A DNA stretch of 29,237 nucleotides from an uncultured Actinomycetes bacterium (lineage in GTDB: Bacteria > Actinomycetota > Acidimicrobiia > Acidimicrobiales > Microtrichaceae): NCBI GenBank assembly GCA_903941145.1, contig CAJANQ010000537.1:1-29237 (forward strand), in the 5' to 3' direction. How positions within the stretch are numbered: position 1 is the stretch's first letter; the number at the start of each line of letters is the position of its first letter. The notes under the pieces were generated by a model, which saw only the letters and a program-made list of their open reading frames with translations, did no database searches and had not been told where the DNA came from. A program made the translations under genes and the position numbers. This document shows, piece after piece, positions 1 through 29,237 of this stretch.

Positions 1-1
1 A

Positions 2-316
2 CTGCTCCGAGTAGACGGTGAGCGTCAGCCCGGCCGCGACCGCCGGGGCGACCATGTCGGACGGAGCCTCGGACAGCACCAGCACCGGGGCGCCGATCCC
101 CGCCTCGCGGAGCTCGAGCCCTTCCTCGACCATGGCGACAGCGAGCCATTCGGCGCCGCCGTCGAGGGCGGCGCGGGCGACCGCCACCGCGCCGTGGCCG
201 TAGCCGTCGGCCTTGACGACCGCGCAGAGGCGCGCGCCCTTCGCCGCGGCAGCGAGCGCAGCAGCGTTGGCCGCGACGGCGGCAAGATCGACGTCGACGG
301 TCGACGGACGGCCCAT
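2..316 (-). CDS. alr: Alanine racemase, 5' part (runs off the window edge)
   Basis: Manual translation from ATG at 316: MGRPSTVDVDLAAVAANAAAL...LCAVVKADGYGHGAVAVARAAL...WLAVAMVEEGLELREAGIGAPVLVL. It contains the PLP-lysine motif AVVKADGYGHG. Not in the ORF track because it has no stop in the window. Confidence 0.95.
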   Translation of the reverse strand, partial: MGRPSTVDVDLAAVAANAAALAAAAKGARLCAVVKADGYGHGAVAVARAALDGGAEWLAVAMVEEGLELREAGIGAPVLVLSEAPSDMVAPAVAAGLTLTVYSEQ

Positions 317-325
317 GTGCGCAGG

Positions 326-1705
326 TTAGGCGGGGGCGTCGGTGCTGCCGGGGCCAGCGAGGTGCTCCCAGGCGTCCGGGAGCAGCTCGACGACGTCGGA
401 GGCCACCAGGCCGCGGGCCGGTCCGAGCAGCGCTGCGGTGCCGTGCAGGTGGGCGCCGGACGCCGCGGCGCGGAGCGGCGGAGCACCCAGCGCGAGCAGC
501 GCTGCGACCGTGCCCGAGAGCACGTCGCCAGTGCCGGCGGTCGCCAGCCGCTGGTCACCTGCGTGGACGAGCAGTGCTGCGCCGTCAGGGTCGGCGACCA
601 CCGTGGTCGGGCCCTTGAGCAGCACGGTGCACCCGGTGCGGACGGCAAGGTCACGGACTGCAGCCAGGCGGTCGTCGCCAGGCGGCGCGCCGGCAACGGT
701 CTCGAACTCGGCGTCGTGCGGGGTGAGCACCGTCGGTGCCGACCGGGCGGAGAGCACCGCGGCAGGGTCGTCGCCCAGCAGACGGAGGCCGTCGCCGTCG
801 AGGACGAGCGGCAGGTCCGCCCGGGCAACGAGCGTCTGAACGAGTGTCGCCGCCTCCGTGGTGCGGCCCAGGCCAGGTCCCACGACCAGCGCGGCGAAGC
901 GCGACAGCGCGTCCAGCACGGCCAAGTGGTCGTCCACCGCGGCGCGGTGCTCGACGACCTCGACCGGGACACAGGGTGTGGGTGCTTCGGCGCCGGGCAC
1001 GGTCAGACGGACGTAGCCCGCACCGGCACGGAACGCGGCGGCAGCTGCAAGTGCGGCTGCGCCCGTCATGCCGGGCGAGCCGGCCACGACGGCGACGGCG
1101 TGACGCCACTTGTGGGCGTCCGACGCACGGTCCGGCACCCACGCGACGACGTCGGCGTCCTCGACCAGGTGCGCCGTCGCGCCCGCGACGTCCAGGCCGA
1201 TGTCGGCCAGCTGGACCACGCCGGAGTACGCCGGACCCTCACCGAGCAGCAGCCCCGGCTTGAGGGCGGCGAAGGTGACCGTGGCCAGGGCGTGGGTCGG
1301 CTGGCCGCTCACCCTGCCGGTCAGTCCCGAGACCCCGGACGGGACGTCGACGGCCAGCACGGGCGCACCGTCGGGGTCGGGGAACCGGTACTCGCCCCGG
1401 AACCCGGTGCCGAAGGCGGCGTCCACGACCAGGTCGCACGGCGGCAGCACCGCCGGGGCGTCGGCCGCGTCGACCACCGTGCACCGCACGCCGCGACGCT
1501 CGAGCAGCTGCGCCGCGACCCGGCCGTCGTTGCCGTTGTTGCCCGGACCGACCACCACCACGACCCGGCGGCCATAGGTGCCGCCCAGCAAGTCCACGAC
1601 GGCGCGGGCGACCGCGGCCGCAGCCCGGAGCACGAGCTCCTCGACCGGCTCGGGCGCCGTTCGGTCGACCTCGGCCATCTCCGCCGGGGTGAGCACCGGA
1701 ATCAT
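326..1705 (-). CDS. nnr: Bifunctional NAD(P)H-hydrate epimerase/dehydratase (YjeF/Nnr)
   Basis: 459 aa. YjeF_N motifs GPGNNGNDG, VVDAAFGTG, AVDVPSG and TVTF. Carbohydrate-kinase-like C-half motifs PGMTGAAAL, GPGLG, LVLDGDG, LTPHDAEF, LLKG and LATAGTGDVLSG. Usual position upstream of alr. Confidence 0.95.
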   Translation of the reverse strand: MIPVLTPAEMAEVDRTAPEPVEELVLRAAAAVARAVVDLLGGTYGRRVVVVVGPGNNGNDGRVAAQLLERRGVRCTVVDAADAPAVLPPCDLVVDAAFGTGFRGEYRFPDPDGAPVLAVDVPSGVSGLTGRVSGQPTHALATVTFAALKPGLLLGEGPAYSGVVQLADIGLDVAGATAHLVEDADVVAWVPDRASDAHKWRHAVAVVAGSPGMTGAAALAAAAAFRAGAGYVRLTVPGAEAPTPCVPVEVVEHRAAVDDHLAVLDALSRFAALVVGPGLGRTTEAATLVQTLVARADLPLVLDGDGLRLLGDDPAAVLSARSAPTVLTPHDAEFETVAGAPPGDDRLAAVRDLAVRTGCTVLLKGPTTVVADPDGAALLVHAGDQRLATAGTGDVLSGTVAALLALGAPPLRAAASGAHLHGTAALLGPARGLVASDVVELLPDAWEHLAGPGSTDAPA

Positions 1706-1769
1706 GGGCGCAGTCTCGCAGAGGTGGCCGACAGCTGCCCCTGGGGGACCGAAACAGAGCGTTCACACT

Positions 1770-1792
1770 CCTGTCGCTGGAGCGACCACAGG
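1770..1792. promoter_or_regulatory. Imperfect dyad between the divergent nnr and antiporter starts
   Basis: CCTGTCGCTGGAGCGACCACAGG: outer CCTGT/ACAGG arms and inner GTCGCT/AGCGAC arms, in the 107-nt divergent intergenic region. Confidence 0.3.
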
Positions 1793-1812
1793 GACCCGTA
1801 CGGTCCCCGCCG

Positions 1813-4476
1813 ATGGAGACTCACGGGCTGGTCGACATCCTGATCATCATCCTGGCGGCCAAGCTCGGGGGCGAGCTGGCCGAGCGGTTGCGCGTCCCGT
1901 CGGTCATCGGCGAGATCGTGGCCGGCCTGGTCGTCGGACCCTCCCTCCTCGGCATCGTCGAGCCGAACGAGCTGCTCACGGTGCTCGCAGAGGTCGGCGT
2001 CATCATGCTGCTGCTGCAGGTCGGCCTGGAGATGGACCTGGGCGAGATGCGCCGGGTCGGGGCCTCGGCCATGTCGGTGGCGATCGCCGGGATCGTCGTG
2101 CCCTTCGCGTCCGGGTACGGCGTGGCGCTCGCGCTCGGCCAACCTTCCCGCACCGCGATGTTCATCGGCGCGGCACTGACCGCGACGTCGGTCGGCATCA
2201 CCGCCCGGGCCTTCGGCGACCTGCGGATGCTGGCGTCCAAAGAGTCCCGGATCGTGCTCGGCGCTGCGGTGGCCGACGACGTCCTCGGTCTGGTGATCCT
2301 GACGGTCGTCGTCAGGATCGTGGAGAAGGGGACCTTCAGCCTGTCGGGCGCCCTCACCGTCCTGGGCACGGCGCTCGTGTTCCTGGTCGGGACCACGGCG
2401 GTCAGCCTCAAGGTCGTCCCACCGCTGTTCCGGTGGATCCGCCGCAGCTCGATCGGTGCCGGGACCTTGCTGGTGGCTGCCCTGGTGCTCACCCTGGCGC
2501 TCGCCGAGCTCGCCATCGCGGCCCAGCTGGCACCGATCATCGGGGCATTCGTCGCCGGGCTGGCGCTCGGTACCACGAAGGAGGCGGAGCGGATCGAGCG
2601 CGACCTCACACCACTCAGCCACTTCTTCATCCCCATCTTCTTCGCCGTCGTCGGCATCCAGATCGACGTGGCGGCGCTCCTGCGCCCGGCGGTCCTGGGC
2701 CTGGCCGCCGCGCTGATCGTGGTGGCGTTCGTCGGCAAGCTCGTTGCCGGCCTGTTCGCCGGCCGCGGCGGCGTCGACCGGCTGATGGTGGGCATCGGGA
2801 TGATCCCCCGCGGCGAGGTCGGGCTGATCTTCGCCTCGATCGGCCTGGCCAACGGGGTGCTCGGCAAGGACCTGTACGGGGCGCTGCTGCTGGTCGTGCT
2901 GGTGACCACCGTGGCGACACCGGGCCTGATCCGGGCCCGACGGACCGTCACACTCAAGCGGCAGCGGGCTGCCGTCGGCAACGAGGCGCCCACGGACGGC
3001 TGGCTAGGTCAGGTCGACGGCCTCGTGGTGCTCCACGGTCGGCCACCGGCCGAACAGACGCTCGCCGTGGCGATCGAGGCGGCCACGCTGGCCGGGAGCA
3101 CGCCTCCGTCGGACCATCTCGTCGACTGGCTGAGCGAGGAGGCCGACGGGGACCTGAGCTGGAACGACGACGCCAGGGCCGCCTTCGACGAGCTGCTCCG
3201 GAGCGGCCACCGTCGTTCGTGGCGGCTGCTCGACGCCACCGGGATGCTCGCCGGTGCCCTTCCCGACCTGGCCGACGAGCTCGCCCACCGCCGACGCGAC
3301 ACCTCGCTGCTCGACCCGGCCCACCTGCTGCGTTGGCCGACGGTCGAGGAGCTCGCGGCGCTCGAGCACGGTGACGACCGCGAGGCGACCACCGCCTTCG
3401 GCCTGCTCTCGACCGCCTCGATCCTCCGTCTGGCTGCGCTGGCGGTGGACCTGTCCGGGGAGCACGACGACGTCACGATCACTGCGGGCGACCTGGGCAA
3501 GGACCTCGGTCTGGACGCCGCGGATGTGGCCGAGCTCGTGGCGACCGCCTCCGACGCCGGTCTGCTCCGGGCCACCGCGTCACACCTTGCGGAGGTGCCG
3601 CTCGGTCCGGGTGCCGACCTGGTCGCCCACGTCGGGTCCCTCGAACGTGCCCGACGCCTCTACCTGCTCGACCTGGCACTCGGGGACCTGGCCCCGCTCC
3701 ACAGGGAGACGTTCGACCACGTCACCGGACTGCTCGTCGACGAGCTGGCCCGCCGCGGCGTCAACGACACCGCCGGTGCCGACGAGATCGACCGGCGCCG
3801 CCGGCAGGCGCTCGAGCTCTCGGACGACCCGCGGGTCTCGGCACGGATCGGCAAGGCTCCGAGGTCGCTCGTCGCCTCGCTCGAACCGGCGCAGCTCGTG
3901 ACCGACGTGGCGCTGCTGGCCGAGGGTGTCCCGGCCCCCGGTATGTACCGCGTCGGGGTGCAGCCCGACGGCGACCGCTGGCGGGTGGCCGTCGCAGGTG
4001 GCGACCAGCCCGGGCTGCTGGCGCGTGTTGCCGCTGCGCTCGGTGACGCCGGGCTCCCGGTGGAGCAGGCCACCGTCGCCAGCTTCAGCGACCGGGCCGT
4101 GCTCGACGTCTTCTGGGTCACCGGCACCTCGGCCCCGGACCCCGACCTGCTCGCCGAAGGCATCCTGAACGCGTTCCGGTCGCCGCAGCCCACCGACAAC
4201 GTCCAGGGCATCGGGGTCACCCTCGACAACGACGCCTCCCCGTGGTTCACCGTGTGCACCGTGACCGGGGAGGACCGGGACGGTCTCCTGGCCGACCTGG
4301 CGGCTGCCATCTCGGCGGACGGCGTCGTCGTCCACGGCGCCCGCCTGACGACCAAGGACGGCACGTTCGTGGACCGGTTCGACCTGTCCGACAGGAGGGG
4401 GCGCAAGCTCGACGCTGCCGCCCAGCACAAGGTGGCGGCCCGGCTGGGCGTCACGACCGCCGCCGACGCCTCCTAG
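1813..4476 (+). CDS. CPA2/NapA-type cation:proton antiporter fused to a GlnD-like C-terminal region (degenerate HD plus two ACT domains)
   Basis: 887 aa. About aa 1-380 is a multi-pass hydrophobic domain with ALTATSVGIT, AAVADDVLGL (DD motif), VGKLVAG and GMIPRGEVGLI. The C-terminal part has ACT-like GDQPGLLARVAAAL...VLDVFWV and DNDASPWFTVCTVTGEDRDGLLADLAAAI...FVDRFDL. Confidence 0.85.
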   Translation: METHGLVDILIIILAAKLGGELAERLRVPSVIGEIVAGLVVGPSLLGIVEPNELLTVLAEVGVIMLLLQVGLEMDLGEMRRVGASAMSVAIAGIVVPFASGYGVALALGQPSRTAMFIGAALTATSVGITARAFGDLRMLASKESRIVLGAAVADDVLGLVILTVVVRIVEKGTFSLSGALTVLGTALVFLVGTTAVSLKVVPPLFRWIRRSSIGAGTLLVAALVLTLALAELAIAAQLAPIIGAFVAGLALGTTKEAERIERDLTPLSHFFIPIFFAVVGIQIDVAALLRPAVLGLAAALIVVAFVGKLVAGLFAGRGGVDRLMVGIGMIPRGEVGLIFASIGLANGVLGKDLYGALLLVVLVTTVATPGLIRARRTVTLKRQRAAVGNEAPTDGWLGQVDGLVVLHGRPPAEQTLAVAIEAATLAGSTPPSDHLVDWLSEEADGDLSWNDDARAAFDELLRSGHRRSWRLLDATGMLAGALPDLADELAHRRRDTSLLDPAHLLRWPTVEELAALEHGDDREATTAFGLLSTASILRLAALAVDLSGEHDDVTITAGDLGKDLGLDAADVAELVATASDAGLLRATASHLAEVPLGPGADLVAHVGSLERARRLYLLDLALGDLAPLHRETFDHVTGLLVDELARRGVNDTAGADEIDRRRRQALELSDDPRVSARIGKAPRSLVASLEPAQLVTDVALLAEGVPAPGMYRVGVQPDGDRWRVAVAGGDQPGLLARVAAALGDAGLPVEQATVASFSDRAVLDVFWVTGTSAPDPDLLAEGILNAFRSPQPTDNVQGIGVTLDNDASPWFTVCTVTGEDRDGLLADLAAAISADGVVVHGARLTTKDGTFVDRFDLSDRRGRKLDAAAQHKVAARLGVTTAADAS

Positions 4477-4482
4477 TTGCGG

Positions 4483-4875
4483 TCAGCTGCGCTCGGCGAC
4501 CACGACGGCGCTCGCCATCGCGTCGGTGTGGCTGAGCGAGATGTGCCAGTGCGACACCCCTAGCTCCTCGGCGCGCAGCTGCGCCCGGCCCGAGACGATC
4601 AGCGTCGGGTGGCCGTCGTCGGCCCGCACGACGCCGATCTCGTCGAACCGGACCGAGGTGAAGCCCACGCCCAGCGCCTTCATCGCGGCCTCCTTGGCCG
4701 CGAACCGCGCGGCGAGGACCGGCACCGGGTCCCGGTGGCGCAACGCGTAGTCGCGCTCAGAGCCGGTGAACAGCCGAGCCGCCAGACCGGGCTGGCGGTC
4801 GAGCGCGGCGCGCAGGCGCTCCACATCGACGAGGTCCGTGCCCACGCCGACGACGCTGGTAGGTGCCAGCGTCAT
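4483..4875 (-). CDS. acpS: Holo-[acyl-carrier-protein] synthase
   Basis: 130 aa with [27 protein letters not shown] and ISLSH motifs. Its start overlaps the glmS stop (ATGA). Confidence 0.95.
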
Positions 4876-7800
4876 GAACGCCAGCGGTCTGCGAGGTCGA
4901 GGATCGGCACGGTGAGCAGGTCGGCCACCGACTGCGACGCCAGCAGGTCGTCGCGGAAGACGTCCTCGGTCTCGGTCACGGCGTCCTTCAGGGCCTGGTA
5001 GCGCCGTCGGTAGCCCTGCAGCACGGCACGGGCCGTGGCGGCCGGGAGGTGCTCCGGCAGGTTCACGTGCAGCAGGACCAGACCGGTGGTCACACCGTCC
5101 TTGGCCTCGGGCACGATCACGACCAGGCGACCGTCGCTGCGGCCAACCGCCACCATGAGCTCCTGCTCACGGGCGACGAGCGCCTTGGTGCCGCGCAGAC
5201 GGGCGTCACGATCGATCCGCGACGACATGCCGGCGGCCACGCCGCCACGGTCGAGCACGACCAGCGTGGCCCGCTCGAGGTCCTCGCCGTGCTCCACCCC
5301 GTACCGGGTGTGGCCGACGACCTCGACCACGGCCGGGTCGAGCTCGCCGAGCGTGCGGAGCGTTGAGTAGGCGAGCCGGTCGCGGGGCGCGCCGGCGGCC
5401 AGCACGGCCGCCACGAACGGCACCTGCAACAGCGACTCGTCGCTGCGGCTGATGCCGACCGTGACCGTCTTGGCCTGGTGCTTGATGGCGTCGACCGGAC
5501 GGGTCAGCTCCTCGATCGCCGCAGTGAGGGCTGCGGTCGTGTCCTCGAGGACCACGCCGGGCGTGCCGACCTTGCCGAACTCGATCTGGTAGGCGTCGAG
5601 CGGGCTGATGCCCACGACGTAGCGGAGCTGACCGGCGAGCCGCACGGCGGTCTGCGCCTCGAGGTGGCCGTTCATCTCGCCCGAGCGCAGTCCGTCGAAG
5701 TAGGTGCCGGCGTGCTCGGTGAGCACGGGACGCAGTTCGGCGAGCAGCCGACCGGGGTCGATCTCGGAGGCGTCTGCCCCGACGCTGGCCGCGGCCTGGT
5801 CCAGGGCGGCACGGGCCTCGCGCAGGGGGCGGGCCAGGGCGTCGATGGCGAGTGCCGCCTCGTAGCCGAACAGGTGCCCGGCCATGGTGGCCAGGATGAA
5901 GGCCAGGCGCGGGTCGGTCGACGGGACCGTGATCACCGACATCGCCGCTGGAAAGGCCCGGTCGCCCTCGGACGCGATGACGACCGGCGCCGCCTTGTGG
6001 GCCCGGAAGATCGCGACCTCCTTGGCCACGTCGTCGGCGGTCGAGCCGACCAGGCCGGCGGCACACACCAGGATGAACGGCTCGGAGGACAGGTCGATGT
6101 GCTTCTTGTCCTCGGTGGCGTCACAGGCGATCGACTTGTAGCAGAGCTCGCTGAGCTTGATCCGCAGCTCGCGGGCCGTGATCTGGTTCACGCCGTTGCC
6201 CACGATCGCCCAGTAGCGGCGCGAGGGGCACAGGGTCCGGGCGGCGTCGGCCACGGCGTCGCGGGTGAGGAGCGTCTCCTCCATCCGGGACGGGAGGTCG
6301 CGCAGCGCCCGCAGAAGCTCCTGCTGGGAGGCGTCCGCGCTCGAGCGGCCGCGGGGCACCTCGTCGGCCACGGCCTGGGCCAGCAGCAGGCCGGCCGCCA
6401 CCTGGGCGTAGAAGGCCTTGGTCGACGCGACGCTCATCTCCACGTCGCGGCCGTCGGACGTGTAGAGCACACCGTCGGCCTTGTCGGTCAGGTCGCTGTT
6501 GCGGCGGTTGACGATGGCCACGCAGAGCGCCCCACGGCCGCGCACTAGGTCGACGGTCCGGTTGGTGTCGGTGGTCGTACCGGACTGGCTGATGGCGATG
6601 ATGAGCGTGTCCGACATGTCGGCACGCAGGCGGAAGCCCGAGAGTTCGGTGGCGGGGAGCGCCTCGACCCGGACGTCGGTCTCGGCAAGGAGCTCGGACA
6701 GGTGGTGGGCCAGGCTCTGGCCGGCAATGGCCGCGGTGCCCTGGCCGATGACCTGCACCCGGTCGATCCGGCCGTCGCGCAGGCGCTCGCGCACCGACTG
6801 CGGCAGCGTGCTGTCCGGCAGCTCGACGTGCATCGTGCCGTCGGACTCGAGCAGCTTGCCGCGGAGCGTCTTGCGGAACGACCCCGGAGAGTCCGTGATC
6901 TCTTTGAGCAGGTAGTGCGGGTAGTCGCCACGGTCGATGTCGCGCGTGGTGATCTGGGCGACGTCGAGGTCGCCACCGGTCACGGGCAGCTTGGTGCCGT
7001 CGTAGGACCAGCGGCCGATGCCCTCGACCGAGCCGGCCTTCGTGGTGTCGAGCACCACGATCTGGCCGCGGCTACCGGTGGGGTTGTCGGGATCGGACGG
7101 GGTCTCGCCGTCCATCCGCAGGAAGTCGGCGGTCTCCTCGACCACCCCGTAGGGCTCCGAGGCGATGATGAACGCGTCCTCGGCCACGCCCACGTAGAGC
7201 GCCTGGCCGCTGCCGCGCAGGGCCAGCATGAGCTGCTCCGGGTCCGCGGCGCTCGCTGCAGCGATGGCCACCGAGCCCTCGAGGCGGACCACGGTCTCGC
7301 GGAACGCCTCGTGCACCGGCAGGCCCTCGGCGAGCTGCCGGGACAGCAGGGTCGGGATGACCTTGGCGTCGGTGGTGATCTCGGTGGCGATCTTGAGCCC
7401 GTCCGACGCGATCAGGTCGGCGTAGTTGTCGACGTCGCCGTTGAGCACCGCGGTAGCGAGCGGCACGCCCGAGCCGTCGAGCTCCTCGGAGGACTGCGGG
7501 TGGGCGTTGGGCTCGGAGATGATGCCGATCGACGCCCAGCGGGTGTGGCCCAGGACCAGACCCTCGACGTCGTCGGAACGGAGCGCCAGGTGCAGGAGCT
7601 CGTCGTCGGCCATCGCGGCGCGCAGCGCGGCGGTGTTGTCGCCGAGCTCGCCGATCTCGGCAGAGGTCTTGTAGACGAGCAGCAGCACGCCGTCGACCAG
7701 CCGGACCGAGCCAGAGGTGAACGAGCGGTGGTTCCGCTCGGCGAGCGCCCGGCGCAGGATCGGGTCGTCGGCAGAGATCCCATGACCGGTGAGCTGGACC

Positions 7801-8324
7801 TCGATGCCGGCGGAGTCGCGTCCACGGACCTCGAGCCGGTCGACCGCCGAGAGCGCCTGGTGGAGGCTGAAGAGCACGGCGAGGCCAGAGGGGCCTGCTC
7901 CGGACGGGGTCATCGCCGCGACCTCGTTGGCGGCACGGACGCGGTCGCGGCCGATGGCCCAGACGGCGTCCTTCACACGGATGAGCGAGGCGTTGACGGC
8001 CTCGAGGTCCGGGCCGCTGAGCCCGGAGTCGCCGGCGTCCAGGGCGGCCTCGACCTGCTCCGCGGTGGTCGCCACCTCGGCGACCTGCGCGGCGACGCGG
8101 CCGACCGCAGCAGGGTCCGCAGTGAGCGTGAGGATGCCAGGGATGCCCCGGAGGTCGCCGTCGACGCCCTCGAGCAGGTCGGCGGCAGCGGCCAGCTGCT
8201 CGGCCCAGGCCGACGCGACGTCGGCGAGCAGCCCGTCGGCGACCACGAGCCGCGACAGGACCTCGTCGACGTGGACCGGCTCACGCGTCGTCCGACGACG
8301 CACTACGGCGATGATGCCGCACAT
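4872..8324 (-). CDS. glmS: Atypically large glutamine--fructose-6-phosphate transaminase (GlmS-like, 1150 aa)
   Basis: Start trimmed to ATG 8324 giving MCGII (Ntn Cys1). Also [55 protein letters not shown] and [10 protein letters not shown]. Sits directly downstream of glmM. Confidence 0.88.
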
Positions 8325-8490
8325 AGAACTCACCCTCTGTTGTTGGGAAACGGCCCTCAGGCCGTGGCTGCATCTGCCGGGACCCTCACCGCCCCCGGGA
8401 TGCAAAAAGCCTACCGGGGAGGTTCCAGAACCCGACCGGCTGCCACAGGGTCCACCGGTGGGTGGATCTCCCTGCTCCTGATCATGTGGC
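8325..8490 (-). ncRNA. Candidate structured cis-regulatory leader of glmS (four hairpins)
   Basis: Minus-strand stems: CAGGG-AGA-TCCACC/GGTGGA-CCCTG (8446-8474); GCCGG..GGTT/AACC..CCGGT (8413-8440) followed by AGGCTTTTT; TGCATC-CCGGG/CCCGG-CA-GATGCA (8369-8404); ACGGCC/GGCCGT (8350-8365). Found by manual pairing only. Confidence 0.45.
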
Positions 8491-9822
8491 TCAGGAGGCT
8501 GCGAGGGCCTCGACGGCCGCTGCGAGCCGTTCGGCGACCTGGGCCGCCTGGTCGTCGGTGGCCGCCTCGGCCATGACGCGCACGACGGGCTCGGTGCCCG
8601 ACGGACGCAGCAGCACCCGGCCGGAGTCGCCCAGTTCGGCCGACACTGCGGCGATCTCGGCAGCGAGTCGCTCGGCGACGTCGGGCATCGGCGTACCGAC
8701 CCGCACGTTGACGAGCACCTGCGGAAGGCGGGTCATGGCGCCGGCCGCGAGCTCGGCGAGCGGCCGGCCCGACCGGAGCAGCAGGTCCGACAGCACGACG
8801 GCGCTCAGGAGCCCGTCGCCGGTCGTGGCCAGGTCGCCGAAGATGATGTGGCCCGACTGCTCACCGCCCAGCGAGAACCCGCCCGCGGTGATGGCCTCGA
8901 GCACGTACCGGTCGCCCACGGCCGTGTCGACCACGGTGATCCCCTCGGCCGCCATGGCCTGGCGGAACCCGAGGTTGGTCATGACCGTGACGACGACCGT
9001 GTCGTGGGCCAGGCGGCCACGGCTGCGCAGGTCGAGCGCGCACAGGGCGATGATCTGGTCGCCGTCGACGACGGTGCCGGTGTGGTCCACCGCCACCAGC
9101 CGGTCGGCGTCGCCGTCGAACGCGATGCCCAGGTCGGCGCCGTGCGCCACCACCGCCGCAGCAAGCGGCTCGGGGTGCGTCGAGCCGCAGCCCTCGTTGA
9201 TGTTGCGGCCGTCAGGGTGGTCCGACAGGACCGTGACCTCGGCGCCGAGCGCACGCAGCACCTCGGGTCCGACCACGGAGTTCGAGCCGTTGGCGCAGTC
9301 GACGACCATCTTGAGGCCCTCGAGGCGACGGCCCTCCGTCGACGCCACGACGTGCGCCGCGTACTCGTCGAGGGCGGTGTGGTCGGCGTGGACGCCGCCG
9401 ACCGAGGACGGGCCCGGGTGCAGACCCGGCGAGAGCAGCTCCTCGATCTGCGCCTCCACCGCCGACTGCTCGGCGTCCGACAACTTGCGACCGCCAGGGC
9501 CGAACAGCTTGATGCCGTTGTCGGCGAAGGGGTTGTGCGATGCCGAGATCATGACGCCCGGCACTCCGCGTGCGGACGACGCCGCAGCCACGGCAGGGGT
9601 CGGGACGACCTCGAGCAGCACGGCCTCGGCACCCTCGGCGGTCACGCCGGCCGCGGTGGCGGCGGCGAGCATCTGGCCGGACTCACGGGTGTCGCGGCCG
9701 ATGACGACCTGCTGGGCCGGAAACACGCGGACCGTAGCACGGCCGATGGCGACCGCCACCTCGGCGGTGAGCGCCTCGTTGGCCGGACCACGCACACCGT
9801 CGGTGCCGAAACGGACGGACAT
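8491..9822 (-). CDS. glmM: Phosphoglucosamine mutase
   Basis: 443 aa with FGTDGVRG, ISASHNP (phosphoserine), FDGDADR (metal loop), GGEQSGH and LLRPSGTEP. Confidence 0.97.
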   Translation of the reverse strand: MSVRFGTDGVRGPANEALTAEVAVAIGRATVRVFPAQQVVIGRDTRESGQMLAAATAAGVTAEGAEAVLLEVVPTPAVAAASSARGVPGVMISASHNPFADNGIKLFGPGGRKLSDAEQSAVEAQIEELLSPGLHPGPSSVGGVHADHTALDEYAAHVVASTEGRRLEGLKMVVDCANGSNSVVGPEVLRALGAEVTVLSDHPDGRNINEGCGSTHPEPLAAAVVAHGADLGIAFDGDADRLVAVDHTGTVVDGDQIIALCALDLRSRGRLAHDTVVVTVMTNLGFRQAMAAEGITVVDTAVGDRYVLEAITAGGFSLGGEQSGHIIFGDLATTGDGLLSAVVLSDLLLRSGRPLAELAAGAMTRLPQVLVNVRVGTPMPDVAERLAAEIAAVSAELGDSGRVLLRPSGTEPVVRVMAEAATDDQAAQVAERLAAAVEALAAS

Positions 9823-9858
9823 TGCGCCCCCTGAGTCCTAGGTCTGAGTACTGGACGG

Positions 9859-9880
9859 ACCGGGGGCAGCACGCCCCGGC
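9859..9880 (-). terminator. GC-rich hairpin just after the rpsI stop (possible terminator without a U-tract)
   Basis: GCCGGGGC-GTGCT-GCCCCCGGT on the minus strand, 4 nt past the stop. Confidence 0.35.
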
Positions 9881-9884
9881 AACG

Positions 9885-10277
9885 TCAGCGCTTGGAGTAC
9901 TGCGGAGCCTTACGGGCCTTCTTGAGGCCGTACTTCTTGGACTCCTTCTCACGCGCATCGCGGGAGAGGAACCCGGCCTTCTTGAGCGAGGGCCGAAGCT
10001 CGGGGTCCAGGGCGATCAGGCCGCGGGCGATGCCCAGGCGCATGGCGCCAGCCTGGCCGCTCACGCCGCCGCCGTGGAGGGTGGCGTCGATGTCGTAGCC
10101 CTCGCCGGTCTCGGTGAGCCGCAGGGGCTCGGTGAGGATCATGCGATGGGTCGCGTTCGGGAAGTAGTCCTCGAGGGGCCGCTTGTTGATCGTGATGGCG
10201 CCAGAGCCTTCACGGATGCGGACTCGGGCGACGGCGCGCTTGCGGCGGCCAGTGCTTTGGACGAGCGGGAGAGGCAT
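9885..10277 (-). CDS. rpsI: 30S ribosomal protein S9
   Basis: [21 protein letters not shown] and the C-terminal [17 protein letters not shown]. Confidence 0.98.
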
Positions 10278-10289
10278 TCTCTAACTCCG

Positions 10290-10739
10290 TTACACGCGGG
10301 CTCGGGCCGCGTCGAGGTTCAGCGGCTTCGGGTTCTGGGCATCGTGCGGGTGCGTCGGGCCGGCGTAGACCTTGAGCTTCCGCAGCATCTGGTTGCCCAG
10401 ACGGTTCTTCGGCAGCATGCCCTTGACGGTGCGGCGCACCGCGTCGGCAGGCTTCTTGTCGAGCATCTCGGCGTAGGTCGCCGAGCGCAGACCACCCGGG
10501 TACCCGGTGTGGCGGTAGACCATCTTGGCGTCGGCCTTGCCGGAGCTCAGGACGACCTTGTCGGCGTTCACGATGATCACGTGGTCACCGGTGTCGAGGT
10601 GCGGCGTGAACGTCGGCTTGTGCTTGCCGCGCAGGACGCGGGCCACCTCGGTCGCCATACGGCCAAGGGTCAGGCCCTCGGCGTCGACGACGTACCAGTC
10701 ACGTTCGATCTCGTTCGCGCTCGGGGTGTAGGTGCGCAC
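10290..10739 (-). CDS. rplM: 50S ribosomal protein L13
   Basis: Start trimmed to GTG 10739 (MRTYTP...). Motifs WYVVDA, LRGKHKPTFTPHLDTGD, MLPKNRLG and KLKVYAGP. Confidence 0.97.
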   Translation of the reverse strand: MRTYTPSANEIERDWYVVDAEGLTLGRMATEVARVLRGKHKPTFTPHLDTGDHVIIVNADKVVLSSGKADAKMVYRHTGYPGGLRSATYAEMLDKKPADAVRRTVKGMLPKNRLGNQMLRKLKVYAGPTHPHDAQNPKPLNLDAARARV

Positions 10740-10804
10740 AGCAATCACTCTCTTCGGGTTCAGCAACGACTTGAGGGCAACATCTGCCACTCGGCCGAAG
10801 GCTG

Positions 10805-10834
10805 AGGCTACCGAGGTCCTGCACGGGGCAGCAA
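10805..10834 (-). promoter_or_regulatory. Putative housekeeping-sigma promoter for rplM-rpsI
   Basis: TTGCTG-18 nt-TAGCCT on the minus strand, between the truA stop and rplM. Confidence 0.6.
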
Positions 10835-10844
10835 GCCGAGCGGT

Positions 10845-11765
10845 TCAGCCGTAGCCGACGGCCCACAGGCACAGGCCGTTCGGCGGGGCCACCTGGCCCG
10901 CCACATCACGGTTCTTGGCCGCCAGGATCCGGGCGACGTCCTGGGGCTGCAGCCGACCACGGCCCACGTCGACCATCGTCCCAGTGACGCTGCGCACCAT
11001 CTGGTGGCAGAACGCCGAGGCCGAGATGGCGAGCCGTACGACGTCGCCGTCGGCCACCGGGGCGGAGTCCCAGCCACCGCCGCGGTCCGCCCGCTCCCAC
11101 CGCACCTCGGTCACGCGACGCACCAGCGGCTCACCGCGGCGGTCCTTGGGCTGCCGGCAGAACGACGAGAAGTCGTGCGCTCCCACGAGCAGGTCGCCGG
11201 CGGCCTGCATCGCACCCAGGTCCAGTGCGTCGGGCACCCACCAGGCCGTCGCAGACAGGAAGGGGTCGTGCACCGGGGAGTTCAGGATCCGGTAGCGGTA
11301 CGACCGCCACGTCGCGTCGAACCGGGCGTGGAACCCCTCCGGCGCGACCTCGAGCGAGGTCACCGCGACCTCGGGGCCGACCATGCCGTTCAGAGAGTTG
11401 CGCAGACGTACCGCGTCGACCTCGGTGCCGGCCGGCACCTGGAGGCCCACGACCTGCCCCACGGCGTGCACGCCGGCGTCGGTGCGTCCCGCGACCGTGA
11501 GCGTGACCGGCACGCCGAGCACACGACTGGCTGCCGCAACCAGGTCACCGGCGACGGTGCGGACGCCCTCGTTCTGCGCGAACCCGCGGAAGCTGGTCCC
11601 GTCGTACGCCACGGTCCCGCGCAGCACGGTCGCGCCGGACGCGACAGCGCCGCCCTCGGTGCTCGCTGGGTCGGGCGGCACCACCGGGGTGGCTGCAGGT
11701 CGTCCGGACGCGACAGCGCCGCCCTCGGGAGAGAGCGGCGCAGTGTCACCGGTCGTGCCGGTCAT
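10845..11765 (-). CDS. truA: tRNA pseudouridine(38-40) synthase TruA (start uncertain, possibly a downstream GTG near 11627)
   Basis: VAYDGTSFRGF, AGRTDAGVHAVGQ (catalytic Asp), FHARF, GAHDFSSF, FCHQMVRS and APPNGLCL. Usual position after rplQ. Confidence 0.93.
   Translation of the reverse strand: MTGTTGDTAPLSPEGGAVASGRPAATPVVPPDPASTEGGAVASGATVLRGTVAYDGTSFRGFAQNEGVRTVAGDLVAAASRVLGVPVTLTVAGRTDAGVHAVGQVVGLQVPAGTEVDAVRLRNSLNGMVGPEVAVTSLEVAPEGFHARFDATWRSYRYRILNSPVHDPFLSATAWWVPDALDLGAMQAAGDLLVGAHDFSSFCRQPKDRRGEPLVRRVTEVRWERADRGGGWDSAPVADGDVVRLAISASAFCHQMVRSVTGTMVDVGRGRLQPQDVARILAAKNRDVAGQVAPPNGLCLWAVGYG
11635..11728. repeat. Two identical 25-nt direct repeats (11635-11659 and 11704-11728)
   Basis: CCGGACGCGACAGCGCCGCCCTCGG occurs twice with a 69-nt period. 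It encodes EGGAVASG twice in the truA frame. Confidence 0.9.
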
Positions 11766-11782
11766 GAAGTTCTCGGGTCCGG

Positions 11783-12139
11783 TCAGACCAGCTCGAGCTT
11801 GGCCATCGGGGCCTTGTCGCCCTGACGGGGACCGAGCTTGAGGATCCGGGTGTAGCCACCCGGGCGGTCTGCGTAACGGGGGCCGACCTGGTCCATCAGC
11901 ATCGCCGTGATCTCTTCGTCACCGAGGTACGAGAGGATCTGGCGGTGGTTGTGGAGGCCGCCCTTCTTGGCCTTGGTGATCAGCTTCTCGGCGATCGGCC
12001 GAACGGCCTTGGCCTTGGCCTCGGTCGTCACGATGCCCGTGGGCGAGGCGACGAGCGAGCAGACCAGGTTGGCCATCATGAGTCGCTGGTGCTTGGCGTT
12101 CCCGCCGAAACGGCGGCCGCGCTTAGGGGTTGCTGGCAT
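11783..12139 (-). CDS. rplQ: 50S ribosomal protein L17
   Basis: KHQRLMMANL, TTEAKAK, RPGGYTRILKLGPRQGDKAPMA. Confidence 0.97.
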   Translation of the reverse strand: MPATPKRGRRFGGNAKHQRLMMANLVCSLVASPTGIVTTEAKAKAVRPIAEKLITKAKKGGLHNHRQILSYLGDEEITAMLMDQVGPRYADRPGGYTRILKLGPRQGDKAPMAKLELV

Positions 12140-12159
12140 GGTGCTCTCCGGTCAGTGGC

Positions 12160-13101
12160 TCAGTTGGCCCCACGGAGCGACAGCCCCATGGAGTCGAGCT
12201 TCTCGAGGACCTCGTCGAGCGACTTCTGGCCGAAGTTGGTGATGGCCAGGAGATCGTCCTCCGACTTCTGGAGGAGCTCGCCAAGGGTGTTGATCTGGGC
12301 ACGCTTGAGGCAGTTGCGCGGGCGCTCGGAGAGGTCGAGGTCCTCGATGCGCTTGCTGTACTCCTCAGAGGCGGCGGGGCTGTCGGCGGCGACGGCGTCA
12401 CCGAGGACGAGGCCCTGGGGCTCGTCCTCGAGCGAGGCGACGAGGCCCACCAGGTTCTGCAAGGTCTCGCCGGCCGAGGCGAGGGCCTCGCGCGGGGTCA
12501 GCGAGCCGTCGGTCTCGACGTCGAGGACCAGGCGGTCGTACTCGGTCGACTGCTCGACACGGGTCGGCTCCACCGAGAAGGTGACCCGACGCACGGGCGA
12601 GTAGATGGCGTCGATCGGGATCTCGCCGATGACCGCAGCCTCGCGGCCCTCGGTCGAGCGGTAGCCAGTGCCGCGGTCGACGGTCAGGTCGATCGCGATG
12701 CGGCCCTTGTTGTTGACCGACGCGATGTGCTGCTCGGGGTTCAGGATCTCGACGTCGGCCGGGAGCTCGATGTCGGCGGCGGTGACCTCGGCGGGGCCAC
12801 GCACGTCAAGACGCACGACGACGGCCTCCTCGGAGGTCGAGGTGACGACGACGTCCTTCAGGTTGAGGATGATGTCGGTGACGTCCTCGGTCACGCCCTC
12901 GATGGTGTCGAACTCGTGCAGGGCAGAGTCGAACTTGACCTTCGCGATGGCGGCGCCGGGGATCGACGACAGGAGCGTGCGGCGGAGCGAGTTGCCGAGC
13001 GTGTGGCCGAAGCCGGGCTCGAGCGGGCCGACGGCGAACTTCTGACGGTTGCCGTCGGCGTCGTCGATGGCCTCCACGGTGGGGCGCTGGATGACGAGCA
13101 T
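12160..13101 (-). CDS. rpoA: RNA polymerase alpha subunit
   Basis: EPLEPG-like GPLEPGFGHTLGNSLRRTLLSSIPG, HEFDTIEGVTEDV, IDAIYSPVRRV and an alphaCTD with RNCLKRAQI. Confidence 0.98.
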   Translation of the reverse strand: MLVIQRPTVEAIDDADGNRQKFAVGPLEPGFGHTLGNSLRRTLLSSIPGAAIAKVKFDSALHEFDTIEGVTEDVTDIILNLKDVVVTSTSEEAVVVRLDVRGPAEVTAADIELPADVEILNPEQHIASVNNKGRIAIDLTVDRGTGYRSTEGREAAVIGEIPIDAIYSPVRRVTFSVEPTRVEQSTEYDRLVLDVETDGSLTPREALASAGETLQNLVGLVASLEDEPQGLVLGDAVAADSPAASEEYSKRIEDLDLSERPRNCLKRAQINTLGELLQKSEDDLLAITNFGQKSLDEVLEKLDSMGLSLRGAN

Positions 13102-13184
13102 CTTGTGAGTACCTCGATACTGGATGGGGACGGGACTGATCTCTGCCGGTTGCAGCGCTGGCGGGCCAGGCGCTGCGGGCCCGA

Positions 13185-13802
13185 CTACTTGGAGTAGAGC
13201 TCGACGATGAGCTGCTCACGGACGGGCACGTCGATGTGCTCGCGGAGCGGCAGTTCGCGGACGGTGACCTCCAGGCCGCCGTCGGCCGTGTCGAGCCACG
13301 GCGGGGCGCTGCGGCCGAGCGTGTCCATGTTCCACCGGACGATCTCCATCTGGCGCGACTTGTCGCGGAGACGGATGACGTCGCCCTTGCGGACACGGAA
13401 CGACGGGATGTTCACACGCTTGCCGTTGACCTCGATGTGGCCGTGCGAGGTGAACTGGCGGGCCTGCGGGCGGGTCGAGGCCCAGCCGGCGCGGTAGACG
13501 ACGTTGTCGAGCCGCTGCTCGCAGAAGCGCAGCAGGTTCTCACCCGTCACGCCCTGACGGCGGCTGGCCTCGGCGTAGAGGTTGCGGAACTGGCGCTCCG
13601 TCATGCCGTAGGCGAAGCGGGCCTTCTGCTTCTCCTGGAGCTGGAGCAGGTACTCGCTCACGTTGCCGCGGCGACGGGTGCGACCGTGCATGCCGGGCGG
13701 GTAGGGGCGGTTCTCCATCGCCTTGTTCTCGCCCATCGTGCCCCAGATGTTGGAGCCGAGACGGCGGGAGACGCGGGCCTTAGGACCGGTGTAGCGCGAC
13801 AT
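13185..13802 (-). CDS. rpsD: 30S ribosomal protein S4
   Basis: MSRYTGP, YPPGMHG, LQEKQK, RLDNVVYRAG, ARQFTSHGH and the terminal IVELYSK. Confidence 0.98.
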   Translation of the reverse strand: MSRYTGPKARVSRRLGSNIWGTMGENKAMENRPYPPGMHGRTRRRGNVSEYLLQLQEKQKARFAYGMTERQFRNLYAEASRRQGVTGENLLRFCEQRLDNVVYRAGWASTRPQARQFTSHGHIEVNGKRVNIPSFRVRKGDVIRLRDKSRQMEIVRWNMDTLGRSAPPWLDTADGGLEVTVRELPLREHIDVPVREQLIVELYSK

Positions 13803-13805
13803 GGA

Positions 13806-14204
13806 TCAGAGCCTCCGACGCTTGGGGGGACGGCAGCCGTTGTGCGGCACGGGGGTCACGTCCTTGATACCGGTGACCTCGATGCCCACGTTCTGGATGG
13901 ACCGGATGGCGGTCTCGCGGCCCGAGCCCGGGCCCTTCACCACGACGTCGACCTTGCGGACGCCGTGCTCCATCGCCCGACGAGCGGCCTGCTCCGCAGC
14001 GAGCTGCGCTGCGAACGGGGTCGACTTCCGGGAGCCCTTGAAGCCCACGTTGCCGGCCGAGGCCCAGGACAGGACGTTGCCGTCCTGGTCGGTGATGGAG
14101 ATGATCGTGTTGTTGAAGGAGCTCTTGATGTGCGCCACCCCGTAGGTGACGTTCTTCTTTTCCTTCTTGCGGGGACGACGTCCCCCAGCGGGAGGCTTGG
14201 CCAT
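13806..14204 (-). CDS. rpsK: 30S ribosomal protein S11
   Basis: [32 protein letters not shown] and [12 protein letters not shown]. Confidence 0.98.
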
Positions 14205-14581
14205 TACTTACGGACCTTCTTCTTGCCGGCGACGGTCTTCTTGGGACCCTTGCGGGTACGGGCGTTGGTGTGGGTGCGCTGGCCGCGGACCGGAAGGCCA
14301 CGACGGTGACGGAGGCCCTGGTAGCAGCCGATCTCCATCTTGCGCTTGATGTTCTGGTTGACCTCACGGCGGAGGTCACCCTCGACCTCGACGTGCTCCT
14401 CGATGTAACCGCGGAGCTTGGTCACCTCGGCATCAGTGAGGTCTCGGACACGGGTCGACTCGTCGATCCCGGTGCCGGCACAGATCTCGGACGCGGTGGT
14501 CCGGCCAATGCCGTAGATGTAGGTGAGCGAAATGACAAGCCGCTTCTCTCGCGGGATGTCGACGCCGGCAATTCGAGCCAT
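14204..14581 (-). CDS. rpsM: 30S ribosomal protein S13
   Basis: [43 protein letters not shown]. Confidence 0.98.
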
Positions 14582-14591
14582 GGTTCCTTCC

Positions 14592-14705
14592 TCAGCCCTG
14601 ACGCTGCTTATGGCGCGGGTTCTCGCAGATCACCATCACGCGCCCATGGCGGCGGATGACCCGACACTTCTCACACATCTTCTTAACGCTCGGTCGAACT
14701 TTCAT
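14592..14705 (-). CDS. rpmJ: 50S ribosomal protein L36 (Zn-binding C+ type)
   Basis: Manual translation: [37 protein letters not shown] (37 aa, below the ORF-track cutoff). Confidence 0.98.
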
Positions 14706-14733
14706 CGAACTCTCCGACTCACCAGCTGGTGGG

Positions 14734-14958
14734 TCACTTGTAGCGGTAGGTAATCCGACCTCGGGAGAGGTCGTACGGGGTGAGCTCCACCTGCACCTTG
14801 TCCCCCGGCAGGATGCGGATGTAGTGCATCCGCATCTTTCCGGAGATGTGCGCCAGGACCTTGTGCCCGTTCTCGAGTTCGACCCGGAACATGGCGTTGG
14901 GCAACGGTTCGACGACCGTTCCCTCTAGGACGATGGCGTCTTCCTTGGGCTTTGGCAG
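14734..14958 (-). CDS. infA: Translation initiation factor IF-1, probable CTG start
   Basis: (M)[54 protein letters not shown]...RGRITYRYK, 74 aa. AGGAGG lies 7 nt before the CTG at 14958. Confidence 0.93.
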
Positions 14959-15038
14959 AGCAGGTCCTCCTGTGAGGCCCTCGAGGGGGTAGCAGTTCCG
15001 TTGCGCCCAGGGAGACCCCCTGTGCGCGCCGGAGGACA

Positions 15039-15068
15039 AAGATAGAGGAAAGGGCCCGTCCGAATCAA
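15039..15068 (-). promoter_or_regulatory. Putative promoter for infA and the alpha cluster
   Basis: TTGATT-18 nt-TATCTT on the minus strand in the adk-infA gap. Confidence 0.5.
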
Positions 15069-15111
15069 AGGCGGGTCCGCCACCCCTCTCCGCCGGTGCG
15101 GTAAAGGGGCT

Positions 15112-15129
15112 CCCGGCAGGGCTGCCGGG
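15112..15129 (-). terminator. Hairpin after adk (possible terminator)
   Basis: CCCGGCA-GCCC-TGCCGGG starting 11 nt past the adk stop, followed by a second weaker stem (CCCCTTT..AGAGGGG). Confidence 0.4.
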
Positions 15130-15140
15130 CCGGCACCAGG

Positions 15141-15797
15141 TCATCCCAGACGCGGGTCCACGGCTGCCGCAATGCGGCGAGAGATCTCGTCGGGGTCACC
15201 GACTCCGTCGACGGTGACGAGCATGTCGCGCTCGGCGAACCACGCCAGCAGCGGCGCAGTCTGCTCGTTGTAGGCGGCCAGGCGTTTGCGCACCGACTCC
15301 TCGGTGTCGTCCGCGCGCTGCACGACGTCGCCGCCACACTTGTCGCACTTCCAGCCGTCGGCGGGCGGGGCCGCCACCGAGTAGATCGTGCCGCAGCTGG
15401 CGCAGACGCGTCGTCCGGAGATGCGTCCCACGACGACCTCTTCGGACACGTCGAGGTCGACCGCCAGGTCCGCACCCTTGTCGCCGAGCAGCTCGGTCAG
15501 GCCGTCGGCCTGGCCGGGGGTCCGAGGAAAGCCGTCGAGCAGCCACCCGCCGACGGCGTCGGGTCGGCCGAGCCGCTCCTCGATCACACCCAGCATGATG
15601 TCGTCGGGCAGCAGCTGGCCGGCGTCCATGAACTCCTTGGCCCGGAGACCGAACTCGGTCCCCTCGGCCGCCGCAGCGCGGAGCATGTCCCCCGTGGAGA
15701 TGTGCGGCACGCCGTACCGCTCGGCAAGGCGCACGCACTGCGTACCCTTGCCAGCGCCCTGTCGGCCGAAGACGATGAGTCGAACCCCGTCAGTCAT
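15141..15797 (-). CDS. adk: Adenylate kinase (long LID with four Cys)
   Basis: Start trimmed to ATG 15797. [34 protein letters not shown] and QRADD. Confidence 0.96.
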
Positions 15798-15843
15798 GGC
15801 AGCAGTCAAGTCATCTCGCAGCATCGACGCAAACAGCGCCGGG

Positions 15844-17166
15844 TCACTTGCTGGAGAGGAAGCCCTCGTAGTTGCGCATCATGAGCTGGCTGTCGACCTG
15901 CTTCATCGTCTCGAGGGCCACGCCCACTGCGATGAGGAGCGAGGTGCCGCCGAGCGAGTAGGCCGCACCCGAGCCGCTGGAACCGATGAGGTAGCGCAGG
16001 AGGATGGTCGGCGTGATCGCGAGGATGGCGATGAAGATGGCGCCCGGCAGCGTGATCCGGTTCAGCACCTTGGACAGGTACTGCTCGGTCTGCGGCCCGG
16101 GGCGGATACCCGGGATGTAGCCGCCCTGCTTGCGGAGGTTGTCCGCCTGCTGCACCGGGTCGAAGGCGATCGCCGTGTAGAAGTACGTAAAGCCGATGAT
16201 GAGCAGTGCCAGGAACATCAGGTACAGCGGGTTGATCGTGTTGGCGAGGTTGTCGTTGATCCACTTGGACAGGCTCGCGCCCCAGCCGCCCGACGGGAGG
16301 ACCTGGGCGAGCAGCACCGGCAGGTTCAGGACGGCGCTGGCGAAGATGATCGGGACCACGCCGGCCTGGTTGACCTTGAGCGGGATGTACGTGGACTGGC
16401 CGGCGTACATCTTCCGGCCGACCACACGCTTGGCGAACTGCACCGGGATCCGGCGCTGGCCCAGCTCGATGTAGACGATGAACCCGAGCAGCACCAGGAA
16501 GAACGCTGCGAAGACGACCAGCTTCCATGCTCCTGCGGCGTAGACCGCCGAGAAGGCTCCCGGAAGGCCCGAGACCACGGACAGGAAGATGATGAGGGAC
16601 ATGCCGTTCCCGATGCCGCGGGTGGTGATGAGCTCACCCATCCACATCAGCAGCGCCGTGCCGGCGGTGAACGTGAGGACGATCAGCGAGACACGCAGCG
16701 GGGTGAAGTTCGGGACCAGGTCCAGGTTGTTGGAGCCGCCGACGAGGCCGCCACCACCGTTGTGGAACAGGAACACGAGTCCGGTCGACTGGAGGACGGC
16801 GATGCCGATGGTCAGGTACCGGGTCCACTGGGTGATCTTGCGCTGACCCGTGGCTCCCTCCTGCTGCCAGTCCTGCAGCTTGGGGATCACCACCGTCAGG
16901 ATCTGCATGATGATCGACGCCGTGATGTACGGCATGATCCCCAGCGCGAACAGGCTGAACTGGGTCAGCGCGCGGCCGCTGAACAGCTGGAGGAAGGCGA
17001 GCACGCCGCCCTGGCGGGCCTGGTCCTCGATCGCGTTGACGGCGTTCTGGTCGACGCCCGGCACGGGCAGGTAGCAGCCGAACCGGTAGACGACGAGGAT
17101 GAACAGGGTGAACAGGATCTTGTTACGAAGATCCGGCACCTTGAAGACGTTGCCGATTCGGGACAC
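15844..17166 (-). CDS. secY: Protein translocase subunit SecY
   Basis: 440 aa multi-pass protein. FSLFALGIMPYITASIIMQIL, GIGNGMSLIIF, IPLKVNQAGVVPIIFA, GYIPGIRPG and GTSLLIAVGVAL. Confidence 0.98.
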   Translation of the reverse strand: MSRIGNVFKVPDLRNKILFTLFILVVYRFGCYLPVPGVDQNAVNAIEDQARQGGVLAFLQLFSGRALTQFSLFALGIMPYITASIIMQILTVVIPKLQDWQQEGATGQRKITQWTRYLTIGIAVLQSTGLVFLFHNGGGGLVGGSNNLDLVPNFTPLRVSLIVLTFTAGTALLMWMGELITTRGIGNGMSLIIFLSVVSGLPGAFSAVYAAGAWKLVVFAAFFLVLLGFIVYIELGQRRIPVQFAKRVVGRKMYAGQSTYIPLKVNQAGVVPIIFASAVLNLPVLLAQVLPSGGWGASLSKWINDNLANTINPLYLMFLALLIIGFTYFYTAIAFDPVQQADNLRKQGGYIPGIRPGPQTEQYLSKVLNRITLPGAIFIAILAITPTILLRYLIGSSGSGAAYSLGGTSLLIAVGVALETMKQVDSQLMMRNYEGFLSSK

Positions 17167-17238
17167 GCTCGCTCCTGTCAGCGGATGACGTCGGCCGACG
17201 GTAGCCGATCCGCACCGGGGTGCGGGTCAGGCTCCCGG

Positions 17239-17724
17239 TCAGCGGTTGGTATGGGCACTGCCCTTGAACGCCGGACGCACTGCGAACGGCAGGTCGAGCT
17301 TCTCGACGGAGCCGCCGGCGCCGGTGATCGCCGTCTCGGCCGAGGCCGAGCAGGCGTGGACCTTGACGGTGACCTTGCGGGTCAGCTCGCCACGGCCGAG
17401 CACCTTCACGAGCGCACCCTTGGACACAAGGCCCTTGGCGAGCAGCGACTCGGGGGTCACCTCGTCGAGGCCTGAGGCCTCGATCGTGTCGAGGTTGACC
17501 GCCTGGTACTCCACGCGGAACGGGTTGTTGAAGCCGCGCAGCTTGGGGATGCGCATGTGCATCGGGAGCTGGCCGCCCTCGAAGCCCACGGGCACGGTGT
17601 TGCGTGCGCGCTGGCCCTTGGTGCCGCGGCCGGCGGTCTTGCCGCCCTTGCCACCGATGCCTCGGCCGACGCGCTTCGCCTTGCGGTTCGCTCCGTCAGC
17701 CGGCTTGAGATCGTGAATCTTCAT
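17239..17724 (-). CDS. rplO: 50S ribosomal protein L15
   Basis: Start trimmed to ATG 17724 (MKIHDLKPA). RVGRGIGGKGGKTAGRGTKGQ, GFEGGQLP and KVLGRGEL. Confidence 0.97.
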   Translation of the reverse strand: MKIHDLKPADGANRKAKRVGRGIGGKGGKTAGRGTKGQRARNTVPVGFEGGQLPMHMRIPKLRGFNNPFRVEYQAVNLDTIEASGLDEVTPESLLAKGLVSKGALVKVLGRGELTRKVTVKVHACSASAETAITGAGGSVEKLDLPFAVRPAFKGSAHTNR

Positions 17725-17737
17725 GTCGGTCTGCCTC

Positions 17738-17917
17738 TCAGACTTCCTCGACCTGGACGAGGTGCGGCACCTTGGCGATCTGACCGCGCGCGTCCGGGGT
17801 GTCCTCGAGCACGTGGCTCTTGCCGATCCGGCCAAGGCCGAGCGCACGGAGGGTGCCGCGCTGCTTGGGCTTGGTCCCGATCGAGGACTTGACCTGGGTG
17901 ACCTTGAGCTGACCCAT
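17738..17917 (-). CDS. rpmD: 50S ribosomal protein L30
   Basis: [36 protein letters not shown] overlap with the rpsE stop. Confidence 0.96.
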
Positions 17918-18483
17918 CACGCCACCTCGGTGGGCTCGGGCGCCGGACCACGCTCAGTGTCCTGGTAGGCCTTGAGCAGGCCGGCCGGAACGATCTCCTC
18001 GGCGGGAAGGCCGCGCAGCGCAGCGATCTCGTCGGGACGACGGAGCGACCGGAGTCCCTCGATGGTGGCCTTGGCAACGTTGATGTAGTTGGAGGAGCCC
18101 AGCGACTTGCAGAGCACGTCGTGGATGCCAGCCTCCTCGAGGATGGCGCGGGCCGCACCGCCGGCGATCACGCCGGTACCGGGAGCAGCCGGCTTGAGCA
18201 GGACACGGCCAGCACCCTGCACACCGATCACGGTGTGGATGATGGTGTCACCGGCAAGGGCGACACGGAACAGGTTGCGGCGTGCCTCTTCGGTGCCCTT
18301 CTGAATGGCGAGGGGCACCTCCTTGGCCTTGCCGTAGCCCAGGCCCACACGGCCTGCACCGTCACCGATCACCACGAGTGCGGTGAACGAGAACCGGCGA
18401 CCGCCCTTGACCACCTTGGCCACGCGGTTGATGTGGATGACCCGGGACTCCCGGAGCTCGGGACCTTCGTGGATCGACTTCAT
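17917..18483 (-). CDS. rpsE: 30S ribosomal protein S5
   Basis: [32 protein letters not shown] and [12 protein letters not shown]. Confidence 0.98.
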
Positions 18484-18848
18484 CAGAACTCCAGTCCTGC
18501 TTCTCGGGCGGCGTCGGCGAGGGCGGCGACACGGCCGTGGTAGCGGAAGCCACCCCGGTCGAACACGACCTTCTCGACACCTGCAGCCTTGGCGCGCTCG
18601 GCGACGAGCTTGCCCACCTCTGCGGCAGCGCCGCAGTTCGAGGTGCCACCGCCACGGAGGGACGGCTCAAGGGTGCTGGCGGCGGCCACGGTACGACCGG
18701 AGAGGTCGTCGATGACCTGGGCCACGACGTGCCGGTTGGACCGGAACACGGCGAGGCGCGGACGCTCGGCGGTGCCGGCGACACTCTTGCGGACCCGCGC
18801 GTGGCGCCGGTTCTTGAGGTCGCGCTTCTTCTTCGACTTGTCGCTCAT
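18483..18848 (-). CDS. rplR: 50S ribosomal protein L18
   Basis: Start trimmed to ATG 18848. [12 protein letters not shown] and [23 protein letters not shown]. Confidence 0.97.
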
Positions 18849-18855
18849 CAGTGCC

Positions 18856-19395
18856 TCACTTACCGGCCTTGCCGGCCTTGCGGCGGACATGCTCGTCGAC
18901 GTAGCGGATGCCCTTGCCCTTGTAGGGCTCCGGCTTGCGCCACGCACGGATGTCCGCAGCGACCTGGCCGACCAGCTGCTTGTCGATGCCGAGCACCTCG
19001 ATACGGGTGGGCTGCGGCACGTTGAACTCGATGCCCTCAGGGGCCTTGACCAGCACGGGGTGCGAGAAGCCGAGGGAGAGCTCCAGCTCGGAGCTGCCCT
19101 TGGTCGCAGCGCGGTAGCCGACGCCCACGATGTCGAGGTCCTTGCGAAACCCCTCGGACACGCCGGTGACCATGTTGGCGATCAGCGACCGCACCAGGCC
19201 GTGGAGTGCACGGCTCTTGCGCTCGTCGTTGACGCGCTCCACAGTCAGGACACCCTCGTCCTGGCTGACGGTGATCTGCTCGGGGAGCTCACGGGTGAGC
19301 TCGCCCTTGGGACCCTTCACGGTGATCGAGGACCCGGCGATGCGGACCTCGACCCCGGAGGGGACGGTGATAGGGGCCTTGCCGATGCGAGACAT
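18856..19395 (-). CDS. rplF: 50S ribosomal protein L6
   Basis: Start trimmed to [20 protein letters not shown] and [11 protein letters not shown]. Confidence 0.98.
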
Positions 19396-19405
19396 CAGTC
19401 CAACC

Positions 19406-19810
19406 TCACCAGACGTGGCAGAGGACTTCACCACCGAGCCGCTGGCGTCGAGCCTCGCGGTCGGTCATGAGTCCCTTGCTCGTGGACAGGACGGCGATAC
19501 CCAGGCCGCCGAGGACGCGCTCGACCTCGTCGTACTTGCGGTACACACGGAGGCCGGGCTTGGACACGCGGCGGATGCCAGAGATCACTCGACGACGGTC
19601 GGGCGAGTACTTCATCCCGATGCGCAGGACCTGGCCAGGTCCCTTCGGGTTGTCACTCACGTCGTAGTCGACGATGTAGCCCTCCTTGACCAGCAACGTG
19701 GCCAGGTTGGTCTTGAGCTTGGAGGCCGGCATGACCACCTCGTCGTGCATCGCCACGTTGGCGTTGCGGATACGAGTGAGCATGTCGGCGATGGGGTCAG
19801 TCATTCCCAT
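19406..19810 (-). CDS. rpsH: 30S ribosomal protein S8
   Basis: [34 protein letters not shown] and GGEVLCHVW. Confidence 0.98.
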
Positions 19811-19827
19811 AAGTCAGTCCTCTCCCC

Positions 19828-20013
19828 TCACCAGCTGGCCTTGGTGATGCCAGGGATCTCCCCGGCATGGGCCAGATCGCGAAGGCACACCCGGCACAGG
19901 CCGAACTTGCGGTACACCGAGCGCGGTCGCCCGCACTTGAGGCACCGGGTGTATGCCCGGACCTTGTACTTGGGCTTGCGCTGCTGCTTCTGCTTCAGAG
20001 CCTCGGTCGCCAT
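19828..20013 (-). CDS. rpsN: 30S ribosomal protein S14, type Z (Zn-binding)
   Basis: Start trimmed to ATG 20013, 61 aa. [16 protein letters not shown] and PGITKASW. Confidence 0.97.
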
Positions 20014-20014
20014 G

Positions 20015-20578
20015 TCACTGCCCCTCACGACGGAACGGGAAGCTGAAGGCATCGAGCAAAGCCTTGCCTTCGGCATCGGTACGAGCTGTTGTCACGATGG
20101 TGATGTCCATCCCTCGGGAGGCATCAACCTTGTCGTAGTCGATCTCCGGGAAGATCAACTGTTCGGTCACGCCGAACGTGTAGTTGCCGCGGCCGTCAAA
20201 GCTGCGGGGCGACAGACCACGGAAGTCACGGATACGGGGGATCGCCAGGGTCACCAGGCGGTCGAAGAACTCCCACATCTGGTCACCGCGCAGCGTCACC
20301 TTGACGCCGATGGCGTTGCCCTCACGGAGCTTGAAGCCGGCGATCGACTTCTTGGCCTTGGTGATGATGGGCTTCTGGCCGCAGATGATCGTGAGGTCGC
20401 TGACGACCTTGTCGAGGAGACCCTTGTTCTCCACGGCCTTGCCGGCGCCGACGTTCACGACGATCTTCTCGAGCCGCGGCACCTCCATGATGTTGCCGAG
20501 CTCGAGGGTCTCCTTCAGGGAGGACCGGATCTCGTCGTTGTACTTCGCCTTGAGGCGAGGAATGGTCGTGGTGGTCAC
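20015..20578 (-). CDS. rplE: 50S ribosomal protein L5
   Basis: [42 protein letters not shown] and FPEIDYDK. Confidence 0.98.
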
Positions 20579-20880
20579 AGTTCACCTCCGTCGCGCTTCG
20601 CGACACGGACCTTCTTGCCGTCGCCGGCCACGCGGAAGCCCACACGGGTGGGCTTGCCGTCCGCGGCCACCACGGCCACGTTCGAGGCGTCGATCAGCAT
20701 CGTCTTGTCGATGATGCCGCCCTGCTGCATGGAGCGGGTCGGCTTCTGGTGGCGCTTTGCGACCGCCACGCCCTGGACCTCGATCTTGCCGGCCTTCGGA
20801 ACGACGCGGAGGACCTCGCCCACCTTGCCCTTGTCCTTGCCGGACAGGACCTGGACCTTGTCACCCTTACGGATCTTCAC
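20575..20880 (-). CDS. rplX: 50S ribosomal protein L24
   Basis: [22 protein letters not shown] (KOW motif) and IDASNV. Confidence 0.97.
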
Positions 20881-20881
20881 G

Positions 20882-21250
20882 TCAGATCACCTCCGGGGCG
20901 AGCGAGACGATTCGCATGAACTTCTTGTCGCGCAGCTCGCGGCCCACCGGGCCGAAGATGCGCGTGCCACGGGGCTGCTTCTGGTCGTTGATCAGCACGG
21001 CCGCGTTCTCGTCGAAGCGGATGTAGCTGCCGTCCGGCCGGCGGCGCTCCTTCTTGGTACGGACGACGACGCACTTGACGACGTCGCCCTTCTTGACGGC
21101 CGCTCCGGGGAGGGCGTCCTTCACGGTGGCCACGAACACATCGCCGATCGAGGCGTAGCGACGCTTGGAGCCGCCCAGCACCTTGATGACCAGGACCTCG
21201 CGGGCCCCGGAGTTGTCGGCGACCCGCAGCCGGGTCTCCTGCTGAATCAT
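20882..21250 (-). CDS. rplN: 50S ribosomal protein L14
   Basis: [37 protein letters not shown] and SLAPEVI. Confidence 0.98.
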
Positions 21251-21519
21251 CGGGCACGCTCCAGTACCTCGACGACCCGCCAGCGCTTCTGCTTGGACAG
21301 CGGCCGGGTCTCCATGACACGCACGCGGTCGCCGATGTTCAGGTCGTTCGACTCGTCGTGCACGTACAGCTTCTTGGCCCGCTGGAGGGTCTTGTTGTAC
21401 TTGGGGTGACGGACACGCTCGGTCACGGTGACGACCGCGGTCTTGTCCATCTTGTCGGAGGTCACGATCCCCTCACGGACCTTTCGGGCCGCACGGGTCT
21501 CGGTGGTCTCTTCACTCAT
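21247..21519 (-). CDS. rpsQ: 30S ribosomal protein S17
   Basis: [35 protein letters not shown]. Confidence 0.97.
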
Positions 21520-21734
21520 CACGCCTCACCCTTCTCGGCGGCCTTGATCTCGTGCGCACGGAGCGCACCGAGGAGCCGGGCGATGTCCTTCTTGGTCTGC
21601 TTGATGCGGGCGGAGTTGTCGAGCTGGCCGGTGGCCAGCTGGAACCGCAGCTTGAACAGGCGGTCCTTCTCCTCGGCCAGCCGGTCCACCAGCTGTTCCG
21701 GGCCCAGGTCGCTCACGGAGTGCTTGTTCGCCAT
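21519..21734 (-). CDS. rpmC: 50S ribosomal protein L29
   Basis: LFKLRFQLATGQLDNSARIKQTKKDIAR. Confidence 0.96.
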   Translation of the reverse strand: MANKHSVSDLGPEQLVDRLAEEKDRLFKLRFQLATGQLDNSARIKQTKKDIARLLGALRAHEIKAAEKGEA

Positions 21735-22150
21735 CAGTACGTCTCCTCACGGGTGACGATGCGTGCCTTGATCGGCAGCTTCTGGATGGCACGGTTCAGC
21801 GCGCCCCGGGCGACCTCGTCGTCGGGGTACGAGAGCTCGAACATGATCCGGCCGGGCCGGACCACGGCCACCCAGCGCTCCGGGTTGCCCTTGCCGGAAC
21901 CCATGCGGGTCTCGGCCGGCTTCTGCGTGATCGGCTTGTCCGGGAACACGTTGATCCAGACCTTGCCGCCACGCTTGATGTAGCGGGTCATCGCGATACG
22001 GGCGGCCTCGATCTGACGGGCGGTGATCCAGCCCGGCTCGAGGGCCTGGATGCCGTACTGGCCGTACGACACCTCGGTGGCGCCCTTGGCGTTGCCCTTC
22101 ATGCGACCGCGCTGCTGCTTGCGGTGCTTGACCTTCTTTGGCATCAACAT
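21734..22150 (-). CDS. rplP: 50S ribosomal protein L16
   Basis: [36 protein letters not shown] and RMGSGKG. Confidence 0.98.
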
Positions 22151-22152
22151 GA

Positions 22153-23058
22153 TCAGTCACCGTCCCCGGCGCGGAAGTGGGGGGTCTCGTGGTGCTCACG
22201 GGTGGACGCCTCGATGGCCTCCTCCTCGGCGAGCAGTCGCTCGAACTCCGGGTCCGCCTCGCCGACCAGCGGCTTGACGTCCTCGGCCGGCTCCTCGGTG
22301 GCAGCGGGCTGCTCGGGGGCCGGGGCCTGCGGACGGGTGGACACGACGCGGGGGCGCTGCTCTCCGGCGGTCTCACCCACCGCCATCGCTGCTTCCTTGG
22401 CGATCTTGTCCTCGTTCGTGGACTTGTAGGGCAGGATGTCGCCCTTGTAGATCCAGACCTTCACGCCGATGCGGCCGTAGGTGGTCCGGGCCTCGCGGAA
22501 GCCGTAGTCGATGTCGGCACGGAGCGTGTGCAGCGGCACACGGCCCTCTCGGTACCACTCGGTACGGGACATCTCGGCGCCACCGAGGCGGCCAGAGCAC
22601 TGGACACGGATGCCCAGGGCGCCGGCCTTCTGCGCGTTCTGGACCGCACGCTTCATCGCACGCCGGAAGGCGATGCGGTTGGCGAGCTGGTCGGCCACAC
22701 CCTGGGCGATCAGCGCAGCGTCGAGCTCGGGCTGCTTGATCTCCTGGATGTTCAGCTGGATCTTGGGGTTGCCGGTCAGCTTGGTGAGGTCGGCACGAAG
22801 CTCGTCGGCCTGGGCCCCACGACGGCCGATCACGATGCCCGGACGGGCCGTGTGCACGTCCACCCGCAGGCGGTCGGTCGTGCGCTCGACCTCGATACGG
22901 CTGATTGCCGCGTTCGGGAGCTTGTTCATGAGGTAGTCGCGGATCTTCCAGTCCTCGATGAGGTAGTCCACGTACTTCTCACGGGTGGCGAACCAGCGCG
23001 ACTTCCAGTCGGTGGTGACGCCCAGGCGGAACCCGTACGGGTTGACCTTCTGTCCCAT
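22153..23058 (-). CDS. rpsC: 30S ribosomal protein S3 with C-terminal extension
   Basis: [45 protein letters not shown] and GVKVWIYKG, then about 90 extra residues. Confidence 0.98.
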
Positions 23059-23789
23059 CAGTCGTCCTTCTTTTCGGTCTCGTCGGCGTCGGAGGCCTCG
23101 GCCTCGTCAGCAGCTGCCTCGTCGGCGGCGTCGGTGGTCTCGTCGGCGGCGGCCTCGTCGGCGGCCTCGGCCTCGACGACCTCGGTCTCGGCCTCGGTGG
23201 TCACGGCCTCGTCGGTCGTCTCCTCCGCAACCTCTGCGGCGTTGGCTGCCTCAGTGGTCTCGGGCTCGACGGTCTCGTCAGCCTCCGGGGCCTCGTCCTG
23301 CTTGGACTTGGCGACGCGGCGGGCACGGGACGCAGCGGCGTCGGCAGGACGACGGCCAGAGGCCTCCTGGCGGCGTCGGATCTCGTCGAACTCCTCGACG
23401 GAGTAACGGCCCACGATGATCGTGATGTGGCACGTGCGCTTGCGGATGCGGGTGGCACGGCCACGGGCACGCGGGCGCCAGCGCTTCATGGTCGGGCCCT
23501 CGTCCGCGTAGGCGGTGGTCACGAACAGCTCTTCCGGCGGGATGTCGTTGTTGTTGCCGGCGTTGGCCACGGCGGAGTCGAGGACCTTGACGATCACCTC
23601 GGCCGCACCGCGGTCGCAGAACTGGAGGATGGTGCGGGCCTCGGCCACGGACTTGCCGCGGATCAGGTCGAGCACGGCACGGGCCTTGGTGGCCGACATG
23701 CCCGCGTTGCGGTGCACGGCGCGCACACCGGGGCGCTCGTTGGTCTTGCGGGCCTGACGGGCCTCGCGCTCTTCAGCGGTGATGGACAT
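23058..23789 (-). CDS. rplV: 50S ribosomal protein L22 with N-terminal and long acidic C-terminal extensions
   Basis: Start trimmed to ATG 23789 (TGATG overlap with the rpsS stop), 243 aa. [32 protein letters not shown] and CHITIIV. Confidence 0.95.
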
Positions 23790-24073
23790 CAGCGACGACC
23801 CTTCGCCGTCTTCTCCTGCCCGGCGTGGAACTTGAACGTCCGGGTGGGGGCGAACTCGCCCAGCTTGTGGCCGACCATCGACTCGGTGACGTACACGGGC
23901 ACGTGCTTGCGCCCGTCGTGCACGGCGATGGTGTGGCCGATCATCTCGGGGATGATCGTGGAGCGGCGCGACCAGGTCTTGATCACGCTCTTCTGGCCCT
24001 GTTCGTTGAGCGCGTCCACCTTCTTGAGCAGGTGGTCGTCCACGAACGGACCCTTCTTGAGGCTGCGAGGCAT
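23789..24073 (-). CDS. rpsS: 30S ribosomal protein S19
   Basis: [20 protein letters not shown] and [11 protein letters not shown]. Confidence 0.98.
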
Positions 24074-24088
24074 CGGTCAGTTCCTCCG

Positions 24089-24925
24089 TTACCGCCGCGA
24101 GCCGCGGGTACGGCGGCGCCGGACGATGAGCTTCTGGGACGGCTTCTTCTTGTTGCGGGTACGGCCCTCGGGCTTGCCCCACGGCGACACGGGGTGACGA
24201 CCACCAGAGGTCTTGCCCTCGCCACCACCGTGCGGGTGGTCCACCGGGTTCATGGCCACACCACGGGTCTGCGGGCGGACGCCCTTCCAGCGGTTACGGC
24301 CGGCCTTGCCGATCTTGATGAGGTCGTGCTCGGCGTTGCCCACCTCGCCGACAGTGGCGCGGCAGTCGATCGGGACGCGGCGCATCTCGGTCGAGGGGAG
24401 GCGCAGGGTGGCGTAGTCGCCCTCCTTCGCCACGAGCTGGATGCTCGAGCCGGCGGAACGGGCCATCTTGCCGCCCGCACCTGGCTTGAACTCGACGTTG
24501 TGGACGACGGTACCGACCGGGATGTAGCGCAGCTGGAGGGCGTTGCCAGGACGGATCTCGGCGCCGTGGCCGGACTGGAGCAGGTCGCCGACCTTCACGT
24601 CCTTCGGGGCGAGGATGTAGCGCTTCTCGCCGTCGAGGTAGTGCAGGAGGGCGATGCGGCACGTGCGGTTGGGGTCGTACTCGATGGCCGCGACCTTGGC
24701 CGGCACGCCGTCCTTGGTCCGCTTGAAGTCGATGATGCGGTACTGCTGCTTGTGGCCGCCACCGCGGTGACGCGCCGTCTTGCGACCGACGTTGTTCCGG
24801 CCGCCCGTCGAGGACTTCTTCGCCAGGAGCGACTTCTCGGGACGGTCACGGGTGATGTCGGCGAAGTCGGAGACGGTCTGGAACCGACGGCCGGGGCTGG
24901 TGGGCTTGCGCTTACGAACTGCCAT
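24089..24925 (-). CDS. rplB: 50S ribosomal protein L2
   Basis: [33 protein letters not shown] and [17 protein letters not shown]. Confidence 0.98.
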
Positions 24926-24926
24926 G

Positions 24927-25226
24927 TCACTTCACCTCGAACAGGTCGATCTGGTCGGCACCCTGGGACAGGGTGACGATGGCCCGCTTCTGGTCGGTGG
25001 TGGTGCCGAAGGTGTTGGAGCGGCGGTTACGACGACGCTTGCCCTTGCGGTTCAGCGTGTTGACGCTCGAGACCTTCACGCCCGGCCAGATGGCCTCGAC
25101 GGCGTCGCGGATCTCCGGCTTCGAGGCGTTCGGGGCGACCACGAACGTGAAGACGCCGGAGTCGAGCAGCCCGTAGGACTTCTCGCTCACGACCGGTCGG
25201 ATGATGACGTCGCGGGGATCCTTCAC
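24927..25226 (-). CDS. rplW: 50S ribosomal protein L23
   Basis: Start trimmed to GTG 25226 (GTGA overlap with rplD). [21 protein letters not shown] and KRAIVTL. Confidence 0.96.
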
Positions 25227-25873
25227 GATGCGGCCTCCACGGACTCGTTCGCGTCGCCGGCGGGCTCGGCCGTCGGCAGGGTGTTGGTGGTGAACACCAC
25301 GTAGTCGTTGACCAGCACGTCGTACGTGTTGAGCTGGCCCGCCGAGAGCACATGGGCCTCGGGCAGGTTGCGGAAGCTCTTCTGGGTCACGACGTCGTCG
25401 TGGTCCACGACCACGAGGACACGGCCGGTCACGCCGAGGGCGGTGAGTGCCGCCTTGGCGTCCTTGGTGCTCGGGGCGTCGAAGTCCCAGCCGGCCACGA
25501 CGATGACCTTGTTCTCGGCCGCACGGTCCGACAGGGCGGAGCGCAGGGCGAGACGCTTCATCTTCTTGGGCGTCCGCTGCGAGTAGTTGCGGGGCTTGGG
25601 GCCCAGGGCGACACCGCCACCGCGCCACTGCGGCGCACGGATCGAGCCCTGACGGGCACGGCCGGTGCCCTTCTGCTTGAACGGCTTGGCGCCACCGCCG
25701 GCGACCTCGGAACGGGTCTTGGTCGACTGGGTGCCAGAACGCTTCGCGGCGAGCTGGGCCGTCACGACCTGGTGCATCACCGGCACGTTGGGCTCGATGC
25801 CGAACACGGCGTCGTCGAGCTCGACGGTCCCCTGCTCGCCACCCGAGCGGGTCCGGACCTTTACGTTTGCCAT
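25223..25873 (-). CDS. rplD: 50S ribosomal protein L4
   Basis: TKTRSEVAGGGAKPFKQKGTGRARQGSIRAPQWRGGG and KSFRNLP. Confidence 0.98.
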   Translation of the reverse strand: MANVKVRTRSGGEQGTVELDDAVFGIEPNVPVMHQVVTAQLAAKRSGTQSTKTRSEVAGGGAKPFKQKGTGRARQGSIRAPQWRGGGVALGPKPRNYSQRTPKKMKRLALRSALSDRAAENKVIVVAGWDFDAPSTKDAKAALTALGVTGRVLVVVDHDDVVTQKSFRNLPEAHVLSAGQLNTYDVLVNDYVVFTTNTLPTAEPAGDANESVEAAS

Positions 25874-26535
25874 CAGGCCGCACCCCCGGCGACCCGCTGG
25901 CCGCCCTTGATCGCGTCACGCACGAGCACCAGCCCGCCGCGAGGGCCCGGGACGGCGCCACGGACCAGCACGACCTGCTGCTCCGCGTCCGCACGGACGA
26001 CCTCGAGGTTGAGGGTGGTGACCTGCGCGGCACCCATGCGTCCGGCCATCCGGACACCCTTGAACACGCGGGCCGGTGTGGCGCACTGGCCCACCGCGCC
26101 CGGCTTGCGGTGCACGCGGTGCGCACCGTGCGAGGCCGGCTGGCCCTTGAAGTTGTGACGCTTCATGACGCCGGCGAAGCCCTTGCCCTTGGAGACCGCG
26201 GTCACGTCGACGAGCTGGCCCGCCTCGAACACGTCGGCGGCGAGCTCCTGGCCCACCTGGAACTCAGAGACGTCCTCGAGCCGGAGCTCGACGAGGCCCA
26301 GACCAGGCTCGACGCCGGCGGCCTCGAAGTGGCCTGCCTTGGGACGGTTGAGCTTGCGGGCGTCCTTGTGACCGTACGTGACCTGGAGCGCTGCGTAGCC
26401 GTCGCGCTCGGCGGTACGGATCTGCACGACCCGGACCGGGGAGACGCGCAGCACAGTGACCGGCACGACGACGTTGTCGTCGGTCCAGATCTGGGTCATG
26501 CCCAGCTTCTCTCCTACTAGTGCCTTGTTCGCCAT
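25873..26535 (-). CDS. rplC: 50S ribosomal protein L3
   Basis: Start trimmed to ATG 26535 (AAGGA 9 nt upstream). [35 protein letters not shown] and [13 protein letters not shown]. Confidence 0.97.
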
Positions 26536-26757
26536 GTCGGCTGTTCCTTCGGTGTCGGTGGCGCTGTCGTCCGCCACTCACGCGAACGCTCCGCACGGGC
26601 GAGCCCGGCGGAGCGGCGATTCGGTTGTGCCGTGGGGTAACCGTTCTGCCAGCTGGCGGGCCGGTCGGCCACGGACGTCGGTTTTCGTGGTTCCCCCGAC
26701 CAAGCGTTGGCCGGACGGAGGGACCTGAGCCAGGAAGTACAACCTTCCTGGGCGACC
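26536..26757 (-). ncRNA. Candidate structured leader of the rplC operon
   Basis: Stems at 26730-26751 (CCAGGAAG/CTTCCTGG), 26587-26615 (12 bp with one bulge) and 26558-26577 (GTGGCG/CGCCAC), between a putative promoter and the rplC SD. Confidence 0.45.
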
Positions 26758-26762
26758 GGGAG

Positions 26763-26792
26763 ACCCTAGGGCAGGCGGTCAGGCGCCTGCAA
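26763..26792 (-). promoter_or_regulatory. Putative internal promoter for rplC and downstream genes
   Basis: TTGCAG-18 nt-TAGGGT on the minus strand, starting 17 nt after the rpsJ stop. It overlaps a GCAGGCG/CGCCTGC inverted repeat. Confidence 0.55.
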
Positions 26793-26809
26793 AAGGAGTC
26801 CCGGACGTA

Positions 26810-27130
26810 CTAGGCGTTCTGGATCTTGATCTCGATGTCGACGCCGGCGGGGAGGTCCAGGCGCTGGAGCGAGTCCACCGTCTTGGGGGTCGGGTCGATG
26901 ATGTCGATGAGCCGCTTGTGGATCCGCATCTCGAAGTGCTCGCGGGAGTCCTTGTCCTTGTGGGGGGACCGGATCACGGTGAAGCGGTGCTTGCGGGTGG
27001 GGAGCGGGATCGGACCCCGGACCGACGCCTGGGTGCGGGTCACGGTCTCGACGATCTTCTTCGCGGACTGATCGATGATCTCATGGTCGTACGCCTTGAG
27101 GCGGATGCGGATCTTCTGCTCTGCGGCCAT
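26810..27130 (-). CDS. rpsJ: 30S ribosomal protein S10 (NusE)
   Basis: Start trimmed to ATG 27130 (AGGAGG upstream). [42 protein letters not shown] and [10 protein letters not shown]. Confidence 0.98.
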
Positions 27131-27198
27131 GCGGGCCCTCCTGTGTCCGGCGCAGTCCAACTGCGCCGTGGTGGTTGATCATCGACTGTCAAGAAGCG

Positions 27199-27214
27199 TC
27201 GCCCCGAAGGGCGA
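27199..27214 (-). terminator. cUUCGg hairpin between the inserted gene and rpsJ (terminator or leader element)
   Basis: TCGCCC-TTCG-GGGCGA followed by CGCTTCTT on the minus strand. Confidence 0.45.
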
Positions 27215-27220
27215 ACGGGA

Positions 27221-27251
27221 ACGATAGACCCGGCCGACCGACGAGCGCCAA
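27221..27251 (-). promoter_or_regulatory. Weak candidate promoter for rpsJ
   Basis: TTGGCG-19 nt-TATCGT. The spacer is long. Confidence 0.3.
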
Positions 27252-27252
27252 G

Positions 27253-28965
27253 TCAGCGTCGGAACCGGGCCCGGAGCTCCCGCTTGACCACGGGGAGGGA
27301 GAGCCGACGGACGTTGCCGTCGACCAGCGTCACCCCGCCCACGGCAGAGATGGTGTGGAGGCCGTCGGGGAAGGGGCCGTCAGGGTCGGGCGAGATGACC
27401 GCCACCTCGGTCTGTGCGTACCCGTCGGGGTCGAGCCGGTCGACGCGGAAGATCCCGACCGCCGAGCCGTACCGGGGCGAGCAGCGCTGCACCGGCCGGT
27501 ACAGCACGCCCTCGTGCACGAACGGGGTGCCGGCACCCCGTGCACCGTTGACGTCGACCACGAGCGGGTCGCACGCGTGCGGGTGCCACGGCCCCTCGAA
27601 CCGTTCGGCGTACCAGGCGCGCAACGAGGTGTTGGAGCCGCGGTCACGGTCGGTGCCGAACAGCCACCACCGGCCGTCCCAGCGGACGAGGGTGGGGTCG
27701 AGCACCCCGAGGCCCGCGACCAGCACGAGCGTGTCGCCCGGCCGGTCAGGGCGTCCGAGCTGCAGGGACGTGGGGTCGAACCGGTAGGCCCGGACCTCTC
27801 CCGAGCCGGCGTTCTCGGGCAGGCACCAGAGACCGTCGGCCTCCCCCTCCCCCGCCACCTCGACGACGGCCGGGTAGGACGCGTGGTGCTCGAACCGGAC
27901 GACCTCGGTCGGGGCCGACACCGGTGCGGCGCCCGACCCCGCAGGTGCCGACCACCTGATGGCCGAGACCACGCCGTGGTTCCCGGCGTGGTCGTAGTCC
28001 TCGACCAGCATCAGCAGGTCGTCGCCGACCATGACCCCGGCGGGATCGGCGACGTACCGCTCCTTCTCTGGCAGCCGGGGCAGCCAGCGCACTGACGACA
28101 CGTCGGGGTCGTCGAGCAACGAGGCGATGGGACGGTCCAAGACGCCGACGTTCCAGCGGTCGCCGCGGAAGATCCCGTCGGCCTGGCGGCCGACGTTGGC
28201 GGCGCCCATGCGCACGAGCGCCTTGGCCAGGGCCACCCAGCCCGGCGGCCGGTAGAGCGGCGCCGTCGAGGTGCTCGGCGCGACCTCGACGACCTGTGGC
28301 CCGTCGGCCAGCACGCGACGAGCGACCTGGGCCGGGAGTCCGGCCGCACCCAGGTAGGACTGGTCTCGGTTGCGGCGGTAGCTCTGCGGGACGGTGGCGA
28401 ACGCGGCGCGGGCCAGCGGGGCGCCACCGTCGAGCCGGTCCGTGAGACGCTGCAGCAGGACGCCGCTCACGGGGTCGCCGTGGGCGAGCTCCCAGAAGCA
28501 CGGCGGTCCGCCGCGGACGACACGCTCGTCGTCGTGGTGGAAGGACCAGATGCCGAGCGGGGCGACGTCGAGCACCGCGCCGCGGACCATGCCGAACCCG
28601 AGACGCAGCAGCATGTCGGGCCGCTGCGCCGCGACGTCGCCGAGGGCGTCGTCGGGGAACTCCTGCCAGTGGCCCTCGGCGCGGACGACGACGTCCACCT
28701 GGGGCACGCCGGCGAACCGGTCGGAGCAGTCGACGGTGCGCAGGGCGACCGAACGGCGGGCGGCAGCACGGTTGAAGAGCGTCCAGGCCAGCCGGCCCTG
28801 GGACCAGAGCTCGCCGGCCGACGGGCGGGGCGCGGCCGGGGCGGCGTCACGGACCACCACGACGAGCCGGGCACCCTCGACGGCGAGGAGCGCGTCGACG
28901 ACCTCGGCCTGCCACCGGGGCAGCGAGGTCCCGGACACCATGACGCCCCAACGCAGTTCGTCCAC
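27253..28965 (-). CDS. Formyltransferase-like N-domain plus beta-propeller protein (resembles bacterial glucosamine inositolphosphorylceramide transferase N-terminal family / GH43-like fold)
   Basis: 570 aa. N-half: PDMLLRLGFG, LGIWSFHH, RGGPPCFWE, SGVLLQRL and LDGG. C-half from about aa 270: WNVG, YVADP, HASYP, DPTLV..GRWWLFGT, GPWHPH, ARGAG, YRPVQRCSPRYG and GLHT. Family assignment is from remembered motifs. Confidence 0.7.
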   Translation of the reverse strand: MDELRWGVMVSGTSLPRWQAEVVDALLAVEGARLVVVVRDAAPAAPRPSAGELWSQGRLAWTLFNRAAARRSVALRTVDCSDRFAGVPQVDVVVRAEGHWQEFPDDALGDVAAQRPDMLLRLGFGMVRGAVLDVAPLGIWSFHHDDERVVRGGPPCFWELAHGDPVSGVLLQRLTDRLDGGAPLARAAFATVPQSYRRNRDQSYLGAAGLPAQVARRVLADGPQVVEVAPSTSTAPLYRPPGWVALAKALVRMGAANVGRQADGIFRGDRWNVGVLDRPIASLLDDPDVSSVRWLPRLPEKERYVADPAGVMVGDDLLMLVEDYDHAGNHGVVSAIRWSAPAGSGAAPVSAPTEVVRFEHHASYPAVVEVAGEGEADGLWCLPENAGSGEVRAYRFDPTSLQLGRPDRPGDTLVLVAGLGVLDPTLVRWDGRWWLFGTDRDRGSNTSLRAWYAERFEGPWHPHACDPLVVDVNGARGAGTPFVHEGVLYRPVQRCSPRYGSAVGIFRVDRLDPDGYAQTEVAVISPDPDGPFPDGLHTISAVGGVTLVDGNVRRLSLPVVKRELRARFRR

Positions 28966-28971
28966 CGCAAC

Positions 28972-29000
28972 AACCTACGGGCGGCGGTGCGGGTTGCCAC
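28972..29000 (-). promoter_or_regulatory. Putative leaderless promoter of the inserted gene
   Basis: GTGGCA-17 nt-TAGGTT-6 nt-GTG start at 28965, with no SD visible. Confidence 0.5.
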
Positions 29001-29054
29001 GCGGCGGGGCACAAGTCCCCATGAGCCGAACTGTGGGGCGGCGCCCCGGACGCG

Positions 29055-29086
29055 GACGGGCCCGCCTGTTGCCAGGCGGGCCCGTC
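29055..29086 (-). terminator. Strong hairpin terminator after tuf
   Basis: Perfect 14-bp stem GACGGGCCCGCCTG/CAGGCGGGCCCGTC with a GCAA (GNRA) loop, 19 nt past the tuf stop. No U-tract. Confidence 0.75.
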
Positions 29087-29105
29087 ACGCAGTTCCGGAA
29101 GATCG

Positions 29106-29237
29106 TTACTTGATGATCTTGGTAACTCGACCAGCACCCACGGTACGACCACCCTCACGGATGGCGAACCGCAGACCCTCGTCCATGGCGATCGGAGCGA
29201 TCAGCTCCACCGACATCTCAGTGTTGTCGCCCGGCAG
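29106..29237 (-). CDS. tuf: Elongation factor Tu, 3' end
   Basis: Manual translation: [43 protein letters not shown]-stop. Confidence 0.97.

Follow-up and report, generated by a model that had tools for sequence, protein, structure and literature searches.

Gating by RCK/KTN-type domains is known for CPA2 antiporters, and the locus described here raises the question of whether a transporter of this family could have obtained its gate from the nitrogen sensor GlnD. Within the window, by which we mean the whole 29,237-nucleotide stretch of DNA analysed, an earlier note had pointed to a gene in which an antiporter is followed by what resembled the regulatory half of GlnD, and had proposed that this half gates ion/proton exchange by an amino acid or nitrogen status.

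Integrity and distribution of the fusion gene

The gene is a single open frame on the forward strand with an ATG start:

1813..4476, + strand: whole gene, 887 aa, probable NapA-type antiporter with a pseudo-GlnD tail (ORF call, homologues, junction contigs)

The uninterrupted 887-aa frame claimed in the earlier note is borne out, and two other long forward-strand ORFs that overlap its 5′ end (2-1843 and 1578-3374) are without family matches and were taken as spurious. One explanation of such a gene would be an artefact, either an assembly chimera or a decaying, functionless pseudogene fusion, and two observations might be taken to favour it, namely that the source genome is a fragmented MAG (601 contigs, 2.75 Mb) and that a few relatives have in-frame TGA stops. 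However, the junction between the CPA2 part and the tail is spanned without indels by Logan contigs from three lake-water runs belonging to different studies. Next, homologues of the same architecture were found, with a CPA2 coding sequence immediately 5′ of the tail and on the same strand in 77 of 80 other genomes, and in 57 of those genomes there is one open frame of at least 850 aa (80 loci examined). Finally, the transport residues do not vary, and conservation extends along the entire tail, down to 35% tail identity. The artefact explanation is refuted by the junction contigs, the open frames of the other genomes and the residue invariance, and we assign it practically no weight.

Full-length homologues of the 887-aa protein share 43–88% identity with it. 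The fusion family comprises 477 clusters at 50% identity, so that the rarity implied by the earlier note does not hold. Its carriers are mostly uncultured Acidimicrobiia-type Actinomycetota, the phylum tally of the family at 1e-40 being an over-count that catches true GlnDs of other classes too. The GlnD-like tail was found only together with CPA2, the best 150 representatives all being fusions or N-truncated fragments of fusions. The literature searched contained no account of a CPA2-ACT or CPA2-GlnD fusion, in agreement with the earlier note, which knew of no described example.

The transporter domain

The N-terminal part of the protein constitutes the transporter:

1813..2970, + strand: CPA2 (NapA-type) domain, aa 1-386 (Pfam PF00999, NapA alignment, residue invariance, AF2)

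Pfam recognises a Na_H_Exchanger domain (PF00999) at residues 13-370 with an E-value of 3.4e-64 and 217.5 bits against a curated cut-off of 26.2, and residues 5-373 are collinear with residues 6-371 of Thermus thermophilus NapA (4bwz, 5bz2, 5bz3; E 1.5e-66). The NCBIfam model of the CPA2 subfamily, TIGR00932, aligns with all of its 275 positions at 179.3 bits, which is below its cut-off of 238.3, and the CPA2 assignment is therefore based on the Pfam match and the NapA alignment instead. The transport signatures that the earlier note had read as ATS, DD, K and PRGE are represented by T125-S126-V127, D155-D156, K309 and P332-R333-G334-E335; residues T125, S126, D155, D156, K309, R333 and E335 are invariant in all 74 family members compared, and V127 is found in 73 of them. 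A cytoplasmic loop of the transporter, E259-R260-x-x-R263, is invariant as well. In the AF2 model, helices extend throughout the domain up to residue 386. A DD motif, not QD, and a valine, not threonine, after ATS mark Na+/H+ as opposed to K+/H+ exchangers (PMC11150392). The protein is probably an electrogenic NapA-type Na+(Li+)/H+ antiporter of the CPA2 family, and the NapA alignment together with the DD pair and the lysine supports the NapA-type transporter claimed before.

The likeness to NapA extends over the ATSVG motif, DD, the TM10 lysine, PRGE and the length of the domain. In contrast, NapA stops behind its last helix, at 386 aa, and lacks a regulatory domain, whereas the present protein runs 500 residues further. 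The glutathione-gated K+/H+ antiporters KefC/KefB (8bxg) likewise pair their CPA2 transporter with a controlling ligand-binding domain fused to it on the cytoplasmic side, which is an analogy of design only: the match to KefC is much weaker than that to NapA (E 1.7e-16 vs 1.5e-66), and KefC has a Rossmann-type RCK/KTN domain and a QD motif and is K+ selective and electroneutral, whereas the present tail consists of an HD-like bundle and ACT domains and the motif is DD. No TrkA_N, TrkA_C, CBS or Usp domain was found by Pfam in the 887-aa protein.

The GlnD-derived tail

Between the transporter and the ACT domains, the following regions were delineated:

2986..3285, + strand: pre-HD region, aa 392-491, a beta-hairpin and helices, corresponding approximately to GlnD 291-397 (hhalign, AF2, conservation)
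3286..3699, + strand: degenerate HD-like helical domain, aa 492-629, corresponding approximately to GlnD 398-525 (hhalign columns, GlnD invariants, residue counts)
3700..3942, + strand: helical linker between the HD-like domain and ACT domain 1, aa 630-710 (AF2)

The GlnD-like pattern that the earlier note had seen in the helical region reflects true homology. First, residues 392-885 are homologous to GlnD 291-762, with an hhalign probability of 99.9% and an E-value of 2e-31 over 433 columns for 17 tails against 12 Acidimicrobiia GlnDs. Second, the actinobacterial GlnD model NF002895 aligns to residues 404-878 in one stretch (model positions 318-773 of 782). Third, a Foldseek search with the AlphaFold model of the tail (pLDDT 86.5) against the Swiss-Prot models, a comparison already proposed with GlnD in mind, returned GlnD in all of the top 30 matches (E about 1e-20). 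Against the PDB, the Foldseek matches comprised various ACT proteins and the helical body of an A-adding enzyme (3wfr, E 8e-4), with no solved GlnD structure among them, and phmmer of the tail against PDB sequences gave no matches. Profile searches of the two halves, for which matches to Na_H_Exchanger and then to the HD and ACT parts of GlnD had been predicted, bear out the prediction for Na_H_Exchanger, ACT and NF002895, but not for the HD family PF01966, which has no Pfam match in the protein.

Homology to GlnD begins near GlnD position 291, and the NTase/PF08335 region is absent from the protein (Pfam, E up to 1). Within the HD-like domain, other residues stand in place of GlnD H402, H409, H437 and H479, and D520 is deleted; D438 alone is retained, as D546, and the HD dyad accordingly reads V545-D546, with the HD histidines missing throughout the family. 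The GlnD equivalog models score below their cut-offs (TIGR01693, 60.3 bits vs 519.4; NF002895, 50.7-52.9 vs 631). Since the NTase domain is absent and the metal ligands of the HD domain are lost, the tail is non-catalytic and unable to modify PII, as the earlier note had thought probable from the missing NTase domain and the VD dyad. Judged by its sequence, the tail is a catalytically dead copy of GlnD's rear half: it shares with GlnD the pre-HD helices, the HD-fold bundle, the two ACT domains and the DN(D/E)xSP strand, whereas GlnD has in addition NTase/PF08335, the HD histidines and the last aspartate, and the tail is anchored to the membrane by the fusion. Among the 74 members, R468, W470 and R471 in the pre-HD region are invariant, and R493 and H606 in the HD-like domain nearly so, which, like the conservation along the whole tail, points to selection on it. 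The tails form one clade apart from the GlnDs of Acidimicrobiia, the branch between the two groups being long (0.74 + 0.74 changes per column).

The ACT domains and their absence in close relatives

The C-terminal part of the tail contains two ACT domains:

3943..4182, + strand: ACT domain 1, aa 711-790, with D731, G734, L735 and F767 (Pfam ACT, AF2, conservation)
4210..4446, + strand: ACT domain 2, aa 800-878, with D821, G824, L826 and F856 (Pfam ACT, ACT_4 and ACT_6; TIGR01693 769-845; AF2)

The two ACT-like repeats that had been placed at about nucleotides 3979-4150 and 4201-4450 are confirmed, the Pfam ACT matches spanning residues 731-780 and 814-858. A GlnD-type DNDASPW strand precedes ACT domain 2, and the ACT pair is 34% identical over 164 aa to that of the GlnD encoded in the same genome. 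The D, L and F positions of both domains are near-invariant in the 74 members and are common to glutamine-responsive GlnD-type ACT domains (PMC11190351). The glutamine site in GlnD ACT domains is, however, structurally undefined (PMC11190351), and the conserved ACT residues therefore do not identify the ligand. The use of a GlnD-like ACT domain as a detachable sensor, with the same D, L and F positions, is seen in plant ACR11 and the Chlamydomonas alpha-amylase AMA2, and glutamine activates AMA2 via this domain (PMC11190351). In these proteins only ACT domains are found, whereas here the entire back half of GlnD including the dead HD domain is present and the output is a membrane transporter.

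Some close relatives of the same clade and context (L043, L055 and P0021) are natural ACT-less versions that stop near residue 647; the L043 ORF, 651 aa in length, aligns only to residue 645 of the window's protein. Some function of the protein can thus do without the ACT pair, and the main player may be the helical domain of the tail. A rival explanation is protein docking, where the dead HD region would still recognise PII (GlnK or GlnK-UMP/AMP) or bind Amt, and the transporter would be controlled by contact and not by a small ligand. No protein partner of GlnD other than PII is known, and PII proteins regulate membrane transporters, AmtB among them (PMC4285133); the same genome encodes a glnK, and the helical domain, with its family-specific invariant Arg and Trp residues (R468, W470, R471, R493), persists in the ACT-less variants. 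However, the tail lacks the residues of the GlnD HD active site, in which PII-UMP would undergo processing, and no PII gene is linked to the fusion among the loci examined, so that we consider such docking quite improbable. When the tail (aa 385-887) was modelled in a complex with three GlnK chains of the same genome, the score was 0.02, the mark being 0.34, which speaks neither for nor against binding.

A candidate GlnR-type box and a putative promoter upstream

Two short elements precede the start codon:

1751..1766, + strand: candidate GlnR-type box GAAAC-n6-TTCAC, 47-62 nt before the start codon (conservation, enrichment)
1799..1804, + strand: -10-like hexamer TACGGT, 8 nt before the ATG (alignment of six upstream regions)

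The candidate box has a 5+6+5 layout with an A at position 4 in each half-site. Published GlnR boxes are 16 nt long and consist of two 5-nt half-sites 6 nt apart, likewise with A at position 4, and the sequence at 1751-1766 fits the published consensus forms (PMC10704036). By itself the box is insignificant within the window (3 matches vs 1.6 expected). Its spacing is exactly kept in the relatives L009, L082 and L043 (GTAAC-n6-TTCAC) despite their diverging flanks, the identical 16-mer is found upstream of the distant family member L058, and the same type of box precedes amtB, a second amt and glnA in the same genome. Upstream of the gene cluster, 55 loci yielded 37 matches in 19.5 kb vs 28 in 598 kb elsewhere, an approximately 40-fold enrichment that is to be read as a footprint and not as a probability, since the loci are related and not independent; shuffles gave 1.43 ± 1.18 matches. 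A strict GAAAC-based pattern has 15 matches in the 2.75-Mb genome, mostly in coding-looking sequence, and at two of these candidates, C149 and C180, nothing nitrogen-related was found.

Closer to the gene, TAC[CG][GT]T recurs in each of the six upstream regions aligned, at 7-9 nt from the start codon. The -10 consensus of actinobacteria is TANNNT, and the hexamer, which matches it, is read as part of a putative promoter. No Shine-Dalgarno sequence lies between TACGGT and the ATG, which suggests a leaderless transcript.

Genomic context and the nature of the transported ion

The genome retains a separate intact glnD (765 aa) downstream of amtB-glnK, a point that the earlier note had left for checking. 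A divergent Amt is present in 42 of the 80 fusion loci, nearly always immediately adjoining the fusion, and this linkage is found in all three basal lineages. In the freshwater clade to which the window belongs, the gene has been relocated from its usual ammonium-transporter neighbourhood into the gap between nnr/acpS and glmS, and no amt or other nitrogen gene is co-transcribed with the fusion in this window. The fusion-linked type of Amt is present elsewhere in the genome, with 61-70% identity to the fusion-linked Amts and about 31% to the genome's own canonical AmtB. Elsewhere the fusion is accompanied by a small OmpR-type regulator that lacks a receiver; no homologue of it was found in this genome at an E-value of 1e-3 or below. 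Membership of the gene in the nitrogen regulon is supported indirectly, by the predicted GlnR-type box and by the clustering with amt in most relatives.

AmhT of Bacillus pseudofirmus is a CPA2 antiporter that exchanges NH4+ for H+. In the AmhT/AmhM system of alkaliphilic Bacillus (K+/NH4+:H+), a CPA2 transporter is tied to ammonium homeostasis, but regulation there lies with a separate RCK protein, and the present protein has an ion-site motif of the Na+ type; the two are likened by description only. Given that such antiporters have been described (amhT, as cited in PMC9040632), the fusion protein might be an ammonium valve that exchanges NH4+ (or K+/NH4+) against H+, with the tail opening it at high glutamine as a PII-independent overflow for the neighbouring Amt. 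The close linkage of the family to one divergent type of Amt would fit such a role, as would the lack of glnK in the Amt cluster, the canonical amtB-glnK-glnD being kept elsewhere, and the physiological logic would be cleaner than for Na+/H+ exchange. On the other hand, the ion site, with DD and Val, resembles that of Na+/H+ exchangers and not the QD and Thr of K+-type CPA2 proteins, the nearest characterised relative is NapA (E 1.5e-66, vs 1.7e-16 for KefC), and Amt does not adjoin the gene in this window. Sequence is an unreliable guide to selectivity. We regard the ammonium valve as unlikely.

The departure of this clade from the amt neighbourhood also bears on whether nitrogen is sensed at all. 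The tail might be a drifted regulatory or dimerising appendage that responds to another amino acid, a nucleotide, pH or osmotic state, in which case the linkage to amt would reflect shared ion homeostasis only. ACT domains bind many kinds of ligand, the long branch between the tail clade and GlnD would allow for such drift, and the arginine-rich invariant helical domain could accommodate an anionic ligand. However, GlnR-type boxes are kept upstream even in the relocated clade, the residues common to glutamine-responsive ACT domains are retained, and the linkage to amt extends to every basal lineage; a sensor unrelated to nitrogen therefore appears rather improbable to us.

A proposed model of a nitrogen-gated antiporter

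Taken as a whole, the best explanation of the locus appears to be a nitrogen-gated NapA-type antiporter with a pseudo-GlnD allosteric sensor, to which we give a slightly better than even chance. In such a protein, the last transmembrane helix of the transporter would lead directly into a 500-residue cytoplasmic module composed of the pre-HD region, the HD-like bundle and the two ACT domains. The tail would act as the allosteric sensor, where binding of a metabolite reflecting nitrogen status, most likely glutamine at the ACT pair, would alter how it grips the transporter at its cytoplasmic face. In KefC, inhibition results from docking of the RCK domain between core and dimer domains (PMC11150392), and the tail might act in the same way. 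The purpose would be to match proton/sodium cycling, and with it the balance of pH and charge, to the uptake and assimilation of ammonium. In the freshwater clade the gene has left the ammonium transporter yet retained its box.

The gating of ion/proton exchange by glutamine or nitrogen status is a plausible proposal. The full-length AF2 model has a pTM of 0.51, and the packing of the tail on the transporter is thus not confidently predicted; moreover, 2H+/Na+ antiport in its usual direction would add protons to a cytoplasm already made acidic by the assimilation of ammonium, which leaves the physiological logic unsettled. A broader proposal, which we hold to be of low probability, is a nitrogen-control device independent of PII, in which the ACT domains would read glutamine and the cation/proton exchanger would serve as a safety valve of Amt or as a compensator of pH and charge, possibly exporting NH4+. 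The Arg-rich bundle would then possibly bind a second anionic ligand or a protein, and the ACT-less variants from lakes would be naturally uncoupled.

In the literature searched, no CPA2 gate derived from a pseudo-enzyme version of GlnD, the nitrogen sensor, is described. Were the tail to sense glutamine, it would provide a direct post-translational link from nitrogen status to ion and pH homeostasis that bypasses PII, in abundant and mostly uncultured actinobacteria of soils and lakes. The protein would also offer a compact system of a soluble domain and a transporter for studying glutamine recognition by GlnD-type ACT domains, for which the natural ACT-less variants and the relocated yet GlnR-boxed copy described here are ready-made comparators.

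The fusion gene and its surroundings

The fusion gene is one open frame of 887 codons from an ATG, uninterrupted as the earlier note had read it. Its neighbours all lie on the opposite strand and it is therefore a lone plus-strand gene inserted into a row of housekeeping genes that is otherwise conserved; the divergent gap upstream of it measures 107 nt (window 1706-1812).

2-316, minus strand: alr, upstream of the fusion
326-1705, minus strand: nnr (NAD(P)H-hydrate repair), upstream of the fusion
1751-1766: candidate GlnR-type box GAAAC-n6-TTCAC, read from the sequence, upstream of the fusion
1813-4476, plus strand: the fusion gene
4483-4875, minus strand: acpS, downstream of the fusion
beyond acpS, minus strand: glmS and glmM, downstream of the fusion

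An assembly artefact is ruled out. Lake-water runs from three separate studies yielded Logan contigs that cover window 2608-4700, 2741-4700 and 2742-3031 and cross the domain junction near nt 2970 with no insertions or deletions seen, which disposes of the chimera at the junction that the earlier note had considered. At window 2385-2458, within the transporter domain, 72 nt (24 codons, in frame) are missing from one short low-depth contig of sequencing run X3; this gap is weakly supported, having 30 nt on one side, and strain variation or a quirk of assembly may account for it.

The neighbouring glmS (4872-8405, minus strand) is a frame of about 1150-1180 aa against the usual ~610; GATase_6 spans aa 282-417 and SIS spans aa 548-676. 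A 1151-aa frame occupies the same place in the relative locus L043 (7244-10699, minus strand), so the extra length seems to be conserved.

The transporter half: NapA-type, ion site intact

With near certainty, the protein is a NapA-type exchanger with its ion site intact, joined to a conserved non-catalytic back half of GlnD. The transporter half, recognized earlier as CPA2 by its ATS, DD, K and PRGE signatures, matches Pfam Na_H_Exchanger over aa 13-370 (E 3.4e-64), and the nearest solved protein is the Thermus thermophilus NapA (aa 5-373 aligned, E 1.5e-66), with KefC a far weaker match (E 1.7e-16). The score against the CPA2 subfamily model TIGR00932 is below its cut-off; despite this, the protein is assigned to CPA2 on the Pfam match and the NapA alignment. 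Among 74 family members T125, S126, D155, D156, K309, R333 and E335 are invariant, and V127 has a single exception, V127I. Electrogenic exchangers, as known from NhaA and NapA, are marked by DD together with a lysine in TM10. The ion site of the fusion is DD with Val, as in NapA, whereas K+/H+ exchangers have QD and a Thr at the Val position of NapA, ND or DD being characteristic of Na+/H+ exchangers (PMC11150392). A KefC-type identity was rejected, as the protein has no RCK domain and carries DD rather than QD; a Pfam scan likewise found no CBS or USP domain. In a cytoplasmic loop, E259-R260-x-x-R263 (ERIERDL; aa 259-263, nt 2587-2601) is invariant in the family and different in NapA, and the tail may dock there.

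A GlnD-derived tail without catalysis

Four independent tests agree that aa 392-885 are the back half of GlnD. First, positions 318-773 of the 782 in the actinobacterial GlnD model NF002895 match aa 404-878 in one stretch. Second, the ACT pair is 34% identical to that of the genome's own GlnD (BLASTP), including the DN(D/E)xSP strand. Third, hhalign of 17 tails against 12 Acidimicrobiia GlnDs aligns tail 8-501 with GlnD 291-762 at 99.9% probability (E 2e-31). Finally, the best 30 Swiss-Prot model matches to the AF2 model of the tail (pLDDT 86.5, pTM 0.79) are exclusively GlnD, with E ~1e-20 and residues 2-494 covered. The likeness of the helical/HD region and the two ACT repeats to GlnD, for which the earlier note had suggested such a structure search, is thereby confirmed.

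The tail is also non-catalytic, as had been supposed. No match to the NTase, PF08335 or PF01966 was found in the fusion by Pfam scan, and the GlnD-invariant H402, H409, H437 and H479 are replaced family-wide, with L, R, L/V/I and small residues as the commonest substitutes; the D520 position is deleted in the tails, and D438, as D or E, is the only HD ligand of GlnD that is kept. On these grounds the tail is judged catalytically dead, and since three of five GlnD-defining features tested fail, the fusion is not a GlnD. The tail is nevertheless under selection, judging from the invariance of R468, W470 and R471, the near invariance of R493, H606 and R678 (74 members), and the D, G, L and F positions, which 68-72 of the 74 keep in both ACT domains. 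The D, L and F positions are common to glutamine-responsive GlnD-type ACT domains according to a study of a glutamine-activated algal amylase, in which the binding site was not defined (PMC11190351).

On the model of the KefC RCK domains (PMC11150392), the tail could act as an allosteric clamp on the cytoplasmic face of the transporter, released or engaged by a nitrogen-status ligand, which would most likely be glutamine at the ACT pair. Glutamine is put forward tentatively, and the tail might sense something else. The AF2 model of the full-length fusion has a pTM of 0.51 and does not fix the packing of the tail. Natural ACT-less versions exist: a 651-aa protein in nnr/acpS context (L043:4846-6801), 59% identical to the fusion over 632 aa, ends just past the HD-like bundle, immediately before acpS, and lacks both ACT domains, and similar forms are found at L055:4726-6783 and in protein cluster P0021 (651 aa, 11 members). 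It follows that the pseudo-HD helical part does something in its own right and that the protein can dispense with the ACT pair.

Distribution and relocation of the family

When 1.84 billion representatives were searched by profile, 477 clusters scored E 1e-30 or better. In the top 150 of these the tail begins near residue 390 of a protein of ~880-950 aa, or the protein is shorter; each of the nine short or unusually placed matches that were scanned begins within or directly after the Na_H_Exchanger profile and is therefore an N-truncated fragment. In 77 of 80 genome loci, nearly all from MAGs labelled Acidimicrobiia or unclassified Actinomycetota, the tail follows directly on the CPA2 part. 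A sample of 300 further genomes from the class contains 48 with a match at E <=1e-40 and ~36 with one at E <=1e-90. In a sample of the phylum, families beyond the class also gave strong matches (E 1e-94 to 1e-124), the weaker matches there being ordinary GlnDs, so the fusion is probably not limited to Acidimicrobiia. Eight out-of-class genomes with strong tail matches (G308, G386, G403, G416, G429, G443, G450 and G455; E 1e-104 to 1e-124) have open frames of ~900-1000 aa. The tallies take in the unpublished genomes G275, G383 and G611, on which no claim hangs. The earlier note knew of no described example, and the literature searched likewise holds no description of a CPA2 protein with a GlnD-derived tail, which would thus be an unreported variant among CPA2 antiporters with fused regulatory domains. 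To this the window adds a relocated context, a GlnR-box footprint and the ACT-less variants.

A divergent ammonium transporter accompanies the fusion in 42 of the 80 loci, and in 33 a small winged-helix protein of the OmpR type that lacks a receiver domain is encoded directly upstream (e.g. L011:4234-4794), its gene often preceded by GlnR-type triple repeats. In rival readings the tail might dock to PII or Amt, or the protein could be an NH4+/H+ valve. The nnr/acpS-glmS context is confined to the window and its closest relatives (L009, L015, L043, L055 and L082). In a quick GlnD-rooted maximum-likelihood tree, to be read with its short search and long outgroup branch in mind, all tails form one clade (support 100), as does the nnr/acpS group (support 100), whose sister is an amt-linked member (support 95), and each of the three basal lineages shows amt linkage. 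Most simply read, this tree would imply a single secondary relocation to the nnr/acpS position.

The genome has one copy of the fusion beside a normal nitrogen system: contig C4 carries amtB and glnK together with the beginning of glnD, whose remainder is on C101. The separate intact GlnD that the earlier note proposed to look for is thus present (765 aa, with PF08335, HD and ACT domains). No homologue of the small receiver-less regulator was found in this genome. An Amt of the fusion-partner type lies on another contig (G000:C239:3832-5517, locus L094), 61-70% identical to the fusion-linked Amts and ~31% to the genome's canonical AmtB. It is detached from the fusion, preceded by acyl-CoA-synthetase-like and acyltransferase_3 genes, and the contig ends directly after it.

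The upstream box

The box at 1751-1766, which as a single site has no significance within the window taken alone, and a TANNNT-like TACGGT 8 nt ahead of the ATG stand out as the conserved islands when five relatives are aligned; together with the absence of a Shine-Dalgarno sequence, the latter suggests a leaderless transcript. The box is kept upstream of the ACT-less L043 gene as GTAAC-n6-TTCAC. Similar repeats precede the genome's amtB (GTAAC-n6-TCCCG-n6-GAAAC-n6-GAAAC), its second amt (GAAAT-n6-GAAAC) and, on the opposite strand, glnA (TTCAC-n6-GTAAC). The 5+6+5 repeat upstream of the fusion fits published GlnR boxes such as gTnAc-n6-GaAAc and GAAAC-n6-GTATC, with their essential A at position 4 (PMC10704036). 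The pattern KWHAC-n6-KWHAC, fixed before other loci were inspected, occurs 37 times in the 19.5 kb upstream of the first gene of the cluster in 55 loci, which are related and not independent, versus 28 times in the other 598 kb and 1.43 +/- 1.18 times in composition-preserving shuffles; a frequent array is TTCAC-n6-G(T/A)AAC-n6-G(T/A)AAC. Membership of the fusion gene in the nitrogen regulon is indirectly supported, and some form of nitrogen-linked control appears somewhat favoured. Both amt genes of the genome also share an upstream string, CCTCCTTAGGTTC (L008:690-705 and L094:3846-3861), which is located 3' of their GlnR-type repeats and may be a common -10/promoter element.

Follow-up and report, generated by a model that had tools for sequence, protein, structure and literature searches.

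Background

Glutamine:fructose-6-phosphate amidotransferase (GlmS) carries out the first step in making cell-wall amino sugars. It is an essential enzyme and an antibiotic target, and it offers a textbook example of ammonia channelling from domain to domain with a free C-terminal tail as the lid. In the known GlmS proteins this catalytic C-tail is the free C-terminus of the chain, and it closes over the sugar site. In the eukaryotic enzyme, GFAT, UDP-GlcNAc exerts feedback control on the protein itself; what GFAT adds to the common plan is a short loop within the glutaminase domain, and its tail remains at the C-terminus.

The window considered here, the whole 29,237-nucleotide stretch of DNA that was analysed, comes from an uncultured bacterium of the order Acidimicrobiales and contains a glmS-like gene of 1150 codons. 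A sequence-only reading had taken the product to be the housekeeping GlmS at its canonical locus, rebuilt with accessory modules for allostery, oligomerisation or partner binding, or with shifted sugar specificity, and had known of no characterisation of such long proteins; a literature search likewise found no paper on the long form, which is an unstudied double-length variant of a known enzyme. The gene is real, and its product is most likely the sole glucosamine-6-phosphate (GlcN6P) synthase of the bacterium.

The gene and its genomic slot

The features of the locus are as follows.

4483 to 4875, minus strand: acpS (holo-ACP synthase), whose ATG start overlaps the stop codon of glmS (ATGA, 4872-4875)
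4872 to 8324, minus strand: coding sequence of the long glmS, with 1150 codons followed by a stop codon (TGA, 4872-4874), from translation
8331 to 8337, minus strand: ribosome-binding site GAGGGTG, 6 nt 5' of the ATG that places Cys at position 2
8491 to 9822, minus strand: glmM (phosphoglucosamine mutase, the next step of the pathway), directly upstream of the long glmS, with all four PGM_PMM domains detected

The open reading frame at 4875-8324 (minus strand) yields 1150 amino acids with the N-terminus MCGII, and it is unbroken, with a GC3 of 0.92 across its length. A TTG start at 8405 was ruled out because the Cys nucleophile would then be buried, whereas the ATG has a ribosome-binding site. 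The gene order is rplM-rpsI-glmM-long glmS-acpS, and in genomes of the same order the canonical glmS occupies the identical slot, directly 3' of glmM. An Rfam search of the window found neither a glmS ribozyme nor any other Rfam family, and the 174-nt leader of the gene folds no better than its shuffles (z -1.48).

Domain layout and added modules

Inserts were located as gaps in the canonical rows of an alignment (A1) of the long form with two 611-amino acid GlmS proteins of the same order, relative to which the long form has 539 additional residues in total. All of the following segments lie on the minus strand.

8298 to 8324, minus strand: residues 1-9, Met1-Cys2 and strand 1 of the Ntn glutaminase domain (translation, A1, AlphaFold model)
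7881 to 8297, minus strand: residues ~10-148, insert 1, a six-helix module of ~135-140 amino acids (no counterpart in the canonical sequences of A1)
6945 to 7880, minus strand: residues 149-460, glutaminase core (R167, D170, R262/W263, H275, N295/G296, D319)
5838 to 6944, minus strand: residues 461-829, isomerase half, comprising linker, SIS1 and SIS2 (QGTA 528-531, SQSGTT 579-584, STK 634-636, K723, E726, H742)
5505 to 5837, minus strand: residues 830-940, pre-C-tail insert, a five-helix module of ~110 amino acids (no counterpart in the canonical sequences of A1)
5445 to 5504, minus strand: residues 941-960, internal C-tail with K952, the equivalent of the Schiff-base lysine (A1, conservation, model)
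4875 to 5444, minus strand: residues 961-1150, C-terminal extension of 190 amino acids (AlphaFold model)

In the AlphaFold model, insert 1 is joined to helix 1 of the glutaminase domain and consists of helices 19-34, 40-58, 60-68, 71-96, 104-138 and 145-164 (pLDDT 83-97); it is present in all of the relatives aligned, yet its pairwise identity is merely 19%. A second insert of ~45 residues, within 178-252, precedes GHTRW inside the glutaminase core, and the pre-C-tail insert forms helices 832-847, 857-881, 890-903, 909-916 and 922-940. These three insertions had been noticed from the sequence alone, and all three are real. Minor inserts at residues 416-440 and 553-561 are also extra, as is the whole of 961-1150, which the sequence-only reading had listed as a finding of its own.

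The internal C-tail is the best-conserved stretch of the protein, with a mean pairwise identity of 84%, and residues 953-957 within it form the sole segment with a pLDDT below 50. It is flanked by the 110-residue helical module on one side and a 190-residue GAF/PAS-like domain on the other, and the chain, which runs on for 194 residues beyond the AKTVTV tail at 951-956, does not follow the canonical pattern of ~600-700 amino acids ending in a free C-terminal tail.

Conservation was measured in an alignment (A2) of 73 diverse full-length relatives with 30-75% identity. All of the modules are retained in 73 of the 73, with gaps of at most 8%, which answers the concern that the inserts might be assembly artefacts absent from homologues; identity within the inserts is 19-27%, against 41-53% within the catalytic domains. 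A Pfam scan of residues 826-1150 in the 73 members returned no consistent family at E <=1. A structure prediction in which insert 1 (residues 12-166) was paired with residues 826-1150 scored 0.00, a result that is uninformative in either direction.

Catalytic residues and fold

The residues that act in known GlmS proteins were mapped through a phmmer alignment to E. coli GlmS (2j6h/1jxa), counting Met as residue 1. The Cys nucleophile is C2, predicted to be exposed once Met is removed and nearly invariant in the 73 relatives. E. coli Arg26 corresponds to R167, Arg73/Trp74 to R262/W263, His86 to H275, Asn98/Gly99 to N295/G296, Asp123 to D319, Lys485/Glu488 to K723/E726, His504 to H742 (with the 19-residue spacing preserved) and Lys603 to K952 of the AKTVTV motif, while SQSG lies at 579-582. 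The catalytic residues that the sequence-only reading had listed are thus all in place, and they are invariant or nearly so across the family.

The sugar-contacting residues that could be mapped are all kept except Ser303, a phosphate ligand in E. coli GlmS, which is replaced by Ala531 throughout the family. The three substitutions near ligand sites that had been pointed out earlier are family features as well: in ATHG to ASIG, S265 is invariant and position 266 is variable; in CGTS to QGTA (528-531), A531 never varies and Q528 and T530 hardly do; and in KHG to KHI (G505I), I743 is nearly invariant. The long-form family is also fixed for Y28R (R169) and for a GRD insertion near the sugar site, as it is for S303A and G505I. 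Shifted sugar specificity is nevertheless the least likely of the options raised, judging from the residues, because every mappable sugar contact other than Ser303 is retained.

Pfam detects GATase_6 and SIS domains in the protein, and the curated GlmS models give scores under their cut-offs (233.5 bits against 418.05 for TIGR01135, and 250.3 against 381 for NF001484). Identity is ~25% to E. coli GlmS by structural alignment and 33-34% to the canonical GlmS of the same order in A1, and the branch between the long and canonical forms has a length of ~4.7 changes per site. Altered kinetics or specificity are therefore possible, given the TIGR01135 shortfall and the length of this branch. The whole-chain AlphaFold model has a pLDDT of 91.8 and a pTM of 0.84, and it matches E. 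coli GlmS (4amv_A) with Z 43.1, aligning 600 of that enzyme's 608 residues across model residues 2-957. Taken separately, the glutaminase core matches the E. coli glutaminase domain (1xff_A) with Z 31.6 and an rmsd of 1.6 over 235 aligned residues, and the isomerase half matches 2poc_A with Z 41.8 and an rmsd of 2.0 over 339.

The end domain

The end domain (residues 961-1150) is modelled with a pLDDT of 95.2 as three short helices, an alpha-beta-beta-alpha-beta-beta-beta core at 986-1088, and five helices. For residues 957-1090, the top 50 structural neighbours are all GAF, PAS or Cache ligand-binding domains, at weak Z values of 5.2-7.3, within a range (Z 5-9) that the structure-comparison tool flags as possibly reflecting just a common arrangement; the best Foldseek E-value for the domain is 1.1e-3. 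Its profile has no match among PDB sequences at E <=10, and no GAF or PAS Pfam match occurs in the domain among the 73 members. Six polar residues are near-invariant across phyla (S1035, R1036, K1047, D1064, H1086 and E1118), and the first five of these are placed in or around the beta2-beta3 connection, the region of ligand binding in PAS and GAF domains, and may mark a binding site. The modelled shape weakly suggests a small-molecule sensor of the GAF/PAS kind, for which a sensing function may be supposed.

Stand-alone copies of the domain were sought among proteins of 100-363 amino acids. The search gave 172 matches, the best 120 of which are all fragments of long GlmS proteins, and the two of those fragments on long contigs that were examined are split or frameshifted genes.

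Distribution and genome content

The C-terminal half that is specific to the long form is carried by at least 597 species genomes, including isolates and closed chromosomes, and the homologues of the protein number over 7,700, with lengths of 1088-1220 amino acids among the best 120. Carriers make up about half of the Acidimicrobiia and are also found in Planctomycetota, Acidobacteriota, Ca. Xenobia and other groups; Aquihabitans sp. G128 and strain IMCC26207 are cultured. In 301 genomes of the phylum the C-terminal half occurs only in frames of ~1100-1400 amino acids, save for three pieces of 73-591 amino acids in fragmented assemblies.

A census of 151 high-quality Acidimicrobiia genomes (>=90% complete) found the long form alone in 77, the canonical glmS alone in 71, and both together in none. 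Among closed genomes, G008, G030, TE-7, KE-4 and OZ240616.1 retain glmM and have the long form as their sole GlmS homologue. In the genome from which the window comes, glmM and glmU are present, and neither a canonical glmS nor a SIS-only deaminase nor nagB was found; the assembly is a 601-contig metagenome-assembled genome, 90.6% complete, and a second glmS could therefore be unassembled. The search for a second glmS of normal size thus came out as the housekeeping assignment predicts, and that assignment is further borne out by the slot after glmM, by the coupling to acpS and by the lack of co-occurrence in the 151 genomes of the class.

Both forms are found together in Aquihabitans sp. G128 and in genome G288, and the two forms are therefore not strictly interchangeable. 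In Aquihabitans sp. G128 it is the long form that sits in the rplM-rpsI-glmM slot, with the canonical copy elsewhere. Outside Actinomycetota, in the single contig examined, the long glmS is not adjacent to glmM.

Identity of the long form and role of the additions

The long form is probably the organism's housekeeping glutamine:fructose-6-phosphate amidotransferase (GlmS, EC 2.6.1.16) and constitutes a distinct long-form subfamily. That the frame might be a product of assembly, fusion or gene calling is suggested by the fragmented state of the source genome and by some database entries from long-read contigs, in which the gene is divided in two, but this explanation is refuted by the number of homologues and the lengths of the best 120, by the at least 597 species genomes with the C-terminal half, by the unbroken frame with its GC3, and by the confident fold over the full length. 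It is very unlikely, too, that the protein is a diverged paralogue acting on another substrate or making another product (a different ketose phosphate or amino sugar), with GlcN6P coming from elsewhere. Such a paralogue could account for the scores under the curated cut-offs, the very long branch between the forms, the fixed S303A, Y28R and GRD changes near the sugar site, the canonical glmS that accompanies the long form in Aquihabitans sp. G128 and G288, and the missing glmM neighbour in the one contig from outside the phylum; it does not sit well with a protein that is the only GlmS homologue in closed genomes retaining glmM, in five of which a search found no nagB over the cut-off, that fills a slot identical to that of the canonical gene, that keeps all of its remaining sugar- and glutamine-contacting residues invariant, and that never co-occurs with the canonical form in 148 genomes of the class.

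For the housekeeping enzyme, conserved residues, fold and gene context together point indirectly to the formation of GlcN6P from fructose-6-phosphate (Fru6P) and glutamine. After removal of Met1, Cys2 would serve as the Ntn nucleophile for glutamine hydrolysis, as its conservation and the fold indicate, and the ammonia would move on to the site in the SIS domains, where Fru6P would be held by T530, S579-T584 and S634-K636 and converted by way of K952, E726, K723 and H742. What the additions contribute is less certain, and the chance that they form a built-in regulatory device is put at a little under even. On this view a metabolite would bind to the end domain, or the domain would switch conformation, and feedback control at the level of the protein would result; as the anchor of one end of the lid, the domain would govern the ease of lid closure. 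A fuller version of this proposal, in which the end domain senses a metabolite and mechanically gates both the internal C-tail lid and the ammonia channel, with the helical modules as the transmission frame, is put forward tentatively; candidate signals would be hexosamine products (GlcN6P, UDP-GlcNAc) or nitrogen signals (glutamine, 2-oxoglutarate). The other way of reading the modules, as structural elements that alter the oligomer or stabilise the two-domain arrangement without ligand-dependent control, is on the unlikely side. It draws on the mostly helical nature of the inserts and their low identity relative to the catalytic domains, which fit packing or oligomer surfaces, on a pTM that implies a rigid assembly, on the weakness of the GAF/PAS resemblance (Z 5-9), and on eukaryotic GFAT, whose tetramers have extra elements. 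A near-invariant set of six polar residues, however, exceeds the usual need of a scaffold, and the position of the end domain right behind the mobile lid suits control.

A widespread natural GlmS whose lid is held at both ends probes how much freedom of the lid the mechanism needs, and it could reveal a new mode of control of the hexosamine pathway. If the self-regulation proposal is true, many bacteria have replaced RNA-based or partner-based control of GlmS with an allosteric switch within the enzyme. There is also a practical consequence: full-length members are labelled "SIS domain-containing protein" by NCBI and are missed by the curated GlmS model, so that in metabolic reconstructions of Acidimicrobiia the first step of peptidoglycan precursor synthesis will falsely seem to be absent, in bacteria that are abundant in freshwater, marine, soil and activated-sludge habitats.

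Comparison with known systems

The best structural match of the end domain (residues 957-1150) is to the N-terminal regulatory segment of L-GDH180 of M. smegmatis (7jsr_A residues 174-358), with Z 8.8 over 157 of 194 residues; the coordinates of the matched segment themselves come from an ab initio model that was fitted at 6.27 Å (PMC8175468). L-GDH180 is also a giant actinobacterial enzyme of nitrogen metabolism with sensor-type additions. When the end-domain profile was aligned by hhalign with the N-terminal segments from 12 L-GDHs of actinobacteria, the probability was 11.7% and the register disagreed with the structural match, so that homology is unsupported and the likeness is one of resemblance only. 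To the GAF, PAS and Cache sensors (such as the PtsP GAF domain, 3trc and 3ci6, and the Lcd1 GAF domain, 5w10), the end domain bears a weak likeness in its alpha-beta-beta-alpha-beta-beta-beta core and flanking helices, at an identity of just 7-18% and Z 5.2-7.3.

Human GFAT1 (6r4e), too, is a GlmS made larger by additional elements. It matches the model with Z 42.9; its aligned residues (613 of 663) fall within model residues 2-954, and it has none of the three long-form modules. The long form does not belong to the eukaryotic GFAT type, for its inserts lie at other positions and its tail is internal. With E. coli GlmS (608 amino acids; 4amv, 1jxa, 2j6h; TIGR01135) it shares the same order of Ntn glutaminase domain, two SIS domains and lysine-bearing C-tail, and it differs in having 1150 residues rather than ~610, in a C-tail that is internal rather than terminal, and in the addition of three modules, at residues 10-148, 830-940 and 961-1150.

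Gene and architecture of the long form

The long glmS (minus strand, window:4875-8324, stop codon 4872-4874) translates as a 1150-residue open reading frame with the N-terminus Met-Cys-Gly-Ile-Ile, has a GAGGGTG ribosome-binding site 6 nt 5' of its start, and has a third-position GC of 0.92, its neighbouring genes being alike in this respect. Pfam detects one class-II glutaminase domain and a SIS domain in the product, and the best NCBIfam matches are GlmS models, yet these score far below their curated cut-offs (TIGR01135: 233.5 bits, against a cut-off of 418). Alignment with two 611-residue GlmS sequences from the same order gives an excess of 539 residues, and it contains the three insertions noted in the sequence-only reading together with further additions.

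Additions in long GlmS relative to the 611-residue enzymes
Residues 10-148: insert of about 140 residues after strand 1
Within residues 178-252: insert of about 45 residues
Residues 416-440 and 553-561: small inserts
Residues 830-940: insert of about 110 residues between SIS2 and the tail
Residues 961-1150: extension of 190 residues after the tail (the end domain)

An AlphaFold2 model built on an alignment of 73 full-length relatives (30-75% identity) has a mean pLDDT of 91.8 and a pTM of 0.84, and the only stretch with pLDDT below 50 is 953-957, inside the tail. The model superimposes on E. coli GlmS (4amv_A) with Z 43.1, 600 of 608 residues being aligned over model residues 2-957, and on human GFAT1 with Z 42.9; a complete GlmS core is therefore present, with the additions grafted onto it. 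In the model the inserts at 10-148 and 830-940 are helical bundles. Among the relatives the tail (941-960) is the best-conserved segment, at 84% pairwise identity, compared with 41-53% for the catalytic domains and 19-33% for the added modules, which are never absent (gaps at most 8%).

The GlmS landmarks listed from sequence were all borne out by a phmmer alignment to E. coli GlmS structures and by the same-order alignment. They map to R167, R262/W263, H275, N295/G296, D319, the SQSG motif, K723/E726, H742 and K952 (Lys603), with the Lys485-His504 spacing identical, and are invariant or nearly so among the 73 relatives. The three substitutions noted earlier are likewise genuine, and the residues concerned (S265, A531 and I743) are fixed across the family; the sole loss among the known sugar-phosphate ligands is that of Ser303, replaced by Ala. 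Alignment and predicted structure together show a complete GlmS catalytic machine in the long form.

Distribution and relationship to canonical GlmS

The long glmS is not an artefact, and it is widespread. The concern that the inserts might be assembly artefacts absent from homologues falls away, as the modules are kept and long homologues are common: a word-index search returns over 7,700 homologues, of which the top 120 listed are 1088-1220 residues long; an exhaustive search at E <=1e-30 gives 997 clusters (50% identity); and, scanning one genome per species, at least 597 genomes encode the long-specific C-terminal half. Carriers' names include Microthrixaceae, Iamiaceae and Acidimicrobiales, among them Aquihabitans sp. 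G128 and strain IMCC26207, and members derived from metagenome-assembled genomes (MAGs) carry the labels Planctomycetota, Ca. Xenobia, Ca. Schekmanbacteria and Thermoanaerobaculia. Of 301 genomes of the phylum, 27 encode the C-terminal half (11 of them outside the class), and it lies in frames of about 1100-1400 residues save for three pieces of 73-591 residues on fragmented assemblies. Annotation is uneven: NCBI calls full-length members "SIS domain-containing protein" and C-terminal fragments "glucosamine-6-phosphate synthase, partial".

No forms intermediate between long and canonical GlmS were seen in the surveyed relatives. In an unrooted maximum-likelihood tree built from 40 long sequences and 25 canonical ones (the latter from Actinomycetota only; 605 shared columns, inserts removed), a single branch separates all long forms (SH-aLRT 100, length 3.05 + 1.68); canonical Acidimicrobiia sequences cluster with other canonical ones, and the actinobacterial long forms make up one well-supported clade (n=23), outside which lie the members named for other phyla. 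The unpublished genomes G188, G204, G232 and G270 enter the genome counts only; the tree and alignments exclude their sequences, and none of the claims depends on them.

A separate kind of long frame was met in the phylum family f61, where canonical glmS matches (model positions 1-607) lie inside open frames of 1061-1095 residues (G194:C6:207356-209185, G236:C1:699315-701144 and G250:C1:1349399-1351255); the extra length is probably stop-free high-GC sequence 5' of the gene.

Locus and probable housekeeping role

The gene order is rpoA-rplQ-truA-rplM-rpsI-glmM-[long glmS]-acpS, and the ATG of acpS overlaps the long glmS stop (ATGA at window:4872-4875), an arrangement that points to translational coupling between them. 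Where same-order genomes have a canonical glmS, it directly follows glmM, the slot of the long form. The earlier reading of the gene as the housekeeping glmS at its canonical locus is supported by this shared slot and by the search it had called for, since the window's genome (a MAG of 601 contigs, 90.6% complete) yielded no second, canonical glmS; no SIS-only deaminase or nagB was found there either, and glmM and glmU are present. Canonical glmS occurs in none of the 24 genomes of the same family, and the long form in all except two incomplete MAGs.

Forms of glmS in 151 class genomes at least 90% complete
Long only: 77
Canonical only: 71
Neither: 3
Both: 0

This tally includes seven further matches, one a long form and six located in five genomes that have no C-terminal half. 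IMCC26207 and the closed chromosomes TE-7, KE-4 and OZ240616.1 have the long form only. The two exceptions with both forms are G288, a 6.5-Mb MAG of a different class with 5% contamination, and Aquihabitans sp. G128, a complete isolate genome (NZ_CP077604.1; L124 and L125 are stretches of it).

Genes for GlmS in Aquihabitans sp. G128
L124:6720-8534, plus strand, canonical glmS (705 bits)
L125:8023-11571, plus strand, long glmS

Here the long form holds the rplM-rpsI-glmM slot, and the canonical gene lies elsewhere, adjoining one gene for a family-A DNA polymerase and another for an ANTAR response regulator. With both forms in one isolate, the strain is naturally suited to comparing what each of them does. 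On genomic grounds, long GlmS would supply GlcN6P in the organisms that carry it.

Other genes of the window
window:1813-4476, plus strand, 887-residue protein with a Na+/H+ exchanger membrane domain (13-370) and C-terminal ACT domains (about 731-858), flanked by nnr and acpS
window:27253-28974, minus strand, 573-residue frame upstream of the S10 ribosomal operon

Aquihabitans sp. G128 has a 471-residue exchanger without the ACT part between glmM and long glmS (L125:6692-8107). The sole Pfam match of the 573-residue frame is GINT1_N (glucosamine inositolphosphorylceramide transferase 1, N-terminal; E 4.8e-23), an unusual family for a bacterium.

Possible function of the added modules

Modelled alone (957-1150), the end domain has a pLDDT of 95.2 and an alpha-beta-beta-alpha-beta-beta-beta core with flanking helices. 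All of the top 50 hits of an unbiased structural search are GAF, PAS or Cache ligand-binding domains, with Z of just 5.2-6.8, and the best Foldseek hit, the PtsP GAF domain, has an E-value of 1.1e-3. Sequence comparison gave no match, whether with Pfam across the 73 members or with a profile against PDB, and no stand-alone end domain was found in the best 120 of 172 matches among proteins of 100-363 residues. Given the weak Z and the lack of profile, Pfam or PDB sequence support, "sensor-like" may fairly describe the predicted domain in shape only.

Judging from anatomy, the lid would have a folded module anchoring each of its ends, one of them with a putative sensor-type fold and a conserved polar cluster (S1035, R1036, K1047, D1064 and H1086); so tethered, the predicted arrangement would place the additions well for controlling lid closure and the coupling of the two active sites. 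The main rival to such control is that the added modules are purely structural or oligomeric. The window contains neither a glmS ribozyme nor any other known RNA element, and literature searches found nothing on a double-length GlmS.

The window's genome also encodes a large glutamate dehydrogenase of the L-GDH type (G000:C362:5409-6869); the closest structural match to the end domain comes from the N-terminal regulatory segment of this enzyme family. Profile-profile comparison with the N-terminal segment of 12 actinobacterial L-GDHs gives a probability of 11.7%, which does not support homology, and the matched part of L-GDH180 of M. smegmatis is an ab initio model fitted at 6.27 A (PMC8175468). 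When the Foldseek list was re-aligned, residues 174-358 of L-GDH180 ranked first (Z 8.8, 157 of 194 residues, rmsd 4.5), and the resemblance between this known system and the GlmS end domain is one of structure.
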